Part shown: in pieces, positions 1 to 64,000 of the stretch | Layout: each line of letters begins with the position of its first letter | Position numbering within the stretch: position 1 is the first letter of the stretch | From: Patescibacteria group bacterium | Lineage (GTDB): Bacteria > Patescibacteriota > Microgenomatia > UBA8517 | DNA: 64,000 nt | NCBI GenBank assembly: GCA_035291665.1 | Contig: DATDRP010000006.1 | Location: 145,255 to 209,254, forward strand | Direction: 5' to 3' | The notes under the pieces: generated by a model | Told to the model about the DNA's origin: nothing | The model's database searches: none | The model's input: the letters and a program-made list of their open reading frames with translations, nothing else | Translations under genes and position numbers: made by a program

Positions 1-654
1 AAAATTGCTGAAGAATGCGGTGTGTACAATCTCTCACTGGATTTGATCAAACTGATCGGGCGTTACAGATTCAGAACCTCATACGGTCAAAATCTCGGAA
101 TCCATACAATAGAAGAAACAAAAATCGGGGTTGCAGTTGCCCAGGAGCTCGGTGCTAATGTGGATATTGTACGTTTGGGATGTTTACTCCACGATATCGG
201 TAAAGTTGTAACCGACGAAGAAGGAACTCATGTTCAGGCCGGTGTTGCGGCACTAAAGAAATACGGCCTTCCGAAAGAAGTAATCGCAACGGTTGCCGAA
301 CATCATGAAGATAAACCTTTTTCATCAACAGAATCGGTAATTGTTTGGATTGCAGATGCCGTATCCGGATCGCGTCCGGGAGCAAGGTACGAACCGCACG
401 AAGACTATGTTCAGAGAATGGATAAAATTGAAGACCTGGCAACCGGATTTGAGGGTGTTGATGTTGCATACGCTTTTCAGGCCGGTAGGGATGTTCGCGT
501 AATTGTCAAACCTGATGAAATTGACGATGACAAGCTGGTTGTCCTTGCCCATGATATTGCGAAAAAACTTGAAAATGAGGCAGAATATGTCGGGCAGATA
601 AAAGTTACCGTTATCCGGGAAACCAGAGCCACAGAAACCACTTCAGCGAGATAA
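1..654 (+). CDS. rny: Ribonuclease Y, C-terminal part (5' end outside window)
   Basis: Frame is open from base 1. HD-domain motifs LLHDIGK and AEHHED are present, and the C-terminal IKVTVIRETRA tail is typical of RNase Y. Confidence 0.85.
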   Translation, partial: KIAEECGVYNLSLDLIKLIGRYRFRTSYGQNLGIHTIEETKIGVAVAQELGANVDIVRLGCLLHDIGKVVTDEEGTHVQAGVAALKKYGLPKEVIATVAEHHEDKPFSSTESVIVWIADAVSGSRPGARYEPHEDYVQRMDKIEDLATGFEGVDVAYAFQAGRDVRVIVKPDEIDDDKLVVLAHDIAKKLENEAEYVGQIKVTVIRETRATETTSAR

Positions 655-660
655 AATATC

Positions 661-778
661 AGTACAAAGAGAATAGTGAAAAGAAATAAGCAATAAAAAT
701 AGGCAATAAGTTGTGGGATGTGAGTAGTGGGAATTGAGTCTTAAGTATTAAGTTTTAAGTAGTTAGTATTGATATATT
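661..778 (-). repeat. Intergenic mosaic element, inverted copy (C-depleted on + strand)
   Basis: Only 4 C in 118 nt (665, 691, 704, 740). 713-733 is the exact reverse complement of 53106-53126 (21-mer TTCCCACTACTCACATCCCAC). Confidence 0.8.
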
Positions 779-874
779 CCTAATAACTTAATATCGAGTC
801 TCTTATATCCTGCAATCACTTTTTACCATATCCTTGACATTTTTTATTTAATGTATTATCTTTTTGCTCAAGGT

Positions 875-1153
875 ATGACAAAAAAGGATCTTGTTGAAAT
901 CGTTGCACGGAAAGCCCACATGACTTCGAAAGCTGCTGAAGAAGCAATTGATGTATTTCTTGATGAAATCGGAAGATCACTTGGTAAAGGTGTAAAAAGA
1001 GTTGTGCTATCCGGTTTTGGAGTATTTAGGGTAACTTGGATGCAGGGGAAAACGGTTAAGATCCCAAACTCTGAAAAAACAGTATCAATAAAAAGACACC
1101 GGCTTCCACGATTTACTCCGGGCAGCAGGTTTAAAAAACAAGTCCAAAGATAG
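875..1153 (+). CDS. hup: HU/IHF-family DNA-binding protein
   Basis: MTKKDLVEIVA...AAEEAIDVFLDEI...GFGVFRV...RLPRFTPGSRFK matches the HU fold pattern. The ATG at 875 is preferred over the ORF-track start at 851. Confidence 0.8.
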   Translation: MTKKDLVEIVARKAHMTSKAAEEAIDVFLDEIGRSLGKGVKRVVLSGFGVFRVTWMQGKTVKIPNSEKTVSIKRHRLPRFTPGSRFKKQVQR

Positions 1154-1160
1154 ATAAAAG

Positions 1161-1186
1161 AGATATTAAGATATTAGGATATTAAG
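1161..1186 (-). repeat. CTTAATATC-type 26-nt repeat (partner at 11428-11453)
   Basis: The reverse complement CTTAATATCCTAATATCTTAATATCT matches 11428-11453 at 24 of 26 positions. Confidence 0.65.
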
Positions 1187-1230
1187 TGACAGGAAGCAGA
1201 CTTCACTAAATACATTTAATTTTGAAATAA

Positions 1231-2196
1231 ATGAACAGTAAACTTCTGGTGATATGCGGAGCTACCGCAACGGGAAAAACTGAACTCGGATTGAAACTGG
1301 CAAAGAAATTTAATGGTGAAATTGTTTCTGCCGATTCGCGGCAGGTGTATAAACATATGGACATTGGTACAGGTAAAGACATACCGGACAACTTCAAGAG
1401 ACAAAAGTCAGAAATAATATTTAACAATAAATATGTGAATTATTTTACCGATGGCATTATTCGGCTATGGGGTTATGATTTGGCGGACACAAAAGAAGAA
1501 TTCAGTATTAGTCAATATGAAAAAGTTGGTCGGATGATTGTCAACGACATCTTCAAAAGGAATAAATTACCGATTATTATCGGCGGGTCGGGACTGTACA
1601 TTAAATCGCTGGTTGATCATATCGATACACTAAACATCCCCCGAAATGAAATATTACGTAAAAAACTTGAACTCATGGAACCTGACGAGCTCTATTTGGT
1701 TTTGGAAGAATTAGCGCCGGGTGTAGCAAGTTCTCTGAACAATTCTGACAAAAAAAACAAAAGAAGATTGATACGGAAGATTGAAATTGCAAAAAGTAAA
1801 TACCCAGTCGAAAAAAAGTTTGAGAATTATAACCCTTTATTTATTGGTCTAAAAGTTGATAAAAATAAATTAAAGAAAAGAATTGAAAAAAGAGTTTCTA
1901 AGAGACTTGAAATAGGATTTACCGAAGAGGTAAACAAACTTAAAAAAGCTGGATTAAGTCTTAAGGATCAATCAATGCAAACACCCGGCTATCGGCAAAT
2001 GCTACTAGGATTAGATATAAAGAGCACTCAGGCTATTTGGGTGAGCGAAGAAATAAAATATTCAAAAAGACAAATGACCTGGTTTTCAAAAGACAAGAGA
2101 ATAAATTGGTTTAATCCGGTTAATAGGGAAGATTCGGAGAAGCTGGTAAATATGTTAATGAAATGGTATAAAGAAATTGATGTACAAAAAAGTTGA
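1231..2196 (+). CDS. miaA: tRNA dimethylallyltransferase
   Basis: P-loop GATATGKT and the SADSRQVYKHMDIGTGK motif. The 321-aa length is typical. Confidence 0.9.
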   Translation: MNSKLLVICGATATGKTELGLKLAKKFNGEIVSADSRQVYKHMDIGTGKDIPDNFKRQKSEIIFNNKYVNYFTDGIIRLWGYDLADTKEEFSISQYEKVGRMIVNDIFKRNKLPIIIGGSGLYIKSLVDHIDTLNIPRNEILRKKLELMEPDELYLVLEELAPGVASSLNNSDKKNKRRLIRKIEIAKSKYPVEKKFENYNPLFIGLKVDKNKLKKRIEKRVSKRLEIGFTEEVNKLKKAGLSLKDQSMQTPGYRQMLLGLDIKSTQAIWVSEEIKYSKRQMTWFSKDKRINWFNPVNREDSEKLVNMLMKWYKEIDVQKS

Positions 2197-3163
2197 AATT
2201 TCCCACAAAACTATTATTTTTACTGTCTTATTTATACTCCTTCTGTGGTTTTTGTATTATATGAGGGATATTTTGTTTCAGGTGTTTGTGGCACTGATTA
2301 TATCCGCATCGTTTAACCCTTCCGTAACAAGAATTGTACGATTAAAAATTCCAAGGTCGCTGGCTGTAGTTATTGTTTATTTCATTTTCTTAGGAATTAT
2401 TGGCTTTTCCTTATATATTCTGATCCCTACTTTGATTGATCAAAGTACTAATTTTGTAAAAAATCTACCGGTTTATTTAGCGGGTTTAGGGCTGCCGGAT
2501 GTCGTGCGTGATCGAATTCTTTCGGAACTTCTCTTACAGGTAGGTACTATTCCCAGCCAGATAGCAAAAGCAGTCGTTTCTATTTTTTCGAATGTTCTGA
2601 ACTTTGTCGCAGTTTTAATATTCTCTTTTTATTTTCTGGTTTATCGAAACAAATTAATTAGCAATCTGAGGGAATTTGAGGGGCTGAAAAACAAAAAGAA
2701 TATTATCTACGCGATAGAAAACATTGAACACAAAATTGGAAATTGGGCAAGGGGAGAGCTTGCGTTGATGTTTATTGTCGGAACTGCCACTTATATCGGA
2801 CTTTTAATGATGTCAGTCCCATATGCACTTCCATTGGGAATTTTGGCTGGTCTATTTGAAATGGTTCCTCTCATCGGGCCGTTTATCGCCGGAGCTCCGG
2901 CAGTTTTAATAGGATTTGGTACCTCTCCTGTAACCGGAGTTGCAGTTGCAGCGTTGGCATTTTTGATTCAACAGGTTGAAAATTATTTCTTGGTACCAAA
3001 AATTATGCAGAAATCGGTAGGGCTGAATCCTATTGTCACATTATTAACACTTACTGTCGGTTTCCGACTTTTCGGAATAATAGGGGCACTCATTGCAATT
3101 CCGATTGTTTTAACAATACAGGTTATTGTTGTTGAGTATATATCCTTCAAGGATAAGGAATAG
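2180..3163 (+). CDS. AI-2E (PerM/YhhT-like) family transporter
   Basis: Multi-pass membrane protein with the family's C-terminal pattern (GLFEMVPLIGPFIAGAPAVL...QQVENYFLVPKIM). ATG at 2180, overlapping the miaA end. Confidence 0.8.
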   Translation: MYKKVEISHKTIIFTVLFILLLWFLYYMRDILFQVFVALIISASFNPSVTRIVRLKIPRSLAVVIVYFIFLGIIGFSLYILIPTLIDQSTNFVKNLPVYLAGLGLPDVVRDRILSELLLQVGTIPSQIAKAVVSIFSNVLNFVAVLIFSFYFLVYRNKLISNLREFEGLKNKKNIIYAIENIEHKIGNWARGELALMFIVGTATYIGLLMMSVPYALPLGILAGLFEMVPLIGPFIAGAPAVLIGFGTSPVTGVAVAALAFLIQQVENYFLVPKIMQKSVGLNPIVTLLTLTVGFRLFGIIGALIAIPIVLTIQVIVVEYISFKDKE

Positions 3164-3194
3164 GTGTCTTTAAGTATTTATATCCTATATTATT

Positions 3195-3223
3195 TTACTT
3201 CATTTGCTTGGATTTGGTATAAT
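3195..3223 (+). promoter_or_regulatory. Putative rnpB promoter (TTACTT-17 nt-TGgTATAAT)
   Basis: Extended -10 TGGTATAAT at 3215-3223. This places the predicted transcription start about 7 nt downstream, at the first base of the P1 helix (3230). Confidence 0.45.
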
Positions 3224-3229
3224 ATACAT

Positions 3230-3746
3230 GCTTTGGAGAAGGAGTGATCGCCACGTTCAGTTAACATGAACGTGGAGGAAAGTCCAGGCAGCAGTAAGAA
3301 GGGAACGGAGCGTAAGCTCCGACTGGAAGCCAGCTTAGCTGGTGAACAGCTGGTGTCTTTGGTTTGTGAAAATAAACTAAGAACCGAATCTGAATTGACA
3401 GATTTGGAGAGTCACAGAGACGATCCTTCGGTTAAACTTGAGGAATTACGACATTAATCAGCAAGTAACTTTGCGATAGATGACTAATCCTTAGGCACAT
3501 TGAAGGGGTGAAACGCTGATAATCCCACCCGCTGCAACCTCCGACTATCCCACCCTTTTTATTTTTTATAAAGTAAAAAGACAAAGCAGCTTACCTGAAA
3601 TTTATTAGGAATGATAGAAATATCAATTCAATAAAGGCGGGATGAAGCTTGAGGGCAGTCCTGATTAATTCGGGACAACTCCGATTTAATCGGAGTTAGA
3701 CAGATGATCACTTAGAAACAGAACCTGGCTTACTATTCTCCAAAGC
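3230..3746 (+). ncRNA. rnpB: RNase P RNA (bacterial type), unusually long
   Basis: Conserved GGAGGAAAGTCCAGGC (about 3274-3289), GGGGTGAAACGCTG (about 3505) and ACAGAACCTGGCTTAC (3717-3732). The P1 helix pairs CTTTGGAGAA (3231-3240) with TTCTCCAAAG (3736-3745). Confidence 0.88.
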
Positions 3747-3752
3747 CTTAAG

Positions 3753-3780
3753 AAACCCACAAGTATTTGTGGGTTTTTTC
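3753..3780 (+). terminator. Rho-independent terminator after rnpB
   Basis: AAACCCAC - loop - GTGGGTTT stem followed by a T-run. Confidence 0.7.
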
Positions 3781-3821
3781 ATGAATAATGAATAGCAAAG
3801 TTTTCACCGAAGGAGGGGTTT

Positions 3822-3843
3822 TTACTATTCTCCAAAGCCTTAA
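3822..3843 (+). repeat. Duplicate of the rnpB 3' end (copy of 3730-3751)
   Basis: Exact 22-mer TTACTATTCTCCAAAGCCTTAA occurs at 3730-3751 and 3822-3843. Both copies are followed by AAACCC and a hairpin. Confidence 0.85.
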
Positions 3844-3870
3844 AAAACCCCGATGGAGTCGGGGTTTTTT
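3844..3870 (+). terminator. Second Rho-independent terminator
   Basis: CCCCGA - TGGAG - TCGGGG stem-loop followed by TTTTTT. Confidence 0.6.
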
Positions 3871-3900
3871 AGTTGCAAGGAAGGATGTTAAAATTAAGTT

Positions 3901-4095
3901 ATGAATACATTCTTTTTCATGATTTCAATCCTCTGTTTCATGCATGCTTTGAGAGACTATCTTCAAATGAAGGGAATTAACAACTGGTTTACAGAATTCG
4001 GACATATTTGGAAAAAACCGGAATGGGAAAAATATAGTGCAGTATTTTTTTCTATTTTGGGATTGATATTGTTATTTTTCGCAATTAGAAATTAG
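3901..4095 (+). CDS. Small hypothetical membrane protein (64 aa)
   Basis: ORF with two hydrophobic segments. No recognisable family. Confidence 0.35.
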   Translation: MNTFFFMISILCFMHALRDYLQMKGINNWFTEFGHIWKKPEWEKYSAVFFSILGLILLFFAIRN

Positions 4096-4189
4096 ATCAA
4101 TTAGTAATTTTTTAGACTCGTTTATGTAATATAATAAAAACATAGCTTTACCTTTATTTAATATATGAGGTAGAAAGTGGTGCCTGCCT

Positions 4190-5869
4190 ATGTTATTGTC
4201 GAATGACAAACTTAAGAAGATACTTGTCGGGTCCGGATATATTACGGAACCCGATTTTGATAACGCCGTACAAAGTGCCACTGACCTGGGAAAAGACGTC
4301 TCTGACATCCTGATCTTCAGAGGATTAATCAGCGAGGATGCACTGGGTAAACTAATTTCCCAGCACTTCAATATTCCATACGTTGACGTACGGAGAATGT
4401 TTATATCAACAGAAATCCTGAAGCTGATTCCTGAGAAGTTGGCCAGGGTGTATCGAATGATTCCTTTTGAACTTACGGGGAAAAAACTTAAGGTTGCAAT
4501 GGAAAACCCTGAGGATTTTGAGGGTTTGGAATTCGCAAAACGTCAAACTGGTTTTGAGGTTGAACCGTATTTTGCAAGGTCGGAAGATATTTCAAAAGCG
4601 CTTGGACAATACAAAAAGAATCTGAAAAGCGACTTTGAGAAAATTATTTCTGAAAACCTGAAAAAAGCCAGTGTCAGCGGTAATTTGGAAAAAGCGGCAG
4701 AGGATGTTCCCATTGTTAAAATTTTAAACACAATTTTTGAATATGCTGTTGCTGCTAGGGCTTCCGATATACATATTGAAACACAAACAGATGATGTTGT
4801 AGTCAGATTCAGAATAGATGGAGTTTTACGGGACATCATAAAGTTTCAGCGCGGTATTGAAGAAGCAATTATTGCCAGAATCAAGATTCTTTCTAATTTA
4901 AAAATTGACGAACATCGTATTCCTCAGGACGGAAGATATAAATTCAATATTGATGACGAAGTGGTCGCACTTCGTATTTCTATAATCCCCGGATTTGTTG
5001 GGGAAAACGTTGTCATGAGAATTCTTCGCGAGACCAACCGGCCGTTGAGTTTTGAAGAGCTGGGTATAACCGGAAAAGGCTTGAAAATTCTTAGAGATAA
5101 TACTTCAAAACCACACGGAATGATTCTTGTCACGGGTCCGACCGGATCCGGAAAAACTACGACTCTCTACTCCGTTTTGAATGTCTTAAATACAATTGAA
5201 GTTAAGATCTGTACAATTGAAGATCCGATTGAGTACGGAGTTAACCGAGTAACTCAAATTCAGGTAAATCCAAAAACAGGATTAACTTTTGCCTTAGGCC
5301 TTCGGGCTTTAATGAGACACGACCCGGATATTATTATGGTTGGAGAAATCCGCGATCAGGAAACAGCAGAAATAGCAATTCATTCTGCTTTGACGGGACA
5401 TCTGGTATTATCCACCCTGCACACAAATACGGCATCCGGCGCAGTACCCCGGCTTTTGGACATGGGTGCAGAACCGTATCTTTTGGCTTCAACTCTGAAT
5501 CTGATCGTGGCGCAAAGACTGGTTCGGAGGATTTGCCAGACATGCATTACAAAATACCAACCCGATCCGGAAATAATAAAGCGCATCGAGAAGGATCTTG
5601 GAGCAGACTATATAAAAATAAAATTTTATAAAGGCAAAGGTTGCGATGAGTGTAATAATAAGGGCTATTCAGGACGGGTTGGCATATATGAAATACTACC
5701 CGTTACAGAAAAACTACGGGAAGTAATTTCAAAAAAACCATCTTCCGAAATGCTTGAAGATCAGGCATTAAAGGAAGGGATGGTTTCAATGCTTCAGGAC
5801 GGAGTTGATAAGGTTTCAGCAGGACAAACGACTATTGAAGAAGTCTTTAGAGTAGCAAGCGAAGATTAA
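4190..5869 (+). CDS. pilB: Type IV pilus assembly ATPase (GspE/PilB family)
   Basis: N-terminal T2SSE_N-like domain, Walker A GPTGSGKTTTLY, Walker B IIMVGEIRD, His box GHLVLSTLHTN, and the tetracysteine CQTC...CDEC. Confidence 0.9.
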   Translation: MLLSNDKLKKILVGSGYITEPDFDNAVQSATDLGKDVSDILIFRGLISEDALGKLISQHFNIPYVDVRRMFISTEILKLIPEKLARVYRMIPFELTGKKLKVAMENPEDFEGLEFAKRQTGFEVEPYFARSEDISKALGQYKKNLKSDFEKIISENLKKASVSGNLEKAAEDVPIVKILNTIFEYAVAARASDIHIETQTDDVVVRFRIDGVLRDIIKFQRGIEEAIIARIKILSNLKIDEHRIPQDGRYKFNIDDEVVALRISIIPGFVGENVVMRILRETNRPLSFEELGITGKGLKILRDNTSKPHGMILVTGPTGSGKTTTLYSVLNVLNTIEVKICTIEDPIEYGVNRVTQIQVNPKTGLTFALGLRALMRHDPDIIMVGEIRDQETAEIAIHSALTGHLVLSTLHTNTASGAVPRLLDMGAEPYLLASTLNLIVAQRLVRRICQTCITKYQPDPEIIKRIEKDLGADYIKIKFYKGKGCDECNNKGYSGRVGIYEILPVTEKLREVISKKPSSEMLEDQALKEGMVSMLQDGVDKVSAGQTTIEEVFRVASED

Positions 5870-5877
5870 AAAAGCTT

Positions 5878-7086
5878 ATGCCCTTATTTACATACAAAGT
5901 TAAAAATAAAAAAGGAGAATTAATTGAAGATGTCATTCAAGCTGCGGACAGTAAGGATGTCCAGTCTAACCTTCAAGCTGAAGGTTATCAGATTTTGACC
6001 ATCAGAAGGTTGGACTCAAAATTAAGCAGCCTCTCAGCAGGTGGAATTTCAATTTCAGAAAAAGCCGCCTTTTGCAGATTTTTGGCAACCATGTTGCGGG
6101 CGGGTCTTCCGCTTCCTGAAGCAATCGACATCATAAAAGATGATACGAAAAATCGTAAACTTAAAAAAGTACTTTTTGATATCGCATATGAAATTCGAAA
6201 AGGGAAAACCATGTCATCAGTATTGTCAAAGTATAAACGGGATTTTGACCCTGTTTTTCTGACGATGGTTAAGGCAGGAGAAGAATCAGGAACGATTGAT
6301 AAAAGCTTCGATTATCTCGCCAAACAATTATTAATGACATATGAACTAATTCAAAAAGTGAAAGGTGCGATGATGTACCCGATAGTTATAGTTGCTGCTA
6401 TGGGGGCAAATTTTGTTGTCATGCTTGTTTTTGTTTTGCCGAAACTTTCCAATGTTTTTCTTCAATTAAATGTTGAATTGCCTCCTGCCACCCGATTTGT
6501 GATGGAAACCGGCCAATTCATTGGCGACAATACGGTATTAGTTTTGGGAATTTTAATCGGTTTATTGGTTATAGGTTTTGTTCTTTTTACAGTTCAAAAG
6601 ACCCGGGATGCTATAACAGACTTTTTCATGCGCCTTCCTGCAATAAAAGATTTAATTATTCAGATTGACGTTGCCAGGTTTTCAAGAACACTTTCAACAC
6701 TTCTTCGAAGCGGAGTACCGATTATGGTCTGCCTGGAAGTTTGTGCAAATATCATGCGTCAGCCGGCACTCAAGAAACAGGCAAAACTTTTCGGTGAAAA
6801 AGTTGCTGAAGGAAAACAGCTTTCTGAAGTAATTGTAGGAGGTAGTAAAGCGTTTCCGTCAACTGTAATTCAAACAATTAAAGCAGGAGAAAAAAGCGGA
6901 AGTCTGGAAGATGTTCTGGAGGAAATGGCTGAATTTTATGAGAGGGAAGTCGATTACAATCTGAAGAAATTGACGTCTTTACTGGAACCTCTTTTGATGT
7001 TGGTTATCGGGGTAGCGGTGGGTGCGATGGTAATAATTATGATAACACCGATTTATTCTCTGGTCGGCGGGCTTGATAAGTTCTAA
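5878..7086 (+). CDS. pilC: Type IV pilus platform protein (GspF/PilC family)
   Basis: Two T2SSF-type repeats and three TM segments. The 402-aa size and the position directly after pilB fit PilC. Confidence 0.9.
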   Translation: MPLFTYKVKNKKGELIEDVIQAADSKDVQSNLQAEGYQILTIRRLDSKLSSLSAGGISISEKAAFCRFLATMLRAGLPLPEAIDIIKDDTKNRKLKKVLFDIAYEIRKGKTMSSVLSKYKRDFDPVFLTMVKAGEESGTIDKSFDYLAKQLLMTYELIQKVKGAMMYPIVIVAAMGANFVVMLVFVLPKLSNVFLQLNVELPPATRFVMETGQFIGDNTVLVLGILIGLLVIGFVLFTVQKTRDAITDFFMRLPAIKDLIIQIDVARFSRTLSTLLRSGVPIMVCLEVCANIMRQPALKKQAKLFGEKVAEGKQLSEVIVGGSKAFPSTVIQTIKAGEKSGSLEDVLEEMAEFYEREVDYNLKKLTSLLEPLLMLVIGVAVGAMVIIMITPIYSLVGGLDKF

Positions 7087-7136
7087 ACGATTCGGTTCAA
7101 AATTCAATACCCCTCCGAATATATATAAAATTTCTC

Positions 7137-7853
7137 ATGAAGGAAGAAAAAGAAATTGATATCAGAAAATTGTTAAGCAATCCGGTTTATATTGTTTTGA
7201 TTGTAATTGGTTTAATCATAATTATTTTTGTTGTTTATATATTAGTCGGAAGAAATAGGAGTCTTAATGACGCACCGATAAAAGAAGGCCAAATCATGAT
7301 TCAAAAAGGAGACGAAGTTATCACAATTAATAGCAACGGACTTGTGGAGTATAAATCGAAAGACAAAGTCTATTATGAAACCTGGGATACCTCAAGAATA
7401 TCTTCATTTTTTACGCTGATTGAAAATAAAGCCCGTGAATCTTTAAAAAATCCGGATCAGAAAAAATGCGTATATAAAATTTATCTTTTCCTTGACGGAA
7501 AACTGGTTAATTTCTGTACAGATGACGAAGAAATTGCGGATACAGTTGAGGAAATATCTAACAAATATTCGGAAGAAGATCTTAGCGGTTACTTTCAGGA
7601 CGGGGAGGGATCTGGTGGAGACGGTGATGAGGATTTTGATGGTACGATTCATTTTCCTACACCAACACCCACAATTTCATTGATCTCACCTGTCCCGACA
7701 CCGACATCAACTCAATCCTCCGGCGGATCACAAACAAATTATCCGCCAGTGAATGCCGGCTGCGATACATGGAGTGTGAGTATTGTCGGGGGAAGAGCTG
7801 TAATTTCGAATACCTACTGCACAACCCAGCCAACGGCCACCCCGACGCCCTGA
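7137..7853 (+). CDS. Hypothetical membrane-anchored protein with Pro/Thr-rich C-terminus
   Basis: N-terminal TM (VYIVLIVIGLIIIIFVVYILV), an acidic Gly-rich segment, then PTPTPT-type tracts. No family recognised. Confidence 0.6.
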   Translation: MKEEKEIDIRKLLSNPVYIVLIVIGLIIIIFVVYILVGRNRSLNDAPIKEGQIMIQKGDEVITINSNGLVEYKSKDKVYYETWDTSRISSFFTLIENKARESLKNPDQKKCVYKIYLFLDGKLVNFCTDDEEIADTVEEISNKYSEEDLSGYFQDGEGSGGDGDEDFDGTIHFPTPTPTISLISPVPTPTSTQSSGGSQTNYPPVNAGCDTWSVSIVGGRAVISNTYCTTQPTATPTP

Positions 7854-7864
7854 CGTTATTGTTC

Positions 7865-9295
7865 TTACTGGGCTTTTTCTTCAGTCCAGGATATGAATTC
7901 GTACTGACCCGAAGTTGGAAAATAAGGTGGAGGATTGTATAAAACATTTGTATCGTAATTGATCTCCCTCTGACGGAATCCGGACTCCGGACCTTCGCCG
8001 AAATTCCAATAGGACTTGAAATAAGATATGACTGAACCGTTTAATATTAGTTTTTGTTTAACAGCCTCATCCGTTCCCCCGCACCAATTGAAATAACCGT
8101 GACGTATTATTGTTCCCTGTTGTGTTAAAAGTACACCGTCGACCTGAAACTCCTCGGGTACGCTTCTTGTAAAATAAATATCGTTTTGGGATACGATACC
8201 GATAACATCGCTGCCGTCGTAGGCGGTATATTTTATGCTATTTGGTATATATATTACTGAACTGCTCGATTTGAGGGGAAAATCAACTGCAGCTACTGTA
8301 AGTCTTCCCCTGACCGTTCCTTCAATCCACAAGTCATCTTCAGCAAAAATAATCGGGACATCAACTACATTATAAGTACCCAAGAAGGTTTCGGAGCCAA
8401 TAATCTGGTAACTTTTCCGGCATCCTCCTATTCCGAATTCACCCAATCCCTGTCCGGGAACTGAATAAGCTTTCGTATAATCCGTAGAAATAACTTTATT
8501 AATTCTGACCGTTCCGTCACTCAGAAATAGTAAGTGATAGCCATCCGCGTTTGAATTATCAAGGTATAGTCCGTCGGATTTTGCGAAGTTTCTCATGTTT
8601 GAAAAGTCAACCGCAACGCTGTCAAAATCAACAAATGGAACGGGAAATTGCCAAAGTGCCTGGTCCCCGCCGGATCCCCATACACCATCCTTCGGTTCCG
8701 GGGGGTGACAGCCGGTCTCAGACCCGCACATGTATTCAAGCTGGGCACTGGAGACTATGGACGTATTTGTTCCATCCATTCTTATACCGTTGTTTGAATG
8801 TATTTTTCCGTTGACAACTGATCCTGATCCATACCAAGTACTTCCGTTTGACAAGAAAGAATAGATCGCCATTGAGGGAATTCCGTATTGAGCTTTAATT
8901 TTACGTTTTATTTTTGGATATTGATCGCTCCACGCAGTTGATTCGATGGTGACTATGGTTGAACCCTCCTGTGGAGGTGTTATTTCTAGGCTGTAATATC
9001 CCATTAAGGTTCCTTGGGGATCTTTGTATTCATGAACAAACGGGCCGTAGGGTACAGGTGTCACAGGAGTTCCCGTGCCATCGGTAAAATCATCAGGATC
9101 ATGTGCAAGATGCCATTTATAGTAATTTATACCGGCTTCTGAAATATTGAGGGCGCGTTCAGATGCAATTTGCCTGTTTGAGCTGTCGACTTGAACACCC
9201 AAAACGAACAACATGCCATAGATTATTATTATGAACGAGGCCGTAATAATAAGAATGGCCGGTGTTGCAAAACCGTTGTGTGTATTTTTTAACAT
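7865..9295 (-). CDS. Large pilus-associated protein with PilX_N-like N-terminus
   Basis: N-terminal hydrophobic helix followed by RALNISEAGINYY, as in PilX N-terminal domains. It is the last gene of the pseudopilin operon. 476 aa. Confidence 0.6.
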   Translation of the reverse strand: MLKNTHNGFATPAILIITASFIIIIYGMLFVLGVQVDSSNRQIASERALNISEAGINYYKWHLAHDPDDFTDGTGTPVTPVPYGPFVHEYKDPQGTLMGYYSLEITPPQEGSTIVTIESTAWSDQYPKIKRKIKAQYGIPSMAIYSFLSNGSTWYGSGSVVNGKIHSNNGIRMDGTNTSIVSSAQLEYMCGSETGCHPPEPKDGVWGSGGDQALWQFPVPFVDFDSVAVDFSNMRNFAKSDGLYLDNSNADGYHLLFLSDGTVRINKVISTDYTKAYSVPGQGLGEFGIGGCRKSYQIIGSETFLGTYNVVDVPIIFAEDDLWIEGTVRGRLTVAAVDFPLKSSSSVIYIPNSIKYTAYDGSDVIGIVSQNDIYFTRSVPEEFQVDGVLLTQQGTIIRHGYFNWCGGTDEAVKQKLILNGSVISYFKSYWNFGEGPESGFRQREINYDTNVLYNPPPYFPTSGQYEFISWTEEKAQ

Positions 9296-9345
9296 TTTCT
9301 GGTTTACATTAAGTATAAAATAATTGCAAACGTATAGGATGCTAG

Positions 9346-9957
9346 CTAAAGGTTATCTTTTAACATCCTGATGTTTGATATTGATTCAACTTCATAACCA
9401 TTAGCGGTATCACCGTTTTTGACAAGGAGATAAATTTTTACACTTCTGGTATCAGCAAGTCGATTAGTCATCCCGAGGGGGTTATTGATAATATCTTCCG
9501 GCCAATCGGCGTTGTAATAGTAAAAAACGGGAGTTTCGTTATAGATATTTTCGTTAAGCGTAATTACTGTTTCTGTATCCTGGTTATACTGTGCAGGATA
9601 ACCGGAAGGTTCAATAACACCTTTGTATAAATTGTGTTCATTTAAAAAATAACGGACTTTTTCTGTGCTTCCGTCAAGATCGATATCGGAGTAAAAACCG
9701 ATACTTTGGTCATCTACGTTGAACAAAGAATATGCTCCGTTGTCGCTGGTTTTTGCAGCCCGAATCTCTTTTATAAAAGTTGAAATAATCAAGTTTGCCT
9801 CATCAACGGATTTATAGCTTCTGGTTACCAGTATTTGGTTTTGGGTAAGAATATATTGAAGAGATACCAAACCAATTCCGATAAATGACAGGATTGTTAC
9901 GGCAATTAAAACCTCGATTAAAGAAATTCCTTTTTGTTTTGTTTTTATAGACATCAT
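9346..9957 (-). CDS. Minor pilin / pseudopilin (prepilin-type N-terminal methylation domain)
   Basis: KQKG|ISLIEVLIAVTIL class III signal with Glu at +5. Confidence 0.75.
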   Translation of the reverse strand: MMSIKTKQKGISLIEVLIAVTILSFIGIGLVSLQYILTQNQILVTRSYKSVDEANLIISTFIKEIRAAKTSDNGAYSLFNVDDQSIGFYSDIDLDGSTEKVRYFLNEHNLYKGVIEPSGYPAQYNQDTETVITLNENIYNETPVFYYYNADWPEDIINNPLGMTNRLADTRSVKIYLLVKNGDTANGYEVESISNIRMLKDNL

Positions 9958-11297
9958 TAAATTGGACTTAGGACAATAGTTTCATTTTTATACCCGTAGA
10001 CATCAACTGTTCCGTTAAAGTTGAAATATCCTGATTTGGTAGCTTCGATTGAATAAATTTTTTTCTGCAGGTCCGAAAAAAAGACTTGACCAAAATCAAT
10101 ATTATCTTCAAGTCCGCTCGAAGCAGTGGCATTGAAAACTGGTGCCGTATTATATAAACGTGCGGAAACTGAGGCGATCTGGTTTTCAGATGGATCTAGA
10201 AAAGTGATTAACACACTGTCGCTTGTATGATCTGTGACTGCAAAATTAACAGTATTTACGGTATCCGCAAGAACTTTTATCGGCAGGAACGGGTTAATAG
10301 CTTCAATGTCTCCGACGGAAGAATCTATTGTGATATGGTAGTTGTCCCACTCCAAATCCGGTAATTGAAAATGACCGGATGCGTCGGTAGCGAATTGTTC
10401 AGTATATTTATAAATCGGTTGATCGCTAGTATCTGTTCCGATAGTTTTTTCTCCCTGTATGGTGAATTCAACATTGCCTAAGGCTCCAAAACCGCTGACT
10501 GCGTCATCATGGGAAAATACATCTAATGTGCTGGTTTTATCAATGGAGAAAGAAATTTCTGTTAGCTGTCCCTGGAGTACGGTAAGATTAGGTTTGTTGG
10601 GATTTTCAACCTCTGTGGGAGAATAAGTCTGTTCTGAACTGTATCCCGATTTCGAAGTTAAGACTTGATAGCAAGGTGTTGTACAAACTGGAGCACCGGG
10701 TAAAATTACCCGACCGTTATCTGCTGTTAAAAGTGTCACATCTATTTGAGGAGTTGTGGTTGTTGCAATAATGTGTACGCTGGCTTGGTTTACAGGCTGA
10801 GCGTCGGAGTTTATAACGATGATGGATAAAGTTCCTCCGGTAACTGTTGATTCAATACCCGATGGCGATATGTCAGTAACCAACCTGATCGGGTTTCTTT
10901 GAGAGGTGATTTGCCCTTCCCATGAGGCATCAATTGTAATTCTTTTGTAATCAGTTGCCAATAAATCTGCCGGTGCTTGCTGGTCGAACGGATCATCAAT
11001 ATAAAGGATTGTTGTTTTAATATAATAATTTGCACCGTTGATATTTATCGTTTCATTCTGAGGAATATTACCCGGGGGAATTCCTCCGATTGTGCCGATA
11101 GAATCATAAGGGAGATTTCTTATCGTCTCCATCTTTTCTTGAGCGAGGTGTTTTGCATTAATACGGGAACTGTTATAGGTACTCACAGAATAAGAAGTTG
11201 TAACAAGAGTAAAAAGCGCCTGAGCAAGAATCGAAAATAAGGCTAACGAAATCAAAACACTTATCAAAACAGATCCTCTACTGACAATAGATTTCAT
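9957..11297 (-). CDS. Pseudopilin-like protein with beta-sandwich (carboxypeptidase-regulatory-like) repeats
   Basis: MKSIVSRGSVLISVLISLALFSILAQ resembles a PilV-type N-terminus but has Ser instead of Glu at +5. The ATG at 11297 is preferred. The ORF-track start at 11423 adds 42 aa that overlap a repeat and likely promoter DNA. Confidence 0.55.
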   Translation of the reverse strand: MKSIVSRGSVLISVLISLALFSILAQALFTLVTTSYSVSTYNSSRINAKHLAQEKMETIRNLPYDSIGTIGGIPPGNIPQNETININGANYYIKTTILYIDDPFDQQAPADLLATDYKRITIDASWEGQITSQRNPIRLVTDISPSGIESTVTGGTLSIIVINSDAQPVNQASVHIIATTTTPQIDVTLLTADNGRVILPGAPVCTTPCYQVLTSKSGYSSEQTYSPTEVENPNKPNLTVLQGQLTEISFSIDKTSTLDVFSHDDAVSGFGALGNVEFTIQGEKTIGTDTSDQPIYKYTEQFATDASGHFQLPDLEWDNYHITIDSSVGDIEAINPFLPIKVLADTVNTVNFAVTDHTSDSVLITFLDPSENQIASVSARLYNTAPVFNATASSGLEDNIDFGQVFFSDLQKKIYSIEATKSGYFNFNGTVDVYGYKNETIVLSPI

Positions 11298-11427
11298 GGG
11301 CAGGTACATTGATATAAAGTATAGCATTTGGCATAATGGTAGAAAGAAGATGCTCAAAACTATTGTTTTGGACGTTTTGGTTTGGTTAGAAAAAATATAA
11401 TTAGGTAGTATGGTTATTTTCAAATTT

Positions 11428-11453
11428 CTTAATATCTTAGTATCTTAATATCT
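11428..11453 (+). repeat. CTTAATATC-type 26-nt repeat (partner at 1161-1186)
   Basis: CTTAATATCTTAGTATCTTAATATCT lies in the divergent intergenic region of the pilus locus. Confidence 0.65.
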
Positions 11454-11468
11454 AATGCAAGTCCTGCC

Positions 11469-12863
11469 ATGGTAAGAAGATCATTCGTTTCAATATATTT
11501 CTTGAATAGTCAGTTCCAGCTGGTTATTCTTTCCGGATCAAAGAAAAAAGTTCAAAAGTATACAACGATTGATTTACCCGAAGGACTGATTTTGAATCAT
11601 GAAGTTCAAGATCCGAAACTCCTTGGTGAAATTCTTAAGAAAGTTTGGGCTAAATACAAAATCAAAGAAAAAAGTGTGGGAATAGTCGTTCCGGAGTTTT
11701 CCACATTCACAAAAAGCTTTAACCTGCCCGATCTTGCTGAAGACGAACTTGATGAAGCAGTAAGATGGCAATCATTAGACTATATTCCGTTGAATCAAAA
11801 TGAGATGGTGCTGGATTGGAAGGTAATTAAACGTACGGAAGCTTCTGTTCAGGTGTTGGCAGTTGCAATAAAGGACAATATTCTCAAAGGTTATGTTGAT
11901 GCAACAGCCCTAGCCGGTCTTTACCCCTTAGTTGTTGAAACACCTTCAATTTCCCTGACGCGTATTAGCGGTGAGAAGGGTGAAAAAATTATTATATTTT
12001 TCTCATTCGATGAAGTTATTATTGTCTTGGCTGATGGCCAAAGTATAATTTCGAGTTCGGTGCTGCATTCCTCCGCTTCGGCACAGGACATCGTACGGAC
12101 CTCCCAGCGGATGACTGCACACTATCAGGATATTTCCATCAAAGAAGTTTATCTTGGAGGTGTAATTTCATCTCAGGAAATTGTTAATCAAGTGGTAACG
12201 GGCTTAAACCTCAAAGCGGTAAAAATTGGGATTAAGGAAATTTCATTTAATGACTCGGAACTTCAAAAATATCTGATTCCGATTTCGCTTCAATTCAAAG
12301 ATCCTGCTGAACCATCAAGTTCAGAAACAATTAACTTATTGCCGGGCGCCGTTGTTTCAAAATATGAAAAGAAAAGATTAAGTGTTCAACTTTGGAGTTT
12401 GATGATGATTACGACTGTGATAATAGTCGTAAGTTTTTTAGCACTTCTGGGAAGTTATATGTACATTATTCAGAACCAGTCTTTTTACAACAATAAAAAT
12501 GAATCCGAAGTTGCAACGTACGGGAAAAACAAAGACGCATTGGAACAGATAAAAACCATCAATTTATCGTCCGATAGGGTTAAAAGTATTTTTAATCTTA
12601 TGCTGTATCCGCAGGATGTTTTAAACCTTGTAAAGAGTGCTGATCAGGAAGGTATACGTGTGATAAATTATAAAATTGATTTTGAAAAAAGGACAGCGCT
12701 CATACAGGGTGTTGCATCAACCAGAGATAATTTGCTGGATTTTAAAACCAGCCTGGAAAAAATGGAAGGAATTTCCGAAGTAAAGCTTCCCCTTTCAAGT
12801 TTTGAAAAAGAAACGGATTTAGAATTCAATATTTCGTTTACGTTTTTGCGTCAAAAAAAATAA
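11469..12863 (+). CDS. pilM: PilM-like actin-fold protein fused to a PilN-like TM/periplasmic segment
   Basis: N-terminal region typical of PilM (GIVVPEFSTFTKSFNLPDL..DELDEAVRWQSLDYIPL). A TM helix (LWSLMMITTVIIVVSFLALLG) follows INLLP, as in PilN. Confidence 0.7.
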   Translation: MVRRSFVSIYFLNSQFQLVILSGSKKKVQKYTTIDLPEGLILNHEVQDPKLLGEILKKVWAKYKIKEKSVGIVVPEFSTFTKSFNLPDLAEDELDEAVRWQSLDYIPLNQNEMVLDWKVIKRTEASVQVLAVAIKDNILKGYVDATALAGLYPLVVETPSISLTRISGEKGEKIIIFFSFDEVIIVLADGQSIISSSVLHSSASAQDIVRTSQRMTAHYQDISIKEVYLGGVISSQEIVNQVVTGLNLKAVKIGIKEISFNDSELQKYLIPISLQFKDPAEPSSSETINLLPGAVVSKYEKKRLSVQLWSLMMITTVIIVVSFLALLGSYMYIIQNQSFYNNKNESEVATYGKNKDALEQIKTINLSSDRVKSIFNLMLYPQDVLNLVKSADQEGIRVINYKIDFEKRTALIQGVASTRDNLLDFKTSLEKMEGISEVKLPLSSFEKETDLEFNISFTFLRQKK

Positions 12864-12869
12864 ATTAAT

Positions 12870-13487
12870 ATGAATGGAAAAAAGAGTGATGAACAACAAT
12901 TGAAAGCTAATAACAGCGGTGAACGGGATATGAAGCAGGTTAAAGAGAAAGTTCAAAAACCGAAAAAGACGATAAATTTTCTTTTGGTCTTCCTCTTTAT
13001 TAACTTGATTATTTTATTGGGCTCTTTATATCTGATTTATGATCTGCCTCGAAAGGCTGAGGTTTTGAAATCCGCAAAAATCGAAGCATTAAAGATTGAA
13101 GAAAGCAGCAAGGTGGATTTAACAGGTCTAGAGATAATCCAAAATAAAAAAAACTGGGAAATATTAAAAAGCTATTTCCCGGATGAAGTTGGTGTTATCA
13201 AATTTATTACCGATCTGGAAACTTTGAAGAAGAATGAAATTATTAAGGACATGTCATTCGTCAGCCAGGATGCCGTTAGGGATAAAACCGGAGCTTTGGG
13301 AATTCCGTTTATAATGGAAATTGAAGGAAGTTGGGACAAAGTAGACGCAGCTTTAAAGGATTTTTATGATTTACCGTATTTGGTGAGAGTGATTAATGTT
13401 GACGCAACTGTCCTTGAGGATGGGAGTGTAAACTTTAAATTTGGGGGTTTTATATATGTCTCAGAGAGCCTTGACAAAAATAGATAG
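12870..13487 (+). CDS. PilO-like bitopic membrane protein (assigned by position)
   Basis: Single N-terminal TM followed by a soluble domain, located between pilMN and the pilin. No strong motif. Confidence 0.4.
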   Translation: MNGKKSDEQQLKANNSGERDMKQVKEKVQKPKKTINFLLVFLFINLIILLGSLYLIYDLPRKAEVLKSAKIEALKIEESSKVDLTGLEIIQNKKNWEILKSYFPDEVGVIKFITDLETLKKNEIIKDMSFVSQDAVRDKTGALGIPFIMEIEGSWDKVDAALKDFYDLPYLVRVINVDATVLEDGSVNFKFGGFIYVSESLDKNR

Positions 13488-13689
13488 TTTTTTCTTTCTG
13501 TTCATTGGGGTAATGATAGTATTGGCTATCTTTGTTGTTGTGGCTTTCAAGGAAATATTTTCATCCATTCGAACGAGTTCCGATGTGACCGTTTCACTTT
13601 CGGAAAATGAATTGAAAGTTGATAAAAATAAATTACAGGAAGCTGTAAGTTTGATTGAATCTAAGGATGTTGTAGAATTAAAAAAGTAA
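13456..13689 (+). CDS. Small bitopic membrane protein
   Basis: ATG at 13456. TM segment FFFLFIGVMIVLAIFVVVAF. Overlaps the upstream gene end and abuts the pilin start. Confidence 0.4.
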   Translation: MSQRALTKIDSFFFLFIGVMIVLAIFVVVAFKEIFSSIRTSSDVTVSLSENELKVDKNKLQEAVSLIESKDVVELKK

Positions 13690-14147
13690 TGAAAAATAAA
13701 TTTAAAGCCTTTACTTTAATTGAACTTTTGATTGTAATTTCGATTATCGGACTACTGGCAACAACAATGGTCATTGCCATTAACCCTTCAAAACAATTAG
13801 CAAAAGCCAGGGATGGACAGAGAGAAGGTGATGTCTATTCAATTTTTTCCTATGTTCAGCAATACAAATCAGAACACAATGGAACATTACCCGATACTGA
13901 CGGAGATCCGGAAACGAATAATTTTCCCACAAGCTTGACTTGTATTGGATCGTCGGGAGGGTGCTTTAACCTTGCAGGAGCCGGTGACGATGATGAATCA
14001 ATAGTGCCTGACTATGCAGCAGCGCTCCCAACTGATCCGAAGACAGGAAGTGGAGTAAATACAGGTTATTTGATTATGGTTGATGCTTATGGCCACATTA
14101 CCGCATCCGCCTCAGGTGAAACAAAGACAATCAGCATAACGAGGTAG
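13689..14147 (+). CDS. pilA: Type IV pilin (candidate major pilin)
   Basis: MKNKFKA|FTLIELLIVISIIGLLA prepilin signal with Glu at +5, and a C-terminal Cys pair (CIGSSGGC). Confidence 0.85.
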   Translation: MKNKFKAFTLIELLIVISIIGLLATTMVIAINPSKQLAKARDGQREGDVYSIFSYVQQYKSEHNGTLPDTDGDPETNNFPTSLTCIGSSGGCFNLAGAGDDDESIVPDYAAALPTDPKTGSGVNTGYLIMVDAYGHITASASGETKTISITR

Positions 14148-14304
14148 AATAATTTTTACGATTAATTACCTCTCTTTCCGAGTTTACCAAACCGGTATGA
14201 CTTTCATCATATTTACCAAACTACTTCAGGTCAGTGTAATAGTATAAAATAAATTTATATATGCGCTTTGAAATGATTCGTAACTTAAGTATTATTAAAT
14301 AACC

Positions 14305-15165
14305 GTGGGAAATTTCTTTAAACGGGTAATGAATGAATTGGTCTATGGAGGCCATCTGCTGTCTTTAGGGGCTTCCGGTATTGTTTGGTCGGTAATACTT
14401 CTGAACGGATCGGATGGCGGATTCCCAATAGTAGTTTTAGCATATTTGATTTCACAACTGGTTTATAACATTGACCATTTGAAAGAAGAGAAGATTGTTA
14501 GTAGTCAAGGAAACGCCGAGAGGACTTCTTACTTGGAGAAAACAAGAAAAAAACAAGTATTTGCGTTAATGATATATGTCGCTTTATTCATAGCCTTTGG
14601 AGTCTTATCTCCTCTTCCGGTTTTTCTTTTATCATCCTCAATAGTTCTGGGAGGGATCCTTTATACATTGAAACTAAAAAAGATGATGAAAGAAATTGTC
14701 GGTTTAAAAAATATCTATATATCCTTTTTTTGGGGTGTTTTAAGTTTTTTGGTACCTTTGTATTATTTCCTTAATCCGCTGAACCCGGTTTTTATATCGA
14801 TTTCATTATTCATTTTTCTTAGATGGATTGTTAATTCAACCTTTTTTGATTTGAAAGATATTGAAAGCGATAAAAAAATTAACATAAAAACCCTACCAGT
14901 AGTTTTTGGATTTACAAAAACAATAAATTATTTACATCTCTTTAATATATTTTCCGGATTAGCTCTTATATTATTTGTCTATTTTTCTGTTTTACCGACA
15001 TATACCATTGTTTTATTATTTTTATGGATATACAGCATGTTTTATCTTGCCAGAGCTAAGTATTTAACTGATAAAGATTTACGCAGTTTGTCTTATATTG
15101 TTGTTGATGGTGAATATATTTTATGGCCATTCGCCATATTAATTGGGAAGTACCTGTTTGAATAG
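14305..15165 (+). CDS. UbiA-family prenyltransferase
   Basis: Polytopic membrane protein with an N/D-rich first motif (YNIDHLKEE) and a second motif (FFDLKDIESDKK). GTG start. Confidence 0.65.
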   Translation: MGNFFKRVMNELVYGGHLLSLGASGIVWSVILLNGSDGGFPIVVLAYLISQLVYNIDHLKEEKIVSSQGNAERTSYLEKTRKKQVFALMIYVALFIAFGVLSPLPVFLLSSSIVLGGILYTLKLKKMMKEIVGLKNIYISFFWGVLSFLVPLYYFLNPLNPVFISISLFIFLRWIVNSTFFDLKDIESDKKINIKTLPVVFGFTKTINYLHLFNIFSGLALILFVYFSVLPTYTIVLLFLWIYSMFYLARAKYLTDKDLRSLSYIVVDGEYILWPFAILIGKYLFE

Positions 15166-15170
15166 TATTT

Positions 15171-16766
15171 ATGAATACAAATATTTTCGTCCAGATTGTA
15201 CTGGTATCGATTAATGCATTTGGGTTAGTCCTCGCCTGGTGGATTCTTCGTGGCGGAAACTCTAAACAATTGAAATTATGGTTCTCTCTTATGACAATAT
15301 TTATACTTTTGTGGGCTAATTTTTCTTATTTTGGTTCGACCGCCAGGAGTGTGTCTACTGGACTATTGTTTTACAGATTAAATTGGGCGGCGGTTTCGTT
15401 ATTTCTACCGTCATTTTTTTATTTTTTTGTAATTTATTTTCTTCTCAAAAGCCACTTGGCTAGTAAAATCGGAATTATAATATTTATTTTATCAATAATA
15501 TTTTTTATTCTTTCGCTTTTTACAGGATTGATTATTAAAGATGTAGTTCAACAAAGCTGGGGTATGGGGATAGTATTCGGACCCCTTTCTGATTATTTCA
15601 ATATCTTCTCAGCAATAGTTGCCATAATTGTTATTACCTATAGTGTGCAAAGTTATAAATCATTATCTAAAGAAATGAAAGTGAAACTAAATTATTTTCT
15701 GGCTGGTATTTTTGTCTTTATAACTGCAAATTTGGTATTTAATGTTGGCTTACAAGTAATTTTCCAGAGTGTAAGATTTCAAATCTATGGAGATTTTTCT
15801 GCGATATTCTTTTTAGTTTTTACAGCCTATGCGATCGTGAAGTATGAACTTTTTGATATAAAAATTATCGCAACTGAAGGTTTAACAGCAGTATTATGGA
15901 TAGTCTTACTTGCTAAAACGTTTGTATCAGAATCTCCGGTACAACTACTAATAAATATTCTTATATTTCTTTTAACCGTAATTTTCGGAGTGCTTTTAAT
16001 AAAAAGTGTCACGCGTGAGGTTAAACAAAGACAACTTCTCGAAGAACTCAATAAAAAGTTGAAAGAGCTTGACAAACAGAAAGATGAATTTGTGAGTATG
16101 GCGGCTCACGAACTTCGTTCCCCGTTAACCGCCATCAAAGGATATGTTTCGATGATTATGGAAGGCGATACAGGTGATATTCCCGAAAAAGCCAGACAAT
16201 ATCTTGCCGATAGCATGGCGGTTACTGACCGGCTTGTTCGTTTGGTCAATAATATGCTCAATGTTTCAAGAATAGAGGAAGGACGGATTGTTTATCAGAT
16301 GGAAGAGACCCATCTTATACGTGCCGTTCAGGAGGTTTATTATTCGTATCGGATTGAAGCAGAAAGAAAAGGGATTGAAATTGTAATGAATATACCCAAC
16401 GGTTTGGATGATGTTGTGTACGTGGACCCCGACAGAATTCGTGAGGTGATCGGGAATATAGTAAGTAATGCTGTAAAGTTTACGGAAAAAGGGAAAATTG
16501 AAATTTCAATAGGGAATCCCCGGAAGGGTGTGGTCAGGGTGGATGTTTCCGACACAGGTCCCGGAATTACCGAAGAAGAGCAAAAAAAATTATTTGTAAA
16601 GTTTTATCGTGCAGAGTCTACAGCCGGTAAAACTTTCGGTACCGGACTCGGGCTTTATATAACAAAGCTTCTGATTGATAATTTCGGTGGTGTGATCGGA
16701 GTTGAGTCACAAATTGATAAAGGAACAACCTTCTGGTTTGAATTACCTGTCAGAAAGCAGGTATAA
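15171..16766 (+). CDS. Sensor histidine kinase with polytopic N-terminal sensor
   Basis: About 8 TM segments, then H-box SMAAHELRSPLTAI, N-box NAVKFT, G1 DTGPGI and G2 GTGLGLYI. Confidence 0.9.
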   Translation: MNTNIFVQIVLVSINAFGLVLAWWILRGGNSKQLKLWFSLMTIFILLWANFSYFGSTARSVSTGLLFYRLNWAAVSLFLPSFFYFFVIYFLLKSHLASKIGIIIFILSIIFFILSLFTGLIIKDVVQQSWGMGIVFGPLSDYFNIFSAIVAIIVITYSVQSYKSLSKEMKVKLNYFLAGIFVFITANLVFNVGLQVIFQSVRFQIYGDFSAIFFLVFTAYAIVKYELFDIKIIATEGLTAVLWIVLLAKTFVSESPVQLLINILIFLLTVIFGVLLIKSVTREVKQRQLLEELNKKLKELDKQKDEFVSMAAHELRSPLTAIKGYVSMIMEGDTGDIPEKARQYLADSMAVTDRLVRLVNNMLNVSRIEEGRIVYQMEETHLIRAVQEVYYSYRIEAERKGIEIVMNIPNGLDDVVYVDPDRIREVIGNIVSNAVKFTEKGKIEISIGNPRKGVVRVDVSDTGPGITEEEQKKLFVKFYRAESTAGKTFGTGLGLYITKLLIDNFGGVIGVESQIDKGTTFWFELPVRKQV

Positions 16767-16778
16767 TTACAACACAGT

Positions 16779-17207
16779 ATGATGCAGGATGATTCTCAAG
16801 GATTGGGAGCACCCGCGGTTACAATACCGCAGTCGCAGGACCGTAAAAAAATTCTTCTTATCGAAGACGATCCGTTTCTTCTTCAAATGTATAATGACAA
16901 ATTTGTTAATGAGGGATATGAGGTAAATGTTGCCCATGATGGACTCGAAGGGCTAAAAATGCTCAATGAGAAGCAGGTGGACTTGGTACTTTTGGATATT
17001 TTGATACCGAAACTTTCGGGAGTTGATTTATTGACCAAAATAAAAGAAGACCCGAAGTTGCAAAAAATGCCGATTATTGCCCTTACCAATCTTTCAAACG
17101 TAAAAGAGGAACAGGATGTCAAAGCAAAGGGTGTGAATGAATATTTAATAAAATCTGATTATACCCCCACGCAAGTTGTTGAAATTGTGAAGAAATATCT
17201 CCCGTGA
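16779..17207 (+). CDS. Receiver-only response regulator (CheY-like)
   Basis: ILLIEDD...DLVLLDILIPKLSG...ALTNL...KS receiver signature. 142 aa with no output domain. Confidence 0.85.
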   Translation: MMQDDSQGLGAPAVTIPQSQDRKKILLIEDDPFLLQMYNDKFVNEGYEVNVAHDGLEGLKMLNEKQVDLVLLDILIPKLSGVDLLTKIKEDPKLQKMPIIALTNLSNVKEEQDVKAKGVNEYLIKSDYTPTQVVEIVKKYLP

Positions 17208-17242
17208 CAGCCTTTTTTAGAAAGTGAGTCTTAAATGGAAAT

Positions 17243-17848
17243 TTACTTCGGACGCGTGAGAACAAAAACCAAACCAATTATTGCGACGAGAGCAAGACCC
17301 GATGCAAGTCCCGCCCGCTTTAACCCGAGTATAACTTTATCGCGAACTGAGGATTTTTCAGGTGTTGGTGTGGGGGATTCTTGACTTTCTTCACCTGTTG
17401 CTTCGGGATTCTCCGGGAGATTTTCGGTTGGCTTTTCCAAAAACGTAATTGGCTTGACACTCCCTCTCATAACAACTTCACCCGCAGGTAGTTTAGTTTT
17501 TGCATTTTTTTCAGTTGTGATAAAAAGACTTGCAAAAGGAACTTTTGATACGTATTCACCCTTGCCAAGTCCGATTTGCCCAAGTGCGAAGGGATCGCCC
17601 CCGGCTACCGGGTTTGCCCAGAGAATATAGGTGTATATCGATCCATCAACCGGGTAAAGGATGTTTCGGCATGAAACAATTACACGGTATGAACCGGTTT
17701 GCATTTGTAGTGATGCGGCGAAACATTTGTAATCAAGTTCTGTGGTACTGCGAAGTTCAAAAGTGCCATCGGATGCATGAACGACCGTAAACCCTAAGAG
17801 TAAATATATAGAAAAACCAAAAATGAAGGTTTTTAAAATTTTTAACAT
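17243..17848 (-). CDS. Hypothetical secreted protein with C-terminal TM anchor
   Basis: N-terminal signal-like helix and C-terminal TM (LALVAIIGLVFVL). The YILWANPVAGGDPFALGQIG segment is reminiscent of RskA-type anti-sigma C-domains (weak). Confidence 0.5.
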   Translation of the reverse strand: MLKILKTFIFGFSIYLLLGFTVVHASDGTFELRSTTELDYKCFAASLQMQTGSYRVIVSCRNILYPVDGSIYTYILWANPVAGGDPFALGQIGLGKGEYVSKVPFASLFITTEKNAKTKLPAGEVVMRGSVKPITFLEKPTENLPENPEATGEESQESPTPTPEKSSVRDKVILGLKRAGLASGLALVAIIGLVFVLTRPK

Positions 17849-17954
17849 ATTATTAATTTCTTAAGATTTATTTTATCAAAATATATTCCAAAATAACACT
17901 AATTAGTATTAATTGGTAACTCGACCGAGACAGCATTTTCAAATTTTTGTAGAA

Positions 17955-17983
17955 TTGAAAACAAGCACTGGTTGCTTTAAGAT
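17955..17983 (+). promoter_or_regulatory. Putative promoter TTGAAA-17 nt-TAAGAT, 8 nt before the ATG
   Basis: Hexamers at 17955-17960 and 17978-17983, ATG at 17992, no Shine-Dalgarno sequence. Confidence 0.35.
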
Positions 17984-17991
17984 GTACATAT

Positions 17992-18423
17992 ATGCCTGAT
18001 CCTGTCCAACAGACCCCAGCGCCCGTTCCCGGAAAAACTGTAGATGTCAGAAACATCCCCAACCTTCTTCTGGTTGAAGATGATCCTGTGCTTTCGAAAA
18101 TGTACACCGAAAAATTTAAATTCGAAGGTTTTAATGTATTAACCGCCATGAACGGAGAAGACGGATTGAGGCTTGCACTATCAGAAAATATTGACCTTAT
18201 AATATTAGATCTGATGCTTCCCCGGTTGTCAGGAAGTGAACTTTTAGCAAAGTTGCGTCAGGATGCAAAAGGCAGAAATACAAAAGTAATTGCTCTGACA
18301 AACCTGGCCGAACAAGAAGAAAGGCAAAAAGTTATGCAGCTTGGAGTTCTGGATTATCTAATAAAAGCGATGCAAACTCCGGAAGAAGTGGTGGAAAAAG
18401 TAAAAAAGTACCTCAGTACATAA
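17992..18423 (+). CDS. Receiver-only response regulator (paralog of 16779-17207)
   Basis: LLLVEDD...DLIILDLMLPRLSG...ALTNL...KA. 143 aa. Colinear with the other receiver, including the C-terminal VEKVKKYL. Confidence 0.85.
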   Translation: MPDPVQQTPAPVPGKTVDVRNIPNLLLVEDDPVLSKMYTEKFKFEGFNVLTAMNGEDGLRLALSENIDLIILDLMLPRLSGSELLAKLRQDAKGRNTKVIALTNLAEQEERQKVMQLGVLDYLIKAMQTPEEVVEKVKKYLST

Positions 18424-18427
18424 TGAC

Positions 18428-20071
18428 TTAGACTTTCCAAAGCAGTTTTTTGTAATCCTCAATGACTCTTGTCGTAGAGAAATTTGTTGAAGTGTTTATA
18501 GATCTTCTCATACGTTGAATCCATTCCTGCGGAAGACCATTTTTATCTCTTCCAAAGAACATGGGAGCGATGGAATCTTTGAGGGTTGAATATAAGCTTC
18601 CGGATGGGTTACCCGCATCAAGAATCCACCCGATATCTTTCCAGTCAACCTCAGACACCCAACCGTCAGCTACAGTGCAGCTCAAAACACCGTTTGCGAT
18701 AGCTTTCATACCGGATGTTCCGCTTGCTTCCTGATTGCCCTTGGGAGTATTGAGCCAAACGTCTGATCCGGAGACCAAATTATTGGCTAGTGATATATTG
18801 TAGTTTGGTATAAAAATCGCGTTTCCAAAAAGCTCCTTAGAAAAAATTTCAATAATCCTCTCGATTATTGATTTTGCGTTCGGGTCTGCTGAATGCGAGT
18901 TTCCTGCAAAAAGGATCTGAATCGGGTGATTGATATCAGTAATAATAGATTTGAGTGTTTCTATATCCTGAAAAACAGACATCGGTTGTTTATATTCTGC
19001 AAGCCTTCTTGCCCAAGTTACTACCAATTTGTTCGGATCATATCCGATACCGGTTCTTTTTATAACCGTTTCTGCCAATTCGTGTTTTTTTATTATATGA
19101 AGGTCCCAGATTTGTTCGTCGCTCAGTTGGGTATTTCTGAAGTCGCTATCCTGCCACCTTCCCATGTGTACGCCGTTTGTTATATTAACCCACTCGAAGT
19201 CAGGCCACTGTTTTTTGGCGTATGATTCGTGAAGCTTACTCACACTGTTGTGGCGAATGGATACGGATAATGCAAATTTTGTTATATCAAATTTATTGTT
19301 CGCAACCTTTCCCATGGATAGTAGTCCGCCACCCTCGACATTAAAAAGTTTTGAGTACCCGGAAGTATATTTTTCAAACAATTCTATCGGATAAAGCGGG
19401 TTTCCGGCAGAGACCAGGGTATGATTTGTATAAACAATTTTAGATTTCGCAATGTTCCAACTTTCAGTAAAACTTAATTTTTCATTTTCACTGAGAATAT
19501 TTTTTGTTATTTCCAGAACACACATCGTCGGCCGGCCTTCATTAATATGGTAGACGGATGGCTTGATATTTAATTCATTAAGGAGTTTTACCCCTCCGAT
19601 GCCCAATATAAGCATTTGCCGGACCTGGCTTTCTTCGTCACCGTGGTATAAAGCATCCATATCAGAAATCCATTGCTGGGGATTGCCATCCACGTCAGTT
19701 GAAAGAAAATACAAGGTTACTTTTTCTGATAATCTGATTTGATATGGTTTGACGTAAATTTTATCTCCTCCGAACTCCAGAGTTAACTTAAGAGGTTTAC
19801 CATTTTTGTACGTTGGCCGTAAAAAAGAAGTGTCGTGGTCAAATTCAGTATCTCTTTTCTCTTCGTTTCCGGTACCTGTTATGTGCTGCATGAACCATCT
19901 TCCTTTATAAAGAAGACCCACACCGACCATGGGAAAATCCTGGTCGGCTGCTTCTTGTATGATATCTGCCGATAAAATTCCTAAGCCGCCTGAATATGTC
20001 GGGAGATCATTATCAATTCCGAATTCGGCACATAAAAAAGCAACCGGTTTATTGGGGGCAGAGTTTTCCAC
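18428..20071 (-). CDS. glgP: Alpha-glucan (glycogen/maltodextrin) phosphorylase, GT35
   Basis: N-terminal FLCAEFGI..LPTYSGGLGILSAD and the PLP-lysine region EASGTSGMKA. Confidence 0.85.
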   Translation of the reverse strand: MENSAPNKPVAFLCAEFGIDNDLPTYSGGLGILSADIIQEAADQDFPMVGVGLLYKGRWFMQHITGTGNEEKRDTEFDHDTSFLRPTYKNGKPLKLTLEFGGDKIYVKPYQIRLSEKVTLYFLSTDVDGNPQQWISDMDALYHGDEESQVRQMLILGIGGVKLLNELNIKPSVYHINEGRPTMCVLEITKNILSENEKLSFTESWNIAKSKIVYTNHTLVSAGNPLYPIELFEKYTSGYSKLFNVEGGGLLSMGKVANNKFDITKFALSVSIRHNSVSKLHESYAKKQWPDFEWVNITNGVHMGRWQDSDFRNTQLSDEQIWDLHIIKKHELAETVIKRTGIGYDPNKLVVTWARRLAEYKQPMSVFQDIETLKSIITDINHPIQILFAGNSHSADPNAKSIIERIIEIFSKELFGNAIFIPNYNISLANNLVSGSDVWLNTPKGNQEASGTSGMKAIANGVLSCTVADGWVSEVDWKDIGWILDAGNPSGSLYSTLKDSIAPMFFGRDKNGLPQEWIQRMRRSINTSTNFSTTRVIEDYKKLLWKV

Positions 20072-20186
20072 TATCTAAATTTAACATTTTTTCAAGCTTA
20101 AGAATACCTTCATGAAGATTTGCAATAATTTAATGTTGCACCCCAAGTTGAACTATTCTGGCTATGGCTTATAATGCCTTAGATAC

Positions 20187-21839
20187 ATGATTAACAAAGG
20201 ATCAGTCCCCTTGAGTGAGAAAGAAGATTTCCAAATCTCGGATGAAACGGAAAGGTTGATTAATTCGTACAAGGAAGAATGGTTATATATTGATCGAACC
20301 AAATCTGAGGCAAAATTCCATGTCAGTCAGATCCTAAGCCCCTTAGCATTTTTTTATGAACGGATAAGGAATGCTCTGGACTACAAAGGCGACCATTTGA
20401 TGAGGCGGAATGCAATCGAAAGGATCCTCCGACGTCAGATATGGGAAAAAAGGACGGGTAATCCTTCCGTTTTGTCCGAAACACTTCTGAAAGAACTTAT
20501 TTGGGCACGATATGAAAAAAATGATTATGTTCCGAAAAAAAAGATTCAGATTCTTGAGGTTGTTGTAAGAAAATATTTAAAAATATTTCAACGATTGGAA
20601 ACCGTGAAGAGCGAGAAAGGACTGCAGGAATGTAAGGATTGGTTTATGGGAGTATTTTCTTCGGAAGTAGAAGAGCTATTGGAACCGTCAATATTCTTAA
20701 AAGAATCATTGAACTATGAAGTATTTTCTTGGTTTAAGGAAAATTATGATTGGCAAGAGCACAATCTTTCTGATAAAGACCGGGATATTCAAATTTTCAT
20801 AGCAATACACAGAAGTCTGACCAAATCGGATAAGGCCGGTGTGAGATACCGTCTATTAAAGGTTTACTATCCAAATTGGGATGAAATTGACGATATCGAA
20901 ATCATGAAGTCGTTTGCATCTCTCATTAACCTGATTGACGAAATTGAAGAAAAGCTCAATTCCTTGTACCAACCGAGGCTTTTCCGTTTCATACAAAGGC
21001 AACTACCGGCTTTTTTGATATTGAAAGAAATGATAGATGAAGATTTTGAAGAAGCTGAAAAGATTTTCCAGTCCCCGAAAAAACTCGAGAATAAAATCAC
21101 TGAGGTTTGTAATAAAAAATATTCACAAATAGGTACGAGGATCAGGACGGGAATTATCCGGAGTATTATCTATATTTTTATGACCAAAGCCCTTTTGGCT
21201 TTGATGATAGAAATCCCATATGAACTTTTTGTTACCAAGGATTTGAATTTTGCATCACTTTCGATAAATGTACTTTTCCCTCCGACCTTAATGTTTTTGG
21301 TGGGAATGACCATCAGAAAACCGGGTGATGAAAATACACAAAGAATTATCCAAATAATCAAGAGCTTTGTATATGAGCATAAAAAGACGGGAAGGTATGA
21401 GTTTTCTTTGGAACGTAAAAAATTGGGGGGATTAGTGAGTCAAATATTTTTGGTGCTTTATCTTCTTATGTTTTTGATTACATTCGGCGGAATCGGGTTA
21501 ATTCTATTGGATTTGGGCTTCAATCTTTTAAGCGCGGGAATGTTTTTTATTTTTTTATCATTGGTGCTTCTTTTTGTTTACAGGGTCCGGTACACAGCAA
21601 CAGAATTAAATGTTCAGGGTGAACGGGAAGGTTTTTTGAGTCACCTTTTTTCCAATTTTACGATACCGCTTTTGAATCTCGGACAGGTAATTTCAAACGG
21701 GTTCAGGAAACTGAACTTTATTTTATTATTTATGGATTTTCTGATTGAAGTTCCGCTTAAAAGCATTATCGCAATTTTTGAAGAATGGAGCATGTTCATG
21801 AGGGAAAAAAGGGAAGAAGTTATTGAAATTCCGAATTAG
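20187..21839 (+). CDS. Hypothetical protein: large soluble N-domain plus polytopic C-terminal membrane domain
   Basis: 550-aa ORF. About 320 aa of charged helical sequence, then 5 or more TM segments. Family not recognised with confidence. Confidence 0.6.
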   Translation: MINKGSVPLSEKEDFQISDETERLINSYKEEWLYIDRTKSEAKFHVSQILSPLAFFYERIRNALDYKGDHLMRRNAIERILRRQIWEKRTGNPSVLSETLLKELIWARYEKNDYVPKKKIQILEVVVRKYLKIFQRLETVKSEKGLQECKDWFMGVFSSEVEELLEPSIFLKESLNYEVFSWFKENYDWQEHNLSDKDRDIQIFIAIHRSLTKSDKAGVRYRLLKVYYPNWDEIDDIEIMKSFASLINLIDEIEEKLNSLYQPRLFRFIQRQLPAFLILKEMIDEDFEEAEKIFQSPKKLENKITEVCNKKYSQIGTRIRTGIIRSIIYIFMTKALLALMIEIPYELFVTKDLNFASLSINVLFPPTLMFLVGMTIRKPGDENTQRIIQIIKSFVYEHKKTGRYEFSLERKKLGGLVSQIFLVLYLLMFLITFGGIGLILLDLGFNLLSAGMFFIFLSLVLLFVYRVRYTATELNVQGEREGFLSHLFSNFTIPLLNLGQVISNGFRKLNFILLFMDFLIEVPLKSIIAIFEEWSMFMREKREEVIEIPN

Positions 21840-22712
21840 CTATTTTCCATAGTCAAAATAACCGTCCTTGAATCCCTCTATTATTTCTCTTATTAGCTCG
21901 CCTGCTTTTTTGGCTGCAGCCCTCGGTAGGTCGCCTGCGCCCGAGAAAATAGAATCCTTAGGGCAAGCAGTTAAAGAATCATCTTCATCAAGCTTATGCG
22001 ATTCACTGGTTAGAACCGGAATTGTTCCTGCGGATTGTTCAACGAAAACTCTTGTGTTAATAGTTTCGAATCTTTTGTTGATTTCCCAGATGCCGCTAAT
22101 TGCGGGACTTTTATCAGATCCTAATGGACTACCGAGAAGGTCATTTTTTTCCAAATCAGTCAGTTCACAGTTAAAATTCTCAATTAGTCCCAAACCTTTG
22201 GTACCGGTAGGTGTATTTACGCCAAATACTGCGTAAATCGCATCTCCCGTAAACGGGCGGGGGATTTTGACAACATATGTTATGAGTACGTCATTAAGTG
22301 TGATCTGCTCACCGCCGGAGTTTTCTCTGACATCTTTTAGAATTTTATCATCGGGATTCGGCGTTGGAGTTAAAGTGTCAAGGGGAATTGCAGTGGTAGG
22401 TCTTGTCGTTGGTGATTCAACTGTAAATTTTGCAGGAGTTAAGGTTGGTGTAGGTAGAATAACTATTGTCGGTACTTCTTTTTTGGTTTGCAATTCAGAA
22501 ACCTGAGTTTGGAGGGCATTTTGGGTAGCCTGAAGTTTTTGATATTCTTTTAGTAAATCTTTGGGCACTGAAGTTTCCTGAATTTTATTTCCACTTTCTT
22601 CCGCTTCATCCTGGGTAGATGAATTTACCGGTCTGCATGCGGAAACAAACATCGATGCGATAGTTATATACGAACCGGTTCTGATTAACCAATTGGGGTT
22701 ATCTTTCCTCAT
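21840..22712 (-). CDS. Hypothetical lipoprotein
   Basis: Lipobox-like ASMFVSAC, a coiled-coil segment, a Pro/Thr linker and a C-terminal globular domain. Confidence 0.6.
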   Translation of the reverse strand: MRKDNPNWLIRTGSYITIASMFVSACRPVNSSTQDEAEESGNKIQETSVPKDLLKEYQKLQATQNALQTQVSELQTKKEVPTIVILPTPTLTPAKFTVESPTTRPTTAIPLDTLTPTPNPDDKILKDVRENSGGEQITLNDVLITYVVKIPRPFTGDAIYAVFGVNTPTGTKGLGLIENFNCELTDLEKNDLLGSPLGSDKSPAISGIWEINKRFETINTRVFVEQSAGTIPVLTSESHKLDEDDSLTACPKDSIFSGAGDLPRAAAKKAGELIREIIEGFKDGYFDYGK

Positions 22713-22740
22713 GTTGTATTATACCAAGGAAAGTAAATAT

Positions 22741-23334
22741 CTAGCCAAGAAGTTCGGCTATTTTATTCCAATCAACCACGTTCCACCAGGCTTCGATGTA
22801 CTCGGCTCTGCGGTTTTGATATCGAAGATAATAAGCATGTTCCCAGAGATCCAGTCCCAAAAGCACAGTATAAGCTTTACTTACCGGTGAATCCTGATTT
22901 TGTGTTGTTGTTATTTCAAGCGTATTGTTTTTTTGTACAAGCCATGTCCAACCACTGCCAAAAAGGGTTGTTGCCTTGTCCGAAAATATATTTTTAAAAT
23001 TATCGATGCTTCCAAAACCTGTTGAAATAGCTTTTTTGACTTTGTCATCAGGTTCATTTTTCTCAGGCGTCATCATTTGCCAAAAAAGACTGTGATTGAG
23101 ATGGCCGCCGCCGAAATTTATTACTTTCGATCTTATTTCGGAAGGAAGATCTTCAGGGTTTTTCAGAAGCTCCTCGATAGGCTTTTCTTTTAGATTTTCA
23201 AAATCCTTCAACACATCATTAAGCTTGTCCACGTATCCCTGATGGTGTTTGGTATGATGGATTTTCATCGTTTCCTGGTCGATGTAGGGTTCCAGGTCGT
23301 TATATTCGTATGGAAGCGTCGGAAGTTTATACAT
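22741..23334 (-). CDS. sodA: Fe/Mn superoxide dismutase
   Basis: LPYEYNDLEPYID..MKIHHTKHH, and the C-terminal D..WEHAYYL metal-ligand motif. Confidence 0.92.
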   Translation of the reverse strand: MYKLPTLPYEYNDLEPYIDQETMKIHHTKHHQGYVDKLNDVLKDFENLKEKPIEELLKNPEDLPSEIRSKVINFGGGHLNHSLFWQMMTPEKNEPDDKVKKAISTGFGSIDNFKNIFSDKATTLFGSGWTWLVQKNNTLEITTTQNQDSPVSKAYTVLLGLDLWEHAYYLRYQNRRAEYIEAWWNVVDWNKIAELLG

Positions 23335-23340
23335 GTAGAA

Positions 23341-23369
23341 AGGTTATCTTCATGAATATCATTTGTCAA
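23341..23369 (-). promoter_or_regulatory. Putative sodA promoter TTGACA-17 nt-TAACCT, 6 nt before the ATG
   Basis: Minus-strand TTGACA at 23369-23364 and TAACCT at 23346-23341, start codon at 23334. No SD. Confidence 0.35.
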
Positions 23370-23578
23370 GGCTGTTTTACCTCTTGCAATGCGGAAAAAC
23401 GTCTGATAAGATTCAATCCTTCATCGAATAGTTCCATTAATTTTTCTGCCTGAGCGTTGTTTTAATTTATGAATTTAAAAGCCGAGGAAGCATTTTATGT
23501 GGTAGCATTTTTCTCATTTTTAGCCTTCTTTCTGGTGCTTACAGGCATTGTTGGGTTTCTTATTTAAAAATCCAAAAA

Positions 23579-23755
23579 TCACCAGTTGAGGTAGATCATT
23601 ATACTCCCCGCAATCCAAATCACGACGCCAATTGAAGCTAAGGCTTTGTTGAAAAACGAAAGGATTAAAAGGGCGAAAAAGATTATCACGTGAGGTCCGT
23701 ACTTCCGCAGATTTCTGTTGACGTTGTAATTATTGAACAGGTTCTCCAAGTTCAT
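23579..23755 (-). CDS. Possible small membrane protein (58 aa, shorter than any ORF in the track)
   Basis: MNLENLFNNYNVNRNLRKYGPHVIIFFALLILSFFNKALASIGVVIWIAGSIMIYLNW has two hydrophobic helices. Confidence 0.3.
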   Translation of the reverse strand: MNLENLFNNYNVNRNLRKYGPHVIIFFALLILSFFNKALASIGVVIWIAGSIMIYLNW

Positions 23756-23867
23756 GGTTTAATAATATCATGTCTAAAAGATTAGGTGTTATATTCCATT
23801 ATTACAACAACAACAATGGTTACATTGAAGGTTGTTGGCCTTGGTTGACTATGTAATAATACAAAAT

Positions 23868-24119
23868 ATGTCGGACACAAAAATACTACAAGCGATATTG
23901 GATAGTCAAAAGGCAATAAAAGAAGAGCTTAAGGGTGATATTGGTAAGGTTGGAAAAGACATTTTACGTGTTGAGAAAAAGGTTGACCGGAATGGAGAAA
24001 GGATAGATAAACTTGGTTTGCAACTTGCACGACTGGAGGATGATGCTCCAACAGTAGAGGAATTTGATAATTTGGATAAGAGAATGGGGAAATTGGAAAA
24101 GACAGTTGCTTCAATTTAA
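23868..24119 (+). CDS. Hypothetical coiled-coil protein
   Basis: ATG at 23868 (MSDTKILQAIL...). Heptad-like charged sequence, no family. Confidence 0.45.
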   Translation: MSDTKILQAILDSQKAIKEELKGDIGKVGKDILRVEKKVDRNGERIDKLGLQLARLEDDAPTVEEFDNLDKRMGKLEKTVASI

Positions 24120-24229
24120 CTTTTGATAAATTAGGTGAATTTAGGAGTTATCTTTTGAGTTAAGATGCGTAAATCAAAAAAGGTAATTAATCCCTGCATA
24201 CTATATGTCATCTACTATATACTAAATTA

Positions 24230-25762
24230 ATGTTGGCAAAAATTTCTTCCGGGGCAACGGTGGGACTTAATGCAACACTCATTGATGTTGAAGTAGATAT
24301 TGCAAATGGCTTACCGACTTTTACTATAGTTGGGCTTCCTGATAAGGCAGTAGAGGAAAGCCGCGAACGTGTCCGCTCCGCTCTGAAAAATTCCGGCGCA
24401 GACTTTCCGATGAGCAGGATCACAGTCAATCTGGCACCTGCCGATCTTCCGAAAGCCGGTCCTGCATATGACCTTCCGATTGCTTTAGGGATATTGATTG
24501 CGTCTGAGCAAATAAGACCGGATGTCAAGAAATATTTATTTTATGGTGAGCTTTCATTGGACGGCAACCTCCGCCATACAAACGGAATATTACCTTTGGC
24601 GTATTTGGCCAAAGAGAAGAAGTTTGACGGCGTTTTTATACCCAGAATTAATGATCAGGAAGCCTCTGTAGTGAGAGGAATAAAAGTTTATCCCGTAGAA
24701 TCTCTTCTTGAGCTGGTAAGATTTTTCAGCGGAACTGTAAAAATTATACCTTCCAAGCAAATTTCATTATCGAGTCTTCTGAAAACAGTTGAAGCAGAAT
24801 TCGATTTTTCAGAAATTATAGGTCAGGAACAAGCCAAACGGGCAATGGAAATTGCCGCGGCAGGGAACCACAACATCTTTATGAAAGGTTCGCCCGGTTC
24901 CGGAAAAACCATGCTATCCCGGGCGCTTCCGGGAATTTTGCCGGTTCTAACTGAAGACGAAGCCCTGGAAGTAACAAAAATTTATTCGATAACGGGGAAT
25001 CTTCCTCCCGGACAGGCGATCGTTACAACCCGGCCATTCCGTAGCCCTCATCACACCACCAGCAGGATAGGGCTAATTGGAGGAGGAACAAATCCGTCAC
25101 CCGGCGAGGTTTCGCTCGCACATCGAGGAGTTTTATTTTTGGATGAGTTTCCCGAATTCCCAAGGAATGTTTTGGAATCCCTGCGTCAGCCGATGGAGGA
25201 TGGGATTGTGACAATCTCGCGGGCAAAAGGAACAGTTTCATATCCGGCGAAATTTTTACTGGTTGCAGCATCAAATCCATGTCCTTGCGGCTATTTTGGC
25301 GATGCCAAAAGACGCTGTAAATGTCTTCCTGGAACGATTTCCCGATATCAAAAAAGAGTTTCAGGACCGATTCTCGACCGGATCGATATTCATGTTTCGG
25401 TTCCAAGCGTTGATACACAAAAACTTATTGACATCAAGAGTAACAGCAAGAGCAAGAGTTCAAAAGAAATACAAGAAAAAGTTCAGAAAGCAAGAGACAT
25501 TCAGATAAAAAGGTTTAGAGGAACGAGAATAAGATCAAATGCAGAGATGAGTACAAAAAATGTCAAAGAGTTGGCTCCCCTATCTCAAGAATGTCGTACA
25601 ATGATGATATCTGCAACTGCAACAATGGATTTGACCGCAAGATCGTATTTTAAAGTTGTGAAGATTACCCGGACGATCGCCGACTTGGAAGGTGCAACCG
25701 ACATTTCCACAACCCATTTGGCTGAAGCTCTTCAATACCGTCCGATGCAGGACGATTTTTAA
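24230..25762 (+). CDS. comM: YifB/ComM family Mg-chelatase-like ATPase
   Basis: N-terminal Lon-protease-like domain, Walker A GSPGSGKT, Walker B VLFLDEFPEF, and the CxC..C.C cluster (NPCPCGYFGDAKRRCKC). Confidence 0.9.
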   Translation: MLAKISSGATVGLNATLIDVEVDIANGLPTFTIVGLPDKAVEESRERVRSALKNSGADFPMSRITVNLAPADLPKAGPAYDLPIALGILIASEQIRPDVKKYLFYGELSLDGNLRHTNGILPLAYLAKEKKFDGVFIPRINDQEASVVRGIKVYPVESLLELVRFFSGTVKIIPSKQISLSSLLKTVEAEFDFSEIIGQEQAKRAMEIAAAGNHNIFMKGSPGSGKTMLSRALPGILPVLTEDEALEVTKIYSITGNLPPGQAIVTTRPFRSPHHTTSRIGLIGGGTNPSPGEVSLAHRGVLFLDEFPEFPRNVLESLRQPMEDGIVTISRAKGTVSYPAKFLLVAASNPCPCGYFGDAKRRCKCLPGTISRYQKRVSGPILDRIDIHVSVPSVDTQKLIDIKSNSKSKSSKEIQEKVQKARDIQIKRFRGTRIRSNAEMSTKNVKELAPLSQECRTMMISATATMDLTARSYFKVVKITRTIADLEGATDISTTHLAEALQYRPMQDDF

Positions 25763-25854
25763 CAATAAATTCTGAGTTTACCGAAGGACAGTATCGTCCT
25801 AAAGAAAGTGATTTTTGGAAGCAGCGAAATAAAAATTAAGTGAAGTTTAACACT

Positions 25855-26112
25855 TTATTCCTCCCCGATCGGTAGATTTCCTCTTCCACCCCAAAAGCAA
25901 GAATTTGAAACACTCTCCCCTTTTCTGGGACAAAATGTTACAAACGTTCCGTCGGCTTTATTGAAATAGGACACTCTTAATAGTCCGCATACTCCGCAAT
26001 TTCCAAGAATTTTTAATATATTACCTCCGGGAATACTCATAATAATACCCAAGCCATCCGGATTTAATCCCAACCTTGAAAGAAATTCGGGATTGACTTC
26101 ACTTTTTGGCAT
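25855..26112 (-). CDS. Hypothetical small Cys-containing protein
   Basis: 85-aa ORF, no family recognised. Confidence 0.4.
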   Translation of the reverse strand: MPKSEVNPEFLSRLGLNPDGLGIIMSIPGGNILKILGNCGVCGLLRVSYFNKADGTFVTFCPRKGESVSNSCFWGGRGNLPIGEE

Positions 26113-26219
26113 ATGTTGGGCGATTTTAACAAAATTTTAGAAATATTTCACCCATAGTTGTTGAATCATTTAGATGATAGTTTTTTCCAGTAAGGAAGAA
26201 CTTATGGGTAGAATACTAA

Positions 26220-26729
26220 TTAGACAAAGAATTTTATAAAGTCCTCGGTATACGGATATTCATGATCGGATCTCGGTTTGGAAATGATCTTAATACTTGA
26301 ATTTACTTTTTCGATAAGGTTTTTGACGTCGCCGAATTTTGCGTGATTATCATTTTCATTTTGAATAATTAGTACCCGACCGGATTGAATATCGGAAAGG
26401 ACATCAAAGCGTTTTTGATCTGCTTCCAAAAAGTCATTGAGAGGAATCCCGCAAAGTAAAATTTTACCGATTTTGTCGGGTTTGATTTTCAACATTTCCA
26501 TAGCCACCAAGGTTCCAACTGATTTTGCCAGAAGATCAATTTTTTCTTCACTTACCAGATCAAGAATTTTATTTGCCTGACTTTCAATCCACCCGGCTTC
26601 TGATTTACCTGTTTCCCAGTGCGGCCAATAGATAACTCTAGTCGGAACATGTGTTTCCAACTCAGCCTTGATTTGTTCCGCCCAATCTTTATTTTTCAAA
26701 GAGTAGGCCGGAAGAATAACTACGGGCAT
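26220..26729 (-). CDS. Small alpha/beta-hydrolase-fold protein (YdeN/RBBP9-like)
   Basis: 169 aa. Nucleophile-elbow-like AKSVG and a C-terminal D..H (RSDHEY). Confidence 0.55.
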   Translation of the reverse strand: MPVVILPAYSLKNKDWAEQIKAELETHVPTRVIYWPHWETGKSEAGWIESQANKILDLVSEEKIDLLAKSVGTLVAMEMLKIKPDKIGKILLCGIPLNDFLEADQKRFDVLSDIQSGRVLIIQNENDNHAKFGDVKNLIEKVNSSIKIISKPRSDHEYPYTEDFIKFFV

Positions 26730-26822
26730 ATCAGAATCTTAACATAAAGTTATAATTTTTTAACTTTTAGGACACGAATTTTAGCCAATTATTTTAAGAT
26801 ATTAAATCCAAATAAAAAAGAC

Positions 26823-26853
26823 TTGAAACAGGATATATTGGTTAACCTATAAT
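26823..26853 (+). promoter_or_regulatory. Putative promoter TTGAAA-19 nt-TATAAT, 5 nt before the ATG
   Basis: TTGAAA at 26823-26828, TATAAT at 26848-26853, ATG at 26859. Leaderless geometry. Confidence 0.4.
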
Positions 26854-26858
26854 CACTC

Positions 26859-27167
26859 ATGCCGGAAAGAAAAAGGTGCGGAGCGCAGATTCACCACCCC
26901 AATTGTGATGGCTGGGCAAACTCCATTGATCATTTTACCCCGAAGTGCATAGGACAGGCTTTCGGTTTGGAGAAAAAAGAAGTAGCGTCAGAGGAAAATC
27001 TGGTACCGATGAATAAGCTTTGCCACAGACTGAAAGATCAATCAACAACTCAGCGTTATCAATTACTAATGAAACAAAAGAGGGGAAGCAGTATTTCCCT
27101 TGATGATTATAGAAATATGAGAAATAGGTATGATCTTGTTTTTGTAACCGAAGGCTCCAGTGACTAA
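26859..27167 (+). CDS. Stand-alone HNH endonuclease-like protein
   Basis: C..HH..C...IDHFTPK...N..PM...CHRLKD pattern (HNH with flanking Cys/His). Confidence 0.65.
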   Translation: MPERKRCGAQIHHPNCDGWANSIDHFTPKCIGQAFGLEKKEVASEENLVPMNKLCHRLKDQSTTQRYQLLMKQKRGSSISLDDYRNMRNRYDLVFVTEGSSD

Positions 27168-27181
27168 GTGGCTAATACTTT

Positions 27182-27190
27182 TGCTACAAT
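27182..27190 (+). promoter_or_regulatory. Extended -10 (TGcTACAAT), 6 nt before the dtd ATG
   Basis: TGCTACAAT at 27182-27190, ATG at 27197, no SD. Confidence 0.35.
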
Positions 27191-27196
27191 ATTCTC

Positions 27197-27640
27197 ATGC
27201 GAATTGTTGTTCAAAGAGTAAAAAGTTGCAAAGTTTCTGTATCCGAAAAAACTGTCGGGGAAATTGGAAATGGTTTTTTGGTCTTATTGGGGATCAAAAG
27301 GGGTGATTCGGAAAAAGATGTTGAAGAATTGGTTGATAAGCTTTACAAGCTTCGTATAATGTCAGACCAAGAGGATAAAATGAATCTGACAGTTACGGAA
27401 GCTGGAGCCTCGATTTTGGTAGTTTCTCAATTTACTCTTTACGCCAATACGAAAAAAGGAAACAGGCCAAGTTTTATTCAAGCCGAAGATTCAGGAAAAG
27501 CTGAAGTGCTGTATAAAAAATTTGTATCTATTTTGAAAGAAAAGAACGTCCCCGTTCAAACGGGAGAATTCGGTTCATATATGAAAATTGATGCACAACT
27601 TGATGGTCCTGTGACTATAATATTAGAAAGTGGAAAATAA
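27197..27640 (+). CDS. dtd: D-aminoacyl-tRNA deacylase
   Basis: MRIVVQRV..., SQFTLYA...KGNRPSF, and the GPVTI C-terminal motif. Confidence 0.92.
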   Translation: MRIVVQRVKSCKVSVSEKTVGEIGNGFLVLLGIKRGDSEKDVEELVDKLYKLRIMSDQEDKMNLTVTEAGASILVVSQFTLYANTKKGNRPSFIQAEDSGKAEVLYKKFVSILKEKNVPVQTGEFGSYMKIDAQLDGPVTIILESGK

Positions 27641-28322
27641 CATACCTATTACAAATACTCAGGCGGGAAGCGAAAAAGTAAGCCGGGGAAAATTTTGGCT
27701 TTCAGTTGTTAATATTATCTTTAAAGTCTTTTTCCTCTCATCTTCTTTAGTACTATCAGTACTTGTTCTTATTGGAACATTTCACCTTGGGTATCTCAAT
27801 GGATTTGCATCGGGAGAGAAAGCGACCGAAGAATATTTTGTAAAACTTATCGAAGCGGATGGCGGAGAAAGCAGTTTTGTTGTAACTCAAAATCAGGAAA
27901 GCAATCAAAAGTCCATCAACAAACTGGATTTAACATACGGACAAAATGTTACCTGGGGAGGGCCAGAACTTTGGGATTCCGTGAATGCAAAAAGAGTTGA
28001 ATACGGAGTTAACCCTCTTGGTAAGCGTGATGATCTATGCACGATAGCATCAATCCGTTTGAATGAACTTTTGGAGCTTCAAAAATTGGATGGTCATGAG
28101 GGTTTTTCCACCATGACGGAAAAACGTCCAGATCTGAAATGGATTTTTGATAAGTATTCGACAATAGCCGAATTTCTGGCAGTAGGTGGAGAAACGCCCC
28201 AAAAAACCGTCGAGCTTTGGGATAATACGCTTGGGCATAAAAAGCTACTTAATGGTGGGGAATATGTATGGGGATGTATTTATTCCCAAAATACGTTCGC
28301 AGTTGCTATTGCAGCGTATTAA
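27630..28322 (+). CDS. Membrane-anchored protein with CAP/SCP-like C-terminal domain
   Basis: N-terminal TM. The C-terminal region (R..E....L.H.GF.....GENL-like...H...LL......GC) resembles the CAP superfamily. GTG start is uncertain. Confidence 0.45.
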   Translation: MENNIPITNTQAGSEKVSRGKFWLSVVNIIFKVFFLSSSLVLSVLVLIGTFHLGYLNGFASGEKATEEYFVKLIEADGGESSFVVTQNQESNQKSINKLDLTYGQNVTWGGPELWDSVNAKRVEYGVNPLGKRDDLCTIASIRLNELLELQKLDGHEGFSTMTEKRPDLKWIFDKYSTIAEFLAVGGETPQKTVELWDNTLGHKKLLNGGEYVWGCIYSQNTFAVAIAAY

Positions 28323-28333
28323 CTTCATCAGCT

Positions 28334-28543
28334 TCAGTCCCCGGTAAGGTAACAGAAAATTGGCGAAATAAAAAAAGATATAACAAAAAGTATTATAGTA
28401 ACAACTGAAAATAATACTGCATTCCTGAACCTTTTTAGAATTATTTTTCTTTCGACCTTTTTTTTAGCAATTAACCTAAATAGAAAGTAGGTGCCGGAAA
28501 CTAAATTGGATAAAGACAGTAAAAGAAAAATAAATAAAACCAA
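28334..28543 (-). CDS. Small hypothetical membrane protein
   Basis: 69 aa with two TM helices. Confidence 0.35.
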   Translation of the reverse strand: MVLFIFLLLSLSNLVSGTYFLFRLIAKKKVERKIILKRFRNAVLFSVVTIILFVISFFISPIFCYLTGD

Positions 28544-28648
28544 CTTGTAAATATAGCTGAAGTTAATTAGCTATTTAGTAAATTTGTTGAAACAAAAATA
28601 GATCGGATAAGGCGGGTCGATCATGATGTCATCTACCATAAAACTTGC

Positions 28649-29254
28649 TTAATTATACATATTTTTCAAAAACCCTTTCAGTTTCTTTTCTGTATTATAT
28701 TGTCTACCGATAGAGACAAATAGGCGGTTAATGTCGCTCCAGTATTTCTTCGGAAGAATTTTCATAAGTTCAAGCTCTGTTTTTTCCGGAGTTTTTGTCT
28801 TAACCCATCCCAAGAGATTGCTGATTTTGTGAACATGGGTGTCAACTGCGATTGCAGGAATTCCGAACGCCCGATTTAAAACCAAATTGGCGGTTTTTCT
28901 TCCAACTCCGGGAAGTTTCATCAGATCTTCTCTGGTTTGGGGGATTTCCGATTTGAAATCCCTGATAATTAATTCAGAGAGATCAGGAAGTTGGCGCGCT
29001 TTAGTTTTATAAAATCCCACTGGATATATTAGTTTTTGAATTTCCAATTGACCTAATTTACCTAATTTTTTAATGTCAGGCGCATTCGAAAATAATCTTT
29101 TTGAAGCGGTAAGTGTAACATCATCGTTGGTTCTGGAAGACAGTAGTGTTGAAATGAGAGTTTTGTATGGATTATTTCCGAAGGTTTCGAGAGGAACGAG
29201 CCGGTAGTTTCTTTTGAAGACTCTAAAAATTTTTTCGAAGTTATATGATTTCAT
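28649..29254 (-). CDS. nth: Endonuclease III-like HhH-GPD DNA glycosylase (no Fe-S cysteine cluster)
   Basis: HhH motif LMKLPGVGRKTANLVL, then AVDTHVHKISNLLGW. No cysteine anywhere after the HhH motif (the protein has no Cys at all). The ATG at 29254 is preferred, because the ORF-track TTG start at 29272 overlaps a terminator hairpin. Confidence 0.8.
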   Translation of the reverse strand: MKSYNFEKIFRVFKRNYRLVPLETFGNNPYKTLISTLLSSRTNDDVTLTASKRLFSNAPDIKKLGKLGQLEIQKLIYPVGFYKTKARQLPDLSELIIRDFKSEIPQTREDLMKLPGVGRKTANLVLNRAFGIPAIAVDTHVHKISNLLGWVKTKTPEKTELELMKILPKKYWSDINRLFVSIGRQYNTEKKLKGFLKNMYN

Positions 29255-29261
29255 CCTTCTT

Positions 29262-29290
29262 ACAAAAGGCAAAACCCGTAAATTACGGGT
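29262..29290 (-). terminator. Rho-independent terminator of the small zinc-ribbon gene
   Basis: The minus strand reads ACCCGTA-ATT-TACGGGT followed by TTTGCCTTTT. Confidence 0.6.
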
Positions 29291-29329
29291 CTGCCCTTTT
29301 TATAAATATTCAAAAATCTAAAGACTTTA

Positions 29330-29464
29330 TTAGCCTCCGATCTTGAACATGGTTGTGCCGCAAACTTCACACTTACCTTTCTTAGCTTTTTTACCATTTT
29401 TCATCGTTACGTCTTCAATATCTTTACCTTCTCTTTTTGCGCGGCACTTTACACAATACATCAT
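29330..29464 (-). CDS. Small zinc-ribbon protein (44 aa, DUF5679-like), absent from the ORF track
   Basis: MMYCVKCRAKREGKDIEDVTMKNGKKAKKGKCEVCGTTMFKIGG has two CxxC pairs. A strong SD (GAGGAGGTGAGCGAA) precedes the ATG, and a terminator follows downstream. Confidence 0.6.
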   Translation of the reverse strand: MMYCVKCRAKREGKDIEDVTMKNGKKAKKGKCEVCGTTMFKIGG

Positions 29465-29502
29465 TTCGCTCACCTCCTCTCGTAAGGGCAGATCAAAAAC
29501 TG

Positions 29503-29793
29503 TTAGTTACCCTTCCAGGCTAAGTATAGCATCATCTCAGCCACAAATATGGTTACTGCCAAGCCGAGACTTTTGAATAGGTCTTTTTTAATCGAAGCTA
29601 AGTTATACATTTTGCCCGTAAAGCTGGCTTTTTCAATTCTGACGGGAGAAACAATTTTTGATTTTTTATCTTCCTGAAATTGGCTCTTGACAGTTGAAGC
29701 TGATACGTATTTTTTCGTGCCTAAAAGCAGACTTTCCTGATATCTATTTTTTGCTTTAAACTTTTGTTTTCTGGTACGGCGTTTATGACTCAT
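29503..29793 (-). CDS. Hypothetical basic protein with C-terminal TM
   Basis: 96-aa ORF with a Lys/Arg-rich N-terminus and a hydrophobic C-terminus. Confidence 0.4.
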   Translation of the reverse strand: MSHKRRTRKQKFKAKNRYQESLLLGTKKYVSASTVKSQFQEDKKSKIVSPVRIEKASFTGKMYNLASIKKDLFKSLGLAVTIFVAEMMLYLAWKGN

Positions 29794-29935
29794 TTGTAAA
29801 TTATTAAGGTATTTGTTATATGAATAAATAACACAACTTATTTAATTCTGCAACAGTAAATGCCTGAATACATTATATAATTGGATAGCAAACATTAAGA
29901 AAGTAAAGTTAGCGATATATATTTAGTTATAGAAA

Positions 29936-30436
29936 ATGATAACAACAATACTTTTAATTTTGATCATAATTTGGCTGTCAGTTGTGAGCTTTTATTTGTT
30001 TGATGTTTATAAGTCATTACGGAAACTGACAAGGAATGTGAAGGAACGTGATCTTTTGAAAATTCTATCCAAAGTATTCGAAAAAGAGTCGGAAAATTCA
30101 AAGTTAATTATCCAGAATTCAGATAAAATTAAGAAACTTTTTTCTGATGAGAAATTCATGCTCCATAAATTAGGAGTAGTAAGATTCAATCCGTTCTCGG
30201 AAATGGGCGGGGATCACAGTTTTTCAGTTGCTCTTCTGGACGGCAATAACGATGGAATTCTTTTAACAGGCCTCCATACAAGAGAAAGAACGCGAGTCTA
30301 TATGAAAAAAATTAATAAAGGGATTAGTAAGGTAGAACTATCGAAAGAAGAAAGCGAGGCTCTTAAAAAAGCTAAAGTAAATGATACCCTCGCCCAAGCC
30401 AAGTCACACTTGGTTGTCGAGTCAGACTCGATCTGA
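29936..30436 (+). CDS. DUF4446-family protein
   Basis: N-terminal TM, then VVRFNPFSEMGGDHSFSVALLD..GILLTGLHTRE, characteristic of DUF4446. Confidence 0.7.
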   Translation: MITTILLILIIIWLSVVSFYLFDVYKSLRKLTRNVKERDLLKILSKVFEKESENSKLIIQNSDKIKKLFSDEKFMLHKLGVVRFNPFSEMGGDHSFSVALLDGNNDGILLTGLHTRERTRVYMKKINKGISKVELSKEESEALKKAKVNDTLAQAKSHLVVESDSI

Positions 30437-30469
30437 TTCGGTGGTCTTCTTAAACGCTGTTATAAGTCG

Positions 30470-30507
30470 GGGTGACTGCACGATGCACGTGCATTGTACA
30501 GGCACCC
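30470..30507 (+). other. GC-rich imperfect hairpin containing the perfect 12-nt palindrome ATGCACGTGCAT
   Basis: GGGTG...CACCC outer pairs. The palindrome is at 30483-30494. No T-tract follows. Confidence 0.5.
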
Positions 30508-30692
30508 TAACAATAAGATAATTTCATTTAAATTGTGAATAATCCTCTTTAGATTTCTCAAAGATACACCTGATGAGTGAAGGATTTAACCGGTAATACA
30601 TACTCGGACAATTTAATCTTTCAAGGTTTCCCCATTGAAAATTACCGCAACCATCAACTATTATTAAATAGTCGTTTTTTAAGGTGATTCTC

Positions 30693-31880
30693 ATGGCAAA
30701 AATTTCAAAACAATACCTCATTACTTTGGTTATGAGTTTCTTGGGTCTGTATTTGATTTCAGCGGGGGTTTCTTATGCTGTATTTTCTTATATCGGTAAA
30801 GATACTACCCCGGTGGCTCAAAGTGATTTGCCGAAAGATGCTCGGGTTGATTTATCTCAGCCAAAAACTGAGGAATGCGTCATGAACGGTAAATATTACA
30901 CAAAAGATGAAAAAAATATTTGGGAAACCCGCCGGCCAATTGCTGCGATGATTGAAAATCATTTAGATGCCCGACCTCTTTCGGGAATTTCAAAAGCAGA
31001 TATTATTTATGAAGCCGTTGCAGAAGGCGGTATAACACGCATGTTAAATATTTTTTATTGCGGAGCGGCAGCGGAAGATGTTGAAATAGCGCCGGTCAGG
31101 TCGGCAAGAATTTATTTTGTTAATTGGGCGCAAGAGTACGAAGATCCGATATTCATGCACGTTGGCGGCGCAAATGATTATGCAGGTTACGGCGATACCG
31201 CAAAAGATGCAAGAGCACTTGAATATTTGACTACGATTGGATGGAGAGTGGCGGGGGGAAATGATTTTGATACAACATTTGATTCAGGATATCCCGTATT
31301 CTGGCGTAATTACGAAAGACTGGACCATGAGGTGGCAACGGAACACACAATGACGGCATCGTTAGACGAAGCATACAAACAAGCTGAAAAAAGAGGTTTC
31401 GGTCCCGTCAATGAAGATGGAGAGAAATGGAGTGATAATTTTGTTGCCTGGAGATTTGTGGATGATAAAGTGGTTGAAACTCCGGAGTATGAAACCATTA
31501 GTTTTGACTTTTGGGATAATAAACCGGATTATTCCGTATCGTGGAAATATGATAAAAGCAAAAATGCTTATTTACGAAGTAATGGCGGAAAAGAATTTAT
31601 TGATTTGACTACCGGCAGCCAGCTAGAAGCGAAAAATGTAGTTATTCAGTTTGTGAAAGAAAGAGGTCCGGTTGACAGGAATATACATATGTTATATACA
31701 ACTACCGGTGAAGGCAAGGCTACATTTTTTAACCAAGGAACAGTAACCGAAGGGACTTGGGAGAAAATTACTGCCGACTCCAGAACGCGTTTTTATGATG
31801 ATAAAGGTAAGGAAGTTTCATTTGTCAGGGGATTAATTTGGATTGAAGCAATTCCCACTGGAAACGTCATCAATTATTGA
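30693..31880 (+). CDS. DUF3048-domain secreted protein
   Basis: N-terminal TM/signal. RRPIAAMIENHLDARPLSGISKADIIYEAVAEGGITRML matches the DUF3048 core. Confidence 0.75.
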   Translation: MAKISKQYLITLVMSFLGLYLISAGVSYAVFSYIGKDTTPVAQSDLPKDARVDLSQPKTEECVMNGKYYTKDEKNIWETRRPIAAMIENHLDARPLSGISKADIIYEAVAEGGITRMLNIFYCGAAAEDVEIAPVRSARIYFVNWAQEYEDPIFMHVGGANDYAGYGDTAKDARALEYLTTIGWRVAGGNDFDTTFDSGYPVFWRNYERLDHEVATEHTMTASLDEAYKQAEKRGFGPVNEDGEKWSDNFVAWRFVDDKVVETPEYETISFDFWDNKPDYSVSWKYDKSKNAYLRSNGGKEFIDLTTGSQLEAKNVVIQFVKERGPVDRNIHMLYTTTGEGKATFFNQGTVTEGTWEKITADSRTRFYDDKGKEVSFVRGLIWIEAIPTGNVINY

Positions 31881-31930
31881 GTACAATAATTGTACTAGTT
31901 TTCTGCCCCAATTAAATTTAAAGATAAAGT

Positions 31931-32512
31931 ATGGTCAGCCTTGCAGATATTATTACCTCAAAAGTCAGAGTAAAAATTTTGGATCTTTATTTTTCCAATG
32001 TTAAAGAAATGTATCATGTCCGGGGAATTGTACGCGAAATAAAAGAAGAAATTAATGCCGTCAGGCGCGAGCTTGCAAGATTGGAAAAGTGTGATCTTTT
32101 GAAAAGAGAAGCACGGGGTAATAGAGTCTATTATTTTTTGAATAAAGATTATCCTTTTTACGGGGACCTCGTTTCAATGGTCTCAAAAACAACCGGCTTG
32201 GGAGCAGAGATTATCCAGTTAAAAAACAAGATTGGCAAACTCTCAATAGTTATGTTTTCCGGTAAATTTGCAAGAAGGATTGAAAGAAAAAGAGAAGACT
32301 CTGTTGATATTTTACTGGTCGGAGATGTTACGCTCCCCGATCTGGCTTCCGTAATTCGAAAAGAAGAGACAAAACGCGGATCGGAAATTAATTACACCGT
32401 TATGACACGTCAGGAACTCGATTTCAGAAAACGGCGAAGAGATCCCTTCTTACAGGAGATTATGTTGGAGGAAAGAATTATGATTATTGGGGATGAGAGT
32501 GACTTATTGTAG
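31931..32512 (+). CDS. Winged-helix (ArsR-like) transcriptional regulator with extra C-terminal domain
   Basis: N-terminal wHTH pattern (VRVKILDLY...VRGIVREI...INAVRRELARLEKCDLLK). Confidence 0.55.
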   Translation: MVSLADIITSKVRVKILDLYFSNVKEMYHVRGIVREIKEEINAVRRELARLEKCDLLKREARGNRVYYFLNKDYPFYGDLVSMVSKTTGLGAEIIQLKNKIGKLSIVMFSGKFARRIERKREDSVDILLVGDVTLPDLASVIRKEETKRGSEINYTVMTRQELDFRKRRRDPFLQEIMLEERIMIIGDESDLL

Positions 32513-32566
32513 GTATACTAATTGCTCCTATGAATTTTTCCAAAGTCTGTTCTAAAATATTAAAAT

Positions 32567-33901
32567 ATGTTTAAAACTCCTCTTCCTAAAGTGTTGCTGA
32601 TAATATTTCTGACCGTTTTTTCAATATATATTAATCTTCCCGGAAGCTTCACGCTTGATTTAACCCGTTACAAAATAAATTTCAATAAAACGCTTTCGAA
32701 ACCTGATCTAAAAATTGGAAGATTCAATTTGGGGAAAAAGAACGAGCTTATTTTGGGACTCGATCTTCAAGGGGGAAGCCGCTTGGTATTTGAAGCCGAT
32801 ACGGTAAATATAGACAGTTCTGTTTCCGGTGATGCATTGACCGGAACGAAAGATATTATAGAGAAACGGGTAAACCTTTTCGGGGTATCCGAACCCAATG
32901 TTCAGCTTTCCGAATTCGAAGGTAAAAAAAGGATTGTTGTTGAGCTTCCTGGGATAAAAGACATTAAGGAAGCAATAAAAATAATCGGGACTACTGCCCA
33001 GCTTAATTTTGCCGAAGTGAGCGAAGAAGAAGATAAAGGTTTGATTCCGACTGATCTAACCGGAGCGGATCTTGTAAAATCCCAAGTACAATTCGATCAA
33101 AAAACTTCAAAACCGGTTGTCGCCATAGAATTTAATGAAGCGGGCGGCAGTAAGTTTGAAAAATTGACGGAAAAAAATATCGGAAAGCCATTAGTAATCC
33201 TTCTGGATAATAATATTATTTCATATCCCACGGTGCAGGATAAAATTTCGGGCGGATCGGCAGTTATTACCGGAGATTTTACTTTGGACGAGGCAAAAAA
33301 TCTTGCAATTCAGCTTAATGCAGGAGCATTGCCCGTTCCGATCACTTTGGTTGAGCAAAGGACTGTCGGAGCGGCATTAGGTACCGAATCAGTACAAAAA
33401 TCTGTGAATGCGGGAGTAGTCGGCTTAGTTATGGTTATGCTCTTTATGATTCTTTCATATGGACGGATGGGTTTTGTTGCCGATTTAGCGCTCCTCATAT
33501 TCGGAACCATTACACTATCCTTGTATAAATTGATTCCCGTAGTTTTAACTCTTCCGGGAATTGCCGGATTTTTACTTTCGGTTGGTATGGCAGTTGATTC
33601 AAATATTTTGATATTTGAAAGGTTTAAAGAGGAAATAATTAAACGACCTTTTACAGATGCTCTTGAAATATCATTTGGGAAAGCATGGGATTCCATACGT
33701 GACGCCAACATTGCAACCCTGTCAACAGCTTTTATTTTGGCAAATCCTTTTGAATGGAATTTTCTACACACTTCCGGTCCGGTACGCGGTTTTGCTATCA
33801 CACTTGCTTTGGGGATTCTGATCAGTTTATTTACAGGCATTGTCGTTACGAGAAATTTACTAAGGGTTCTGATTCGAAAGAGTGGAAGAGTAAAAGAGTA
33901 G
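32567..33901 (+). CDS. secD: Protein translocase subunit SecD
   Basis: LGLDLQGG, periplasmic domain, and a C-terminal 6-TM block with DSNILIFERFKEE. Confidence 0.9.
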   Translation: MFKTPLPKVLLIIFLTVFSIYINLPGSFTLDLTRYKINFNKTLSKPDLKIGRFNLGKKNELILGLDLQGGSRLVFEADTVNIDSSVSGDALTGTKDIIEKRVNLFGVSEPNVQLSEFEGKKRIVVELPGIKDIKEAIKIIGTTAQLNFAEVSEEEDKGLIPTDLTGADLVKSQVQFDQKTSKPVVAIEFNEAGGSKFEKLTEKNIGKPLVILLDNNIISYPTVQDKISGGSAVITGDFTLDEAKNLAIQLNAGALPVPITLVEQRTVGAALGTESVQKSVNAGVVGLVMVMLFMILSYGRMGFVADLALLIFGTITLSLYKLIPVVLTLPGIAGFLLSVGMAVDSNILIFERFKEEIIKRPFTDALEISFGKAWDSIRDANIATLSTAFILANPFEWNFLHTSGPVRGFAITLALGILISLFTGIVVTRNLLRVLIRKSGRVKE

Positions 33902-33963
33902 AAGAGCTTGAGTATTTTTTTTACTTATACACTTGAACTCTCCTGCTCTTATACACTAATCAT

Positions 33964-34845
33964 ATGAATTGGCTTAAATATAAAAATATCAATTTAACTC
34001 TGTCAGGATTTTTGATTATTATCAGTATAATTTCACTTTTGAAGTGGGGTTTGAAAATAGGTGTTGATTTTACCGGTGGCTCTGTTATCGAATACAAAAT
34101 TGAAGAAAATTTTTCTCATGAGGAGGTTGTTACCCATGCCAAAGACAAAGGTTTCGATATCGTGTCTGTACAAAATGCCGGAAATAAAGTTTATCTTTTC
34201 AAACTGCCGCCGATTTCTGAAGACCAAAAATCTCAACTGACAGGTATTTTAAATGATGATCTAAAACTCAAGGCAACCGAACAAAAATTTGAGTCTGTCG
34301 GACCGGCAATAGGGGTCGAACTGATTAAAAAAACAGTTTATGCAATGATTATTGCGACGGTTATTATTTTATTCTGGATTGCTTATCAATTTAAAAATTT
34401 ACGTTTTGGTTTATCGGCAACAATTGCGACGATACACGACAGTACGATCTTGTTGGGTTCGTTTTCAATACTGGGGAAGTTTTTCGGGGCGGAAGTGGAT
34501 TTTCTTTTCGTTACAGCAATGTTGACAATCCTTTCATTTTCCGTTCACGACACAATTGTTGTTTTCGACCGAATCAGAGAACTTAAGAAAAGATCTTCTG
34601 GGGACGAAACAGATATTATAAATACTGCACTAAGCCAGACTATGGTTCGGTCGCTTAATAACTCCTTTACGATTTTATTCATGCTTTTTGCGTTGGTTCT
34701 TCTTGGAGGCATATCGGTCCGGTGGTTTGCGATTGCACTTTTTATCGGCACAATTCTGGGAACATATTCATCACCCTTCATAGCAGTTCCTTTTTATGTT
34801 GTTCTGGGAAATTTGGGGAGAAAAATTAAAAACCGAAAACCCTGA
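33964..34845 (+). CDS. secF: Protein translocase subunit SecF
   Basis: GVDFTGGS, and a TM block with HDTIVVFDRIRE. Confidence 0.9.
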   Translation: MNWLKYKNINLTLSGFLIIISIISLLKWGLKIGVDFTGGSVIEYKIEENFSHEEVVTHAKDKGFDIVSVQNAGNKVYLFKLPPISEDQKSQLTGILNDDLKLKATEQKFESVGPAIGVELIKKTVYAMIIATVIILFWIAYQFKNLRFGLSATIATIHDSTILLGSFSILGKFFGAEVDFLFVTAMLTILSFSVHDTIVVFDRIRELKKRSSGDETDIINTALSQTMVRSLNNSFTILFMLFALVLLGGISVRWFAIALFIGTILGTYSSPFIAVPFYVVLGNLGRKIKNRKP

Positions 34846-34851
34846 TTGTTA

Positions 34852-35148
34852 TCAGGTATAAAGTATCTCAAAAAATTCAATAAAGAAGAAAAATATATCC
34901 ATTACCAGGAAAAAAATTAAGTAAATAAGAATATAGTGGAGCCGTTTTTTAAAGGGATAAAGTGTCTTCAATACTGCAAAAGGTAAAATTGTTAATAAAA
35001 TATAAAACCCGATTCGTATGGTAAGCGGTATATATTTTGTGAACTGTCCGCCGGAAGCACTAAGATCGTAAGGTACAAGAAGTTTATTTATAAGACCTTG
35101 TATGATCAGATCAAAGTCCCTGAAAATGTGGGCAGTAAATTCAATCAT
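34852..35148 (-). CDS. Small hypothetical membrane protein
   Basis: 98 aa with 2-3 TM helices. Confidence 0.4.
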   Translation of the reverse strand: MIEFTAHIFRDFDLIIQGLINKLLVPYDLSASGGQFTKYIPLTIRIGFYILLTILPFAVLKTLYPFKKRLHYILIYLIFFLVMDIFFFFIEFFEILYT

Positions 35149-35216
35149 TAATATAATTATACCAAGCGGAAGAAAGTCCGGTCATTAAAAATATCTGAAG
35201 TCGGATTTTTTTAGAT

Positions 35217-36644
35217 TTACTTCAGTTTTAAAAGAGCTTCGATGAGCTCATCCGGGTTATTTTTGATTTCTTTAGCAACAACCAAGTCAAATAGCTTTTT
35301 TAAAGCTTCACCGACTTTGGGTCCGGGTTTGAGATTGAGTTTTTTCATAACGGTAACTCCGTTAATCTTCAGATCAGTAACTTTGAATGGCTGCTTTTGA
35401 ACAAGTTTTATCTTCCGTTTGAAATCCTCCAATCTCCAGGAGGTTTCACTAGCACCACCACCGAGTCTGTCAGCAGTTCTTAACGCGAGCATATCGGAGA
35501 CGTTTTCCAGACCAACGTTAGTAATAAACCTTCTCACCGCAGTATCTGTTTGATTTTCGTTGACGCTAAATTGGTGCCAGCGGACAAGTTTTTCCAGTTT
35601 TTCGGACTGTTTTTTTGAAAGCTTAATCCTTTTTGCCAACTTCTTGGCAATATATGTACTTACAACTTCATGATTGTAGAAAGTTATTATCCCGCTGTTC
35701 AATTTTTTATAGGTTGATACTTTTCCCAAATCATGAATTAGTATTGCCAGTTTTGTCACGGGGTCTTCGGTTGGTGCAAATTTCAATGACATAAGAGAGT
35801 GTGTCCCGACGTCGTACACATGGTGTCTCCGGGGAGATTTTTGCTGGATATCGAATGCTTTTTCAAATTCGGGAATAATCTGTTCCATAAGTTTGGTTTT
35901 TTGAAGTAACATTACTCCTTCGTGTGCGTACGGAGACTTCATAATTTTCAGAAGTTCATCTCTCACCCTCTCAGCTGTGATTTTTCGGATCGAGTCAGAA
36001 AGTTCCTTAATCGCAAATAAGGTGTGCTCTTCAATTTGGAAACGGATTTCAGTTGCAATTCTAACCGCACGCATCATCCGAAGGGAATCTTCAGTAAAAC
36101 GTTCGACCGGATTTCCTACTGCCCTAATGAGTTTATTTTCGAGATCTTTTTGACCATCGTAAAGATCAATTAGAGTAAAAGTGCGGGAGAGTGCAAGAGC
36201 CTGAGCAGTTTTTTTCTTATACTCTTTTACTCTTTTACTCTCCTGCTCTATTTTCAACGCCATTGCGTTAATGGTGAAGTCGCGTCTTTTGAGGTCGTCA
36301 GTAAGTGTTTTTCCCCACAAGACTTTGTCTGGTCTTCGCGAATCGCTATAACCGTGTTCAGTTCTGAAAGTCGTAATTTCGTAAGGTCTTTCTCCTTCAA
36401 TTTCGTTTGGGATGCCGACGGTTCCGAATTTGTTATCGTAATAAGCATTTTCAAAAAGAGTAAGGATTTGTTCGGGTACAGCATTAGTTGTGAAATCCCA
36501 ATCATAGACAATTTTTCCCATTAAAATGTCCCTTATAGCCCCGCCTACAATATAAATTTCAAAATCTTTTTTTTCAAAAGCGGATATAATTTTTGCTACC
36601 TGACCGGGAACATCAACTTTCATATTATTTGTAGTAAGCATCAA
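35217..36644 (-). CDS. cca: CCA-adding tRNA nucleotidyltransferase with HD domain
   Basis: IVGGAIRD, RDFTINAMA, and the HD motif LAILIHDLGK. Confidence 0.88.
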   Translation of the reverse strand: MMLTTNNMKVDVPGQVAKIISAFEKKDFEIYIVGGAIRDILMGKIVYDWDFTTNAVPEQILTLFENAYYDNKFGTVGIPNEIEGERPYEITTFRTEHGYSDSRRPDKVLWGKTLTDDLKRRDFTINAMALKIEQESKRVKEYKKKTAQALALSRTFTLIDLYDGQKDLENKLIRAVGNPVERFTEDSLRMMRAVRIATEIRFQIEEHTLFAIKELSDSIRKITAERVRDELLKIMKSPYAHEGVMLLQKTKLMEQIIPEFEKAFDIQQKSPRRHHVYDVGTHSLMSLKFAPTEDPVTKLAILIHDLGKVSTYKKLNSGIITFYNHEVVSTYIAKKLAKRIKLSKKQSEKLEKLVRWHQFSVNENQTDTAVRRFITNVGLENVSDMLALRTADRLGGGASETSWRLEDFKRKIKLVQKQPFKVTDLKINGVTVMKKLNLKPGPKVGEALKKLFDLVVAKEIKNNPDELIEALLKLK

Positions 36645-36737
36645 TAGGTAATTAGTTAATTTCGGAAAAATACTCTTCCGAGTATATCAGATATATTATA
36701 CTTCAAGATTTTGTGAATTTGATTATACTGGTAACAT

Positions 36738-38438
36738 GTGTTGAAATCTGGTATGAAGATCAATATTAAAAAGGAGTTGGTTTGGAAAATTCAATCGGAT
36801 TTAACCGAAGGAGTAAATAGTAACGAAGAAATTATAAATAAGCTTCTGGAGGGAAAAGGATACGGCACAACGTCAAAACGGAATAATTTTTTAAATCCAC
36901 CCCATCCGAAACAGATTAAGCTATCAAAACTTGGGATAAAAGCTCAAGAGATGCAAAAAGCAGTAAAAAGACTTACAACAGCTTTGGAAAAAAAAGAGCG
37001 GATTACTGTATTTGGTGATTATGACGCGGATGGAATCTGCTCAACAGCAATAGTCTGGGAAGCACTAGATGATCTTGGTTTTCTTGCTATGCCTCACATT
37101 CCCAAAAGAGAAGACGGTTACGGTATCAAAAAGGACAGCCTGGACCAGATTATGAAAAAATATCCGGATACAAAAATAATTATTACCGTCGATAATGGGA
37201 TCGTTGCTCACGATGCCGTTTCCTATGCAAATAAATTGGGGATTAACGTAATTGTGTTGGATCACCATGAAGTGTCCGAGAAGTATCCGGATGCATATGC
37301 TCTGATTTATACTAAAAAACTTTGCGGGGCAGCAATATCTTATTTTTTCGCAAGAGAACTCAAAAATAAAATTAAAGGGAAAAAATCAGAATTCCCATAC
37401 CACGATCCTATTGATTTGGCTGCGATTGGAACCGTCGCGGATCAAATGCAGTTAGTTGATGTAAACCGCGCCATTGTAAAATCGGGGCTTTCTGTACTTC
37501 GAAAAACAAATAGGATCGGGCTAACTGAGATGTTCAAAGAAGCCTCTATCGACAAGAGCAAAATCGGTACGTATGAAATAAATTATGTTATAGCTCCAAG
37601 GATTAATGCAATGGGAAGGCTCGATGAGGCAATGGAGTCTTTAAGATTAATTTGTGCACGAAGTTTCGGAAAAGCAAGAAGTCTTTCGGGAATTTTGGGA
37701 GAAACAAACAGGAAACGTCAGTCGGTTGTTGAAAAATCTACAATCATGGCATTTGAGAAACTGGAAAACTATGATTTTTCATCCAGAGTTATAATACTTG
37801 GTGATGAAAGCTTTCATGAAGGAGTCATCGGTCTTATCGCTTCAAAACTGACGGAAAAGTACTATCTGCCATCTATTGTTTTTTCGATAGGAAAAGAAAT
37901 TTCAAAAGCTTCAGCCAGGTCGATAAAAGGTTTCAATATTAATGCAAACATACGCAAATTGTCGAATCTGACTGAAGGAGGCGGCGGGCATGAGATGGCT
38001 GCCGGTTTCAGTATTAAAAATAATAATCTGAAAATATTTGAGAAAGAGTTTAAGAAATTAGCTAAAGTTAAAATAAAACAAAAGATGCTTGAAAAGAGGT
38101 TGCTGGTGAATGCAAGATTAAACTTTAATCAAATAAATTTGGGTTTGGCACAAAAACTACTCGACTTCGAACCGTACGGTATAGGAAATTCCAAACCGGT
38201 ATTTGTTTCCCAAAACGTGACGATACAAAATTCCAAAAAAGTTGGAAGTGCTGCAAATCATATGAAACTTACCCTAAACCAAACTGAGAAATATCTGGAT
38301 GCGATTTATTTTAATTTCGGAAGCGATGGATTTCTGGGAGGAACTAAAGTCAAAGCTGCGTATCAAATTGATATTAACACTTGGGATAACAGAATTAATT
38401 TACAGCTTTTAATTAAGGACATAAAACCAGAAATATAA
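36738..38438 (+). CDS. recJ: Single-stranded-DNA-specific exonuclease RecJ
   Basis: DHH-family motifs DYDADGI, DNG, VLDHHE and GGGHEMAAG. Start uncertain (GTG 36738 or ATG 36753). Confidence 0.88.
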   Translation: MLKSGMKINIKKELVWKIQSDLTEGVNSNEEIINKLLEGKGYGTTSKRNNFLNPPHPKQIKLSKLGIKAQEMQKAVKRLTTALEKKERITVFGDYDADGICSTAIVWEALDDLGFLAMPHIPKREDGYGIKKDSLDQIMKKYPDTKIIITVDNGIVAHDAVSYANKLGINVIVLDHHEVSEKYPDAYALIYTKKLCGAAISYFFARELKNKIKGKKSEFPYHDPIDLAAIGTVADQMQLVDVNRAIVKSGLSVLRKTNRIGLTEMFKEASIDKSKIGTYEINYVIAPRINAMGRLDEAMESLRLICARSFGKARSLSGILGETNRKRQSVVEKSTIMAFEKLENYDFSSRVIILGDESFHEGVIGLIASKLTEKYYLPSIVFSIGKEISKASARSIKGFNINANIRKLSNLTEGGGGHEMAAGFSIKNNNLKIFEKEFKKLAKVKIKQKMLEKRLLVNARLNFNQINLGLAQKLLDFEPYGIGNSKPVFVSQNVTIQNSKKVGSAANHMKLTLNQTEKYLDAIYFNFGSDGFLGGTKVKAAYQIDINTWDNRINLQLLIKDIKPEI

Positions 38439-39940
38439 TGAAAACAAACTATATTAATCCTGAGAAAGAATTCAATCATTTTTTGGAAGGTATAAAAGCA
38501 AGAGGGTTGGATGAGGTTGTTGTGAAAAAAGCATGGGATTTCGCGCTTTTGGCCCATCATGGACAAAAGAGAAAAACCGGGGAACCGTTTGTGGTCCATT
38601 GTTTGGAAGTAGCAAAACAATTGAATGATTGGAAATTGGATCAGGATAGTATTGTAGCCGGACTATTGCATGACACGGTCGAAGATGGCGGCGCAAAATT
38701 TGAGGATATCGAAAAAGAATTTAATGGTGATGTGTCAAAGCTGGTCGCCGGCGTTACGAAAATTTCCGATATCAGACTTCGCGGAAGTCAGAGTGAAGCG
38801 TTTATTGAAAATTTAAGGAAAATGTTTTTGGCAATGGCCAAAGACCTTCGTGTTATTTTGGTAAAACTGGCGGACCGACTTCACAATATGAAAACACTTT
38901 GGGGAGTGGATCCCGAAAAAAGGAAAAGAATAGCCGAGGAAACACTTTCGATATATGCACCGCTTGCCGAAAGATTGGGGATGGGTGAAGTAAAATCACA
39001 AATGGACGATTTAGCATTCCCATATGTATATCCCGAGGAATATGAAAGGGTAAAAAAAGAATCCAAAAAATATTATAAAGACGCGGAAAAACAAGTTGTA
39101 AAAGTTAAAAGAACTATTTTGAAAGCTTTAGCAAATCATGATTTAAGCGTAAAAATCAGCGGGAGAAAAAAACATCTTTATTCCCTATGGAAAAAGCTCA
39201 ACAGACCCGAAATTGAATGGGATTTTGAAAAAATTCAAGACATTGTTGCGCTTCGGATTATTACCAAAAGCATTTCTCAATGTTATACCGCACTCGGAGT
39301 TGTACACCAGCTTTATAAACCGGTTCCCCATTTGGGGATCTCGGATTTTATTGCCCAGCCGAAACCGAATGGCTACCAATCGATTCATACTAAAGTTTTT
39401 GGTGTAAACGGAAGGATTATCGAAATCCAAATCCGGACGGAAGAAATGCACGAACAAGCCGAGCACGGTATTGCAGCTCATTGGTTTTTATCGGACCTGA
39501 AATCCAAGGGGAAGTTTACATCAGAGGACGTGGAGAAAGGGGAATTGGCAATGGTGAAAGGTAATAAATTAACCTGGGTAAGACAGCTTGCCGATTGGCA
39601 GAAAGAAATAAAAGATCAATCGGAATATCTTGAAGCCGTAAAGTTTGATGCTTTGGGAGAAAGGATTTTTGTTTTTTCACCCATGGGAGATGTATATGAT
39701 TTACCGAACGGCGCGACTCCCGTGGATTTTGCATACGCGGTTCATTCAAACCTCGGAAATTTTGTTAAAGCCGCCAAAGTAAACGCAAAGCTGGTACCCC
39801 TCAACCATATACTGAAAAGCGGGGATGTGGTGGAGATAATAAAACAAAAAAACGAAAAAGGTCCGACAAAGGATTGGATCGGTTTTGTTAATACAACCCT
39901 CGCGAAACGCGAGATTAATAAGTATTTGAGAAAAAATTAA
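38438..39940 (+). CDS. rel: Bifunctional (p)ppGpp synthetase/hydrolase (Rel/SpoT homolog)
   Basis: HD hydrolase (HHGQKRKTGEPFVVH..LLHDTVED), synthetase (PKPNGYQSIHT..EIQIRT..MH) and a TGS domain. No ACT domain. Confidence 0.9.
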   Translation: MKTNYINPEKEFNHFLEGIKARGLDEVVVKKAWDFALLAHHGQKRKTGEPFVVHCLEVAKQLNDWKLDQDSIVAGLLHDTVEDGGAKFEDIEKEFNGDVSKLVAGVTKISDIRLRGSQSEAFIENLRKMFLAMAKDLRVILVKLADRLHNMKTLWGVDPEKRKRIAEETLSIYAPLAERLGMGEVKSQMDDLAFPYVYPEEYERVKKESKKYYKDAEKQVVKVKRTILKALANHDLSVKISGRKKHLYSLWKKLNRPEIEWDFEKIQDIVALRIITKSISQCYTALGVVHQLYKPVPHLGISDFIAQPKPNGYQSIHTKVFGVNGRIIEIQIRTEEMHEQAEHGIAAHWFLSDLKSKGKFTSEDVEKGELAMVKGNKLTWVRQLADWQKEIKDQSEYLEAVKFDALGERIFVFSPMGDVYDLPNGATPVDFAYAVHSNLGNFVKAAKVNAKLVPLNHILKSGDVVEIIKQKNEKGPTKDWIGFVNTTLAKREINKYLRKN

Positions 39941-40015
39941 CAAAGGGTACAATACAGATATGCCTAGCTGTATTTACTTGGCATTTGCCCGGGATGAAAT
40001 TGATAGTCAATTATT

Positions 40016-41407
40016 ATGGATAGAACACTAATTTCCCAAGTCACAAGTAAAGTCGGTGAGAAAGTAAAACTTCAAGGATGGGTGGACACAATCCGCGATC
40101 ACGGTAAAATTACCTTTATCGATCTTCGGGACAGGTCAAGCTTAGTTCAATGTGTCGGATCAGATTTGGATCCTGTCACACCGGAAAGCGTTGTAGAAAT
40201 TATAGGTACAATTGCAAATCGACCTGAAAAACTCATTAATAAAAATATCGAGACAGGTACGGTTGAAATCCAGATAGAAACATTGCGGATAATCTCAAAA
40301 GCTTTAGAGTTGCCAATCCCTATTGAAGGAGACGGTTGGGATATCGATGAAAAGGTAAGGTTAAAATACAGGTATTTGGATCTGAGAAGGTCCCGGATGG
40401 CAAAAAATATTCGGACGCGATCTAAGGTGGCCAATTTCATGAGGAAGTGGTTGATTGATCGCGATTTTGTTGAAGTAGAAACACCGATTTTGACAAAAAC
40501 CACGCCTGAAGGTGCCAGGGATTTTCTGGTTCCGTCAAGACTTCAGAAGGGTAAATTTTATGCCCTGCCTCAATCCCCGCAGCAATATAAACAAATGCTC
40601 ATGGTTGCCGGATTTGAAAGGTATTTCCAGATTGCCCGTTGTTTTCGGGATGAAGATCCGAGAGCTGACCGGGCATATGGTGAGTTTACCCAGCTTGATA
40701 TTGAAATGAGCTTTGTGGAACAGGAAGACATCCTGAAAATGACGGAGGAATTATTTACTCAACTGGTCAAGGAAGTATTTCCGGAAAAGAAGTTTACTCA
40801 ACTGCCATGGCCAAGGATTCCGCATAAAGTTGCGATGGAGAAATACGGTTCGGACAAGCCGGATATTCGAAAAAATAAAAATGATCCGGATGAGCTGGCT
40901 TTTTGTTGGGTAGTTGATTTTCCCTTATTTACAGAGCAATCAGAAAAGGATTATTTTCATGGATCAGGCAGTGCAAAATTTGCCCCATCGCATCATATGT
41001 TTACGGCACCCCACCCTGAAGATATAAAACTTTTGGATTCCGATCCGACAAAAGTACGCGGGCTTCAGCACGATATGGTTTTGAACGGTTTTGAGGTGGG
41101 AGGAGGAAGTATCAGAATTCACCAGCCCGAAGTACAACAGAAAGTATTTGATCTTATTGGATTTTCTAAAGAACAAAAGAAAGAGTTTGAACACATGCTG
41201 ACAGCCTTCAAATATGGTGTCCCGCCCCATGGAGGAATAGCTCCGGGAGTTGATCGTTTTACCTATGTTGTTTTAGGTGAACAAAGTATACGGGAAGTTA
41301 TGGCCTTCCCTACTTCGGCTTCGGGAATGACATCGGTCATGGATGCGCCAAGTAGCGCAACTGACGACCAGCTAAAAGAACTTTCCATAAGGGTTGTTAA
41401 GAAATAA
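40016..41407 (+). CDS. aspS: Aspartate--tRNA ligase, bacterial-type core without the GAD insertion
   Basis: OB-fold N-domain, QSPQQYKQMLMVAGFERYFQIARCFRDEDPRADR, and motif 3 GGIAPGVDR. Only about 12 aa lie between GSDKPDIR and WVVDFPLF. Confidence 0.92.
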   Translation: MDRTLISQVTSKVGEKVKLQGWVDTIRDHGKITFIDLRDRSSLVQCVGSDLDPVTPESVVEIIGTIANRPEKLINKNIETGTVEIQIETLRIISKALELPIPIEGDGWDIDEKVRLKYRYLDLRRSRMAKNIRTRSKVANFMRKWLIDRDFVEVETPILTKTTPEGARDFLVPSRLQKGKFYALPQSPQQYKQMLMVAGFERYFQIARCFRDEDPRADRAYGEFTQLDIEMSFVEQEDILKMTEELFTQLVKEVFPEKKFTQLPWPRIPHKVAMEKYGSDKPDIRKNKNDPDELAFCWVVDFPLFTEQSEKDYFHGSGSAKFAPSHHMFTAPHPEDIKLLDSDPTKVRGLQHDMVLNGFEVGGGSIRIHQPEVQQKVFDLIGFSKEQKKEFEHMLTAFKYGVPPHGGIAPGVDRFTYVVLGEQSIREVMAFPTSASGMTSVMDAPSSATDDQLKELSIRVVKK

Positions 41408-41522
41408 TTTTCTTGATTGGAGAGTAAGCTTTTTTCCAAGATGTCATTGAAAGTATCTTCAATTTGATTTAATCTGGATTCTAGAATCTTTTTTCCAAAT
41501 TTTTTTAATCCAATAGAATGTC

Positions 41523-42473
41523 ATGAATAAATATCCCCCCGGAAATAAAATAAATATCTTTTTCCCCACGCTTGTTTTTTGTTTTCTTTACATATCTTTT
41601 GCAACATTTCTTGTAAGTTACTACTACAGTACTCCCAAGCCGGAACAGGTAGTTTTTGCGCAGGATGAAAAAACATTAGGATTGTCAACAGCGGTTACTG
41701 AATCAAAACCGCTGCAACCGCAAATTGTCAGCGGCATACCGATACCTGATATATCTGCATGGTCAGCTTATGCAATTGAGGCAAAAAGCCATTATGTTTT
41801 ATACGAGAAGAATGAATCGGAACAGGTTTTTCCCGCATCTACTGCAAAGATAGTAACGGCGCTTGTTAGTCTTGACTATTACGATCTTCAAAGCGTAGTG
41901 AGCGTCGGAAAATTAAACGTGGAAGGTCAAAAGATGGGATTGGTTGGGGGAGAACAAATTACAGTTGAAAATCTTCTTTCGGGTTTGCTTGTTTTGAGTG
42001 CGAATGATGCGGCTGAAGTACTGGCTTCAAACTATCCCGGGGGACGGGATATTTTTATTGCACAGATGAATGTGAAAGCAAAAGAACTTGGCATGGTTAG
42101 TACAATTTTTACAAATCCATCCGGATTGGATTCTTCAAACCAAACAACAACAGCAAAAGATTTGATCAAAGCCTCTGAAGTTGCAATGGAAAATGATACT
42201 TTTTCAAAGCTGGTCGCCACAAAAGATATAACTGTTTCAAGCATTGACGGAGCATACAAGCACCGCCTTTACAACATAAATAGGTTATTGTGGGAAGTGG
42301 ATGGAGTCAAAGGTGTTAAAACGGGAAAAACTGATGGAGCTCAGGAAAATTTGATTACTTATATTGAACGCGATGGAGTGGGAGTGTATATTGCTGTTTT
42401 GGGAAGTAATGACAGATTTAATGATTCAAAAAAATTAATTGATTACATCTTCGCCAAATATTCATTTGAGTAA
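41523..42473 (+). CDS. D-alanyl-D-alanine carboxypeptidase (S11, PBP5-like)
   Basis: SxxK (ASTAKI), SxN (SANDAA) and KTG (KTGKTDGA) motifs. N-terminal TM. Confidence 0.85.
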   Translation: MNKYPPGNKINIFFPTLVFCFLYISFATFLVSYYYSTPKPEQVVFAQDEKTLGLSTAVTESKPLQPQIVSGIPIPDISAWSAYAIEAKSHYVLYEKNESEQVFPASTAKIVTALVSLDYYDLQSVVSVGKLNVEGQKMGLVGGEQITVENLLSGLLVLSANDAAEVLASNYPGGRDIFIAQMNVKAKELGMVSTIFTNPSGLDSSNQTTTAKDLIKASEVAMENDTFSKLVATKDITVSSIDGAYKHRLYNINRLLWEVDGVKGVKTGKTDGAQENLITYIERDGVGVYIAVLGSNDRFNDSKKLIDYIFAKYSFE

Positions 42474-42501
42474 GAATTAGCTCTGAATCTTAAACTTTTA
42501 G

Positions 42502-42523
42502 ACCTGCCTACCGGCAGGCAGGT
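42502..42523. terminator. Hairpin between convergent genes (possible bidirectional terminator)
   Basis: ACCTGCCT-ACCGGC-AGGCAGGT, an 8-bp GC-rich stem. The flanks are only weakly T-rich. Confidence 0.45.
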
Positions 42524-42565
42524 TTAAACTTACACTTTTGGACGGGACTTAGAACATACGTTTGA

Positions 42566-43615
42566 CTATTCGGAGCGAACGTATTCGTTGATTACCGCCG
42601 GGATGTAGGCAACAAAATTGTTATCCCCTTCAAAAACAACAACAGGTTGGAAATATTCCGTATATTGTCCGGGGTCATAATATGCCAGATAAACTTTTCT
42701 TATTGTAATCGTTCCTTTGGAATTGTCTCCCAAATCGGCAATATACCCTTTTCCGGATTTCAATTCTTCCCAGGCCTCTTCAGAGGTTTTTATCGGGTAT
42801 GTACCGTTTTTATTTTCGTCGAGGGCAAAGTGATGATATTCGGCTGCAACCACCTGGTCGCCGCCTGCTCTTGCGCCGGAGAACATGAACCAAACATTTG
42901 CCTGCCCCCTGACGCTGGTGACATTCGGAAGATCATTGTAAGTTTTTCGATATAGATTAATTTTGATAAGGTTGGCGTCCGATAAAGAATTGGCTTCGAC
43001 AAAGTTTCCGTTGTTAATTTTAACGAAACTGTGAGTAATTTCACCGCTTAAATCCTCAGGAAGCGACCTTGCTCGGGAAAGATAAGTTTTTGCCAAAGCT
43101 GTAGCCTGTTCGGGGGTTGGCGGAACATTTTCAATTGCAGTCGGTTTTGAATTCAAATCATAGCTAATGGAAAAAATTCCTGTGACAATGTTCAGGTTTA
43201 ATGACGCCGGCGAGGTTGGGTGAGTAAAAAGATAAACCGTCTCTACCAACTCCCGTCCATCAGGACTGAATCCCAAACTGGCCGCTTTTTGTTTCGCCAG
43301 ATCAAGAGATTTGATTGTTGAAATCGGTTTGGGCATAAAATAAACAGTCAGCTGTTTTGGAAATTTGGGTAATTTCAAATCGGCCGTTTCCAGGGTAAAA
43401 ACAAGATCTACGGTGTTGGTCTTACTCGGAAAAGGAATTGGCGATAATTTGTCAAATGACAAAGTCGGAGGAGGGGGAGGCTCCGGAAAATATTTTCTGT
43501 ATAAACCCAGGCCGATTTTGTACGAATATCTGACAATGACTAAAAAAACTGCAAAATAAATTGAATACCTGATTATTTTTCTTGAAGTGATGGCAACTTG
43601 TGTCAATGAGCTCAT
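42566..43615 (-). CDS. Hypothetical membrane-anchored extracytoplasmic protein
   Basis: 349-aa ORF with an N-terminal TM followed by PEPPPPPT. No family recognised. Confidence 0.6.
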   Translation of the reverse strand: MSSLTQVAITSRKIIRYSIYFAVFLVIVRYSYKIGLGLYRKYFPEPPPPPTLSFDKLSPIPFPSKTNTVDLVFTLETADLKLPKFPKQLTVYFMPKPISTIKSLDLAKQKAASLGFSPDGRELVETVYLFTHPTSPASLNLNIVTGIFSISYDLNSKPTAIENVPPTPEQATALAKTYLSRARSLPEDLSGEITHSFVKINNGNFVEANSLSDANLIKINLYRKTYNDLPNVTSVRGQANVWFMFSGARAGGDQVVAAEYHHFALDENKNGTYPIKTSEEAWEELKSGKGYIADLGDNSKGTITIRKVYLAYYDPGQYTEYFQPVVVFEGDNNFVAYIPAVINEYVRSE

Positions 43616-43781
43616 ACAACAATCATTTTAGATGATTAATGGTAAATTTCAAATGACGTAAACCGAAGTGGAGAACAATTCATGAGATATTTAACCGCAA
43701 CAAAATATACACAGCGTTTTTTTAAAATTATGAAATTGTGTGGATAATATGAGCCAAAAACGCTAGAATTCAGTTGTAAGT

Positions 43782-45143
43782 ATGTCGGGAACATTTAAAA
43801 CAAAAAGTAAAAAAGTTCGGACAAGATTTGCTCCAAGTCCTACAGGAACTCTGCATGTCGGAGGTCTTCGGACGGCAGTTTATGCATATGCATTAGCCAA
43901 AAGATACAAAGGAGATTTTATTTTACGTATTGAAGACACCGACCAAAAAAGGCTTGTCCCCCAAGCGAAAGAAAAACTGGAAGAAATTTTAAAACAATTT
44001 TCTCTAACCTGGGATGAATATTATGTTCAAAGCGAGCGTGTAAAATCAGGGATTTACGCAAAAGCCGCTGAGAAACTGGTAAGGGATGGGCATGCTTTTT
44101 ACTGTCAATGTCTACCAAGGAATGCAAAAACCGAGGGGTTCTCAAAAATCTTACGGGATCCCTGCCGTGATAAAAATTTAAGAACAGGCGCGATAAAGCT
44201 AAAAGTTCCTGAAAACAAGAAAGTAAGTTATAGAGATTTTGTTATCCAAAAAGAAATAATCTGGGATAGTGGCGTGGTTGATGATGCAACGCTTCTAAAA
44301 TCCGACGGATTTCCGACATACCATTTGGCGGTTGTTGTGGATGACCACGATATGAATATCTCACATGTACTTCGCGGACATGATTGGTTGCCATCTACAC
44401 CAATCCACCTTTTGGTTTATGAATACTTGGAGTATGACCGTCCTGAAATTGGTCATTTAACGGATATTTTGGATCCTGAGGGAGGCAAACTGTCAAAGCG
44501 CAAAGGGAGTGTCTCTTGTGAGGCAATCCTTGCGGAAGGGTATCTGCCTGAGGCAATCTTAAATTTTGTTATGCTTCTCGGATGGGCGCCAAAAGATGAC
44601 CGTGAGATATTTACTCTTGAAGAATTTGTGAAGGCTTTTGACGAAAATGGTTTTCAAAAGTCAAACCCGATTTATAACCGGGATAAATTAAATTGGTTTA
44701 ATGGTGAATATATAAGAAATTCAAAAAACTCAATACTAATGACCAAATTAGTTGATTTTTTTAATAGGAAATACGCTGAAGAAAAGCTTGAAAAAATAAT
44801 CCCCCTCGTCAGGGAGAGGTTGAATACACTTTCAGAATTTGAAAGTTTGGCGGGATTCTTTTTCGAATTACCCAAGGCGGACAAAAAACTTCTCGGTGAA
44901 AATTTTAAGGAACATTTATCGGGTGCAATCACAGTTTTGGAGGGAGTTAATATATGGAATCTTGAAAATATTAACAAAGCTTTGATGGATCTGATCCAAA
45001 GCAAAAACTTCAAAACCGGAAAATTTTTTATGGATATACGGATTGCGATTACAGGCAGTTCGGTAACTCCACCGATAAACGAATCGATGGAAATTCTCGG
45101 AAAGGATGAAAGCATAAAAAGGCTAAGCGGTATTTTAAACTGA
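43782..45143 (+). CDS. gltX: Glutamate--tRNA ligase
   Basis: HIGH-type RFAPSPTGTLHVGG and KMSKS-type KLSKRKG. Confidence 0.92.
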   Translation: MSGTFKTKSKKVRTRFAPSPTGTLHVGGLRTAVYAYALAKRYKGDFILRIEDTDQKRLVPQAKEKLEEILKQFSLTWDEYYVQSERVKSGIYAKAAEKLVRDGHAFYCQCLPRNAKTEGFSKILRDPCRDKNLRTGAIKLKVPENKKVSYRDFVIQKEIIWDSGVVDDATLLKSDGFPTYHLAVVVDDHDMNISHVLRGHDWLPSTPIHLLVYEYLEYDRPEIGHLTDILDPEGGKLSKRKGSVSCEAILAEGYLPEAILNFVMLLGWAPKDDREIFTLEEFVKAFDENGFQKSNPIYNRDKLNWFNGEYIRNSKNSILMTKLVDFFNRKYAEEKLEKIIPLVRERLNTLSEFESLAGFFFELPKADKKLLGENFKEHLSGAITVLEGVNIWNLENINKALMDLIQSKNFKTGKFFMDIRIAITGSSVTPPINESMEILGKDESIKRLSGILN

Positions 45144-45158
45144 ATCCCATCGTTCGCA

Positions 45159-45164
45159 TATAAT
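45159..45164 (+). promoter_or_regulatory. TATAAT hexamer 6 nt before the ATG at 45171
   Basis: CATATAAT-AAGATT-ATG, no SD. Same geometry as at dtd, the HNH gene and sodA. Confidence 0.3.
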
Positions 45165-45170
45165 AAGATT

Positions 45171-46121
45171 ATGAAGAAAAAATCTGCCCAATTTGGATTT
45201 GACGATATCCGGTCAAAATTAAAACTCAAAAACCTTGAACAGCGTCAGAAGATATTAAAAAAATACCCGAGCGTTGATAAAATATTTTCTGAAAGAGGAA
45301 TAGATATCGGCCGGATTCGGGAACATTCTGCAAGACTATTAGGTGCAGGAATTATAAGCGGAACTCTTCTTTTGGGACAACCCGATACAGCCCATACTCT
45401 CCCGGCTCCTGATTATACCGATCCAAAAGAGATTGAAAACGCCCTGGCGAGAATGAAAACAAAAAAAGAAGGCTTGGTCGAAACTTTGACAGCAATACTC
45501 CCGGCAACAGCAAGACCTTTAAACCGCAACGAAGAAAAAATGCTGGAAGGGGTATTTAAAAATTATATCGGAGTGGATGCAAGAGCCGGCCTTGAAGGCG
45601 AACATTTAAATCAAACCTATGGTTATATCGGCGCAGAACAGCATCTGATCCGATATCCGGGTGATTCAATTGTTAGTCACGGTGATCCGCAAATTCAGAG
45701 ATCCGGGATGGCTCCCGGTAAAGGCGCGTGGGGTTATTTTGCAAATTCAGCCTCGGTACTGACGGACAATCTATCCGAAACAGAGAAATGGTACGCTGTT
45801 GTACAAACTTTATATCTTCCGGACTGGGGAACAAGACAGCCATACTTGAAAAACTGGTACAAATACCGCAAAGTTTTAATCGTAAATACAAAAAACGGAA
45901 ATGCGGTTGTTGCAGCAATTGCTGATTCAGGCCCCGCCGCTTGGACAGGGAAACACTATGGGGGAAGTCCTGAAGTAATGTATCATCTTGGCGGACAAAA
46001 GTATAAAAAAGGTGCGGTAATTGTTTTTTTTGTTAACGATCCGGATAATAAAGTACCACTAGGCCCGGTTGAATATGAGGAAATTAATTTGAATTTGGTT
46101 GAAACAGAAATTGCAACATAA
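45171..46121 (+). CDS. Hypothetical secreted protein, possible RlpA-like double-psi beta-barrel C-domain
   Basis: C-terminal VLIVNTKNGNAVVAAIADSGPAAW..GGSPEVMYHLG resembles the DPBB pattern (weak, by eye). Confidence 0.5.
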   Translation: MKKKSAQFGFDDIRSKLKLKNLEQRQKILKKYPSVDKIFSERGIDIGRIREHSARLLGAGIISGTLLLGQPDTAHTLPAPDYTDPKEIENALARMKTKKEGLVETLTAILPATARPLNRNEEKMLEGVFKNYIGVDARAGLEGEHLNQTYGYIGAEQHLIRYPGDSIVSHGDPQIQRSGMAPGKGAWGYFANSASVLTDNLSETEKWYAVVQTLYLPDWGTRQPYLKNWYKYRKVLIVNTKNGNAVVAAIADSGPAAWTGKHYGGSPEVMYHLGGQKYKKGAVIVFFVNDPDNKVPLGPVEYEEINLNLVETEIAT

Positions 46122-46178
46122 GTTTATAAGCAGAATTTTTTACAATCGAGTATTAATGAGAGTGCCAAAGAATTTTAT

Positions 46179-46565
46179 ATGAGTAAAATTTTTTATGATG
46201 AATTTATTGATTTAGGAGACTTTCATATGCATCTAAAAAGTATGGTTCAGGATGATAATGAAAAAGAAGATTTATGGCATCTGGTGGATGAATTCATACA
46301 TCTTAGGATGATAGAAATTATTCTTGATAATTTACATGAAGATTTGCACGAAGAATTTCTGAGAATGTTTGGTGAGCGACCTTATGATGAATCATTGGTG
46401 ACATATCTTGACCAAAACATGGCTATCAAGTTTCCGATCCTTGTTGAGAACGAAATGGAATATCTCCAAAACGAATTATATGAGCATTTCGGAATTCAAA
46501 AGCCGGTTAAACTTCCGGTGAAAAAGAAGAAAAAGAAAACGTCGAAAACTACTTCGAAAGCTTGA
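46179..46565 (+). CDS. Hypothetical acidic protein with Lys-rich tail
   Basis: 128-aa ORF, no family. Confidence 0.5.
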   Translation: MSKIFYDEFIDLGDFHMHLKSMVQDDNEKEDLWHLVDEFIHLRMIEIILDNLHEDLHEEFLRMFGERPYDESLVTYLDQNMAIKFPILVENEMEYLQNELYEHFGIQKPVKLPVKKKKKKTSKTTSKA

Positions 46566-47193
46566 TGAAGTGTTCTTTTTTAAGTTCTTCGTTGTGGTTT
46601 TTCAGATATTTTTCTCCATCGAACATTTGGCTTTTGTGCGCCATAATTGTCTGTTTTTTCTTCTCATAATAATCACTGATATCAACAGTGTAATTGATTT
46701 CGTGAAGTCCGTATCCGGGAGGGAAATAAATAAAATATTTTCCTTCGAGAGCTCTTTGAGCTTTATTCAGACAAAAGTAGAGCAGAGTCTTCAGTCTTCT
46801 GCTGCGTTCGAAAACAAATGTTGAAACCATACTGACTGCAATGTGGTCAATGTGACCCGATACCCCCCTGGGTTCGAAAGTGATAAGGGTATCAGATTTC
46901 GTTACATTAACTTTTTCCTGAATTTTGGCCGCTAATTTATGATAGTTTTTATTGCACAAACAGCCGTCCTCAAAATTGAAAAAGAAAACTTTTTTTACTC
47001 CCATTATCCTTGCTGAATTCCGGAGTTCTGCGGATCTTCTTTTCCGTAAGTTTTTGTATTTTGATTGTTGACCTCCGCCCCGTGTCACACAAACAAGATA
47101 GACATCATTAATTTTGCTTAATTTTGACAAAGTTCCGGATGGGCCAAAAGCCTCATCATCGGGGTGAGCAAATACGGCTAAAATATTTCCCAT
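46549..47193 (-). CDS. PIG-L/LmbE-family deacetylase
   Basis: N-terminal ILAVFAHPDDEAFG, and a later HIDH motif. Confidence 0.85.
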   Translation of the reverse strand: MGNILAVFAHPDDEAFGPSGTLSKLSKINDVYLVCVTRGGGQQSKYKNLRKRRSAELRNSARIMGVKKVFFFNFEDGCLCNKNYHKLAAKIQEKVNVTKSDTLITFEPRGVSGHIDHIAVSMVSTFVFERSRRLKTLLYFCLNKAQRALEGKYFIYFPPGYGLHEINYTVDISDYYEKKKQTIMAHKSQMFDGEKYLKNHNEELKKEHFIKLSK

Positions 47194-47229
47194 TTTTTAA
47201 AAGAGGTTATTATTTTAATGCAAAACGGA

Positions 47230-47709
47230 TTATTTTTGAAGCGGGACTTCGGAAATGTTGATCTGGTAAGTTTTCACATCCTGGGGTGAAATGTTGGTCT
47301 CCCACGGTTTTTTGTATTCAAAACGGATTTCTGATTTTCCGCTTTTAAGAATTTCGAATTCAAAGTACTGGGTACCGCCGGAGCCCACCAGCTTTTCATT
47401 ACCTTTTGCTAAATAAGTATTATTAAGAAGCTTAAAATAACTTTTATCAAAATTAACCTGCCATTGATATCCCGTTGAAGGATCAGTATAAAGTGCAAGT
47501 TTTAGTGGTTTTCCGAACTCAACAAAAACAGGGATCTCGGATGAAGCAGCCGGAGTTGGGGTTATTTCGATCCGGTTGGCAGTTGACACAGATTCCCGTG
47601 GCTGAGTTTTTTTTGAAACCGCGGCCTGGTAAACAATTAAAGTAAGTATAAGGAGTACAATAATTCCCCCAGGAATGGCAAAGATCAGGATGTGTTTTTT
47701 CTGCAGCAT
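47230..47709 (-). CDS. Chagasin-like (I42) cysteine-peptidase inhibitor, membrane anchored
   Basis: N-terminal TM. Motifs DPSTGYQW, GSGGTQYFEF and KKPWE match the three chagasin-family loops. Confidence 0.7.
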   Translation of the reverse strand: MLQKKHILIFAIPGGIIVLLILTLIVYQAAVSKKTQPRESVSTANRIEITPTPAASSEIPVFVEFGKPLKLALYTDPSTGYQWQVNFDKSYFKLLNNTYLAKGNEKLVGSGGTQYFEFEILKSGKSEIRFEYKKPWETNISPQDVKTYQINISEVPLQK

Positions 47710-47765
47710 ATTCCATTATACAAACGGATTACAAATTTTGTAAATGAAGGAACCTAATTTAGTTT

Positions 47766-48446
47766 TCAAAAAGGTATTTCCCCTTGTTTGACTGAATCCT
47801 CATGAGTCAACTCTTCCCCAATATGACGATAGTTGCACCATTTACAGTTGTTACTTTCTTTGGGGGGAGGCTCTTTTAAAAGCTGGTCGATTTCTTTCAT
47901 GAATCCATGAAATTGATCCATATCCGGTTTGATTTCCAACCAGGTGGGTGGAAAGTCCAGTTTTGCAATTCCGTTTTCAAAACTTACGCTTTCGGGGTAA
48001 AAAATCAAAAGTGCCGTTTTGGAAATCGTTATTGCTGATCCCCGTCTTGGATTTTCGAGAGCAAATTTATATGCCGAGAGCTGGGTTTTGTATTTTTCTG
48101 CTTTTCCGTCATCAGGGGTGCTGATTTTCAGATCTATCAATGAATAGGTTTTATCCGGGTTTTCCAAAAGAAGGTCATACTTGCCTTTGATGTAGACACT
48201 TGTTTGGGGAACAACAATTGACTCGACCCAACCCTCCTGAGATACTATATTTCCTTCCGGAAGCGTATCTGATAGGGATTTAAGGTTTTTTCCCACCAGA
48301 CTTCCCTGAATCTGAGTGTTAATAGCGGAAAATACTCCCGGCATCGGCATTGAAGGCTGATAAATATTGTGGACGACTTTCAGGTAGTAGCAAAGTTTAC
48401 ATTCCTCATATAAGTAAGCGAAATCGGAAGGCGATAGTTTATACAT
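47766..48446 (-). CDS. PD-(D/E)XK nuclease-fold protein (Cas4/RecB-like), with Cys pairs at both ends
   Basis: N-terminal CKLC, core YDLL...IDLKIS, C-terminal CKWC. No CRISPR array or cas genes in the window. Confidence 0.6.
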   Translation of the reverse strand: MYKLSPSDFAYLYEECKLCYYLKVVHNIYQPSMPMPGVFSAINTQIQGSLVGKNLKSLSDTLPEGNIVSQEGWVESIVVPQTSVYIKGKYDLLLENPDKTYSLIDLKISTPDDGKAEKYKTQLSAYKFALENPRRGSAITISKTALLIFYPESVSFENGIAKLDFPPTWLEIKPDMDQFHGFMKEIDQLLKEPPPKESNNCKWCNYRHIGEELTHEDSVKQGEIPF

Positions 48447-48507
48447 TACATCTCACATTATACAGCTTTAATAAAATATACATCCCACAAGTAAATTATA
48501 TGAAGGC

Positions 48508-49272
48508 TCACTTTAAGTCACTAAGTTTGGATCTTAACTTGGGAGGCAGCTTTCTGGATCCTTCCCGAAAAGACAATCCTGACATTTTATTTTTGTTGTT
48601 TTTTAAGAAATTGTAAACAGTTTCGGGAGATTTTGCGGACATATCCCGAAGGGTCCAGCCGATTGCTTTTCTGATAAAAAATTTGGCTCTTTTATTAACT
48701 AAAGTACCCTTATAAATCTTATCAATCCACAATTCATCAAATTGTGATTGTGCCATTTGAAAAAATAAATCCTTCCTTCCTCCTTTTCCGCTTCTGAAAA
48801 GAAGGAGTTGGGAAAGAAGTGCGCTTCGCCTGACCCAATAATCATCATCTTTGATCCATTTTAGTAAATATTCATAAACCGATTTATGTTTTTGTAATAT
48901 ACCGGGCATTAAAGGAATAATGAGACTATCCAGGAGCGCCCAACCCCGCGATTGCCTCATCATTTTTTCAATTAACGGTAAATCACTTTTATTCAGTTCG
49001 TTTGAATGAAGTTCAAGTATTTCAAGAGCGAGTGTTTTTTCTTCAAATGAAGGTTGGTTCCATAAATATTTTACAAATACAATAGCTTCTTTTTTATTCA
49101 GAGATAATAGAAAATCTTTATGCTTCAAGTAATATTCATGCCTTTTATTTGAACCCACCCCGTAATGTTTCAAATCCGAGTAAAGATATGCTTTTTCCTT
49201 GACAGCTCTTTCGGAATTAAAATTATCATTAAGAAACTTTTTGTATATTTTATGGAATTCATTCTTGTTCAT
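48508..49272 (-). CDS. DNA alkylation repair protein (AlkD-like HEAT repeat)
   Basis: Size and helical-repeat pattern, ending in RKAIGWTLRD..., typical of this family. Confidence 0.7.
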   Translation of the reverse strand: MNKNEFHKIYKKFLNDNFNSERAVKEKAYLYSDLKHYGVGSNKRHEYYLKHKDFLLSLNKKEAIVFVKYLWNQPSFEEKTLALEILELHSNELNKSDLPLIEKMMRQSRGWALLDSLIIPLMPGILQKHKSVYEYLLKWIKDDDYWVRRSALLSQLLLFRSGKGGRKDLFFQMAQSQFDELWIDKIYKGTLVNKRAKFFIRKAIGWTLRDMSAKSPETVYNFLKNNKNKMSGLSFREGSRKLPPKLRSKLSDLK

Positions 49273-49351
49273 GCTTACCTATTTTACCTTTCCTGAATTG
49301 ATTGTAAACAATAATATAGTAATAATAATTATAGTGTCATATAATGTCTGA

Positions 49352-50494
49352 GTGAAAAAAGATCTTGCCGGAAAAACACTTCTCCTACACGCAAAGTTTG
49401 CAGGTAAACTCGGAACTCAAGTTTTGACGCCCATCAGAACAAAAGACGATTTGAGTTTGGTGTATACACCCGGTGTTGCGTCAGTTTCTTCCGAAATCGC
49501 GAAGCATCCGGAAAAAATATATAAATATACGATAAAAAGCCACACAGTTGCTGTTGTCAGTGATGGATCGGCCGTCTTGGGGTTGGGCGATATTGGAGCC
49601 GCTGCGGCGATACCTGTAATGGAAGGCAAGTGCGCCCTTTTTAAGACTTTTGCAGGACTTGATGCGTTTCCGATTTGTTTGACTACACAAAATCCAAAGG
49701 AGATTATAAGTATTGTAAAAAATATTTCTCCCGTTTTCGGAGCAATTAATTTGGAGGACATTTCTGCTCCCCGTTGTTTTGAGATTGAGGAAGCTCTTCA
49801 GAATATCGGGATTCCTGTTATGCATGACGATCAGCATGGGACTGCGGTTGTTGTTCTTGCTGGACTTATAAATGCATTAAAAGTCGCAGGTAAAAAGATG
49901 AATCAGATAAAAGTGGTTCTTCTCGGGGCGGGAGCTGCAGGAAATGCGATTGCGAATTTTTTGTCCGATAAGGTGAAGGAGTTGGTTGTTGTTGACAGCC
50001 GGGGGATTATCTCAAAAAAAAGAAGCGATCTGGATAAATATAAAAAAAGACTACTAAGGTTTTCTAACAGGAAAAATGTTTCAGGAAGCCTGGCTGATGC
50101 TTTGCCTGGAGCTGATGTTTTTATCGGTGTTTCAAGAGGAGGGCTTTTTGAGCCCGGTTTTGTGAAGTTGATGAATGAAAAATCAATAATTTTTGCTCTT
50201 GCCAATCCTACCCCTGAAATTATGCCGGAAATTGCACATAAAGCCGGTGCATTTATTGTTGCCAGCGGCCGGAGCGACTACCCAAACCAAATTAACAATT
50301 CACTCGCTTTTCCGGGGATTTTTAAAGGGACATTAATTTCCGGTGCTTCAAGAATCACGCGGGAAATGAAAGAAAGCGCAGCAGTCGCTTTATCCCGGTT
50401 GGTTAAAAATCCTACAAGAGAAAAAATAATTCCCGGACCTTTTGATAAAGGTGTGGTGGAAGTAGTTTCCAGGGCAGTTATAAACGCATCCTAG
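49352..50494 (+). CDS. NAD(P)-dependent malic enzyme (short form)
   Basis: VYTPGVA, DGSAVLGLGDIG, FGAINLEDI and the Rossmann GAGAAG. GTG start. Confidence 0.88.
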   Translation: MKKDLAGKTLLLHAKFAGKLGTQVLTPIRTKDDLSLVYTPGVASVSSEIAKHPEKIYKYTIKSHTVAVVSDGSAVLGLGDIGAAAAIPVMEGKCALFKTFAGLDAFPICLTTQNPKEIISIVKNISPVFGAINLEDISAPRCFEIEEALQNIGIPVMHDDQHGTAVVVLAGLINALKVAGKKMNQIKVVLLGAGAAGNAIANFLSDKVKELVVVDSRGIISKKRSDLDKYKKRLLRFSNRKNVSGSLADALPGADVFIGVSRGGLFEPGFVKLMNEKSIIFALANPTPEIMPEIAHKAGAFIVASGRSDYPNQINNSLAFPGIFKGTLISGASRITREMKESAAVALSRLVKNPTREKIIPGPFDKGVVEVVSRAVINAS

Positions 50495-50524
50495 GCGACT
50501 TTATTATTAAAAGACTTTTTGTTT

Positions 50525-50800
50525 TCAACTTGTTATGTTTTTTTGAACCCGTAGGATTTTTTTGCGGGTAATAATAATGTTGGTAAGAACTATTGCTGAG
50601 TAAACTACTCCGGAAATGCAGACTTTTACTATGTTTGCATGTGTTGTTATTGTCAGGAGAGCACCGCTTGCAAGAGTAGCCAAAAAAGCAATCCCGGTAA
50701 CAAAAACCTTTCTATTTGATGGTGTTATCGATGTGTAAAACGAATACAAAACACTGGTCAATGCCAAAAAGATATGAATGATTAACATGCACCAAAACAA
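50525..50800 (-). CDS. Small hypothetical membrane protein
   Basis: 91 aa with three TM helices. Confidence 0.4.
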   Translation of the reverse strand: MFWCMLIIHIFLALTSVLYSFYTSITPSNRKVFVTGIAFLATLASGALLTITTHANIVKVCISGVVYSAIVLTNIIITRKKILRVQKNITS

Positions 50801-50874
50801 ACCTTCAGATTAACGTTATATATTCTATCATTTTTCTTATATTTCGATACAATATATCTACATTTTTAACTCAT

Positions 50875-51258
50875 ATGCAAACAGGATCTGAACTTTGTAA
50901 AATATGCCCTATTAATGAGAGCTGCAGTTCAGATCTTAACCCTGAAAGTGCAACAAAAAGGAGGCTTGTCATTAATAATCCCTGGAACTGCCGGCATCTG
51001 ACGTGTCCTGCAGGCGTTGAAGAAGCCAAAAAGGAAAAGTCGCGTTTAAGATCTAAAAATATATTTTTTGGTTATGCCTACTTTTCGTCAAAGGACAAAC
51101 CAAGTGTCAGAAGATTTGATATGAAGTTGGGTATTATCGAATCATTTCAGGATGGACAGTGGCATTCAACAGGTCAGTCAATCTATAAAAATTATATTGT
51201 TGATAGAAAAAACTATCCATATAAAAGAATCAGGAATTTCAGTGTGAAGAAAACTTAA
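50875..51258 (+). CDS. Hypothetical Cys-containing basic protein
   Basis: 127-aa ORF. N-terminal CKIC...C...C..C cysteines. No family. Confidence 0.45.
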   Translation: MQTGSELCKICPINESCSSDLNPESATKRRLVINNPWNCRHLTCPAGVEEAKKEKSRLRSKNIFFGYAYFSSKDKPSVRRFDMKLGIIESFQDGQWHSTGQSIYKNYIVDRKNYPYKRIRNFSVKKT

Positions 51259-51323
51259 AACTAAATACCCACTTCCCACAACTCATTTCCTATTTCTTTC
51301 CCCTTTTCTCTATTAGCTAATTT
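51259..51323 (+). repeat. G-depleted intergenic mosaic element (short copy)
   Basis: 1 G in 65 nt. 51278-51314 matches 59601-59637 at 33 of 37 positions. Confidence 0.8.
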
Positions 51324-51776
51324 TTAATCCCTGACTTTTGTCTTTTCTATATCTTCTTCGCTCATGCCGAAATGGTGGGCGATTTCGTGAATAACGGTAT
51401 TTTTGATATTAACAACTGCGTTTTCATAACTATTAGAAATCCGAAGAAGGGGAATTTTAAAGATTGTGATCTTATCAGGGAGCGGTCCGCCGATGCCATA
51501 GTTTCTTCTTTTTGTCTGGGGTATTCCTTCATACAAACCAAGAAGTAATCCTCTGCCTTGGTTTCTCCCGACAAGGTTCATTTGCGATACCGTCGGCCAG
51601 TCAGCAATTACAATTGCCACATTTTCCATTTTGTCTTTGAACTCCTGAGGAAGTTCTTTCAGCGCCTGATCGATAATTTTCCCAAACTCCTGATCATCCA
51701 TGAAGGAAATTATATTTAATCCCAAGCTTAACGGCAAGGAAGGTTCATCGCTGAAGACCAATTCGGCGGCTTTCAT
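51324..51776 (-). CDS. Small zinc metallopeptidase-like protein (HExxH, DUF1025-like)
   Basis: HEIAHHFG motif near the C-terminus. The true start may be the internal Met (MDDQEFGKII). Confidence 0.65.
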   Translation of the reverse strand: MKAAELVFSDEPSLPLSLGLNIISFMDDQEFGKIIDQALKELPQEFKDKMENVAIVIADWPTVSQMNLVGRNQGRGLLLGLYEGIPQTKRRNYGIGGPLPDKITIFKIPLLRISNSYENAVVNIKNTVIHEIAHHFGMSEEDIEKTKVRD

Positions 51777-51826
51777 AAATTTCCTATATTTGATTCTGCG
51801 AAGGAGGTTGTGGATAATGAAGTATT

Positions 51827-53065
51827 ATGGACGAAGCCGGGGATAACATTACTGGAAGTCATATCTCAAGAAGAGATTTTTTGAATATGGGAGTATTGGG
51901 TTTGGCATCAATTGCTACTGGTAAAAAATTGGTGAATACCATTAATTATCTCGCTGACGCATTAGGTGATAAAGTTGAAGAATCGGGAATTAATAACAAG
52001 CTCCATGAAGTTTTGAAAATTGTTCAGGAAAATTCAAAGATGATTGTTAATTTTTCTGACAAATATGGTATCCCACCGGAAGTTTTGGCGACAGTTGTGT
52101 CTATGGAACATTTGATTATTTTAACCGGTAAAACGAAAAAAGATGGATATGCGATAGGTATTTCGGAATCAGATTCCATAAAAGGATTTACTGATTTAAT
52201 CGAGAAAGAAATTCACCCCGATAAAGCCAATATAGGATTGTGTCAAGTAAATCTTCAGGATGCAATCAATTTTGAAGACCGATTGGTTGGAAAAGATGCG
52301 TTTCCTGATGCGGATAAGCAAAAAAGAGAACAAACGACTTATGAGAGGCTGGAATCTCCTTGGTGGAACATGGTGTATTTTTCAGAAATGCTTAAAAAAG
52401 AGGCCGCTGATACCGGAAAAACTATTACAGACAAACAAGCAGCAACCCAGTTTATCAGAGAAAAATACAATGACGACTCTCATAAGTTAAAAATATTTAA
52501 TGAACTACTGGATGTATATTCAAACTTTTTTCAGGATAAGAAACCGGATGAAAAATTTAAGAGGTGTTCACTCGAAGAAGCGATAAGTGTTTGGAATGAA
52601 TACCCAGAGTATTCACATTTATTCCGAAGTGTTTGGCCTGTTGAATACTTTGTAGTTCATCATACTGCAGGTAAATATCACACTGAGTCGATAATCACAG
52701 CGGAACACATTGCCAAAGGTTTTGGTGACATTGGTTATAACGGAATTATCGGGAATGGCGAACTTACAAGCGACGGTAAATTTTATCCTGGGAGAAGTAC
52801 AAAAAAAGAAGGTGCGCATACTTTGAGCTACAACAAAAAGTCCATCGGTGTTGCTTTGGTCGGGGATTTCAATATAACTGAACCCACAACGCTACAACTG
52901 GATTCATTAAGGAAAGCCATTATTGCCAGTTCTGCAATTTATGAGATTGATCCTTTCAAAGTAGTTGGCCACAGAGAACTAAATGATACGCAGTGTCCGG
53001 GAAATAATTTTACAACTGATAAATTCAAAAGACCGGTAGATGTGGCCGCAGGGAAAATAGTATAG
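51827..53065 (+). CDS. Secreted N-acetylmuramoyl-L-alanine amidase (Amidase_2/PGRP fold) with additional N-terminal domain
   Basis: Tat-like SRRDFLNMGVLGLAS. The C-terminal FVVHHTAG...GYNGIIG...AHTLSYNKKSIGVALVGDF...GHRELNDTQCPG is amidase_2. The N-domain contains GLCQVN (SLT-like, weak). Confidence 0.8.
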   Translation: MDEAGDNITGSHISRRDFLNMGVLGLASIATGKKLVNTINYLADALGDKVEESGINNKLHEVLKIVQENSKMIVNFSDKYGIPPEVLATVVSMEHLIILTGKTKKDGYAIGISESDSIKGFTDLIEKEIHPDKANIGLCQVNLQDAINFEDRLVGKDAFPDADKQKREQTTYERLESPWWNMVYFSEMLKKEAADTGKTITDKQAATQFIREKYNDDSHKLKIFNELLDVYSNFFQDKKPDEKFKRCSLEEAISVWNEYPEYSHLFRSVWPVEYFVVHHTAGKYHTESIITAEHIAKGFGDIGYNGIIGNGELTSDGKFYPGRSTKKEGAHTLSYNKKSIGVALVGDFNITEPTTLQLDSLRKAIIASSAIYEIDPFKVVGHRELNDTQCPGNNFTTDKFKRPVDVAAGKIV

Positions 53066-53200
53066 AAAAACTTAACTCCAAATAACTTAATTTCTATTTT
53101 TCCCTTTCCCACTACTCACATCCCACTTCCCATCACCTACCCCCTACAACCTATCTCCTACCGCTTACAATCCACTTTTTATCTCCATTCATCTATATTT
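53066..53200 (+). repeat. G-depleted intergenic mosaic element
   Basis: 1 G (53163) in 135 nt. Contains the 21-mer 53106-53126 shared, inverted, with 713-733. Confidence 0.85.
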
Positions 53201-53205
53201 GTAGC

Positions 53206-53243
53206 TTTCGGATGGCGTACAATACCAGCATTATGCAGGAAAA
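53206..53243 (+). promoter_or_regulatory. 38-bp conserved 5' module, copy 1 (contains TACAAT 53218-53223 and ATG 53233)
   Basis: Identical to 53517-53554 at 34 of 38 positions. Confidence 0.6.
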
Positions 53244-53526
53244 TGAAAAACCATCAATTTGTCAACGGAACTTTATGCTGGATTGCAAGCCCGGCTGTCC
53301 TCTTTATGCTTATTCCAAGAATTCCGTTCAAACTTTGGCGGATCAACACGGAGTGACTTTTGATGAAGCAATAAAAAAGATCCGAAGTATGCGCTTTGAT
53401 CAACAAGTGCAGATTCTGGCTTTAATAAAGGGTGGTTTACAATCCGTAAAAGAGAAGAGGGGGATTGTTTTGGAATGCGATAATGAGAAAAATGGGTTAA
53501 TTTCGGACCATTTTGGTTTCGGATAG
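53233..53526 (+). CDS. Hypothetical small protein (97 aa from ATG 53233, or 104 aa from 53212)
   Basis: ORF with CQRNFMLDCKPGC. The start is chosen by analogy with the duplicated module. No family. Confidence 0.45.
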   Translation: MQENEKPSICQRNFMLDCKPGCPLYAYSKNSVQTLADQHGVTFDEAIKKIRSMRFDQQVQILALIKGGLQSVKEKRGIVLECDNEKNGLISDHFGFG

Positions 53527-53554
53527 CGTACAATACCATCATCATGCCGGAAAA
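53517..53554 (+). promoter_or_regulatory. 38-bp conserved 5' module, copy 2 (TACAAT 53529-53534, ATG 53544)
   Basis: Same TACAAT-to-ATG spacing as copy 1. Overlaps the stop codon of the upstream ORF. Confidence 0.6.
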
Positions 53555-53786
53555 GTGGTTTCGAAGGGTAGAAAATTTGGCAATTATTCCAGTAATAGGT
53601 GGTGATTTACCGGGTATGTATAGGGAGTTTCCACCTGAACTTCATGATGCTTTTGAGGAAGGTAAAAAAGCACTGGTTCCCGGTGAACAGTCTTATATAT
53701 CTATGAGGGGTCCTGTAAAGTATGGTGGTTTTGAAAGCAAAGTATTCATCGTTTCGAAGATCACTCTCGTAAAAGTTGCAGGGTGA
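53544..53786 (+). CDS. Hypothetical small protein (80 aa)
   Basis: ORF immediately after module copy 2. No family, and no similarity to the neighbouring small ORF. Confidence 0.45.
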   Translation: MPEKWFRRVENLAIIPVIGGDLPGMYREFPPELHDAFEEGKKALVPGEQSYISMRGPVKYGGFESKVFIVSKITLVKVAG

Positions 53787-53787
53787 G

Positions 53788-54029
53788 AAACTACTAAAAA
53801 CTTAAAACTGAATACTAAATACTCACAACTCACTTCCCACATCTCACTTCCCATTTCTTTTCGCTTTTCTCTATTCTCTTAATTCCTTAATTCCTATATT
53901 CCTAATTTCTTATCTTCATTTCCCACAACTCACTTCTCACTACTCATTTCCTACTTCCTACCTCCTACAACCTATAACCATTGCCCCTCTCATTTCTCAC
54001 ATCCCACATCCCATCTCTTACAACCTACC
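53788..54029 (+). repeat. G-depleted intergenic mosaic element (long copy)
   Basis: 3 G (53810, 53863, 53983) in 242 nt. 53849-53906 matches 59611-59668 at 54 of 58 positions. Confidence 0.9.
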
Positions 54030-54056
54030 GATCAGTGTTAATATACCAATATAAGT

Positions 54057-55028
54057 ATGAAGAAAATAATTGCCGCTATTTTACTATTATTAACAGCCGC
54101 ATTTGTGTTTTTCGGTTGGCAATATTTTGCTCCGGTTGGTTCATCCGAAGATCTTGTGGTTTTTGTCGTTCCGGAAAAAATGCCGGATTTTAATGTACCC
54201 GAAGAACTGTATAAGCAAAAATATATTAAAAGTTCCAAGGCCTTCCGGTTCCTTCTTGAAAATTTTGCACCGGGAGTAGAGATAAAACCCGGCGGATATA
54301 AAATAAGTCAAAACATGAATGCTTGGCAGGTTATGAAAAAGATTACAGGACAAGAGGATTTGAAATGGGTAACAATTTCTTATTGCCCCCGGAAAGAACA
54401 GGTTGGCGAGAAGCTTGCAGAAGTCTTGGGGTGGAACGACCTGAATCTAAGTGATTGGAATTCGCTCTATAAAAATACCAAACAGGAGTATTTTGAAGGA
54501 GTCTATTATCCGGATACATATCTGATTCCGGTTGACGAATCCCCATCACAAGTTGCCGGAAGATTTATAAACCGTTTCAATGAAAAGTTCGCACCTTTAT
54601 CGGAAAAGTTTATAGAAAAAAATATCAAATGGACGACAGGTCTCAAGATTGCCTCACTTATAGCCCGCGAAGCAGGAGGAACAGAGGATATGAATATAAT
54701 ATCTGCCGTAATCTGGAACCGTTTGGACGGGGGAATGCCGCTTCAGATTGATGCAACGATGCAATACACTCTCGGAAAAAATGAGGATGGCAGCTGGTGG
54801 GGAAATATTGATCTTTCAGAAAAAGATAAAGACTCGCCCTATAATAGCTATATGTATAAAGGACTTCCTCCCACTCCTATTTGCAGTCCGAATGTTAGTG
54901 CCATTGAAGCTGTTATTAACCCCGAAGAAACCGATTGTCTATTTTATCTGCATGACAAGAATAAAAATATTCATTGCGCGGTTTCCTACAAAGACCATCT
55001 GAAGAATATCCAAAAATATTTGAAGTAA
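54057..55028 (+). CDS. mltG: Endolytic murein transglycosylase MltG (YceG-like)
   Basis: N-terminal TM. YFEGVYYPDTY, ASLIAREA, VIWNRL, QIDATMQY, YNSYMYKGLPPTPICSP. Confidence 0.88.
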   Translation: MKKIIAAILLLLTAAFVFFGWQYFAPVGSSEDLVVFVVPEKMPDFNVPEELYKQKYIKSSKAFRFLLENFAPGVEIKPGGYKISQNMNAWQVMKKITGQEDLKWVTISYCPRKEQVGEKLAEVLGWNDLNLSDWNSLYKNTKQEYFEGVYYPDTYLIPVDESPSQVAGRFINRFNEKFAPLSEKFIEKNIKWTTGLKIASLIAREAGGTEDMNIISAVIWNRLDGGMPLQIDATMQYTLGKNEDGSWWGNIDLSEKDKDSPYNSYMYKGLPPTPICSPNVSAIEAVINPEETDCLFYLHDKNKNIHCAVSYKDHLKNIQKYLK

Positions 55029-55166
55029 ACATTAAAAATATACTATAAGAATATTCAGGAAAAGCCATCGAGTCTAATTGGATCTACCTCGACATCCAAG
55101 CTTGACTTGACTCGGGGGGGGATGTCATAGTCATTGACTTATGGGATAGTTTGATGCAATAATCAC

Positions 55167-58100
55167 TTGAGAATGCGGACGTTTTCAAGAAAGCTATCAT
55201 ATCTTCTTTGTTTTACTCTTCTTTTTTACCAACTCTCCCTTTTTTTATTCAACGATGCAAAAACCGCACAAGCAACTACGGCATCATATCAAGTGTCAAC
55301 TTCTACTGATGATGTAAACGAAGACGGCGGGACAATGAATTCAACAAGTACCAGTATTTGGGTGGGAACGGGCGGATCCACAAGCCAAAGTTACACCGGT
55401 TTCCGATTTACCAACGTAAGTATTCCCCAAGGATCAACTATTACATCTGCTTATATAGAGCTTTGGTCTATCCAAGATTCATGGATTGATACCGGTTATC
55501 AAATCGGGGCAGAAAATGTCGGCAATAGTACAACTTTCACAAGTACAACAAAGCCGTCACAACGGGCTCTGACAACCGCCGTGGTCAACTATTCATCAAG
55601 CTCCCATTGGTTAATCAACACTTGGTATCAGGATGCAAACATACCCTCAGTTATTCAGGAAGTTGTTAACCGTACTGATTGGACAAGCGGTAATGCGTTG
55701 TCGATTATTTACAAGGGAACTTCCGCAGCATGGGGTAGAAAGTATGCATCAAGCTATAACGGGAACCCATCCTATGCTCCGCGTTTAGTTGTTGCATTTG
55801 AAGCCGCAACCACGCCTAGTCCGACGCCGCCGCCGACGCCCACTCCCACTGAAACTCCGACTCCTACACCAACAGAAACACCAACTCCTACTCCTACCGA
55901 ATCTCTAACTCCGACTCCCACGGAAATCCCCACTCCCACTCCGACCGAGACGCCAACGCCAATGCCTACCCCAACAGCCTCGGTTACCCCGACACCTCAG
56001 CCACCTTCGGAATGGACGCAGCTCGGACATGACGCACAGCATTCATCGTACACGGAACAATTTGTCCCAACCCCATGGAAGTGGAAATGGTCATGGAACG
56101 GACCCGACGCAGCAGGAAATGTACGTGCGGATAAACTGAATTATCCCGGAAGCAGTGATTTTACAACTCCGGGTATCCCTCGGAATATTCAACCGGTGAC
56201 CGGTGGGGGTAAAGTATATATTGCTGCCGGAAATTTCGGTGTTTACGCCCTTAATGAGGAAGACGTAAATACTGACAGTTTTGCAGATGTTTTGTGGAAC
56301 GTAAATCCGGTTGCTGGTGGTGGAGTTAAGTCAACTCCCGCATACGATAGCGAAACTGGAGCATTATTTGTTCTTGGAACAAATGGCGTTGTTTACAAAT
56401 TGGATACCCTTAACAGCGGGATCGTGATTGGAGAATTTAATACAAATCAAAGTTATGCACCATATACAACAAGTGCTGACCGATACAATCGGGTAGCGTT
56501 GCCGACATCCCCCACACTTTCGGGAAACCGGTTATTTGTATCGATGGGACAGAAAGTTTTTGCACTGGACAAAAACAATCTTAGTAATCTTATATGGGAG
56601 TACGATGCGGGAGCAGAAGTTTATACACCGCCTGCATACTCAACTGTCAGGGATATGGTCTTTGTTGCATCTCAGGATTTGACACCCGGTCCGGATGGAA
56701 AACTTCATATTTATACGCATGCAATATCAAATTCTAATGGACTGGAATTGTGGAAGACTAGCATCACTAATATCACCGGTGTTGAAGCGGGAGACCCCAA
56801 CCCGCCTCCAAATTACACCAGCCAGGTAAGAGCGGAAGTACTTAACGGTTGGCCGGTTATTGCTGAAGAACATGGTCTGGTTTTTATCAAATTAAGACTT
56901 AATTGGAATACGATGTGGACTTGGAGTCCCTGGTCAACGAGCAATGAGACGAACCGGACGAGGCTTCTTTCCAATCCAACACAACAAGCTCTGATTGCTC
57001 TTTCAATGGATAGCGGGAGCCAACCGTTTGTTGTCAATATCGGTCACGGAGGCTATGGAGATGGATTCATCCCGATGGGACCCCAACCGGTTGTAAAGAG
57101 GTTTGCCGATGGGAGTGAAGTTGTCTATACGATGGTAAGGGGAGACAGTCAATCCGGTGTTGACGGTCGTTCGGATACCCACTTTGGGGAGTTGGTTTTG
57201 GATTCAACAACAGCAACCGGATTTGAACCGGGCTATGTCAGATGGATTGAATACGGTAATTATGGTTGGCCGGCAAATTCAAATAATGATACTCCGCCGA
57301 CAGATGAGCAGCCGAATGTATCAATGTCAGGAAACTATCTTTTCGGAGGCCACTGGGCTGTTGGGAATGCGATGGAAATCGTTGATAGGAATGCAAATTT
57401 GGGAGGCTATTCAAACCCCATCACAACAGAACCGATTCCGAATATCGCTTTAATGACAAATTCGTCAACTGTTCCGGAAGGATTTGACTCTTCACACTAT
57501 GTTTCACACAATTTTGGCATGGCAACGAATGGGGAATGGAGGGCGTTGCCTCCCGGATTTTACGTATATTGGAATCAAGGGCATCTTTATGATCAATACT
57601 GGAGCGACTACTCTACCTGGACAGTTAGTAATAATACCGTTTACTATTTGACGAATGATGGTGCACTTGTTGCTTTAGATCACAATAGTGGCAGTCCTAC
57701 ACCTACACCAACACCCAGTCCAACTGCCACGCCTACTCCCACTGAAACTCCGACTCCGATACCGACCGAGATACCAACACCTACGCCAACTGAGATTCCT
57801 ACCCCGACACCGACTGACATTCCGGCTCCGACTCCAACAGAAATACCTACTCCGACACCTACGGATTCTCCCACTCCAACGCCGACTGATACGCCCACTC
57901 CCACGGACACACCCACTCCGACACCTCCGCTAGTGATTAATATGGCTGTCATGAGCGACAGCTCTTCTGATGAGTATCGTGCAGACGACAATCGTGCCGG
58001 AGGAACTCAATGGGAGTTAACAACGCTGGCCTGGACCGAGTTATTGGAAAAATATCGCGGATTTAATTTGGGGTCTTGGGGAACGCGTGGGGAGCCAAGA

Positions 58101-59597
58101 CGGACCGGTTATGAATACAATTGGGCAAGGACAGGTGCCGAAGCAGCAGATGTAGTTTTTGCCGGCCAACATACAGGCGTTGCTTCCCAGGCACAGTCGG
58201 GTTTAGTCAATATTGTTTATTTCCAGATAGGAAACAACGATTTTGCATATTACCGAGACGGTGCAGATATATATAACGGTGCTCTTTCAGGACAGGCTTT
58301 AACCGATAAAATTAATGCAATAATTTCAAATATCTCAACTTCTCTCGATACTGTTTTGGATGCAGATCCAAACGTAAAGGTAATTCTTGGAAATATTGCA
58401 GATCCTGGACTATCACCTTATTGGGCAGCACAATTCCCTGATCCGGTAAAAAGGCAGTTGGTTACCGATGCAATAAACCAAACTAATGCGGGTATAACAA
58501 ACCTGCTTCTTACCCGGAGCAGAGTTACTTTATTTGATCAAATGGCTTTTGCAAACGAGCTTATGTCTAAGGTTGTTAATGGTAATTTGGTGATAGGCGG
58601 AGAAAATATCAGCTTAACTCAAAATGGCGATGAACCCCACCATGCAATTTTGGGAGATAATATCCATGGCGGGACAGTAATGGAAGGCTTAGTTGCCAAC
58701 GGTTTGATTCCTCTGGTAAATCAGACAACCGGATCGCAGATTCAATTATTTTCTGAAACCGAAATTTTGAATAATTCTGGTATCTTTCCCAGTCCGACTC
58801 CGACTCCCACGGTGATTCCTACTCCGACACCTACTCCGGTGTTTGAAACTCACTATATATCGGTAAATCCGGACGGAGTTATCGGAGGGGTAGCTGTTGC
58901 CGGAGAAGATATTCTCAAATTCAATACCGTAACTGGTTTGTATGAAACATACTTCGACGGTTCGGATGTTGAGCTTTCGGGAACATCGATTGATGCGTTT
59001 ACCTTTCTTCCCGGAGGCGACATGATTCTGTCTTTTTCCGGAAGCGTTTCAATAACTGGGTTGGGGACAGTCGCTTCGCAGGACTTGGTCAGGTTTACTC
59101 CGCTTTCGACAGGTAATAGTACAAGCGGATCTTTTAGTTTATATTTTGACGGATCAGATGTTGCCTTAAGCAATTCGTCGGAAAATATAGATTCAGTATC
59201 GGTTTTGGAAAATGGGGATATTCTCTTATCAACAAATGGCAGTATTTCCGTAACCGGAGTTTCAGCAAACGATGAAGATATTATCGAATTTACTCCGACT
59301 TCACTCGGTCCGGCAACTTCGGGAAGCTGGTCACTTTATTTTGATGCATCTGATGTTGGATTATCAAGTACGAGCGAAGATATCGATGCTTTGAGTATCG
59401 CGTCATCGGGAGATTTTTATCTTTCAACAAGCGGCAGCTTCAGTGTTACGGGTGTCTCCGGTCAAAATAATGATGTCTTTATCTTTGATCCGTTAACTTT
59501 GGGAGGGGATTCGTCAGGAACTTTTTCCCAGCCGATTTATTTGGACGGAAGCGCTTTCGGATTATCGGGTTTCAACGTTACGGGATACTACAAATAA
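55167..59597 (+). CDS. 1476-aa secreted multidomain protein: unassigned N-domain, PT linker, PQQ-like beta-propeller, PT linker, SGNH/GDSL-like hydrolase, PT linker, four novel ~64-aa repeats
   Basis: Signal/TM at the N-terminus (start TTG 55167 or ATG 55173). Propeller-type repeats ([62 protein letters not shown]). SGNH blocks ([22 protein letters not shown]). Confidence 0.85.
55811..56005 (+). repeat. Coding Pro/Thr linker 1 (degenerate TPTPTE codon repeats)
   Basis: [56 protein letters not shown]... Confidence 0.85.
57694..57930 (+). repeat. Coding Pro/Thr linker 2 (degenerate TPTPTE/D codon repeats)
   Basis: [79 protein letters not shown]. Confidence 0.85.
58878..59594 (+). repeat. Four tandem ~64-aa protein repeats at the C-terminus of the 1476-aa protein
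   Basis: Units begin near 58878, 59073, 59265 and 59460. Consensus: [ED]D[IL]..F.P...[22 protein letters not shown]....GD..LST.GS.SVTGVS. Confidence 0.75.
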
Positions 59598-59825
59598 CTT
59601 ACAACTCATTTCCCATTTATTTTCCCTTTTCTCTAGTCTCTTAGTTCCTTAATTCCTATATTCCTAATATCCTACCCCCTATCTCTAATAACCAATTATC
59701 AAATTCCAAATACCAAACAATAAATTTCTAATATCTAATTTCCAATAAATTTTCTCTTAGTTCCTTAATTCCTTTATTCCTGATATCCTACCTCCTATAA
59801 CCTGCAACCTATAACCATTATACCC
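59598..59825 (+). repeat. G-depleted intergenic mosaic element (long copy with internal 46-nt duplication)
   Basis: 5 G in 228 nt. 59637-59682 and 59753-59798 are identical at 43 of 46 positions. Colinear with 53849-53906 and 53957-53982. Confidence 0.9.
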
Positions 59826-60551
59826 TCACATTCTGTAGCTTAACGCTGAAGTGTTGGCTTTTGTGATATTAACACTTAGGATTTCACCATCATAATTGAA
59901 TACGAATGAAACACGAGCATCAAGATTGTTTGTGATGTATAGATTTTGTCTTGCACTTTTATCAAATCCGCCGGGAAGATAAAAAATTGAAACTCCGTAT
60001 TCCTTCGGAACTTCATTAATAACAGCAAAATTGTGATTTGAAGGATCATATGCAGTCAGTCCTGCATCTTTTGCCGCCCAGTATAAAATTGATGCCAAAT
60101 GGCAGACACCGTCTCCCATAAGATAACCATCGGACTTGAACCCATCCTGATAGTTGAAGCGGGCATTAGTCGTTTTAACTACATTTTTATTAAACTTATC
60201 CAGTATCTGGCTATGAAAAGCAAAGCTTTCTCCCGGGTTCAAATCAAACTTATAGTCCCTGGGTTTTTCAATATTCTCCCAGACGATTTCTGATTTATTT
60301 TTAACTGTCCCGTCCATATAGTTTAAAGTCAGAAGGATATTATCTTTGAATACATCATTTACAAATTTATTGGGATATCTCTCCTCCAAAGATATGGATT
60401 TTGAAGAAAGGGTAGAGTATCCTTCTTCTTCTACGGAATTATTATTTGCCACATTGACCACCTCCGCCGGGGACGACGGGAATAAAATTATCAGTAATAT
60501 AAAAAGATAAAGTAATTTTTTATACATAGGACTCACTTTTTTTTCAGACAT
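59826..60551 (-). CDS. VanW-like protein
   Basis: N-terminal signal/TM. The GDGVCHLASILYWAAKDAGL motif resembles the VanW-domain GGGVCQ.S.TLY core. Confidence 0.6.
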   Translation of the reverse strand: MSEKKVSPMYKKLLYLFILLIILFPSSPAEVVNVANNNSVEEEGYSTLSSKSISLEERYPNKFVNDVFKDNILLTLNYMDGTVKNKSEIVWENIEKPRDYKFDLNPGESFAFHSQILDKFNKNVVKTTNARFNYQDGFKSDGYLMGDGVCHLASILYWAAKDAGLTAYDPSNHNFAVINEVPKEYGVSIFYLPGGFDKSARQNLYITNNLDARVSFVFNYDGEILSVNITKANTSALSYRM

Positions 60552-60655
60552 AAAAAAAGTTCCCGAACGGGAACTATAGTGTGTATATTACCACATTATA
60601 GGTCTTTTTTCAACCTAACTGATGAAAATATGTTTATTTTTTGATAGTCTGAAAT

Positions 60656-61351
60656 ATGGCAAAATATCGGAAAAACAATTTCCCCTATCTGATAACCGTA
60701 CTTTCCGTAGTTCTTATTAGCCTTGGAATTTTTATATCAAAAAGGAATGTTTCCTATTCCAAGTGTGCAAACACTTTGAGCTGTGAAGAAAGTCTTAACT
60801 TTTCCATAAACAATGATGAAACAGCCGTTTTTAATGGTGAAATCATTAAGCCGCCGGAAATAGATCTTGCGCAAATTATTGACGAACCGAAAGTATTGGG
60901 TGAAGAAACCGCAGTTTCGGACAAACGTATTGAAGTTGACTTGACTACGCAAACCCTCAAAGCATATGAAGGAGAGAAGCTTTATATGGAAAGTAAAATA
61001 TCATCCGGAAAAATGTTTCCTACGCCAAACGGGGAATTTACCATATGGAGAAAAATAAGAGCCACCAAGATGTCGGGCGGGACGGGTAATGGATATTATT
61101 ACCTTCCGAATGTGCCGTATGTTATGTTTTTTTCCGGTTCCAAATTATCAGCCGGACTCGGGTTTAGCCTTCACGGTACATATTGGCATGACAATTTTGG
61201 CCACCCCATGAGTCACGGCTGTGTGAACATGAAGACGCGGGATGCAAAGAAACTTTTCGAATGGGTGGATCCTCCAATGACTCCCGAACAAAAACAATCC
61301 GAACCGGGTGAAACCGGAACAAAAATAATCATATATGGAAAAGCACCATAA
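60656..61351 (+). CDS. L,D-transpeptidase (YkuD domain)
   Basis: N-terminal TM. Catalytic HG...SHGCVNM motif. Confidence 0.85.
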   Translation: MAKYRKNNFPYLITVLSVVLISLGIFISKRNVSYSKCANTLSCEESLNFSINNDETAVFNGEIIKPPEIDLAQIIDEPKVLGEETAVSDKRIEVDLTTQTLKAYEGEKLYMESKISSGKMFPTPNGEFTIWRKIRATKMSGGTGNGYYYLPNVPYVMFFSGSKLSAGLGFSLHGTYWHDNFGHPMSHGCVNMKTRDAKKLFEWVDPPMTPEQKQSEPGETGTKIIIYGKAP

Positions 61352-61964
61352 TAAATATTATTTAATTTTGACCTTATCCGGAATATTTCTTACTACCGGA
61401 CTTGTACTTATGGCCGCATCCGGACTGAAGAAAGATGTGTCTGTGACTACCGATTTGGCGTATGACGCCAAAACTGAAATCCCATTCAAAGAAGAAGAGG
61501 CGGACATTATTTCCCCCGACGGCAAATATACTCTAACCGTTAAAAAAGGAATGGAATTGAATGGATTGGTTCCCCAATCATTTTATATATCATCGGAAAA
61601 GGACTCATCCCCGATAAAAATATTTGAAAAAAATTCAAAACCCGAAAATATGATATCAGTCCCGGAAAACACTTTTTCTCCGGATAATAAATATATTTTT
61701 CTGAAATACGACGAACAGGGTAAATCCCGATATCTTGTTTTACGGACAAACGGGGAAGAAATAAGGAATGGAGTTCCGACCGTGGAATTTGAGGGTCTTT
61801 TCAGCGAGAAATATCCTGAATTTGTTATTACTGATGTAACCGGATGGGGTAGCTATAGTTTAATTGTTATAAATACTGACACAATAGACGGAAAAACAGG
61901 TCCATCCTGGTGGTTTGACCTATCCAGCCTTACATTTATCCGTTTATCATCGAGATTTAATTGA
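61335..61964 (+). CDS. Hypothetical membrane-anchored protein
   Basis: 209-aa ORF with an N-terminal TM. Overlaps the ldt end by 17 nt. Confidence 0.5.
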   Translation: MEKHHNKYYLILTLSGIFLTTGLVLMAASGLKKDVSVTTDLAYDAKTEIPFKEEEADIISPDGKYTLTVKKGMELNGLVPQSFYISSEKDSSPIKIFEKNSKPENMISVPENTFSPDNKYIFLKYDEQGKSRYLVLRTNGEEIRNGVPTVEFEGLFSEKYPEFVITDVTGWGSYSLIVINTDTIDGKTGPSWWFDLSSLTFIRLSSRFN

Positions 61965-62059
61965 TACATAATTTCTTCAAAGGATAAAAGCCCGTATTGA
62001 AATATTGATATAGTATGTAAGCTGTGTTACAGACTTATGAGTTCAATTGCGTAAAATGA

Positions 62060-62716
62060 ATGAAGTATATGAATAATAAAGTTATAGTTGCTGCAGTCGT
62101 TCTGATATTGCTGCTTGTTGGCGGAGGAGCATATTTGATGATGTCCAAGAAGTCTGGCGTAACTACCCCAACAAGTGTTAATAATTCACAAGGAAGCGCT
62201 GTCCAAGAAACGACCGGATCGGGTCAAAAGTCGCTTAAGGATTTACTTTTGGCGGGAGTCCCGCAAAAATGCAGCTTTAGCGATGTAAGTAGCGGTGTGG
62301 AGATGGACGGAACATCATATATTGCCGGTGGAAAAGTCCGTGCCGATTTTAATTCAAAAACAGAAGGAAAGGCAACTTCCGGTCATACAATTGTTGACGG
62401 AAACACAAGTTACATTTGGATGGACGGATCGCAAACGGGATTTAAGATGGAAGTTAATGAAACCGAAAGCGACACGTCTTCAAATACAAATCAGGAAGGA
62501 TTGGATTTGAATAAATCGATTGACTATAAGTGCAGTACCTGGCTTCCTGATCAATCACTATTTAACCCACCGAGTGATGTTTCATTTACACAATTTTCTG
62601 CACCGCCAACCCAGGCAGCAGGTTCTAATACTCAATTGAACAATTTATGCAGCAGCTGTGATGCACTTACCGGTGATCAAAAAACCCAATGTCTATCTGC
62701 TTTGAACTGCAATTAA
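62060..62716 (+). CDS. Hypothetical membrane-anchored protein with C-terminal Cys motif
   Basis: 218-aa ORF with an N-terminal TM. C-terminal CSSCDAL..QKTQCLSALNC. Confidence 0.5.
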   Translation: MKYMNNKVIVAAVVLILLLVGGGAYLMMSKKSGVTTPTSVNNSQGSAVQETTGSGQKSLKDLLLAGVPQKCSFSDVSSGVEMDGTSYIAGGKVRADFNSKTEGKATSGHTIVDGNTSYIWMDGSQTGFKMEVNETESDTSSNTNQEGLDLNKSIDYKCSTWLPDQSLFNPPSDVSFTQFSAPPTQAAGSNTQLNNLCSSCDALTGDQKTQCLSALNCN

Positions 62717-62777
62717 TACATCTGACAGATTGGATTTTATCCCTTTTTAATTCTAAATTGAAGCTAAAAAATTATAT

Positions 62778-62942
62778 ATGTTAATCGGAGGAGCACAAAG
62801 TATTACATCATCAGCTCTCATTGCAGTACCCTTTTTCGGGTTTATCAGTAGTGGACTTTTATTAACCATAACAAAATTTCTGGGAGGTGTTGTTTTACTA
62901 AGCTTCAGCACGACTAGAATACTTAGGGTTTTCATCAGATAG
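62778..62942 (+). CDS. Possible small two-TM protein (54 aa), not in the ORF track
   Basis: MLIGGAQSITSSALIAVPFFGFISSGLLLTITKFLGGVVLLSFSTTRILRVFIR. It ends 14 nt before the GT2 start. No SD. Confidence 0.25.
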   Translation: MLIGGAQSITSSALIAVPFFGFISSGLLLTITKFLGGVVLLSFSTTRILRVFIR

Positions 62943-62956
62943 CAGACAAATTGAAT

Positions 62957-64000
62957 ATGGATGTATTTACGCTCTTCACTTTAATAATAGTTGTTTTGGG
63001 GACTTTAAATCTTTTCAGACTGACTTTTTTTATGGTGGGATCGGATATTTATGGTTTAAAAAATCATATACGCAAACGGAAAAAGTCAACATATGAACCG
63101 AATGTCATTGTTGTTATTCCGGCATACAACGAAGAGATAAGTATTACCTCATGTGTTACTTCCGTTCTACGAAGCAATTACCCCCGGGAAAAACTGGAAG
63201 TGATAGTGATCAATGATGGTTCAACCGACAAAACCAAAGAAATACTTGAAGAATATCAGCTAAAATCCAATGCCAGAAATCTAAAGATTGTCACTCAGGA
63301 AAATTCCGGAAAAGCTCATTCGTTGAATAACGGAATTCGCAATTATTCACACGGGGAACTGGTGATGTGTCTCGATGGGGATTCCATTCTATCGGAAAAT
63401 GCAATCAAAAATGCCGTTTTATATTTTGAAAAAGAAAATGTGATGGCGCTTGCATCAAATTTAAAAATTCAAAAAGGTAAGGGGATCTTAAATCTGATTC
63501 AAAGGTTTGAATATGCGGTTTCATACCAAATGAAAAAAGCCCAGACGGTTTTTAATATCGAATACATTATCGGGGGTGTGGGATCTATTTTCAGGCGTTC
63601 AATTCTGGAAAAAGTGCGCTTTTATGACACAAATACAGTGACAGAGGATATCGATTTGACTATGAAAATCATTAATAACGGCAATAAAGAATTCCGCGTG
63701 ATTTATGGTTCGGATGTTGTTGCATATACCCAAAGCGCGCTGACTATTAAAGATCTGATAAAACAGCGCTACCGCTGGAAATGGGGAAGATATCAAACTT
63801 TTTTGAAAAATAAGAAATTATTTTTTTCATTTGACAAAAAATATACAAAAGGGCTTTCTTGGTTTTATTTGCCTTTTGCACTTTTCACCGACATTACATT
63901 TTTCCTGGAGCCATTGATGCTGACTTATATCTGGCTTGTGATTTTGGGCCATCGGGATTACGGGAGTTTTTTGGTAATGATAGCAATCGTAACTTATTAC
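62957..64000 (+). CDS. Processive family-2 glycosyltransferase (PgaC/NodC/cellulose-synthase-like), 3' end outside window
   Basis: Open frame from ATG 62957 to the window end. VVIPAYNEE, INDGSTD, DGD, TEDIDL and the QRYRW (QxxRW) motif. Confidence 0.85.
   Translation, partial: MDVFTLFTLIIVVLGTLNLFRLTFFMVGSDIYGLKNHIRKRKKSTYEPNVIVVIPAYNEEISITSCVTSVLRSNYPREKLEVIVINDGSTDKTKEILEEYQLKSNARNLKIVTQENSGKAHSLNNGIRNYSHGELVMCLDGDSILSENAIKNAVLYFEKENVMALASNLKIQKGKGILNLIQRFEYAVSYQMKKAQTVFNIEYIIGGVGSIFRRSILEKVRFYDTNTVTEDIDLTMKIINNGNKEFRVIYGSDVVAYTQSALTIKDLIKQRYRWKWGRYQTFLKNKKLFFSFDKKYTKGLSWFYLPFALFTDITFFLEPLMLTYIWLVILGHRDYGSFLVMIAIVTYY

Follow-up and report, generated by a model that had tools for sequence, protein, structure and literature searches.

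Intergenic Heptamer Repeats in Bacteria

Intergenic heptamer repeats have long been noted in bacteria, and a function has been established for none of them. A 2007 survey, as cited in PMC4692102, found heptamer simple sequence repeats (SSRs) to be over-represented in bacteria, and the same source relates a proposed origin by slippage. The heptamers of Calothrix (cyanobacterial STRRs) are cited in PMC4692102 and PMC4679880 as earlier examples of intergenic heptameric repeats. The repeats of Xanthomonas (GGGAATC) and Nostoc (GGGGAYT) are located mostly 0–50 bp from stop codons (PMC4692102), and direct repeats of TAACTGA are found in Beggiatoaceae, cyanobacteria, and Bacteroidetes (PMC4679880).

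More than 100 genomes from many phyla carry (TTCCCAC/TTCTCAC)n arrays. A scan with TTCCCACWWCTCACWTCYCAY, using one genome per species, returned at least 119 stretches where the rough chance expectation is about ten; because this pattern consists of three heptamers, the scan favors arrays. The matches are tandem (CACTTCC/CACTTCT)n stretches that are G-poor over up to 280 nt, and those listed include Verrucomicrobia, Planctomycetes, Clostridia, Acidobacteria, Nitrospirae, Spirulina, Moorella, Pelotomaculum, and others. Based on crude gene calls among the matches listed, these arrays are mostly intergenic and commonly adjoin a stop codon. [quoted passage not shown] A few of the (TTCYCAC)n arrays are paired with an inverted array, which gives a long hairpin.

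Five tracts, T1–T5, within the 64,000-nt stretch of DNA analyzed here (the window) belong to this known, functionally unexplained class of repeats and do not form a new class. The initial annotation, which described T4, knew of no described element class that matched it; the intergenic heptameric repeats of PMC4692102 and PMC4679880 are such a class. The arrays of this host are extreme, in that G is nearly excluded from one strand over hundreds of bases despite the divergence of the units. The host is an uncultured groundwater bacterium of the Patescibacteria (CPR) with contigs in the JGI metagenome samples 3300002503 and 3300002120. No other MltG exceeds 73% identity to that of the host, whose nearest named relatives are Candidatus Woesebacteria.

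Composition and Periodicity of the T4 Tract

The TGA stop codon (53784–53786) of the ORF at 53544–53786 ends one base 5′ of the G-poor tract at 53788–54029. The + strand of this tract contains 88 T, 86 C, 65 A, and three G (53810, 53863, and 53983) in 242 nt, while the coding DNA that flanks it contains 21–25% G. The scarcity of G reported in the initial annotation is thus confirmed, as is its count of six TCCT words within 53884–53970 (at 53884, 53892, 53900, 53949, 53956, and 53963). Given the 16.5% G in the other intergenic DNA of the window, the probability of four or fewer G in 243 nt is 2e-14. All four of the window's longest G-free runs (119, 115, 97, and 66 nt) are located in T1–T5, and the longest run in 200 shuffles had a mean of 42 nt and a maximum of 66 nt. 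When the whole window was scanned, 78-nt windows with C/G above 8 were found only in T1–T5, and the top 0.1% of 78-nt windows by C/G are all inside these arrays. A composition scan of the window likewise identified G-poor + strand tracts at 53788–54029 and at T2, T3, and T5, along with the C-poor + strand tract of T1 (Table 1). An AT-rich tract at 17830–17914 has no words in common with the T1–T5 family. The G-rich strand of T4 contains six scattered GGG runs. The arrays were also considered as G-quadruplex repeats, a candidate that was rejected as no motif of at least four G3+ runs with loops of 1–7 nt is present on either strand of the window.

The initial annotation also called for read-level support of the assembly. 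A JGI contig from a different sample (C687J35164_10000059) is 100% identical over 11,745 nt, spanning T2–T4; another contig starts within T4, at 54007. The sequences of T1 and T5 are the same in further contigs of the second sample. Because an independent assembly is identical, an assembly artifact is ruled out as the source of T4. No variation in array copy number is apparent between the samples, a weak comparison because both represent one population. A phase-variable SSR (contingency locus) was rejected based on the degenerate units, the 3′-intergenic position, and the identity of the samples.

T4 had initially been described as a mosaic of recurring words that is not a tandem repeat. Autocorrelation and repeat detection contradict the second half of this description, since the tract has strong periodicity relative to shuffles at lags of 7, 14, and 21 nt (z = 10.1, 6.8, and 4.6) and is resolved by TRF, at a low threshold, into seven short arrays with a period of 7, 8, or 14 and a unit that drifts along the tract (Table 1). 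These sub-arrays contain 2.3–5 copies with 68–100% matches. Consequently, the apparent mosaic of words is a chain of short degenerate arrays, and T4 is a degenerate heptamer (sometimes 8-nt) array chain. Read in 7-nt register, T4 contains TAAAAAC TTAAAAC TGAATAC TAAATAC TCACAAC TCACTTC CCACATC TCACTTC CCATTTC and so on, and T3 contains TTCCCAC TACTCAC ATCCCAC TTCCCAT CACCTAC CCCCTAC AACCTAT CTCCTAC. The other four tracts have lag-7 z values of 3.9–6.3 (T1 6.3, as reverse complement; T2 4.8; T3 3.9; T5 6.3), and harmonics at 14 and 21 accompany this signal across the five tracts, including a lag-21 z of 3.8 in T3. Head-to-tail 7-nt units are therefore present in all of T1–T5, as reflected in lag-7 z values from 3.9 to 10.1 and TRF periods of 7 and 14. 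Among the 41 intergenic regions of at least 40 nt, the periodic ones are precisely these five.

Table 1. Location, orientation, and gene context of the five heptamer arrays and their subdivisions.
Feature	Position	Strand	Context or basis
T1	660–790	− (inverted; + strand C-poor at 692–778)	between RNase Y gene (end 654, +) and HU gene (851–1153, +)
T2	51247–51339	+	convergent gap: 127-aa ORF 50875–51258 (+) / Zincin_1 gene 51324–51776 (−)
T3	53054–53203	+	between stop of Amidase_2 gene (51827–53065) and small ORF 53212/53233–53526
T4	53788–54034	+	fills gap from stop of ORF 53544–53786 to promoter-like region of mltG/yceG (start 54057)
T4 modules	T4a 53796–53913; T4b 53914–54034	+	module alignment
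T4 sub-arrays	53793–53823; 53824–53853; 53856–53880; 53873–53912; 53929–53950; 53948–53968; 53998–54013		TRF
T5	59585–59822	+	convergent gap: 1476-aa surface-type protein ORF (55167–59597, +) / VanW gene (59826–60551, −)
T5 modules	~59585–59702; 59703–59822	+	heptamer/octamer array; internal 116-nt duplication

A Family of Polar Modules at Gene Ends

The proposal that T4 belongs to a dispersed, strand-polar family is borne out by its relatives T1 (inverted), T2, T3, and T5, with which it shares words. Of the individual words listed in the initial annotation, CCCATTTCTTTTC and CCTACAACCTATAACC occur only once as exact copies, and it is their near-copies that recur. The closest pairs are T4 53839–53912 and T5 59601–59674 (89% identical over 74 nt) and T2 51249–51323 and T4 53810–53884 (79% over 75 nt), while T1 700–733 is 82% complementary to T3 53106–53139 over 34 nt. 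T1 and T3 also have a 21-mer in common, and TTCCCACTACTCACATCCCAC is found on the − strand of T1 at 713. G is scarce in T2 (one in 65 nt), T3 (two in 138 nt), and T5 (five in 225 nt). Seven modules of ~115 nt (T2, T4a, T4b, T5a, T5b, T3, and T1 reversed) can be aligned with a mean identity of 52%. Each proceeds from an A-rich head (AAAACTTAAAACT.AATAC) through CCCAC/CTCAC units, a T-rich segment, and TTCCT units to CCTAC/AACC units. Because the seven modules align in this common order, the tracts are copies of one polar module that was duplicated in tandem and between sites.

All five arrays, which range from 65 to 270 nt in length, are intergenic and touch a stop codon, and none is located in a divergent promoter gap. 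T2 overlaps both flanking stop codons, and the head of T5 extends over the TAA stop of the 1476-aa ORF and the codons just before it. Four of the arrays (T2–T5) lie within 9 kb, and no further arrays were found when ~10 kb was added beyond the ends of the window. Rfam (gathering threshold) and tRNA scans of the window returned nothing. The small ORF at 53544–53786 has no homologue besides itself, and paralogues of the 1476-aa protein were sought on the same 606-kb contig and were not found. A MITE/REP/BIME-type element was considered and rejected, as the arrays have no local inverted repeats, no predicted structure, and no inverted partner array within 300 nt.

Relatives of the host were also compared. 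Nine loci of relatives (~125 kb of non-redundant sequence) contain just one heptamer array, located in the equivalent MltG–VanW gap of a Woesebacteria genome and made of unrelated units (GTATTAT/GAATTAC) with the opposite polarity. The presence of a single unrelated array in these loci indicates that the arrays turn over fast and are lineage-specific. A metagenome scan with the head pattern ACTTAAAACTNAATAC-N(0-30)-TTCCCAC gave four matches, all of which are due to chance or unrelated; thus, the T1–T5 module family was not found outside the host population.

RNA Properties and Possible Rho Loading

The prediction of the initial annotation that a T4 transcript would be largely unstructured is supported by folding of the G-poor strand, which has an MFE of −0.9 kcal/mol over 270 nt (53787–54056) and an unpaired centroid. 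Across the arrays, the MFE per nt is ~0, compared with −0.12 to −0.24 kcal/mol in other gaps. The G-poor strand of T4 contains a single start-like triplet, versus 22 on the complement. In the window, terminators with a hairpin and T-run are present at two of 34 gene ends, and most gene ends have neither an array nor a hairpin. An intrinsic terminator was considered for T4 and rejected.

Sites at which Rho loads onto RNA (rut sites) are described by an excess of C over G across 78 nt, YC dimers with 9–13-nt linkers, and a lack of structure (PMC6407284, PMC6144790). On the transcript strand of T4, C exceeds G by 86 to 3 over more than the 78 nt of this description. Chains of six YC dimers with 9–13-nt linkers start at 0.11–0.13 positions per nt in T3 and T4 and 0.03 in T5, compared with 0.0035 in the window, so that chain starts are ~30 times commoner in T3 and T4 than window-wide; no such chains were found in the short T2. 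CAC is enriched 3-fold and CTT 2-fold. In the best-fitting reading, the sense transcript would carry a structure-free, untranslatable, YC-rich 3′ RNA onto which Rho loads, so that the transcription unit upstream is ended or insulated. This reading is tentative, with the balance somewhat against it.

Of the rut-like interpretation offered in the initial annotation, the resemblance to the Rho descriptors is upheld as the best fit, while the orientation of the arrays lends it no significant support. T2–T5 each follow a same-strand gene and T1 is inverted relative to both neighbors; agreement with the upstream gene in four of five arrays has P ~0.19 and is not separable from the leading strand and from the direction of most genes. 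Furthermore, in the convergent gaps of T2 and T5, transcription of the opposite gene would yield RNA of the G-rich strand. A tblastn search with E. coli Rho, CspA, CsrA, Hfq, and NusG produced no matches in ~165 kb, a part-genome scope that renders the result uninformative. Certain small AT-rich genomes are without Rho (PMC11347177). A search of the literature on Rho in CPR/Patescibacteria yielded nothing useful. To our knowledge, cyanobacteria are without Rho; because they carry heptamer arrays, the class as a whole cannot consist of rut sites. The Rho reading stays tentative for several reasons: this genome may, like certain other small ones, be without rho; the orientation is not significant, with T1 inverted; and relatives are without the arrays, while the wider class has the opposite polarity and extends to Rho-less cyanobacteria.

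Alternative Explanations

The main rival, possible though doubtful, is that the arrays are near-neutral satellites, namely decaying heptamer microsatellites that have no selected function and are tolerated solely in 3′ intergenic DNA. The lack of G would then originate from founder units such as TTCCCAC, and AT-biased changes (C→T, C→A) would preserve it for a while. G-free founder units combined with AT-biased mutation could account for the depletion, and the differences between units are mainly C/T (132) and A/T (133). Such an origin is also consistent with the over-representation of heptamer SSRs in many bacteria, for which slippage is proposed (as related in PMC4692102), with the clustering of four of the arrays in 9 kb of variable gene content, with relatives that are without arrays or have an unrelated one at the equivalent gap, and with an orientation relative to genes that is not significant. 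In addition, the head of T5 runs into the end of the 1476-aa ORF, as if protein damage alone halts expansion. What a neutral satellite accounts for less well is the composition: in the pooled arrays (796 nt), G is 2.3% versus 16.5% in other gaps although adjacent units differ at 44% of positions in lag-7 comparisons, and C is doubled (31% versus 15%). Because G is excluded although the units have diverged, a constraint appears to act on one strand and most simply on RNA. Differences that involve G make up 12 of 59 between the most similar modules and 31 of 336 between adjacent units (Fisher p = 0.02, on data that are not independent), so that recent module copies show G changes at approximately twice the frequency of the older unit differences. 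Mutation thus seems to introduce G, which then fails to persist or spread. The identity of the arrays in independent samples also counts against decaying satellites. Small CPR genomes are not expected to retain 150–270 nt of useless DNA at four neighboring sites, which argues against this explanation as well.

Functional alternatives to Rho loading differ in what would read the array. A platform for a single-strand-binding protein, one protein per heptamer, that sets mRNA stability or downstream translation is improbable. Candidates would be a cold-shock-domain protein, an RRM-type Rbp, ribosomal protein S1, or a KH protein, with pyrimidine-rich RNA or ssDNA as the target. The 7-nt unit equals the footprint reported for CspB, which prefers TTCTTTT-type heptamers (as noted in PMC4679880), and T4 contains TTCTTTTC GCTTTTC TCTATTC. 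The array RNA is predicted to be wholly single-stranded, an RRM protein is encoded in a relative (locus L132, 1702–2079), and mltG and the small ORFs directly follow arrays and are without Shine–Dalgarno sequences. However, the variety of units is too great for a sequence-specific binder, two arrays are located between convergent genes with nothing downstream to regulate, and the relatives show no conservation; csp, hfq, and csrA were not found in ~165 kb, which is uninformative. Still less probable is a role at the DNA level, either as an array bound by a duplex-DNA or nucleoid protein, in line with the DNA-binding array suggested in the initial annotation, or as a recombination linker that shuffles the genes of a variable cell-wall locus. 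The arrays do bracket variable gene modules around a conserved MltG–VanW–YkuD core (the 1476-aa gene is absent in the relative locus L133), their modules share 30–75-nt stretches of 80–90% identity that are sufficient for homologous recombination, and the G-free strand is on the strand of positive GC skew in four of five arrays. A 7-bp period nonetheless mismatches the helical repeat, the arrays are without a conserved core for a sequence-specific protein to recognize, no gene of a recombinase or mobile element is nearby, and target-site duplications and terminal inverted repeats were not found. The suggestion of the initial annotation that an AGGA-rich antisense RNA acts as a Shine–Dalgarno mimic or CsrA-type sponge has very little to commend it. 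While the complement of T4 contains six AGGA within 53884–53970 as well as GGAGG, and the G-rich strand of T1, T2, and T5 would be the 3′ end of a neighboring gene's transcript, the G-rich strand of T4 folds no better than shuffles (z = 0.69) and CsrA sponges show GGA in hairpin loops. No promoter is evident on that strand at T4, and the genes of the window are largely without Shine–Dalgarno sequences; csrA was not seen in ~165 kb, which is again uninformative.

Proposed Origin, Mechanism, and Implications

Based on the sequences, it is proposed with fair confidence that slippage produced the heptamer arrays and that a ~115-nt module was copied among neighboring 3′ gaps. Replication slippage would amplify the heptamer units and point changes would diverge them. 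The module would then be copied within and between intergenic regions via unequal or ectopic recombination, and the arrays would survive only in tolerant stretches, between a stop codon and the promoter that follows. Four of the five arrays run in the same direction as the gene whose end they adjoin, and there the transcript would carry the G-free, C-rich strand. Such RNA would be unable to fold and would be without AUG/GUG/UUG (apart from the one start-like triplet of T4) or Shine–Dalgarno-like sequence. A YC dinucleotide every 7 nt would provide YC-N12-YC in every second unit. Because this is the composition of a very strong rut site, the array may function as a hairpin-less, factor-dependent terminator or insulator, from which G is apparently excluded by selection against RNA structure. 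A further proposal, which is rather unlikely, is that the self-copying, phased-heptamer, G-free module of ~115 nt is a lineage-specific, dedicated hairpin-less terminator/insulator, a putative "super-rut" to which Rho or another ssRNA-binding factor would be recruited immediately past the stop codon.

Should the arrays turn out to load Rho, they would illustrate the way in which transcripts end in a streamlined genome poor in hairpin terminators, and they would provide a sequence rule to predict such sites. The "super-rut" proposal, if true, would assign a concrete function to intergenic heptamer repeats, at least in the host lineage. If the arrays are neutral, they would represent a clear case of satellite-like DNA that persists in a very small genome. 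The cultured carriers of (TTCYCAC)n arrays, which include Moorella thermoacetica, Pelotomaculum propionicicum, Rubritalea profundi, and Spirulina sp. CCNP1310, make these repeats experimentally approachable.

Comparison with Known Systems

The dispersed modular elements BIME/REP, BOX, and ERIC are non-coding, are found at gene 3′ ends in both orientations, and are built from palindromic units that fold into hairpins. In contrast, the G-free strand of T1–T5 cannot self-pair, and the arrays are without flanking inverted repeats.

A close published likeness is to the heptamers of Xanthomonas and Nostoc (the latter STRR-type; Rehm et al. 2015, PMC4692102), which are also tandem 7-nt units with G/C strand asymmetry that lie in intergenic DNA near or overlapping stop codons, occupy many gaps, and differ in length and sequence between related species. 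Those arrays are near-perfect, typically contain four units, and form G-quadruplexes, whereas T1–T5 are degenerate and 65–270 nt long. The strand in the sense of the upstream gene is C-rich in four of five arrays here and mostly G-rich in theirs, and a higher-order module of ~115 nt is copied between sites here. The TAACTGA repeats (MacGregor 2015, PMC4679880) are likewise intergenic heptamer direct repeats, with one heptamer recurring across unrelated phyla as is the case for (TTCYCAC)n, and their proposed readers are the single-strand RNA-binding proteins S1, Csp, and CsrA. However, TAACTGA sets consist of 2–6 copies located just upstream of start codons and contain G, while T1–T5 adjoin stop codons and exclude it.

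The (TTCYCAC)n arrays of other phyla have the unit words of T3 and T4, mix variants within an array, are mostly intergenic, are G-poor for up to 280 nt, and are present in several copies per genome in some MAGs. They differ from T1–T5 in that they are much more regular and, by crude gene calls, mostly have the G-rich strand as the sense strand of the adjoining gene end. In Verrucomicrobia they adjoin palindromic REP-like units. Among the matches listed, no (TTCYCAC)n array has the head or tail modules of T1–T5.

By sequence alone, T1–T5 resemble rut sites in that they are C-rich, G-poor, predicted to be unstructured and untranslated, at least 78 nt long, and furnished with regular YC dimers. 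Natural rut sites, in contrast, are non-repetitive, form no sequence family, and have C/G ratios of ~1.2–3, compared with ~29 in T4.

Flanking genes of the G-poor tract

The gene directly 3' of the flagged G-poor heptamer array (T4, 53788-54034 on the + strand) is mltG. An extended -10-like sequence, TGTTAATAT, read by eye, precedes its ATG by 12 nt and the start is without a Shine-Dalgarno sequence, so this gene is apparently transcribed from a promoter of its own, with a leader of very few nucleotides. A promoter scan of the sequence did not include this site among those it listed. On the 5' side of the tract lie two small ORFs (53233-53526 and 53544-53786), each of which carries a -10-like TACAAT 9 nt upstream of its ATG, within a duplicated 38-nt segment, and this spacing suggests leaderless-type promoters for both. 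The proteins encoded by these ORFs are unrelated to each other, and a search among 5.8 billion proteins returned only the protein itself as a homologue of that encoded by 53544-53786.

Features in the window and at loci from other genomes
Feature	Location	Description
49-nt unit, two copies	window 3730-3778 and 3822-3870	82% identical
Duplicated 38-nt segment	window 53206-53243 and 53517-53554	TTTCGGATrGCGTACAATACCAkCATyATGCmGGAAAA
Extended -10-like sequence	window 54036-54059	before mltG
24-nt-period repeats	window 55788-55990, 57680-57930, 58790-58834	inside 1476-aa ORF (55167-59597)
Small period-8 arrays	window 11423-11453, 33878-33906, 36215-36249, 1161-1186	
Heptamer array	L133 10971-11080	GTATTAT GAATTAT GTATAAT GAATTAC ...; Woesebacteria relative
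bAvd + reverse-transcriptase (RVT_1) gene pair	L134 4865-6266	near MltG; Woesebacteria relative
Paired inverted heptamer arrays	L140 3040-3150, L139 4690-4790, L136 1890-1990	viral contigs

Terminators and other repeats in the window

Canonical terminators consisting of a hairpin and T-run are found at 2 of the 34 gene 3' ends in the window (gaps of at least 40 nt), and the number of terminator-like sites between 45 and 64 kb is at chance level (20 found vs 17.6 expected). Both copies of the 49-nt unit, which sit within a gene-poor 1-kb stretch (3164-4189), end in a clean terminator of this kind. The 24-nt-period repeats encode Thr/Pro-rich linkers, and the independent JGI contig ends at 55801, at their start. 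The period-8 arrays include (AATATCTT)x3.9, placed in a divergent gap, as well as AAGAGTAG and TCTTTTAC arrays, which are mutual reverse complements positioned at or inside ORF ends.

Heptamer arrays in other genomes

In Verrucomicrobia MAGs (L040, L043, L061, L089, L094, L098, L117), (TTCYCAC)n arrays adjoin palindromic, REP-like units that these loci share (e.g. GCCAGCCGCAGGCTCTGGACTGCTGTGAGCAATCACAGCTCTC...) and also lie beside a CCTCTCCCCACAAGCC motif, an association that suggests composite dispersed intergenic elements in these genomes. At the three viral loci, a stop codon is followed directly by a G-rich heptamer array, then by an inverted C-rich array, a ribosome-binding site, and an ATG; these paired arrays form a predicted long heptamer-repeat hairpin between phage genes.

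Among the Woesebacteria relatives, the L133 array occupies the convergent gap between MltG and VanW, the same position as the T5 array in the window; it is C-poor on the MltG strand, and its sequence is unrelated to the window arrays. The gene arrangement of the bAvd and RVT_1 pair at L134 is that of a diversity-generating retroelement.

Follow-up and report, generated by a model that had tools for sequence, protein, structure and literature searches.

Analysis of the window, the whole 64-kb stretch of DNA examined here, identified an ORF at 55167..59597 on the + strand that encodes a protein of 1476 aa, with its modules in the domain order that an earlier note had read from the translation. 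The ORF begins with a TTG codon at 55167, with an ATG at codon 3 (55173), and the chance of 1476 stop-free codons at this base composition was calculated as ~1e-43. It is the largest gene of the window, as the earlier note had stated, with no other ORF there exceeding 566 aa. The description of the product as a mosaic with a secretion signal and Pro/Thr (PT) linkers was also borne out by the translation and by the module boundaries determined (Table 1). The exact 1476-aa product was without record in protein collections when searched with either start codon. Whole-protein searches of Pfam, NCBIfam and PDB sequences returned almost no matches, those to PDB being rejected as artefacts of the low-complexity PT linkers.

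Table 1. Features of the 1476-aa ORF, with positions counted from the first letter of the window
Feature	Residues (aa)	Position	Strand	Basis
Signal peptide	1-36	55167..55274	+	read from translation
N-module	37-213	55275..55805	+	AF2 model and NCBIfam NF033679 match
PT linker 1	214-280	55806..56006	+	(T/E)-P-T-P-T-P-type units
Propeller unit	281-840	56007..57686	+	family profile, PF13360, PDB profile matches
PT linker 2	841-921	57687..57929	+	translation and DNA comparison
SGNH/GDSL hydrolase domain	922-1206	57930..58784	+	homologs, invariant blocks, Pfam on family
PT linker 3	1207-1224	58785..58838	+	translation and DNA comparison
C-terminal β-propeller, four ~65-aa repeats	1225-1476 and stop codon	58839..59597	+	AF2, repeat motifs

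The signal peptide was found to possess a basic n-region (R2, R4, R8, K9) and a hydrophobic core of 19 residues, with A-Q-A preceding T37. A relative (L001) that carries the same four modules has an equivalent N-terminus. The protein is thus predicted to be exported by the Sec pathway, with cleavage of the signal peptide probably after A36. Among the linkers, copies were 60-84% identical at the DNA level, with the longest exact match between linkers 1 and 2 being 23 bp, and no longer exact repeat occurs in the gene. These three flexible linkers would tether four modules that fold independently.

The N-module had been described as an unassigned, beta-rich segment of ~180 aa. Its beta-rich nature stood, and it can now be assigned, on its AF2 fold (pLDDT 93.6) and an NCBIfam match, as a putative polymer-binding module, apparently a divergent β-sandwich of the DNRLRE/CBM96 class, the modelled fold being that of characterized members. 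The NCBIfam model NF033679 (DNRLRE) aligned with it over model positions 13-163 of 164 (E 6e-6) at 26.4 bits, below the cut-off of 34, and matched 6/8 members of the N-module family, for which a word-indexed search recovered only seven homologs. The Pfam CBM96 model (PF24517) gave no match in the window protein at E<=10, and alignment of the N-module to a CBM96 sequence using hhalign gave a probability of 14% over 29 columns, in which the 22-residue signature strand alone was aligned. In two relatives (L022 and L036), a propeller homologous to that of the window protein is immediately preceded by a genuine Pfam CBM96 domain. Domains of the CBM96/DNRLRE type are known to be attached to polysaccharide lyases and to a PHB depolymerase (PMC9971899, PMC12278694), and the ligand residues of one such structure (7vbo) are Lys and Arg residues (PMC9971899). 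The N-module may likewise bind an extracellular polymer.

The propeller unit belongs to a distinct family, mostly of Chloroflexota, that is conserved end to end. In an exhaustive search, 270 cluster representatives were recovered at E<=1e-3, and the matches extended over query residues 2-559. The PQQ_2 model PF13360 matched all 35 of the aligned family members (best 3e-25), the window propeller alone scoring 26.9-27.0 bits, below the cut-off of 27.6. Comparison of the family profile to PDB gave matches to Cake8 (3.5e-71), 3hxj (1e-34) and BamB (~1e-26), with the PQQ/BamB matches confined to profile positions 100-282 of 651. With a profile of the C-half of the propeller, the last ~30 positions, corresponding to a closing blade, matched and the rest did not. 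No significant internal repeat was found on aligning the N-half to the C-half using hhalign. The claim that this region consists of ~560 aa of PQQ/BamB-like repeats was thus confirmed in part, since blades were detectable at ~aa 375-540 and at ~aa 811-838, and the ~250 residues in between (~aa 550-810) are specific to the family and match no solved structure. This stretch contains an invariant D713-E714 pair and near-invariant D666, R668, E675, H729 and W730. In other phyla members of the family recur in fusions with carbohydrate-binding and lectin modules, and LamG, CBM96, DUF5060 and dockerin were identified as fusion partners of the propeller (dockerins in 9/35 aligned members). The unit is probably a further ligand-binding domain, and possibly a catalytic one.

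The esterase domain was found to belong to the GDSL/SGNH family, with its catalytic blocks conserved. A search for homologs returned 220 proteins, the best being 64% identical. The window domain alone scored below Pfam cut-offs (23.5 against 32.9 bits for PF13472; 19 against 23.6 for PF00657), yet PF00657 matched 48/54 and PF13472 44/54 members of the family at E<=1e-3, these homologs being 40-64% identical to it, so that membership follows by transitivity. Block I is S930-D931-S932 (nucleophile codon at 57960-57962), with Ser in place of the leading Gly of G-D-S. Block II is Y-N985-W986-A-R-T-G990-A, block III is G1022-N-N1024-D and block V is D1164-N-I-H1167 (codons at 58656-58667). Blocks I, III and V, which the earlier note had pointed out, fall on invariant or near-invariant columns of the 54-sequence family alignment: D931, S932, G1022, N1024 and H1167 do not vary, and D1164 is conserved in at least 90% of sequences, as are N985 and W986 of block II. 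G990 is present in the family consensus and absent from the list of positions conserved in at least 90%. The family, which displays an extended block I motif of 16 residues, consists mostly of stand-alone secreted proteins of ~320-400 aa, some with dockerins, and is considered extracellular given the dockerin, Ig-like and cadherin-like domains found in its members. Predicted from these positions, Ser932 would act as the nucleophile, Gly990 and Asn1024 would contribute to the oxyanion hole, and Asp1164 and His1167 would form a pair, allowing the enzyme to remove acyl groups from a bound substrate, putatively an acyl-polysaccharide or a lipid.

The four C-terminal repeats of ~64 aa reported earlier were recovered, with motifs at aa 1262, 1326, 1391 and 1458 (spacing of 64, 65 and 67 residues). 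Each repeat contains a (Y/L)(F/L)D(G/A)S motif and the first three also contain an IDA/IDS motif (SIDAF, NIDSV, DIDAL). This module, previously left unassigned, was modelled by AF2 (pLDDT 96.8) as what appears to be a hemopexin-like four-bladed β-propeller. Comparison of the model using Foldseek identified generic propellers only (TM <= 0.44), and no Pfam family, including hemopexin (PF00045), matched the module at E<=10. It possesses 845 homologs at ~50% identity across phyla. Nearly all of these were without a precomputed Pfam domain, and no Pfam cut-off was passed by any of the four that were scanned. PF28325 was precomputed on 1/120 listed homologs. In these 120 the module lies close to the C-terminus, with a median of 7 residues following it, and homologs were found joined to stalk domains of the PKD, cadherin-like and FN3 types. 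No description of this family, or of the architecture of the gene, was found in the literature. The module may serve as a lectin-like exosite or as an anchor. The window protein's own SGNH, PQQ and DNRLRE matches all fell below curated cut-offs, and its modules are assigned through family transitivity and folds.

The genes surrounding the ORF encode Amidase_2, YceG/MltG, VanW and YkuD L,D-transpeptidase proteins, in agreement with the peptidoglycan-remodelling neighbourhood noted before. The intergenic stretch downstream is likewise the G-less element described, with 5 G in 228 nt. The idea that the gene is functionally tied to these peptidoglycan genes was rejected as unsupported, the neighbourhood not being conserved in relatives: across 80 genome loci of the propeller family no partner occurred in more than 9.

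Comparison with relatives indicated that the modules have been combined in more than one order. L001, from an organism of 54% GC, contains all four modules, arranged as signal peptide, N-module, a PT linker of ~400 aa, SGNH domain, propeller and C-terminal repeats, such that the SGNH domain and propeller are swapped relative to the window protein. Other relatives contain subsets: propeller and C-terminal repeats (L002), N-module and propeller (P0322), and a LamG-like region, propeller and N-module (P0248, the LamG-like region being read from sequence by analogy with other relatives). No closer orthologs of identical architecture were found in a metagenome scan. Given the reordering in L001 and the subsets elsewhere, the architecture appears to have arisen through PT-linker-mediated shuffling of pre-existing modules. 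The gene family would be common to a CPR bacterium and Chloroflexota-like organisms, with the direction of any transfer between them being something we infer.

Taken together, these findings indicate that the product of the gene is probably a single modular hydrolase of an uncultivated Patescibacteria (CPR) bacterium, either secreted or located at the cell surface, whose four modules are carried on Pro/Thr linkers in a shuffled architecture. An error of assembly, in which reads were mis-joined across the PT linkers and the true locus has either the order of L001 (N-module, SGNH domain, propeller, C-terminal repeats) or separate genes, is hardly credible. The reverse order of SGNH domain and propeller in L001 would agree with it, as would the missing record of the exact product and the fact that short-read contigs from JGI sample 3300002503 break 5 bp before linker 1. 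The chimeric mis-assembly that the earlier note had named as a refutation was nonetheless looked for and not found: an independent contig (L085) is 100% identical to window 55771-64000, through linker 1, propeller, linker 2, SGNH domain, linker 3 and C-terminal repeats, and this, along with the 23 bp limit on exact repeats and the divergence of the linker copies, makes mis-assembly unlikely. A contig from a second sample (L086) is 100% identical to window 58283-60664 and confirms the junction of the SGNH domain with the C-terminal repeats. The junction of the N-module with linker 1 rests, in public contigs, on an overlap of 31 bp between JGI contigs L083 and L085 (55771-55801), situated just upstream of linker 1, and on the continuous reading frame. 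A cross-genome chimera was also rejected, because the four domain modules have a uniform GC3 (0.35-0.40) that is host-like (0.32-0.39 in neighbouring genes), the short PT linkers reaching 0.45. Furthermore, the window protein and L001 are ~45% identical in the SGNH domain and ~70% in the propeller, pointing to different evolutionary histories of the two modules and not to a swapped assembly. A surface protein that is mainly a non-enzymatic adhesin or S-layer-associated scaffold, attaching through its propellers and β-sandwich and with an SGNH domain that would have degenerated into a binding domain, is very unlikely. PQQ-like propellers are common in PDB entries named 'cell surface proteins', the homologs of the C-terminal repeats are attached to stalk domains, and the window SGNH domain is both sub-threshold in Pfam and S-D-S in block I, all of which would suit such a role. 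Against this, the window protein keeps S932, G1022, N1024, H1167 and D1164, positions invariant or at least 90% conserved across the 54 family members, which would not be expected of a decayed active site.

What the hydrolase acts upon can be disputed more readily. The earlier note had proposed as substrate acylated glycans, either of the cell's own envelope or of a host's, a proposal that the comparisons did not support: the only solved relatives reached by the SGNH family profile are GDSL lipases/esterases, namely Vibrio thermolabile hemolysin and ChoE, and no carbohydrate-esterase relative was found with the family profile against PDB or in the homolog search. An acylated glycan therefore stays unproven as the substrate, and these lipase/phospholipase relatives would fit a lipid no less well than an acetylated glycan. 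Taken further, the GDSL domain could be a phospholipase/acyltransferase of the Vibrio TLH or Aeromonas GCAT type, held to the host envelope by the binding modules, with the fatty acids and lysolipids it releases from host lipids taken up by a lipid-auxotrophic, episymbiotic CPR cell. We regard this as unlikely. In its favour, the only significant solved relatives of the profile are thermolabile hemolysin/phospholipase (E 1e-3) and the SGNH/GDSL protein 8h09, with ChoE and further GDSL esterases scoring weaker; more than ten homologs were named 'phospholipase/lecithinase/hemolysin' by JGI; and PF00657, matched by most of the family, is the lipase-type GDSL model. The host is also a Patescibacteria bacterium, neighbouring proteins being so named, and CPR bacteria depend on host lipids. 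However, the match to thermolabile hemolysin covers only ~100 residues in the middle of the esterase domain, with the catalytic blocks lying outside it, and the family occurs as stand-alone proteins in free-living Bradyrhizobium, Gemmatimonadales and Anaerolineales. The partner modules (CBM96 class, LamG, dockerin) are of kinds typically found in enzymes directed at glycans, and L001, the closest four-module relative, comes from an organism with Kdp and other free-living-type genes, so the module set is not specific to episymbionts. A bolder proposal is that the four modules constitute a dedicated 'envelope-processing cassette', acquired by lateral transfer, with which the CPR cell opens or strips the envelope of its host bacterium, the ~250-residue propeller core (D713-E714 pair; H729, E675, R668) being a new catalytic domain, for example a glycan-cleaving one, in tandem with the esterase, and the C-terminal propeller founding a large, uncharacterized bacterial lectin/anchor family. 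This we consider distinctly improbable.

The modular hydrolase favoured here can be compared with several known systems. The alginate lyase Dp0100 of Defluviitalea phaphyphila (7vbo; PMC9971899) and a chondroitin lyase represented by its CBM (8wab) are extracellular enzymes, likewise multidomain, combining a β-sandwich of the DNRLRE/CBM96 class with a catalytic module. In those enzymes the β-sandwich targets the catalytic module to its polymer, a role that by analogy the N-module may share. Propeller relatives of the window protein carry true Pfam CBM96 at the same position, whereas the window N-module itself lies below the NCBIfam cut-off and outside Pfam CBM96, and its catalytic partner is a GDSL esterase with an uncharacterized propeller and not a polysaccharide lyase. 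With GDSL lipases/esterases of the COG3240 type (Vibrio thermolabile hemolysin, 6jl1; Pseudomonas ChoE, 6uqv), SGNH blocks I, III and V are shared and a block II motif is present, but the similarity is weak and partial, the window family has its own form of block I and the window domain is embedded in a large mosaic. PQQ-type blade motifs are shared with BamB and other PQQ-like eight-bladed propellers, among them archaeal 'cell surface protein' propellers (3hxj; templates of the designed Cake proteins, 6tjg). The matches are limited, however, to the N-terminal blades and the closing blade, with the ~250 residues between them, including conserved Asp, Glu and His, having no counterpart, and the context is modular and predicted to be extracellular instead of that of an outer-membrane lipoprotein of the BAM complex. 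Nothing observed points to PQQ binding. For the C-terminal module, the comparators are the four-bladed hemopexin folds of the chickpea lectin/PA2 albumin (3s18) and of the C-terminal domains of MMPs (MMP-12, 3ba0). In MMPs, too, the propeller lies at the C-terminus, behind a catalytic domain and a proline-rich hinge, which suggests by analogy an exosite role. Differences from hemopexin include identity of only 9-12%, repeats of ~65 aa against ~45-50 and Foldseek TM-scores of at most 0.44, and the module is part of a large bacterial family of its own.

The assortment of parts in this protein is unusual, while the kind of modular extracellular enzyme it represents is ordinary and familiar, and current understanding is not overturned by it. 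The locus does provide a clean example of PT-linker shuffling, with the identical four parts reordered in a distant organism. It also draws attention to two under-annotated families, namely the Chloroflexota-centred propeller unit, repeatedly fused to CBM96, LamG and dockerin domains, and the conserved C-terminal four-bladed propeller, which is widespread and without a Pfam match in the scans run. Patescibacteria depend on other cells and, to our knowledge, a function has been assigned to only a few of the enzymes at their surface. This putatively secreted enzyme, with two putative binding modules and an esterase site that is intact by sequence, is a concrete candidate for interaction with host or matrix polymers.

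A single uninterrupted ORF on the plus strand (55167-59597) was found to encode a protein of 1476 aa, starting with TTG and having an ATG two codons further on. All other ORFs of the 64-kb window are of 566 aa or fewer, in agreement with its description in an earlier note as the largest gene there, and the chance of an equally long stop-free run at the base composition of the window is approximately 1e-43. Segment boundaries taken from the translation follow the domain order that the same note had put forward. The N-terminus, in which basic residues precede a hydrophobic core of 19 residues and then an A-Q-A motif, was read straight from the sequence as a Sec signal peptide.

Segments of the 1476-aa protein encoded by ORF 55167-59597
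Segment	Position	Strand	Basis
Signal peptide	aa 1-36	+	from translation
N-module	aa 37-213	+	
PT (Pro/Thr-rich) linker 1	aa 214-280	+	
Propeller unit	aa 281-840	+	
PT linker 2	aa 841-921	+	
SGNH-like domain	aa 922-1206	+	
PT linker 3	aa 1207-1224	+	
Four C-terminal repeats	aa 1225-1476	+	

Two sigma-70-like promoter matches were identified upstream at 55102-55163 (TTGACT-18-CATAGT and TTGACT-18-AATAAT, each carrying a TG extension), the second of which stops 3 nt short of the TTG start. No clear ribosome-binding site is visible upstream of the TTG at 55167; translation may in fact begin with the ATG at 55173, or else the mRNA leader may be very short. Two alternative-frame ORFs over PT linker 2, namely 57680-57991 (minus strand, 103 aa, GVGVSVGVG...) and 57688-57933 (plus strand in another frame, 81 aa), are artefacts of its repetitive CCN/ACN codons and not genes.

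A chimeric mis-assembly across the repetitive linkers, raised in the earlier note as an outcome that would undo its reading, was examined with independent public contigs reached through exact look-up of neighbouring proteins. The linker copies of the gene share 60-84% DNA identity, and the longest exact repeat within it is 23 bp. JGI contig L085 matches window positions 55771-64000 at 100% identity and spans all three linkers, with propeller, SGNH domain and C-terminal repeats in the same order, while the junction of the SGNH domain and the C-terminal repeats is also present at 100% identity in L086, a contig from a second sample. A further contig, L083, ends at 55801 and shares a unique 31-mer with L085 (55771-55801), located 5 bp upstream of PT linker 1; both are short-read contigs of one JGI sample and both end at this overlap. 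The junction of the N-module is thus supported by the 31-bp overlap, the continuous reading frame and the longer assembly behind the window. GC3 of the domain modules also agrees with that of adjacent genes (values below). Mis-assembly of the gene is very unlikely. Exact look-ups did not find its full-length product in protein collections, which may be explained by short-read assemblies breaking at PT linker 1.

The gene lies among genes for Amidase_2, YceG/MltG, VanW and a YkuD L,D-transpeptidase, bearing out the peptidoglycan-related setting previously noted, and the proteins adjoining it are named as Patescibacteria group bacterium and are also present on a contig of approximately 606 kb. 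Between the gene and the convergent VanW gene (59598-59825), only 5 G were counted in 228 nt, and a pair of 65-nt direct repeats lies in this stretch (59637-59701 and 59753-59817; 82% identical). The near-absence of G reported downstream was evident. Similar G-free runs occur nearby from 53864 (119 nt), 53066 (97 nt) and 51250 (66 nt), between or just beyond larger ORFs, so the low G content looks like a genome-wide intergenic property and not like an element tied to the gene.

By itself, the SGNH domain scored below the threshold of both GDSL Pfam models. Homologs of the domain (n = 220, the best being 64% identical) are mostly stand-alone proteins of approximately 320-400 aa, with some carrying dockerin, Ig-like or cadherin-like domains, and among 54 aligned members PF00657 was matched by 48 and PF13472 by 44. 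In the family alignment no variation is seen at D931, S932, G1022, N1024 or H1167, and D1164 is conserved in at least 90%, these being the residues with which the sequence blocks picked out in the earlier note coincide. With the catalytic blocks conserved, the active-site signature is intact in sequence.

An exhaustive search placed the propeller unit in a family of its own (270 cluster representatives) that is conserved across all 560 residues and whose members sit inside proteins of 600-2469 aa. In species-representative genomes the family is found mostly in Chloroflexota, the cultured Anaerolinea thermolimosa among them, with some members in Bipolaricaulota and Armatimonadota. Pfam PQQ_2 was matched by all 35 aligned members, and the family profile matched PQQ/BamB propellers strongly, with the match limited to profile positions 100-282 and, as a separate match, to the closing blade. 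The proposal of 560 aa of PQQ/BamB-like repeats consequently holds for those two parts, but not for the approximately 250 residues between them (about aa 550-810), which gave no match and no repeat signal and which hold an invariant pair, D713-E714, along with near-invariant H729, W730, E675, R668 and D666. Fusion partners among propeller relatives include CBM96 directly upstream (genome loci L022 and L036), LamG/ConA-like lectin domains, DUF5060 and dockerins, a pattern typical of extracellular polymer-directed proteins. No conserved gene neighbourhood was found across 80 genome loci; the commonest neighbour is a BNR-like ORF, yet at just nine of them.

Chloroflexota members possess a conserved C-terminal extension of approximately 127 aa (L035:7480-7866, with an equivalent in most of the loci L003-L082), which the window protein lacks. 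Its consensus is ...TVEGxLRxVFNNGKAVxLGF..PHQGxFKV...GQRVxVxGxIxWYQGDPVIYV..., and Pfam scans of seven relatives returned nothing for it. A weak OB-fold (tRNA_anti-codon) match was observed somewhere along one propeller-family protein.

The N-module had no match in Pfam, and only seven homologs were found, mostly proteins of approximately 200-300 aa. The NCBIfam DNRLRE model aligns over nearly its full length (26.4 bits against a cut-off of 34, E 6e-6) and was matched by six of eight family members, while hhalign against a true CBM96 sequence aligned the signature strand alone. CBM96 is reported to be approximately 30% identical to DNRLRE domains, and both occur on polysaccharide lyases and on a PHB depolymerase (PMC9971899, PMC12278694). 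We therefore call the N-module a divergent, putative binding domain of the DNRLRE/CBM96 class, with a score below formal membership. On locus L091 (8001-9990), an N-module relative composed of signal peptide, N-module and PT-rich tail precedes an ORF of 341 aa resembling a BNR/sialidase-type β-propeller.

The C-terminal repeat motifs lie at intervals of 64, 65 and 67 residues, consistent with the four repeats of about 64 aa originally described. For nearly all of their homologs (n = 845, approximately 50% identity, with source names including Rokubacteria, Gaiellaceae and Anaerolineae) no Pfam domain is precomputed, and none of four scanned against Pfam scored above the cut-off. The homologs are often fused behind PKD, cadherin-like or FN3 domains, and among 120 of them listed the module stops short of the C-terminus by a median of 7 residues. 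The repeats can be described as a probable hemopexin-like four-bladed propeller of a separate family. On the analogy of lectins and of the catalytic-hinge-hemopexin arrangement of MMPs, the module is probably a ligand-binding exosite or anchor.

The nearest propeller and C-repeat relatives lie on contigs of 51-55% GC from another sample. One of these, L001, carries on a single strand, interrupted by a few frameshifts, the coding sequence for a signal peptide, N-module, PT linker, SGNH domain, propeller and C-terminal repeats, that is, the same four modules as the window protein with the middle two swapped. Its linker between N-module and SGNH domain is exceptionally long (L001:6090-7300, approximately 400 residues), and gene callers break this gene up into several ORFs, among them spurious ones on the minus strand over the linker; the frameshifts may stem from indels introduced in sequencing or assembly, or may mark a genuine pseudogene. 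Elsewhere, propeller and C-terminal repeats occur alone (L002), the N-module precedes the propeller (protein P0322) or follows a LamG-like region and the propeller (P0248, the LamG-like region being judged from its sequence by analogy with LamG fusions of other propeller relatives), a metagenome locus ends directly after the propeller (L093), and the N-module is linked to the BNR-like ORF in L091. Identity between the window protein and L001 is approximately 70% for the propeller, 56% for the C-terminal repeats and approximately 45% for the SGNH domain and N-module, and the window SGNH domain is nearer to a stand-alone dockerin-bearing esterase (64%) than to that of L001. This distribution reflects domain shuffling through PT linkers: the four-part combination either was put together on two or more occasions or has been rearranged. 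Movement of the family between Chloroflexota-like organisms and this CPR lineage is probable, in a direction that we infer from the distribution of the propeller family. GC3 is 0.35-0.40 in the four domain modules against 0.32-0.39 in neighbouring genes, with the short PT linkers higher (up to 0.45), and this composition suggests subsequent amelioration of the gene to its host.

Regarding the substrate, the context of binding modules suggests that the esterase could act on an acylated glycan, as proposed in the earlier note, while its nearest relatives suggest that it could act on a lipid. The only solved relatives found with the SGNH family profile were GDSL enzymes of the lipase type, namely Vibrio thermolabile hemolysin (E 1e-3) and ChoE, and many homologs bear the JGI name 'phospholipase/lecithinase/hemolysin'. 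The protein is best explained as a secreted esterase of modular build, with two accessory putative binding modules and a propeller. Modular extracellular hydrolases are a familiar kind of protein, and this is a fresh variant of them. It is of value for its two under-annotated families of modules, as a clear instance of shuffling, and as a candidate for a surface enzyme in a CPR bacterium.

What the first reader, a model, noticed from the sequence alone, without database searches (positions are those of the whole stretch)
59598..59825. Second long G-less element, colinear with the 53.8-kb copy and carrying an internal 46-nt duplication
The 228 nt between the convergent 1476-aa gene and the VanW-like gene contain 5 G (59636, 59644, 59760, 59782, 59804). 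59611-59668 matches 53849-53906 at 54 of 58 positions. 59787-59819 parallels 53957-53982 (CCTACCTCCTAYAACCT ... AACCTATAACCATT). Within the element, 59637-59682 and 59753-59798 are identical at 43 of 46 positions, so a module has been duplicated. The complement carries nine AGGA. It also carries a TATAAT (59822-59817) 3 nt beyond the VanW-like stop, though I see no convincing -35. Conserved order between copies points to a real element family rather than compositional drift.
Basis: seen in the sequence. Interest (0 to 1): 0.72.

Follow-up and report, generated by a model that had tools for sequence, protein, structure and literature searches.

The report
G-free heptamer-repeat spacer family
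The 228-base spacer is a real copy of a small, genome-specific repeat family in an uncultured Woesebacteria (CPR) genome, but it is built from short runs of degenerate 7- and 8-base tandem repeats that contain no G, a kind of bacterial simple-sequence repeat already known elsewhere, and no function is shown for it.

Summary
The similarity between copies is far above composition-matched chance (z = 24 against dinucleotide shuffles; z = 12-22 against a null that keeps the 7-mer vocabulary).

The window holds five copies. Four have the G-free strand on + and start at the stop codon of a + gene. One, at 655-790, is inverted.

All five copies show strong 7-nt periodicity. TRF resolves them into adjoining micro-arrays of G-free 7/8-mers such as CACTTCC, TACAACC, TCTTTTC and TTCCTTAA. 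The "46-nt internal duplication" is a 116-nt tandem duplication of a whole unit.

Neither strand folds better than shuffles. There is no Rfam hit, no promoter by the scan, no inverted repeats and no consistent target duplications.

The family is absent from about 1.5 Mb of related Microgenomates DNA, including the syntenic locus. That locus carries an unrelated heptamer array instead.

The same heptamer skeleton occurs in cyanobacterial-type arrays, and cyanobacteria lack Rho.

Best reading: compound heptanucleotide SSR arrays of the STRR or "long SSR" type, made by slippage and copied between nearby spacers. The sense transcript would make an ideal Rho-loading (rut-like) tail. That is the leading functional rival, and it is untested.

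Interest is low to moderate.

The parts
59598..59825 (+). E5, the flagged element. It is the G-free spacer (5 G in 228 nt) that fills the whole gap between the TAA of the 1476-aa gene and the TGA of the convergent VanW-like gene. It consists of two tandem units with a 116-nt period.
59637..59682 (+). First copy of the 46-nt duplicated block (TCTCTTAG, then TTCCTTAA-type octamers, then ATCCTACCCCCTAT).
   Evidence: 43/46 identical to 59753-59798
59753..59798 (+). Second copy of the duplicated block, 116 nt downstream of the first.
59691..59717 (+). A-rich heptamer micro-array (ACCAAAT x3.9). It opens the second unit and is analogous to the A-rich 5' module of the other copies.
59794..59816 (+). 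Heptamer micro-array CCTATAA x3.3. It has one more heptamer than the matching block at 53957-53982.
53787..54056 (+). E4, the longest copy (8 G in 270 nt), lying between the stop of an 80-aa ORF and the MltG/YceG start. TRF splits it into seven adjoining micro-arrays: ACTAAAA, CACAACTCACTTCC, TCTTTTC, ATTCCTTA, CTCACTT, TTCCTAC, CACATCC.
53066..53211 (+). E3, a copy directly after the TAG of the Amidase_2 gene. Its G-free core is about 53066-53190. It shares a 21-mer exactly with E1.
51250..51323 (+). E2, a short copy between convergent genes. Its 5' module AAAACTTAA supplies the TAA stop of the 127-aa ORF.
655..790 (-). E1, an inverted and more decayed copy (10 G in the 146-nt stretch 655-800 that was counted). 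The G-poor strand is the minus strand. It lies between the rny (RNase Y) stop at 654 and the hup promoter at 834.

Best explanation
The element is one locus of a genome-specific family of compound, degenerate heptanucleotide/octanucleotide tandem-repeat arrays. These belong to the class called long simple-sequence repeats, or STRR in cyanobacteria.

Shown:
- Each copy is a chain of short runs (2-5 units) of G-free 7/8-mers.
- Copies share segments of 50-110 nt in the same order.
- One copy carries a 116-nt tandem duplication and a one-heptamer indel.
- Neither strand has RNA structure, a recognisable promoter, a coding frame or mobile-element termini.
- The sequence is not conserved in related species.

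Inferred mechanism:
- G-free 7/8-mers expand by replication slippage.
- Units drift mainly by C<->T changes.
- Whole composite segments are duplicated in tandem and copied between nearby intergenic spacers by recombination, until they fill the spacer from stop codon to stop codon or to the next promoter.
- G-freeness is inherited from the founding units and kept by repeated re-amplification.

The arrays most probably make no specific product. Their main consequence is that read-through transcripts of the upstream + genes end in a G-free, start-codon-free, structure-free, C-rich tail.
For: - 7-nt periodicity is present in all five copies: autocorrelation z = 4.2-10.4 at lag 7, with harmonics at 14, 21 and 28.
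- TRF micro-arrays lie within every copy.
- The window holds 29 arrays of period 7, 8 or 14, against 4.4 +/- 1.6 in composition-preserving block shuffles. Twenty of the 29 lie in the roughly 9% of DNA that is non-coding.
- Colinearity holds beyond a shared 7-mer vocabulary, z = 8-22.
- There is a heptamer indel and a 116-nt tandem duplication.
- MFE of the G-free strand is about 0, and the complement is no better than shuffles.
- Rfam gives nothing in the elements. No promoter-like site is reported at the TATAAT. No inverted repeats lie in the elements. There are no consistent flank duplications.
- The family is absent from 80 Microgenomates species loci and from the closest relatives.
- The syntenic MltG/VanW spacer of L004 carries an unrelated heptamer array. 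The neighbouring VanW/YkuD spacer, in contrast, is 85% conserved.
- The same CAC/CAT/TAC heptamer skeleton occurs in G-poor arrays on metagenome contigs that carry the cyanobacterial HIP1 motif.
- Literature: heptamers are the commonest long SSR class in prokaryotes (Mrazek 2007, as summarised in PMC4679880, and PMC4692102).
Against: - G stays rare across copies that differ at 20-30% of aligned positions. Only 24 of 159 mismatches involve G, and A/G mismatches number 8 against 58 for C/T. This hints at a constraint against G rather than pure neutrality, although alignments of low-complexity repeats are unreliable site by site.
- Four of five copies begin exactly at the stop codon of a co-oriented gene.
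- No copy-number polymorphism was seen among independent assemblies. Those assemblies all come from one site.
Confidence: 0.55

Rival explanations
1. The arrays are selected, hairpin-less, factor-dependent terminators or insulators. On the sense transcript they form a long, unstructured, ribosome-free tail that is C-rich and free of G. This tail loads Rho as a rut site and stops read-through into the next or the convergent gene.
For: - The maximum %C-%G in 78-nt windows is 47 (E3), 44 (E4) and 31 (E5). These three are the highest non-coding + strand values in the window; on that strand only the Pro/Thr-repeat coding bubbles (40 and 37) are comparable.
- C>G bubbles are 166-293 nt long.
- (YC)N9-13 chains reach 9-11 members.
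- MFE is about 0.
- E2 and E5 have no start codons on the sense strand, E3 and E4 have only one or two, and none of the four has a Shine-Dalgarno-like motif.
- These values meet the published rut criteria (PMC6407284; PMC6144790).
- Four of five copies start at the stop codon of a co-oriented gene.
- Hairpin-plus-T terminator motifs occur only at shuffle expectation across the window, so another termination route is needed.
Against: - E1 lies in the opposite orientation, behind rny.
- An orientation of 4 of 5 is not significant (one-sided p about 0.19), and E2-E5 form one local cluster.
- Only 5 of about 45 spacers carry the element, and there is no general C>G bias after stop codons in 450 Microgenomates spacers.
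- The same type of G-poor heptamer array is found on contigs with the cyanobacterial HIP1 motif. Cyanobacteria lack Rho (PMC12642595 abstract; PMC11347177).
- Whether this genome encodes Rho could not be checked.
Confidence: 0.2
2. The heptamer arrays are binding platforms for a single-strand nucleic-acid-binding protein with a roughly 7-nt, pyrimidine-preferring footprint, such as a cold-shock-domain protein, ribosomal protein S1 or a KH-domain protein. Such a protein would coat the 3' UTR and tune mRNA stability or translation.
For: - The 7-nt register is strict.
- The strand is unstructured and pyrimidine-rich.
- Csp, S1 and CsrA were proposed as binders for TAACTGA heptamer repeats in Beggiatoaceae (PMC4679880 abstract).
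Against: - No conserved single heptamer exists: the units differ widely (ACTAAAA, TCTTTTC, CACTTCC, TTCCTTAA).
- The sequence is not conserved in relatives.
- One copy is inverted.
- No candidate protein was identified here.
Confidence: 0.08
3. It is a non-autonomous mobile element (MITE, REP or BOX-like) that inserts into intergenic DNA.
For: It is a dispersed family with conserved module order and variable module number, as in modular BOX elements (own knowledge).
Against: - There are no terminal inverted repeats or palindromes.
- There are no consistent target-site duplications.
- Copies fill the whole spacer instead of sitting inside older spacer DNA.
- No transposase is nearby.
Confidence: 0.07
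4. A minus-strand small RNA starts at the TATAAT near 59820 and carries nine AGGA motifs that sponge CsrA-like proteins or 30S subunits.
For: There are nine AGGA on the complement and a TATAAT at 59822-59817.
Against: - There is no -35 and no hit in the promoter scan.
- There is no terminator.
- The complement is no more structured than shuffles, z = 0.21. GGA sponge RNAs present their motifs in hairpin loops (own knowledge).
- There is no Rfam match.
- The AGGA count is a by-product of the 8-nt repeat register.
Confidence: 0.03
5. It is a DNA-level structural or phase-variation element: a G-quadruplex or i-motif former, or a slippage switch controlling the neighbouring cell-envelope genes.
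For: - G-rich heptamer repeats that form G4 are known in Xanthomonas and Nostoc (PMC4692102).
- The neighbouring genes are envelope-related: amidase, MltG, a surface protein, VanW and YkuD.
Against: - No G4 or i-motif pattern with loops of 7 nt or less occurs in any copy, and only E3 has one with loops of 12 nt or less.
- The runs are short and imperfect: 2-5 units at 68-93% matches.
- The sequence is identical in all assemblies.
Confidence: 0.04

Closest known systems
Heptanucleotide long simple-sequence repeats, including cyanobacterial STRR (short tandemly repeated repetitive) sequences
   Same: - Both are head-to-tail 7-nt units lying in intergenic DNA at many loci.
- Both show strand asymmetry: units such as CCCCACT and CCCCATT are also G-free.
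- Both show unit variation dominated by C<->T.
- The skeleton CAC....CAC....CAT....TAC..CCTAC..CC found in E3 and E4 recurs in such arrays on HIP1-bearing contigs.
   Different: - Here each run is short (2-5 units) and degenerate.
- Many different units, including octamers, are chained together.
- Whole composite segments are shared between loci.
- The host is a CPR bacterium (Woesebacteria). I found no report of this class in CPR bacteria in the few library searches run; no search targeted this question directly.
TAACTGA intergenic direct repeats of marine Beggiatoaceae, Cyanobacteria and Bacteroidetes (PMC4679880)
   Same: Both are intergenic heptamer direct repeats, unstructured, and proposed to bind ssRNA-binding proteins.
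   Different: The TAACTGA repeats use one exact unit and sit just upstream of start codons. Here the units are heterogeneous and G-free, and the arrays mostly start at stop codons.
GGGNATC G-quadruplex-forming heptamer repeats of Xanthomonas and Nostoc (PMC4692102)
   Same: Both are heptamer arrays enriched between co-oriented ORFs and near stop codons.
   Different: In those repeats the G-rich strand is the sense strand after the stop codon, and four units form a G4. Here the C-rich strand is the sense strand, and G4 or i-motif patterns are absent.
Rho utilisation (rut) sites of Rho-dependent terminators
   Same: Both are C>G bubbles longer than 78 nt with phased YC dimers and no secondary structure, located after stop codons.
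   Different: Rut sites are not repeat families and have no 7-nt register. Rho dependence, and even the presence of Rho, are untested here, and one copy is inverted.
REP, BOX and MITE intergenic repeat elements
   Same: Both are dispersed, modular and intergenic.
   Different: Those elements are palindromic or structured and often have inverted termini. These elements cannot self-pair (MFE about 0).

Membership tests
Heptanucleotide long SSR / STRR-type arrays | Head-to-tail repetition of a unit of about 7 nt | tested here: met
   Lag-7 autocorrelation z = 4.2-10.4 in all five copies. TRF finds arrays of period 7, 8 or 14. There are 29 such arrays against 4.4 +/- 1.6 in block shuffles.
Heptanucleotide long SSR / STRR-type arrays | Located in non-coding DNA at several dispersed loci | tested here: met
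   All five copies are intergenic. Twenty of the 29 arrays lie in the roughly 9% of DNA that is non-coding.
Heptanucleotide long SSR / STRR-type arrays | Long runs of one (near-)perfect unit | tested here: not met
   Runs are 2-5 units at 68-93% matches, and different units are chained together. This is a compound, degenerate variant.
Heptanucleotide long SSR / STRR-type arrays | Unit-number variation between copies or strains | tested here: inconclusive
   There is a one-heptamer indel between E4 and E5. However, E5, E4, E3, E2 and E1 are 100% identical in all other assemblies, and all of those come from the same site.
Rho-dependent terminator (rut site) | C>G bubble of at least about 78 nt on the non-template strand | tested here: met
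   Bubbles of 166-293 nt, with maximum %C-%G of 31-47 for E3, E4 and E5. Criterion taken from PMC6144790.
Rho-dependent terminator (rut site) | At least four YC dimers spaced by 9-13 nt | tested here: met
   Chains of 9-11 in E3-E5, 4 in E2 and 3 in E1.
Rho-dependent terminator (rut site) | Unstructured RNA | tested here: met
   MFE is 0 to -0.04 kcal/mol for E2-E5.
Rho-dependent terminator (rut site) | Sense orientation downstream of a transcribed gene | tested here: inconclusive
   Four of five copies fit. E1 is antisense to both neighbours. The one-sided p is about 0.19.
Rho-dependent terminator (rut site) | The organism encodes Rho, and 3' ends are Rho-dependent | not testable with these tools
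   Only 64 kb plus flanks of the genome are held. tblastn with E. coli Rho, a sequence written out from memory and not checked against a database, found nothing in the held DNA. No transcript data are available.
MITE / REP / BOX-type elements | Terminal inverted repeats or a palindromic core able to fold | tested here: not met
   No inverted-repeat arms lie within the elements. There is no structure on either strand beyond shuffles.
MITE / REP / BOX-type elements | Target-site duplications at the borders | tested here: not met
   The flanks share only chance matches of 4-6 nt, and the matches differ at every copy. The borders themselves are ill-defined.
CsrB/RsmZ-type GGA sponge sRNA | Own promoter and terminator, with GGA motifs presented in hairpin loops | tested here: not met
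   No promoter-like or terminator-like site is present. The complement has a z-score of 0.21. There is no Rfam hit.
G-quadruplex-forming heptamer repeats | At least four G3 tracts with short loops on the G-rich strand | tested here: not met
   No pattern with loops of 7 nt or less occurs in any copy. Only E3 has one with loops of 12 nt or less.

The most novel reading that the evidence does not exclude
In this CPR genome, hairpin-plus-U terminator motifs are no more frequent than chance. G-free heptamer arrays may have been recruited here as modular, hairpin-less termination or insulation cassettes. They would work by loading Rho, or by being coated by a protein with a 7-nt footprint such as a cold-shock-domain protein. 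They would spread by duplication to the ends of cell-envelope genes. Selection against G, rather than ancestry alone, would then explain why copies that differ at 20-30% of positions stay G-free.
Probability: 0.2. Interest if true: 0.6.

Novelty: new member of a known kind. Interest (0 to 1): 0.3.

Why it matters
- It shows that heptamer simple-sequence arrays also occur, in a compound and dispersed form, in a streamlined CPR genome where non-coding DNA is scarce. This repeat class is known from cyanobacteria, Xanthomonas, Beggiatoaceae and others, and is poorly understood.
- If the arrays turned out to be selected as structure-free, G-free 3' tails, they would give a handle on how transcription ends in CPR bacteria, which is unknown.
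- In practical terms, such arrays break metagenome assemblies and can mimic "elements" in scans based on base composition.

Tried and rejected
**Searches that found nothing useful**
- The exact family pattern TTCCYATTTNTTTYCNCTTTTCTCTA gave 0 hits in genome contigs and in metagenome contigs. The window's own population is not in those collections, although the pattern is present in L001-L003.
- Three family patterns in viral contigs gave 0, 2 and 8 hits. None was a family member: most fall in ordinary sequence with many G (L093 reads as a Shine-Dalgarno plus ATG on the other strand), and L094 is an unrelated heptamer hairpin.
- blastn-short and nhmmer of all five copies against about 1.5 Mb of related and other loci found no significant member outside the same population.
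- A G-free window scan of 80 related loci returned mostly antisense strands of coding DNA.
- There is no general C>G bias downstream of genes in Microgenomates.
- Rfam gave nothing in the elements at gathering or at E <= 1. No tRNA or tmRNA was found.

**Explanations tested and rejected**
- Replication-orientation explanation for the inverted copy: GC skew is positive across the whole window.
- Homology of E5 to the heptamer arrays of L004 and L008: z < 2.
- G4 or i-motif formation.
- Target-site duplications.
- TIGR or CRISPR-like arrays: the period is only 7-8 nt with no spacers, and no Pfam domain of an associated protein turned up in the genes that were scanned or that carry precomputed hits.
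- A coding extension past the stop codon: an in-frame TAG follows 12 codons after the TAA.

**Could not be done**
- Checking for Rho. tblastn of the held DNA found nothing, and the papers searched do not cover CPR.

Full report
**Observation**

- 59598-59825 has 5 G at the listed positions (T 91, A 67, C 65).
- 59611-59668 against 53849-53906 is 54/58, and 59637-59682 against 59753-59798 is 43/46.
- The second colinear block (53957-53982 and 59787-59819) differs by exactly one extra heptamer.
- There are nine TCCT (AGGA on the complement), against 2.9 +/- 1.6 in shuffles.
- TATAAT on the minus strand lies 3 nt from the TGA of the VanW-like gene.

- The local alignment of this element (E5) with the 53.8-kb copy (E4) scores 108, against 24.2 +/- 3.4 (maximum 35) in dinucleotide-preserving shuffles, z = 24.
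- The two halves of E5 score 77, against 20.9 +/- 3.3.
- A stricter null permutes 7-nt or 14-nt blocks, so it keeps the repeat vocabulary. Against it E5-E4 still gives z = 21.7 and 11.9, and the other pairs give z = 5-16.

The family and its colinearity are therefore real.

**Extent of the family and its context**

The window holds five copies.
- E1, 655-790, has its G-poor strand on the minus strand.
- E2 is at 51250-51323.
- E3 is at 53066-53211.
- E4 is at 53787-54056.
- E5 is at 59598-59825.

They are the most C>G-skewed spacers of the window, and of about 450 spacers surveyed in 80 related species.

Where they sit:
- E2-E5 begin at, or within 10 nt of, the stop codon of a + strand gene. 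In E2 the 5' module AAAACTTAA supplies the TAA itself.
- E2 and E5 run to the stop codon of a convergent gene.
- E3 and E4 run to within about 25-30 nt of the next + gene.
- E1 lies between the stop of rny (RNase Y) and the hup promoter (TTGACA at 834), with its G-poor strand antisense to both.

The neighbouring genes are envelope-related: Amidase_2, YceG/MltG, a 1476-aa Pro/Thr-rich protein, VanW and YkuD.

The organism is a CPR bacterium of the Microgenomates, close to Candidatus Woesebacteria. Its MltG is 100% identical to a "Patescibacteria group bacterium" MAG protein on a 606-kb contig, and the next relatives are at 73% or less. The contigs come from Rifle-type JGI samples.

**Anatomy**

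All five copies have a strong 7-nt periodicity. Autocorrelation at lag 7 gives z = 4.2-10.4, with harmonics at 14, 21 and 28.

Tandem Repeats Finder resolves the copies into adjoining micro-arrays.
- E4: ACTAAAA x4.4, CACAACTCACTTCC x2.1, TCTTTTC x3.6, ATTCCTTA x5, CTCACTT x3.1, TTCCTAC x3 and CACATCC x2.3.
- E5: CTTAATTC x3.2, ACCAAAT x3.9, CTTAATTC x3.2 and CCTATAA x3.3.

The window has 29 TRF arrays of period 7, 8 or 14, against 4.4 +/- 1.6 in block shuffles that keep local composition. Twenty of the 29 lie in the roughly 9% of DNA that is non-coding. Related species have only 7.5 per 64 kb, against 4.8 in shuffles.

The copies have a polarity: an A-rich heptamer run, then CAC/CAT-type, T-rich and TTCCTTAA-type units, then TAC/TAT-type heptamers.

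E5 consists of two such units in tandem with a 116-nt period. This explains the "internal 46-nt duplication". The nine AGGA are spaced exactly 8 nt apart and are the register of the octamer repeat.

**What it is not**

- RNA structure: the G-free strand of E5 has an MFE of -0.04 kcal/mol, and all 200 dinucleotide shuffles fold at least as well. The complement has z = 0.21. The other copies behave alike.
- Known RNA families: Rfam gives nothing in the elements at gathering thresholds or at E <= 1. No tRNA or tmRNA was found.
- Promoter or terminator: none is reported at the TATAAT or inside the elements.
- Mobile-element features: no inverted repeats, no consistent flank duplications, and no G4 or i-motif pattern with short loops.
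- Coding: an in-frame TAG follows 12 codons after the TAA.

**Distribution**

- Exact family patterns found nothing in the genome, metagenome or viral collections.
- blastn-short and nhmmer found no member in about 1.5 Mb of related or other DNA. That DNA included 80 Microgenomates species loci and the closest relatives, at 70-72% MltG identity.
- All other assemblies of the same population are 100% identical across the elements, so no unit-number polymorphism was seen. These assemblies share one site.
- The one syntenic relative is L004, with the order MltG, convergent VanW-like gene, divergent YkuD. It has an unrelated heptamer array (GAATTAT/ATTACGA x8) in the convergent spacer.
- In contrast, the adjacent VanW/YkuD spacer is 85% identical between the two species.

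Regulatory spacers are thus conserved between these genomes, whereas heptamer-array spacers turn over.

**Relation to known repeats**

A skeleton pattern taken from E3 and E4 (CACNNNNCACNNNNCATNNNNTACNNCCTACNNCC) matched 28 metagenome contigs. Many of them carry long G-poor heptamer arrays such as CCCCACT, CCCCATT and CCCTACT. Several contain multiple copies of the cyanobacterial HIP1 motif.

Heptamers are reported as the most abundant long SSR class in prokaryotes, with a slippage origin proposed (Mrazek 2007, as summarised in PMC4679880). Three tandem heptanucleotides were described in Calothrix (cited in PMC4692102).

Other described heptamer systems differ in strand, position and unit uniformity. 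They are the TAACTGA repeats upstream of start codons (PMC4679880) and the G4-forming GGGNATC repeats (PMC4692102).

**Mechanism**

The best-supported account is that these are compound, degenerate heptamer/octamer SSR arrays. They would be generated by slippage, diversified mostly by C<->T changes, duplicated segmentally, and copied between nearby spacers. No specific product would be made (confidence 0.55).

The steps shown are the periodic anatomy, the shared composite segments, the tandem duplication and heptamer indel, the lack of structure, promoter or termini, and the lack of conservation. Slippage and recombination as the generating processes are inferred.

One observation is not fully explained by neutrality. 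G stays rare between copies that differ at 20-30% of positions. Only 24 of 159 mismatches involve G, and there are 8 A/G mismatches against 58 C/T. Site-by-site alignment of such repeats is unreliable.

**Leading functional rival (confidence 0.2)**

On + strand read-through transcripts the arrays form G-free, essentially start-codon-free, structure-free, C-rich tails.
- These meet published rut criteria: C>G bubbles of 166-293 nt, (YC)N9-13 chains of 9-11, and MFE about 0 (criteria).
- Hairpin-plus-T terminator motifs occur only at shuffle expectation across the window.

Against this rival:
- E1 is inverted.
- The 4-of-5 orientation is not significant.
- Only five spacers carry the arrays.
- Similar arrays exist in cyanobacteria, which lack Rho.
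- Whether Rho is present in this genome could not be tested.

Minor rivals are heptamer-footprint binding proteins, a MITE-like element, a minus-strand AGGA sponge RNA, and DNA structure or phase variation. They are listed with their evidence in the rival section.

**Verdict**

The finding is real and accurately described, but it is a new member of a known kind of bacterial repeat rather than a new type of element. Interest is 0.3.

The most novel reading not excluded is that G-free heptamer arrays act as hairpin-less termination cassettes in a CPR bacterium. I give it a probability of 0.2 and an interest of 0.6 if true.

Noticed in passing
window 60552-60655 (and L004:11764-11871): The divergent spacer between the VanW-like and YkuD genes is 85% identical between two species whose flanking proteins are only 64-70% identical. 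It contains two palindromes: AGTTCCC-GAAC-GGGAACT at 60558-60575, and CTATAG...CTATAG at 60574-60601. It is probably a conserved operator or leader.
   Followed up: partly
window 3458-3900: A 443-nt non-coding stretch holds two 49-nt direct repeats (3730-3778 and 3822-3870, 82% identical). Each ends in a different GC hairpin plus a T run. Upstream of them lies another hairpin-like, T-tailed segment. There is no Rfam hit. These are possibly tandem small RNA genes or terminators.
   Followed up: no
window 11423-11453: The octamer AATATCTT x3.9 occupies almost the whole 45-nt divergent spacer 11424-11468. Further 8-nt arrays sit at 1161-1186 and 33878-33906 in or at the edge of spacers, and at 36215-36241 inside the 35217-36644 minus-strand ORF.
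   Followed up: no
window 53206-53243 and 53517-53554: A 38-nt direct repeat (89% identical) containing TACAAT precedes each of two paralogous ORFs of about 80 aa (53275-53526 and 53544-53786). Neither ORF has a Pfam match. The pair lies between E3 and E4.
   Followed up: no
window 55788-55987, 57681-57928, 58790-58838: There are 24-nt periodic Pro/Thr-rich coding repeats in the 1476-aa protein. They give the only + strand C>G bubbles comparable to the elements.
   Followed up: no
whole window: Hairpin-plus-T terminator-like motifs occur at the frequency expected from shuffles. Counts against shuffle means were 6 vs 3.0, 17 vs 16.2, 21 vs 18.6 and 24 vs 17.5. Canonical intrinsic terminators therefore do not stand out in this genome.
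   Followed up: partly
L004:10993-11060: Heptamer arrays (GAATTAT and ATTACGA, about 8 units) fill the syntenic convergent spacer between MltG and the VanW-like gene in Woesebacteria RIFCSPLOWO2_01_FULL_39_23. They have no sequence similarity to E5.
   Followed up: partly
L008:10812-10862: A 51-nt G-free spacer (ATATTTTCCTTAAATTCCTTTAAATCCCTCTAATTTCCTC...) lies downstream of a gene in Woesebacteria GW2011_GWB1_39_10. It is similar in style to the TTCCTTAA octamers, but the similarity is not significant.
   Followed up: partly
L082:8-81 and L082:1303-1375: Two G-poor intergenic repeats of about 73 nt occur on a Saccharibacteria contig. They may be another lineage-specific strand-asymmetric repeat.
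   Followed up: no
L009:9881-10000: Three tandem 31-nt repeats (AGCTTGGCCAGATAGAGCCCTGGTAAGCAA...) lie directly upstream of MltG in another Woesebacteria genome.
   Followed up: no
L094:5700-5950: A viral (IMG/VR) contig carries a CCTACAA/CCTACCC heptamer array with an inverted copy just upstream. Unlike the window's arrays, this pair could form a long hairpin.
   Followed up: no
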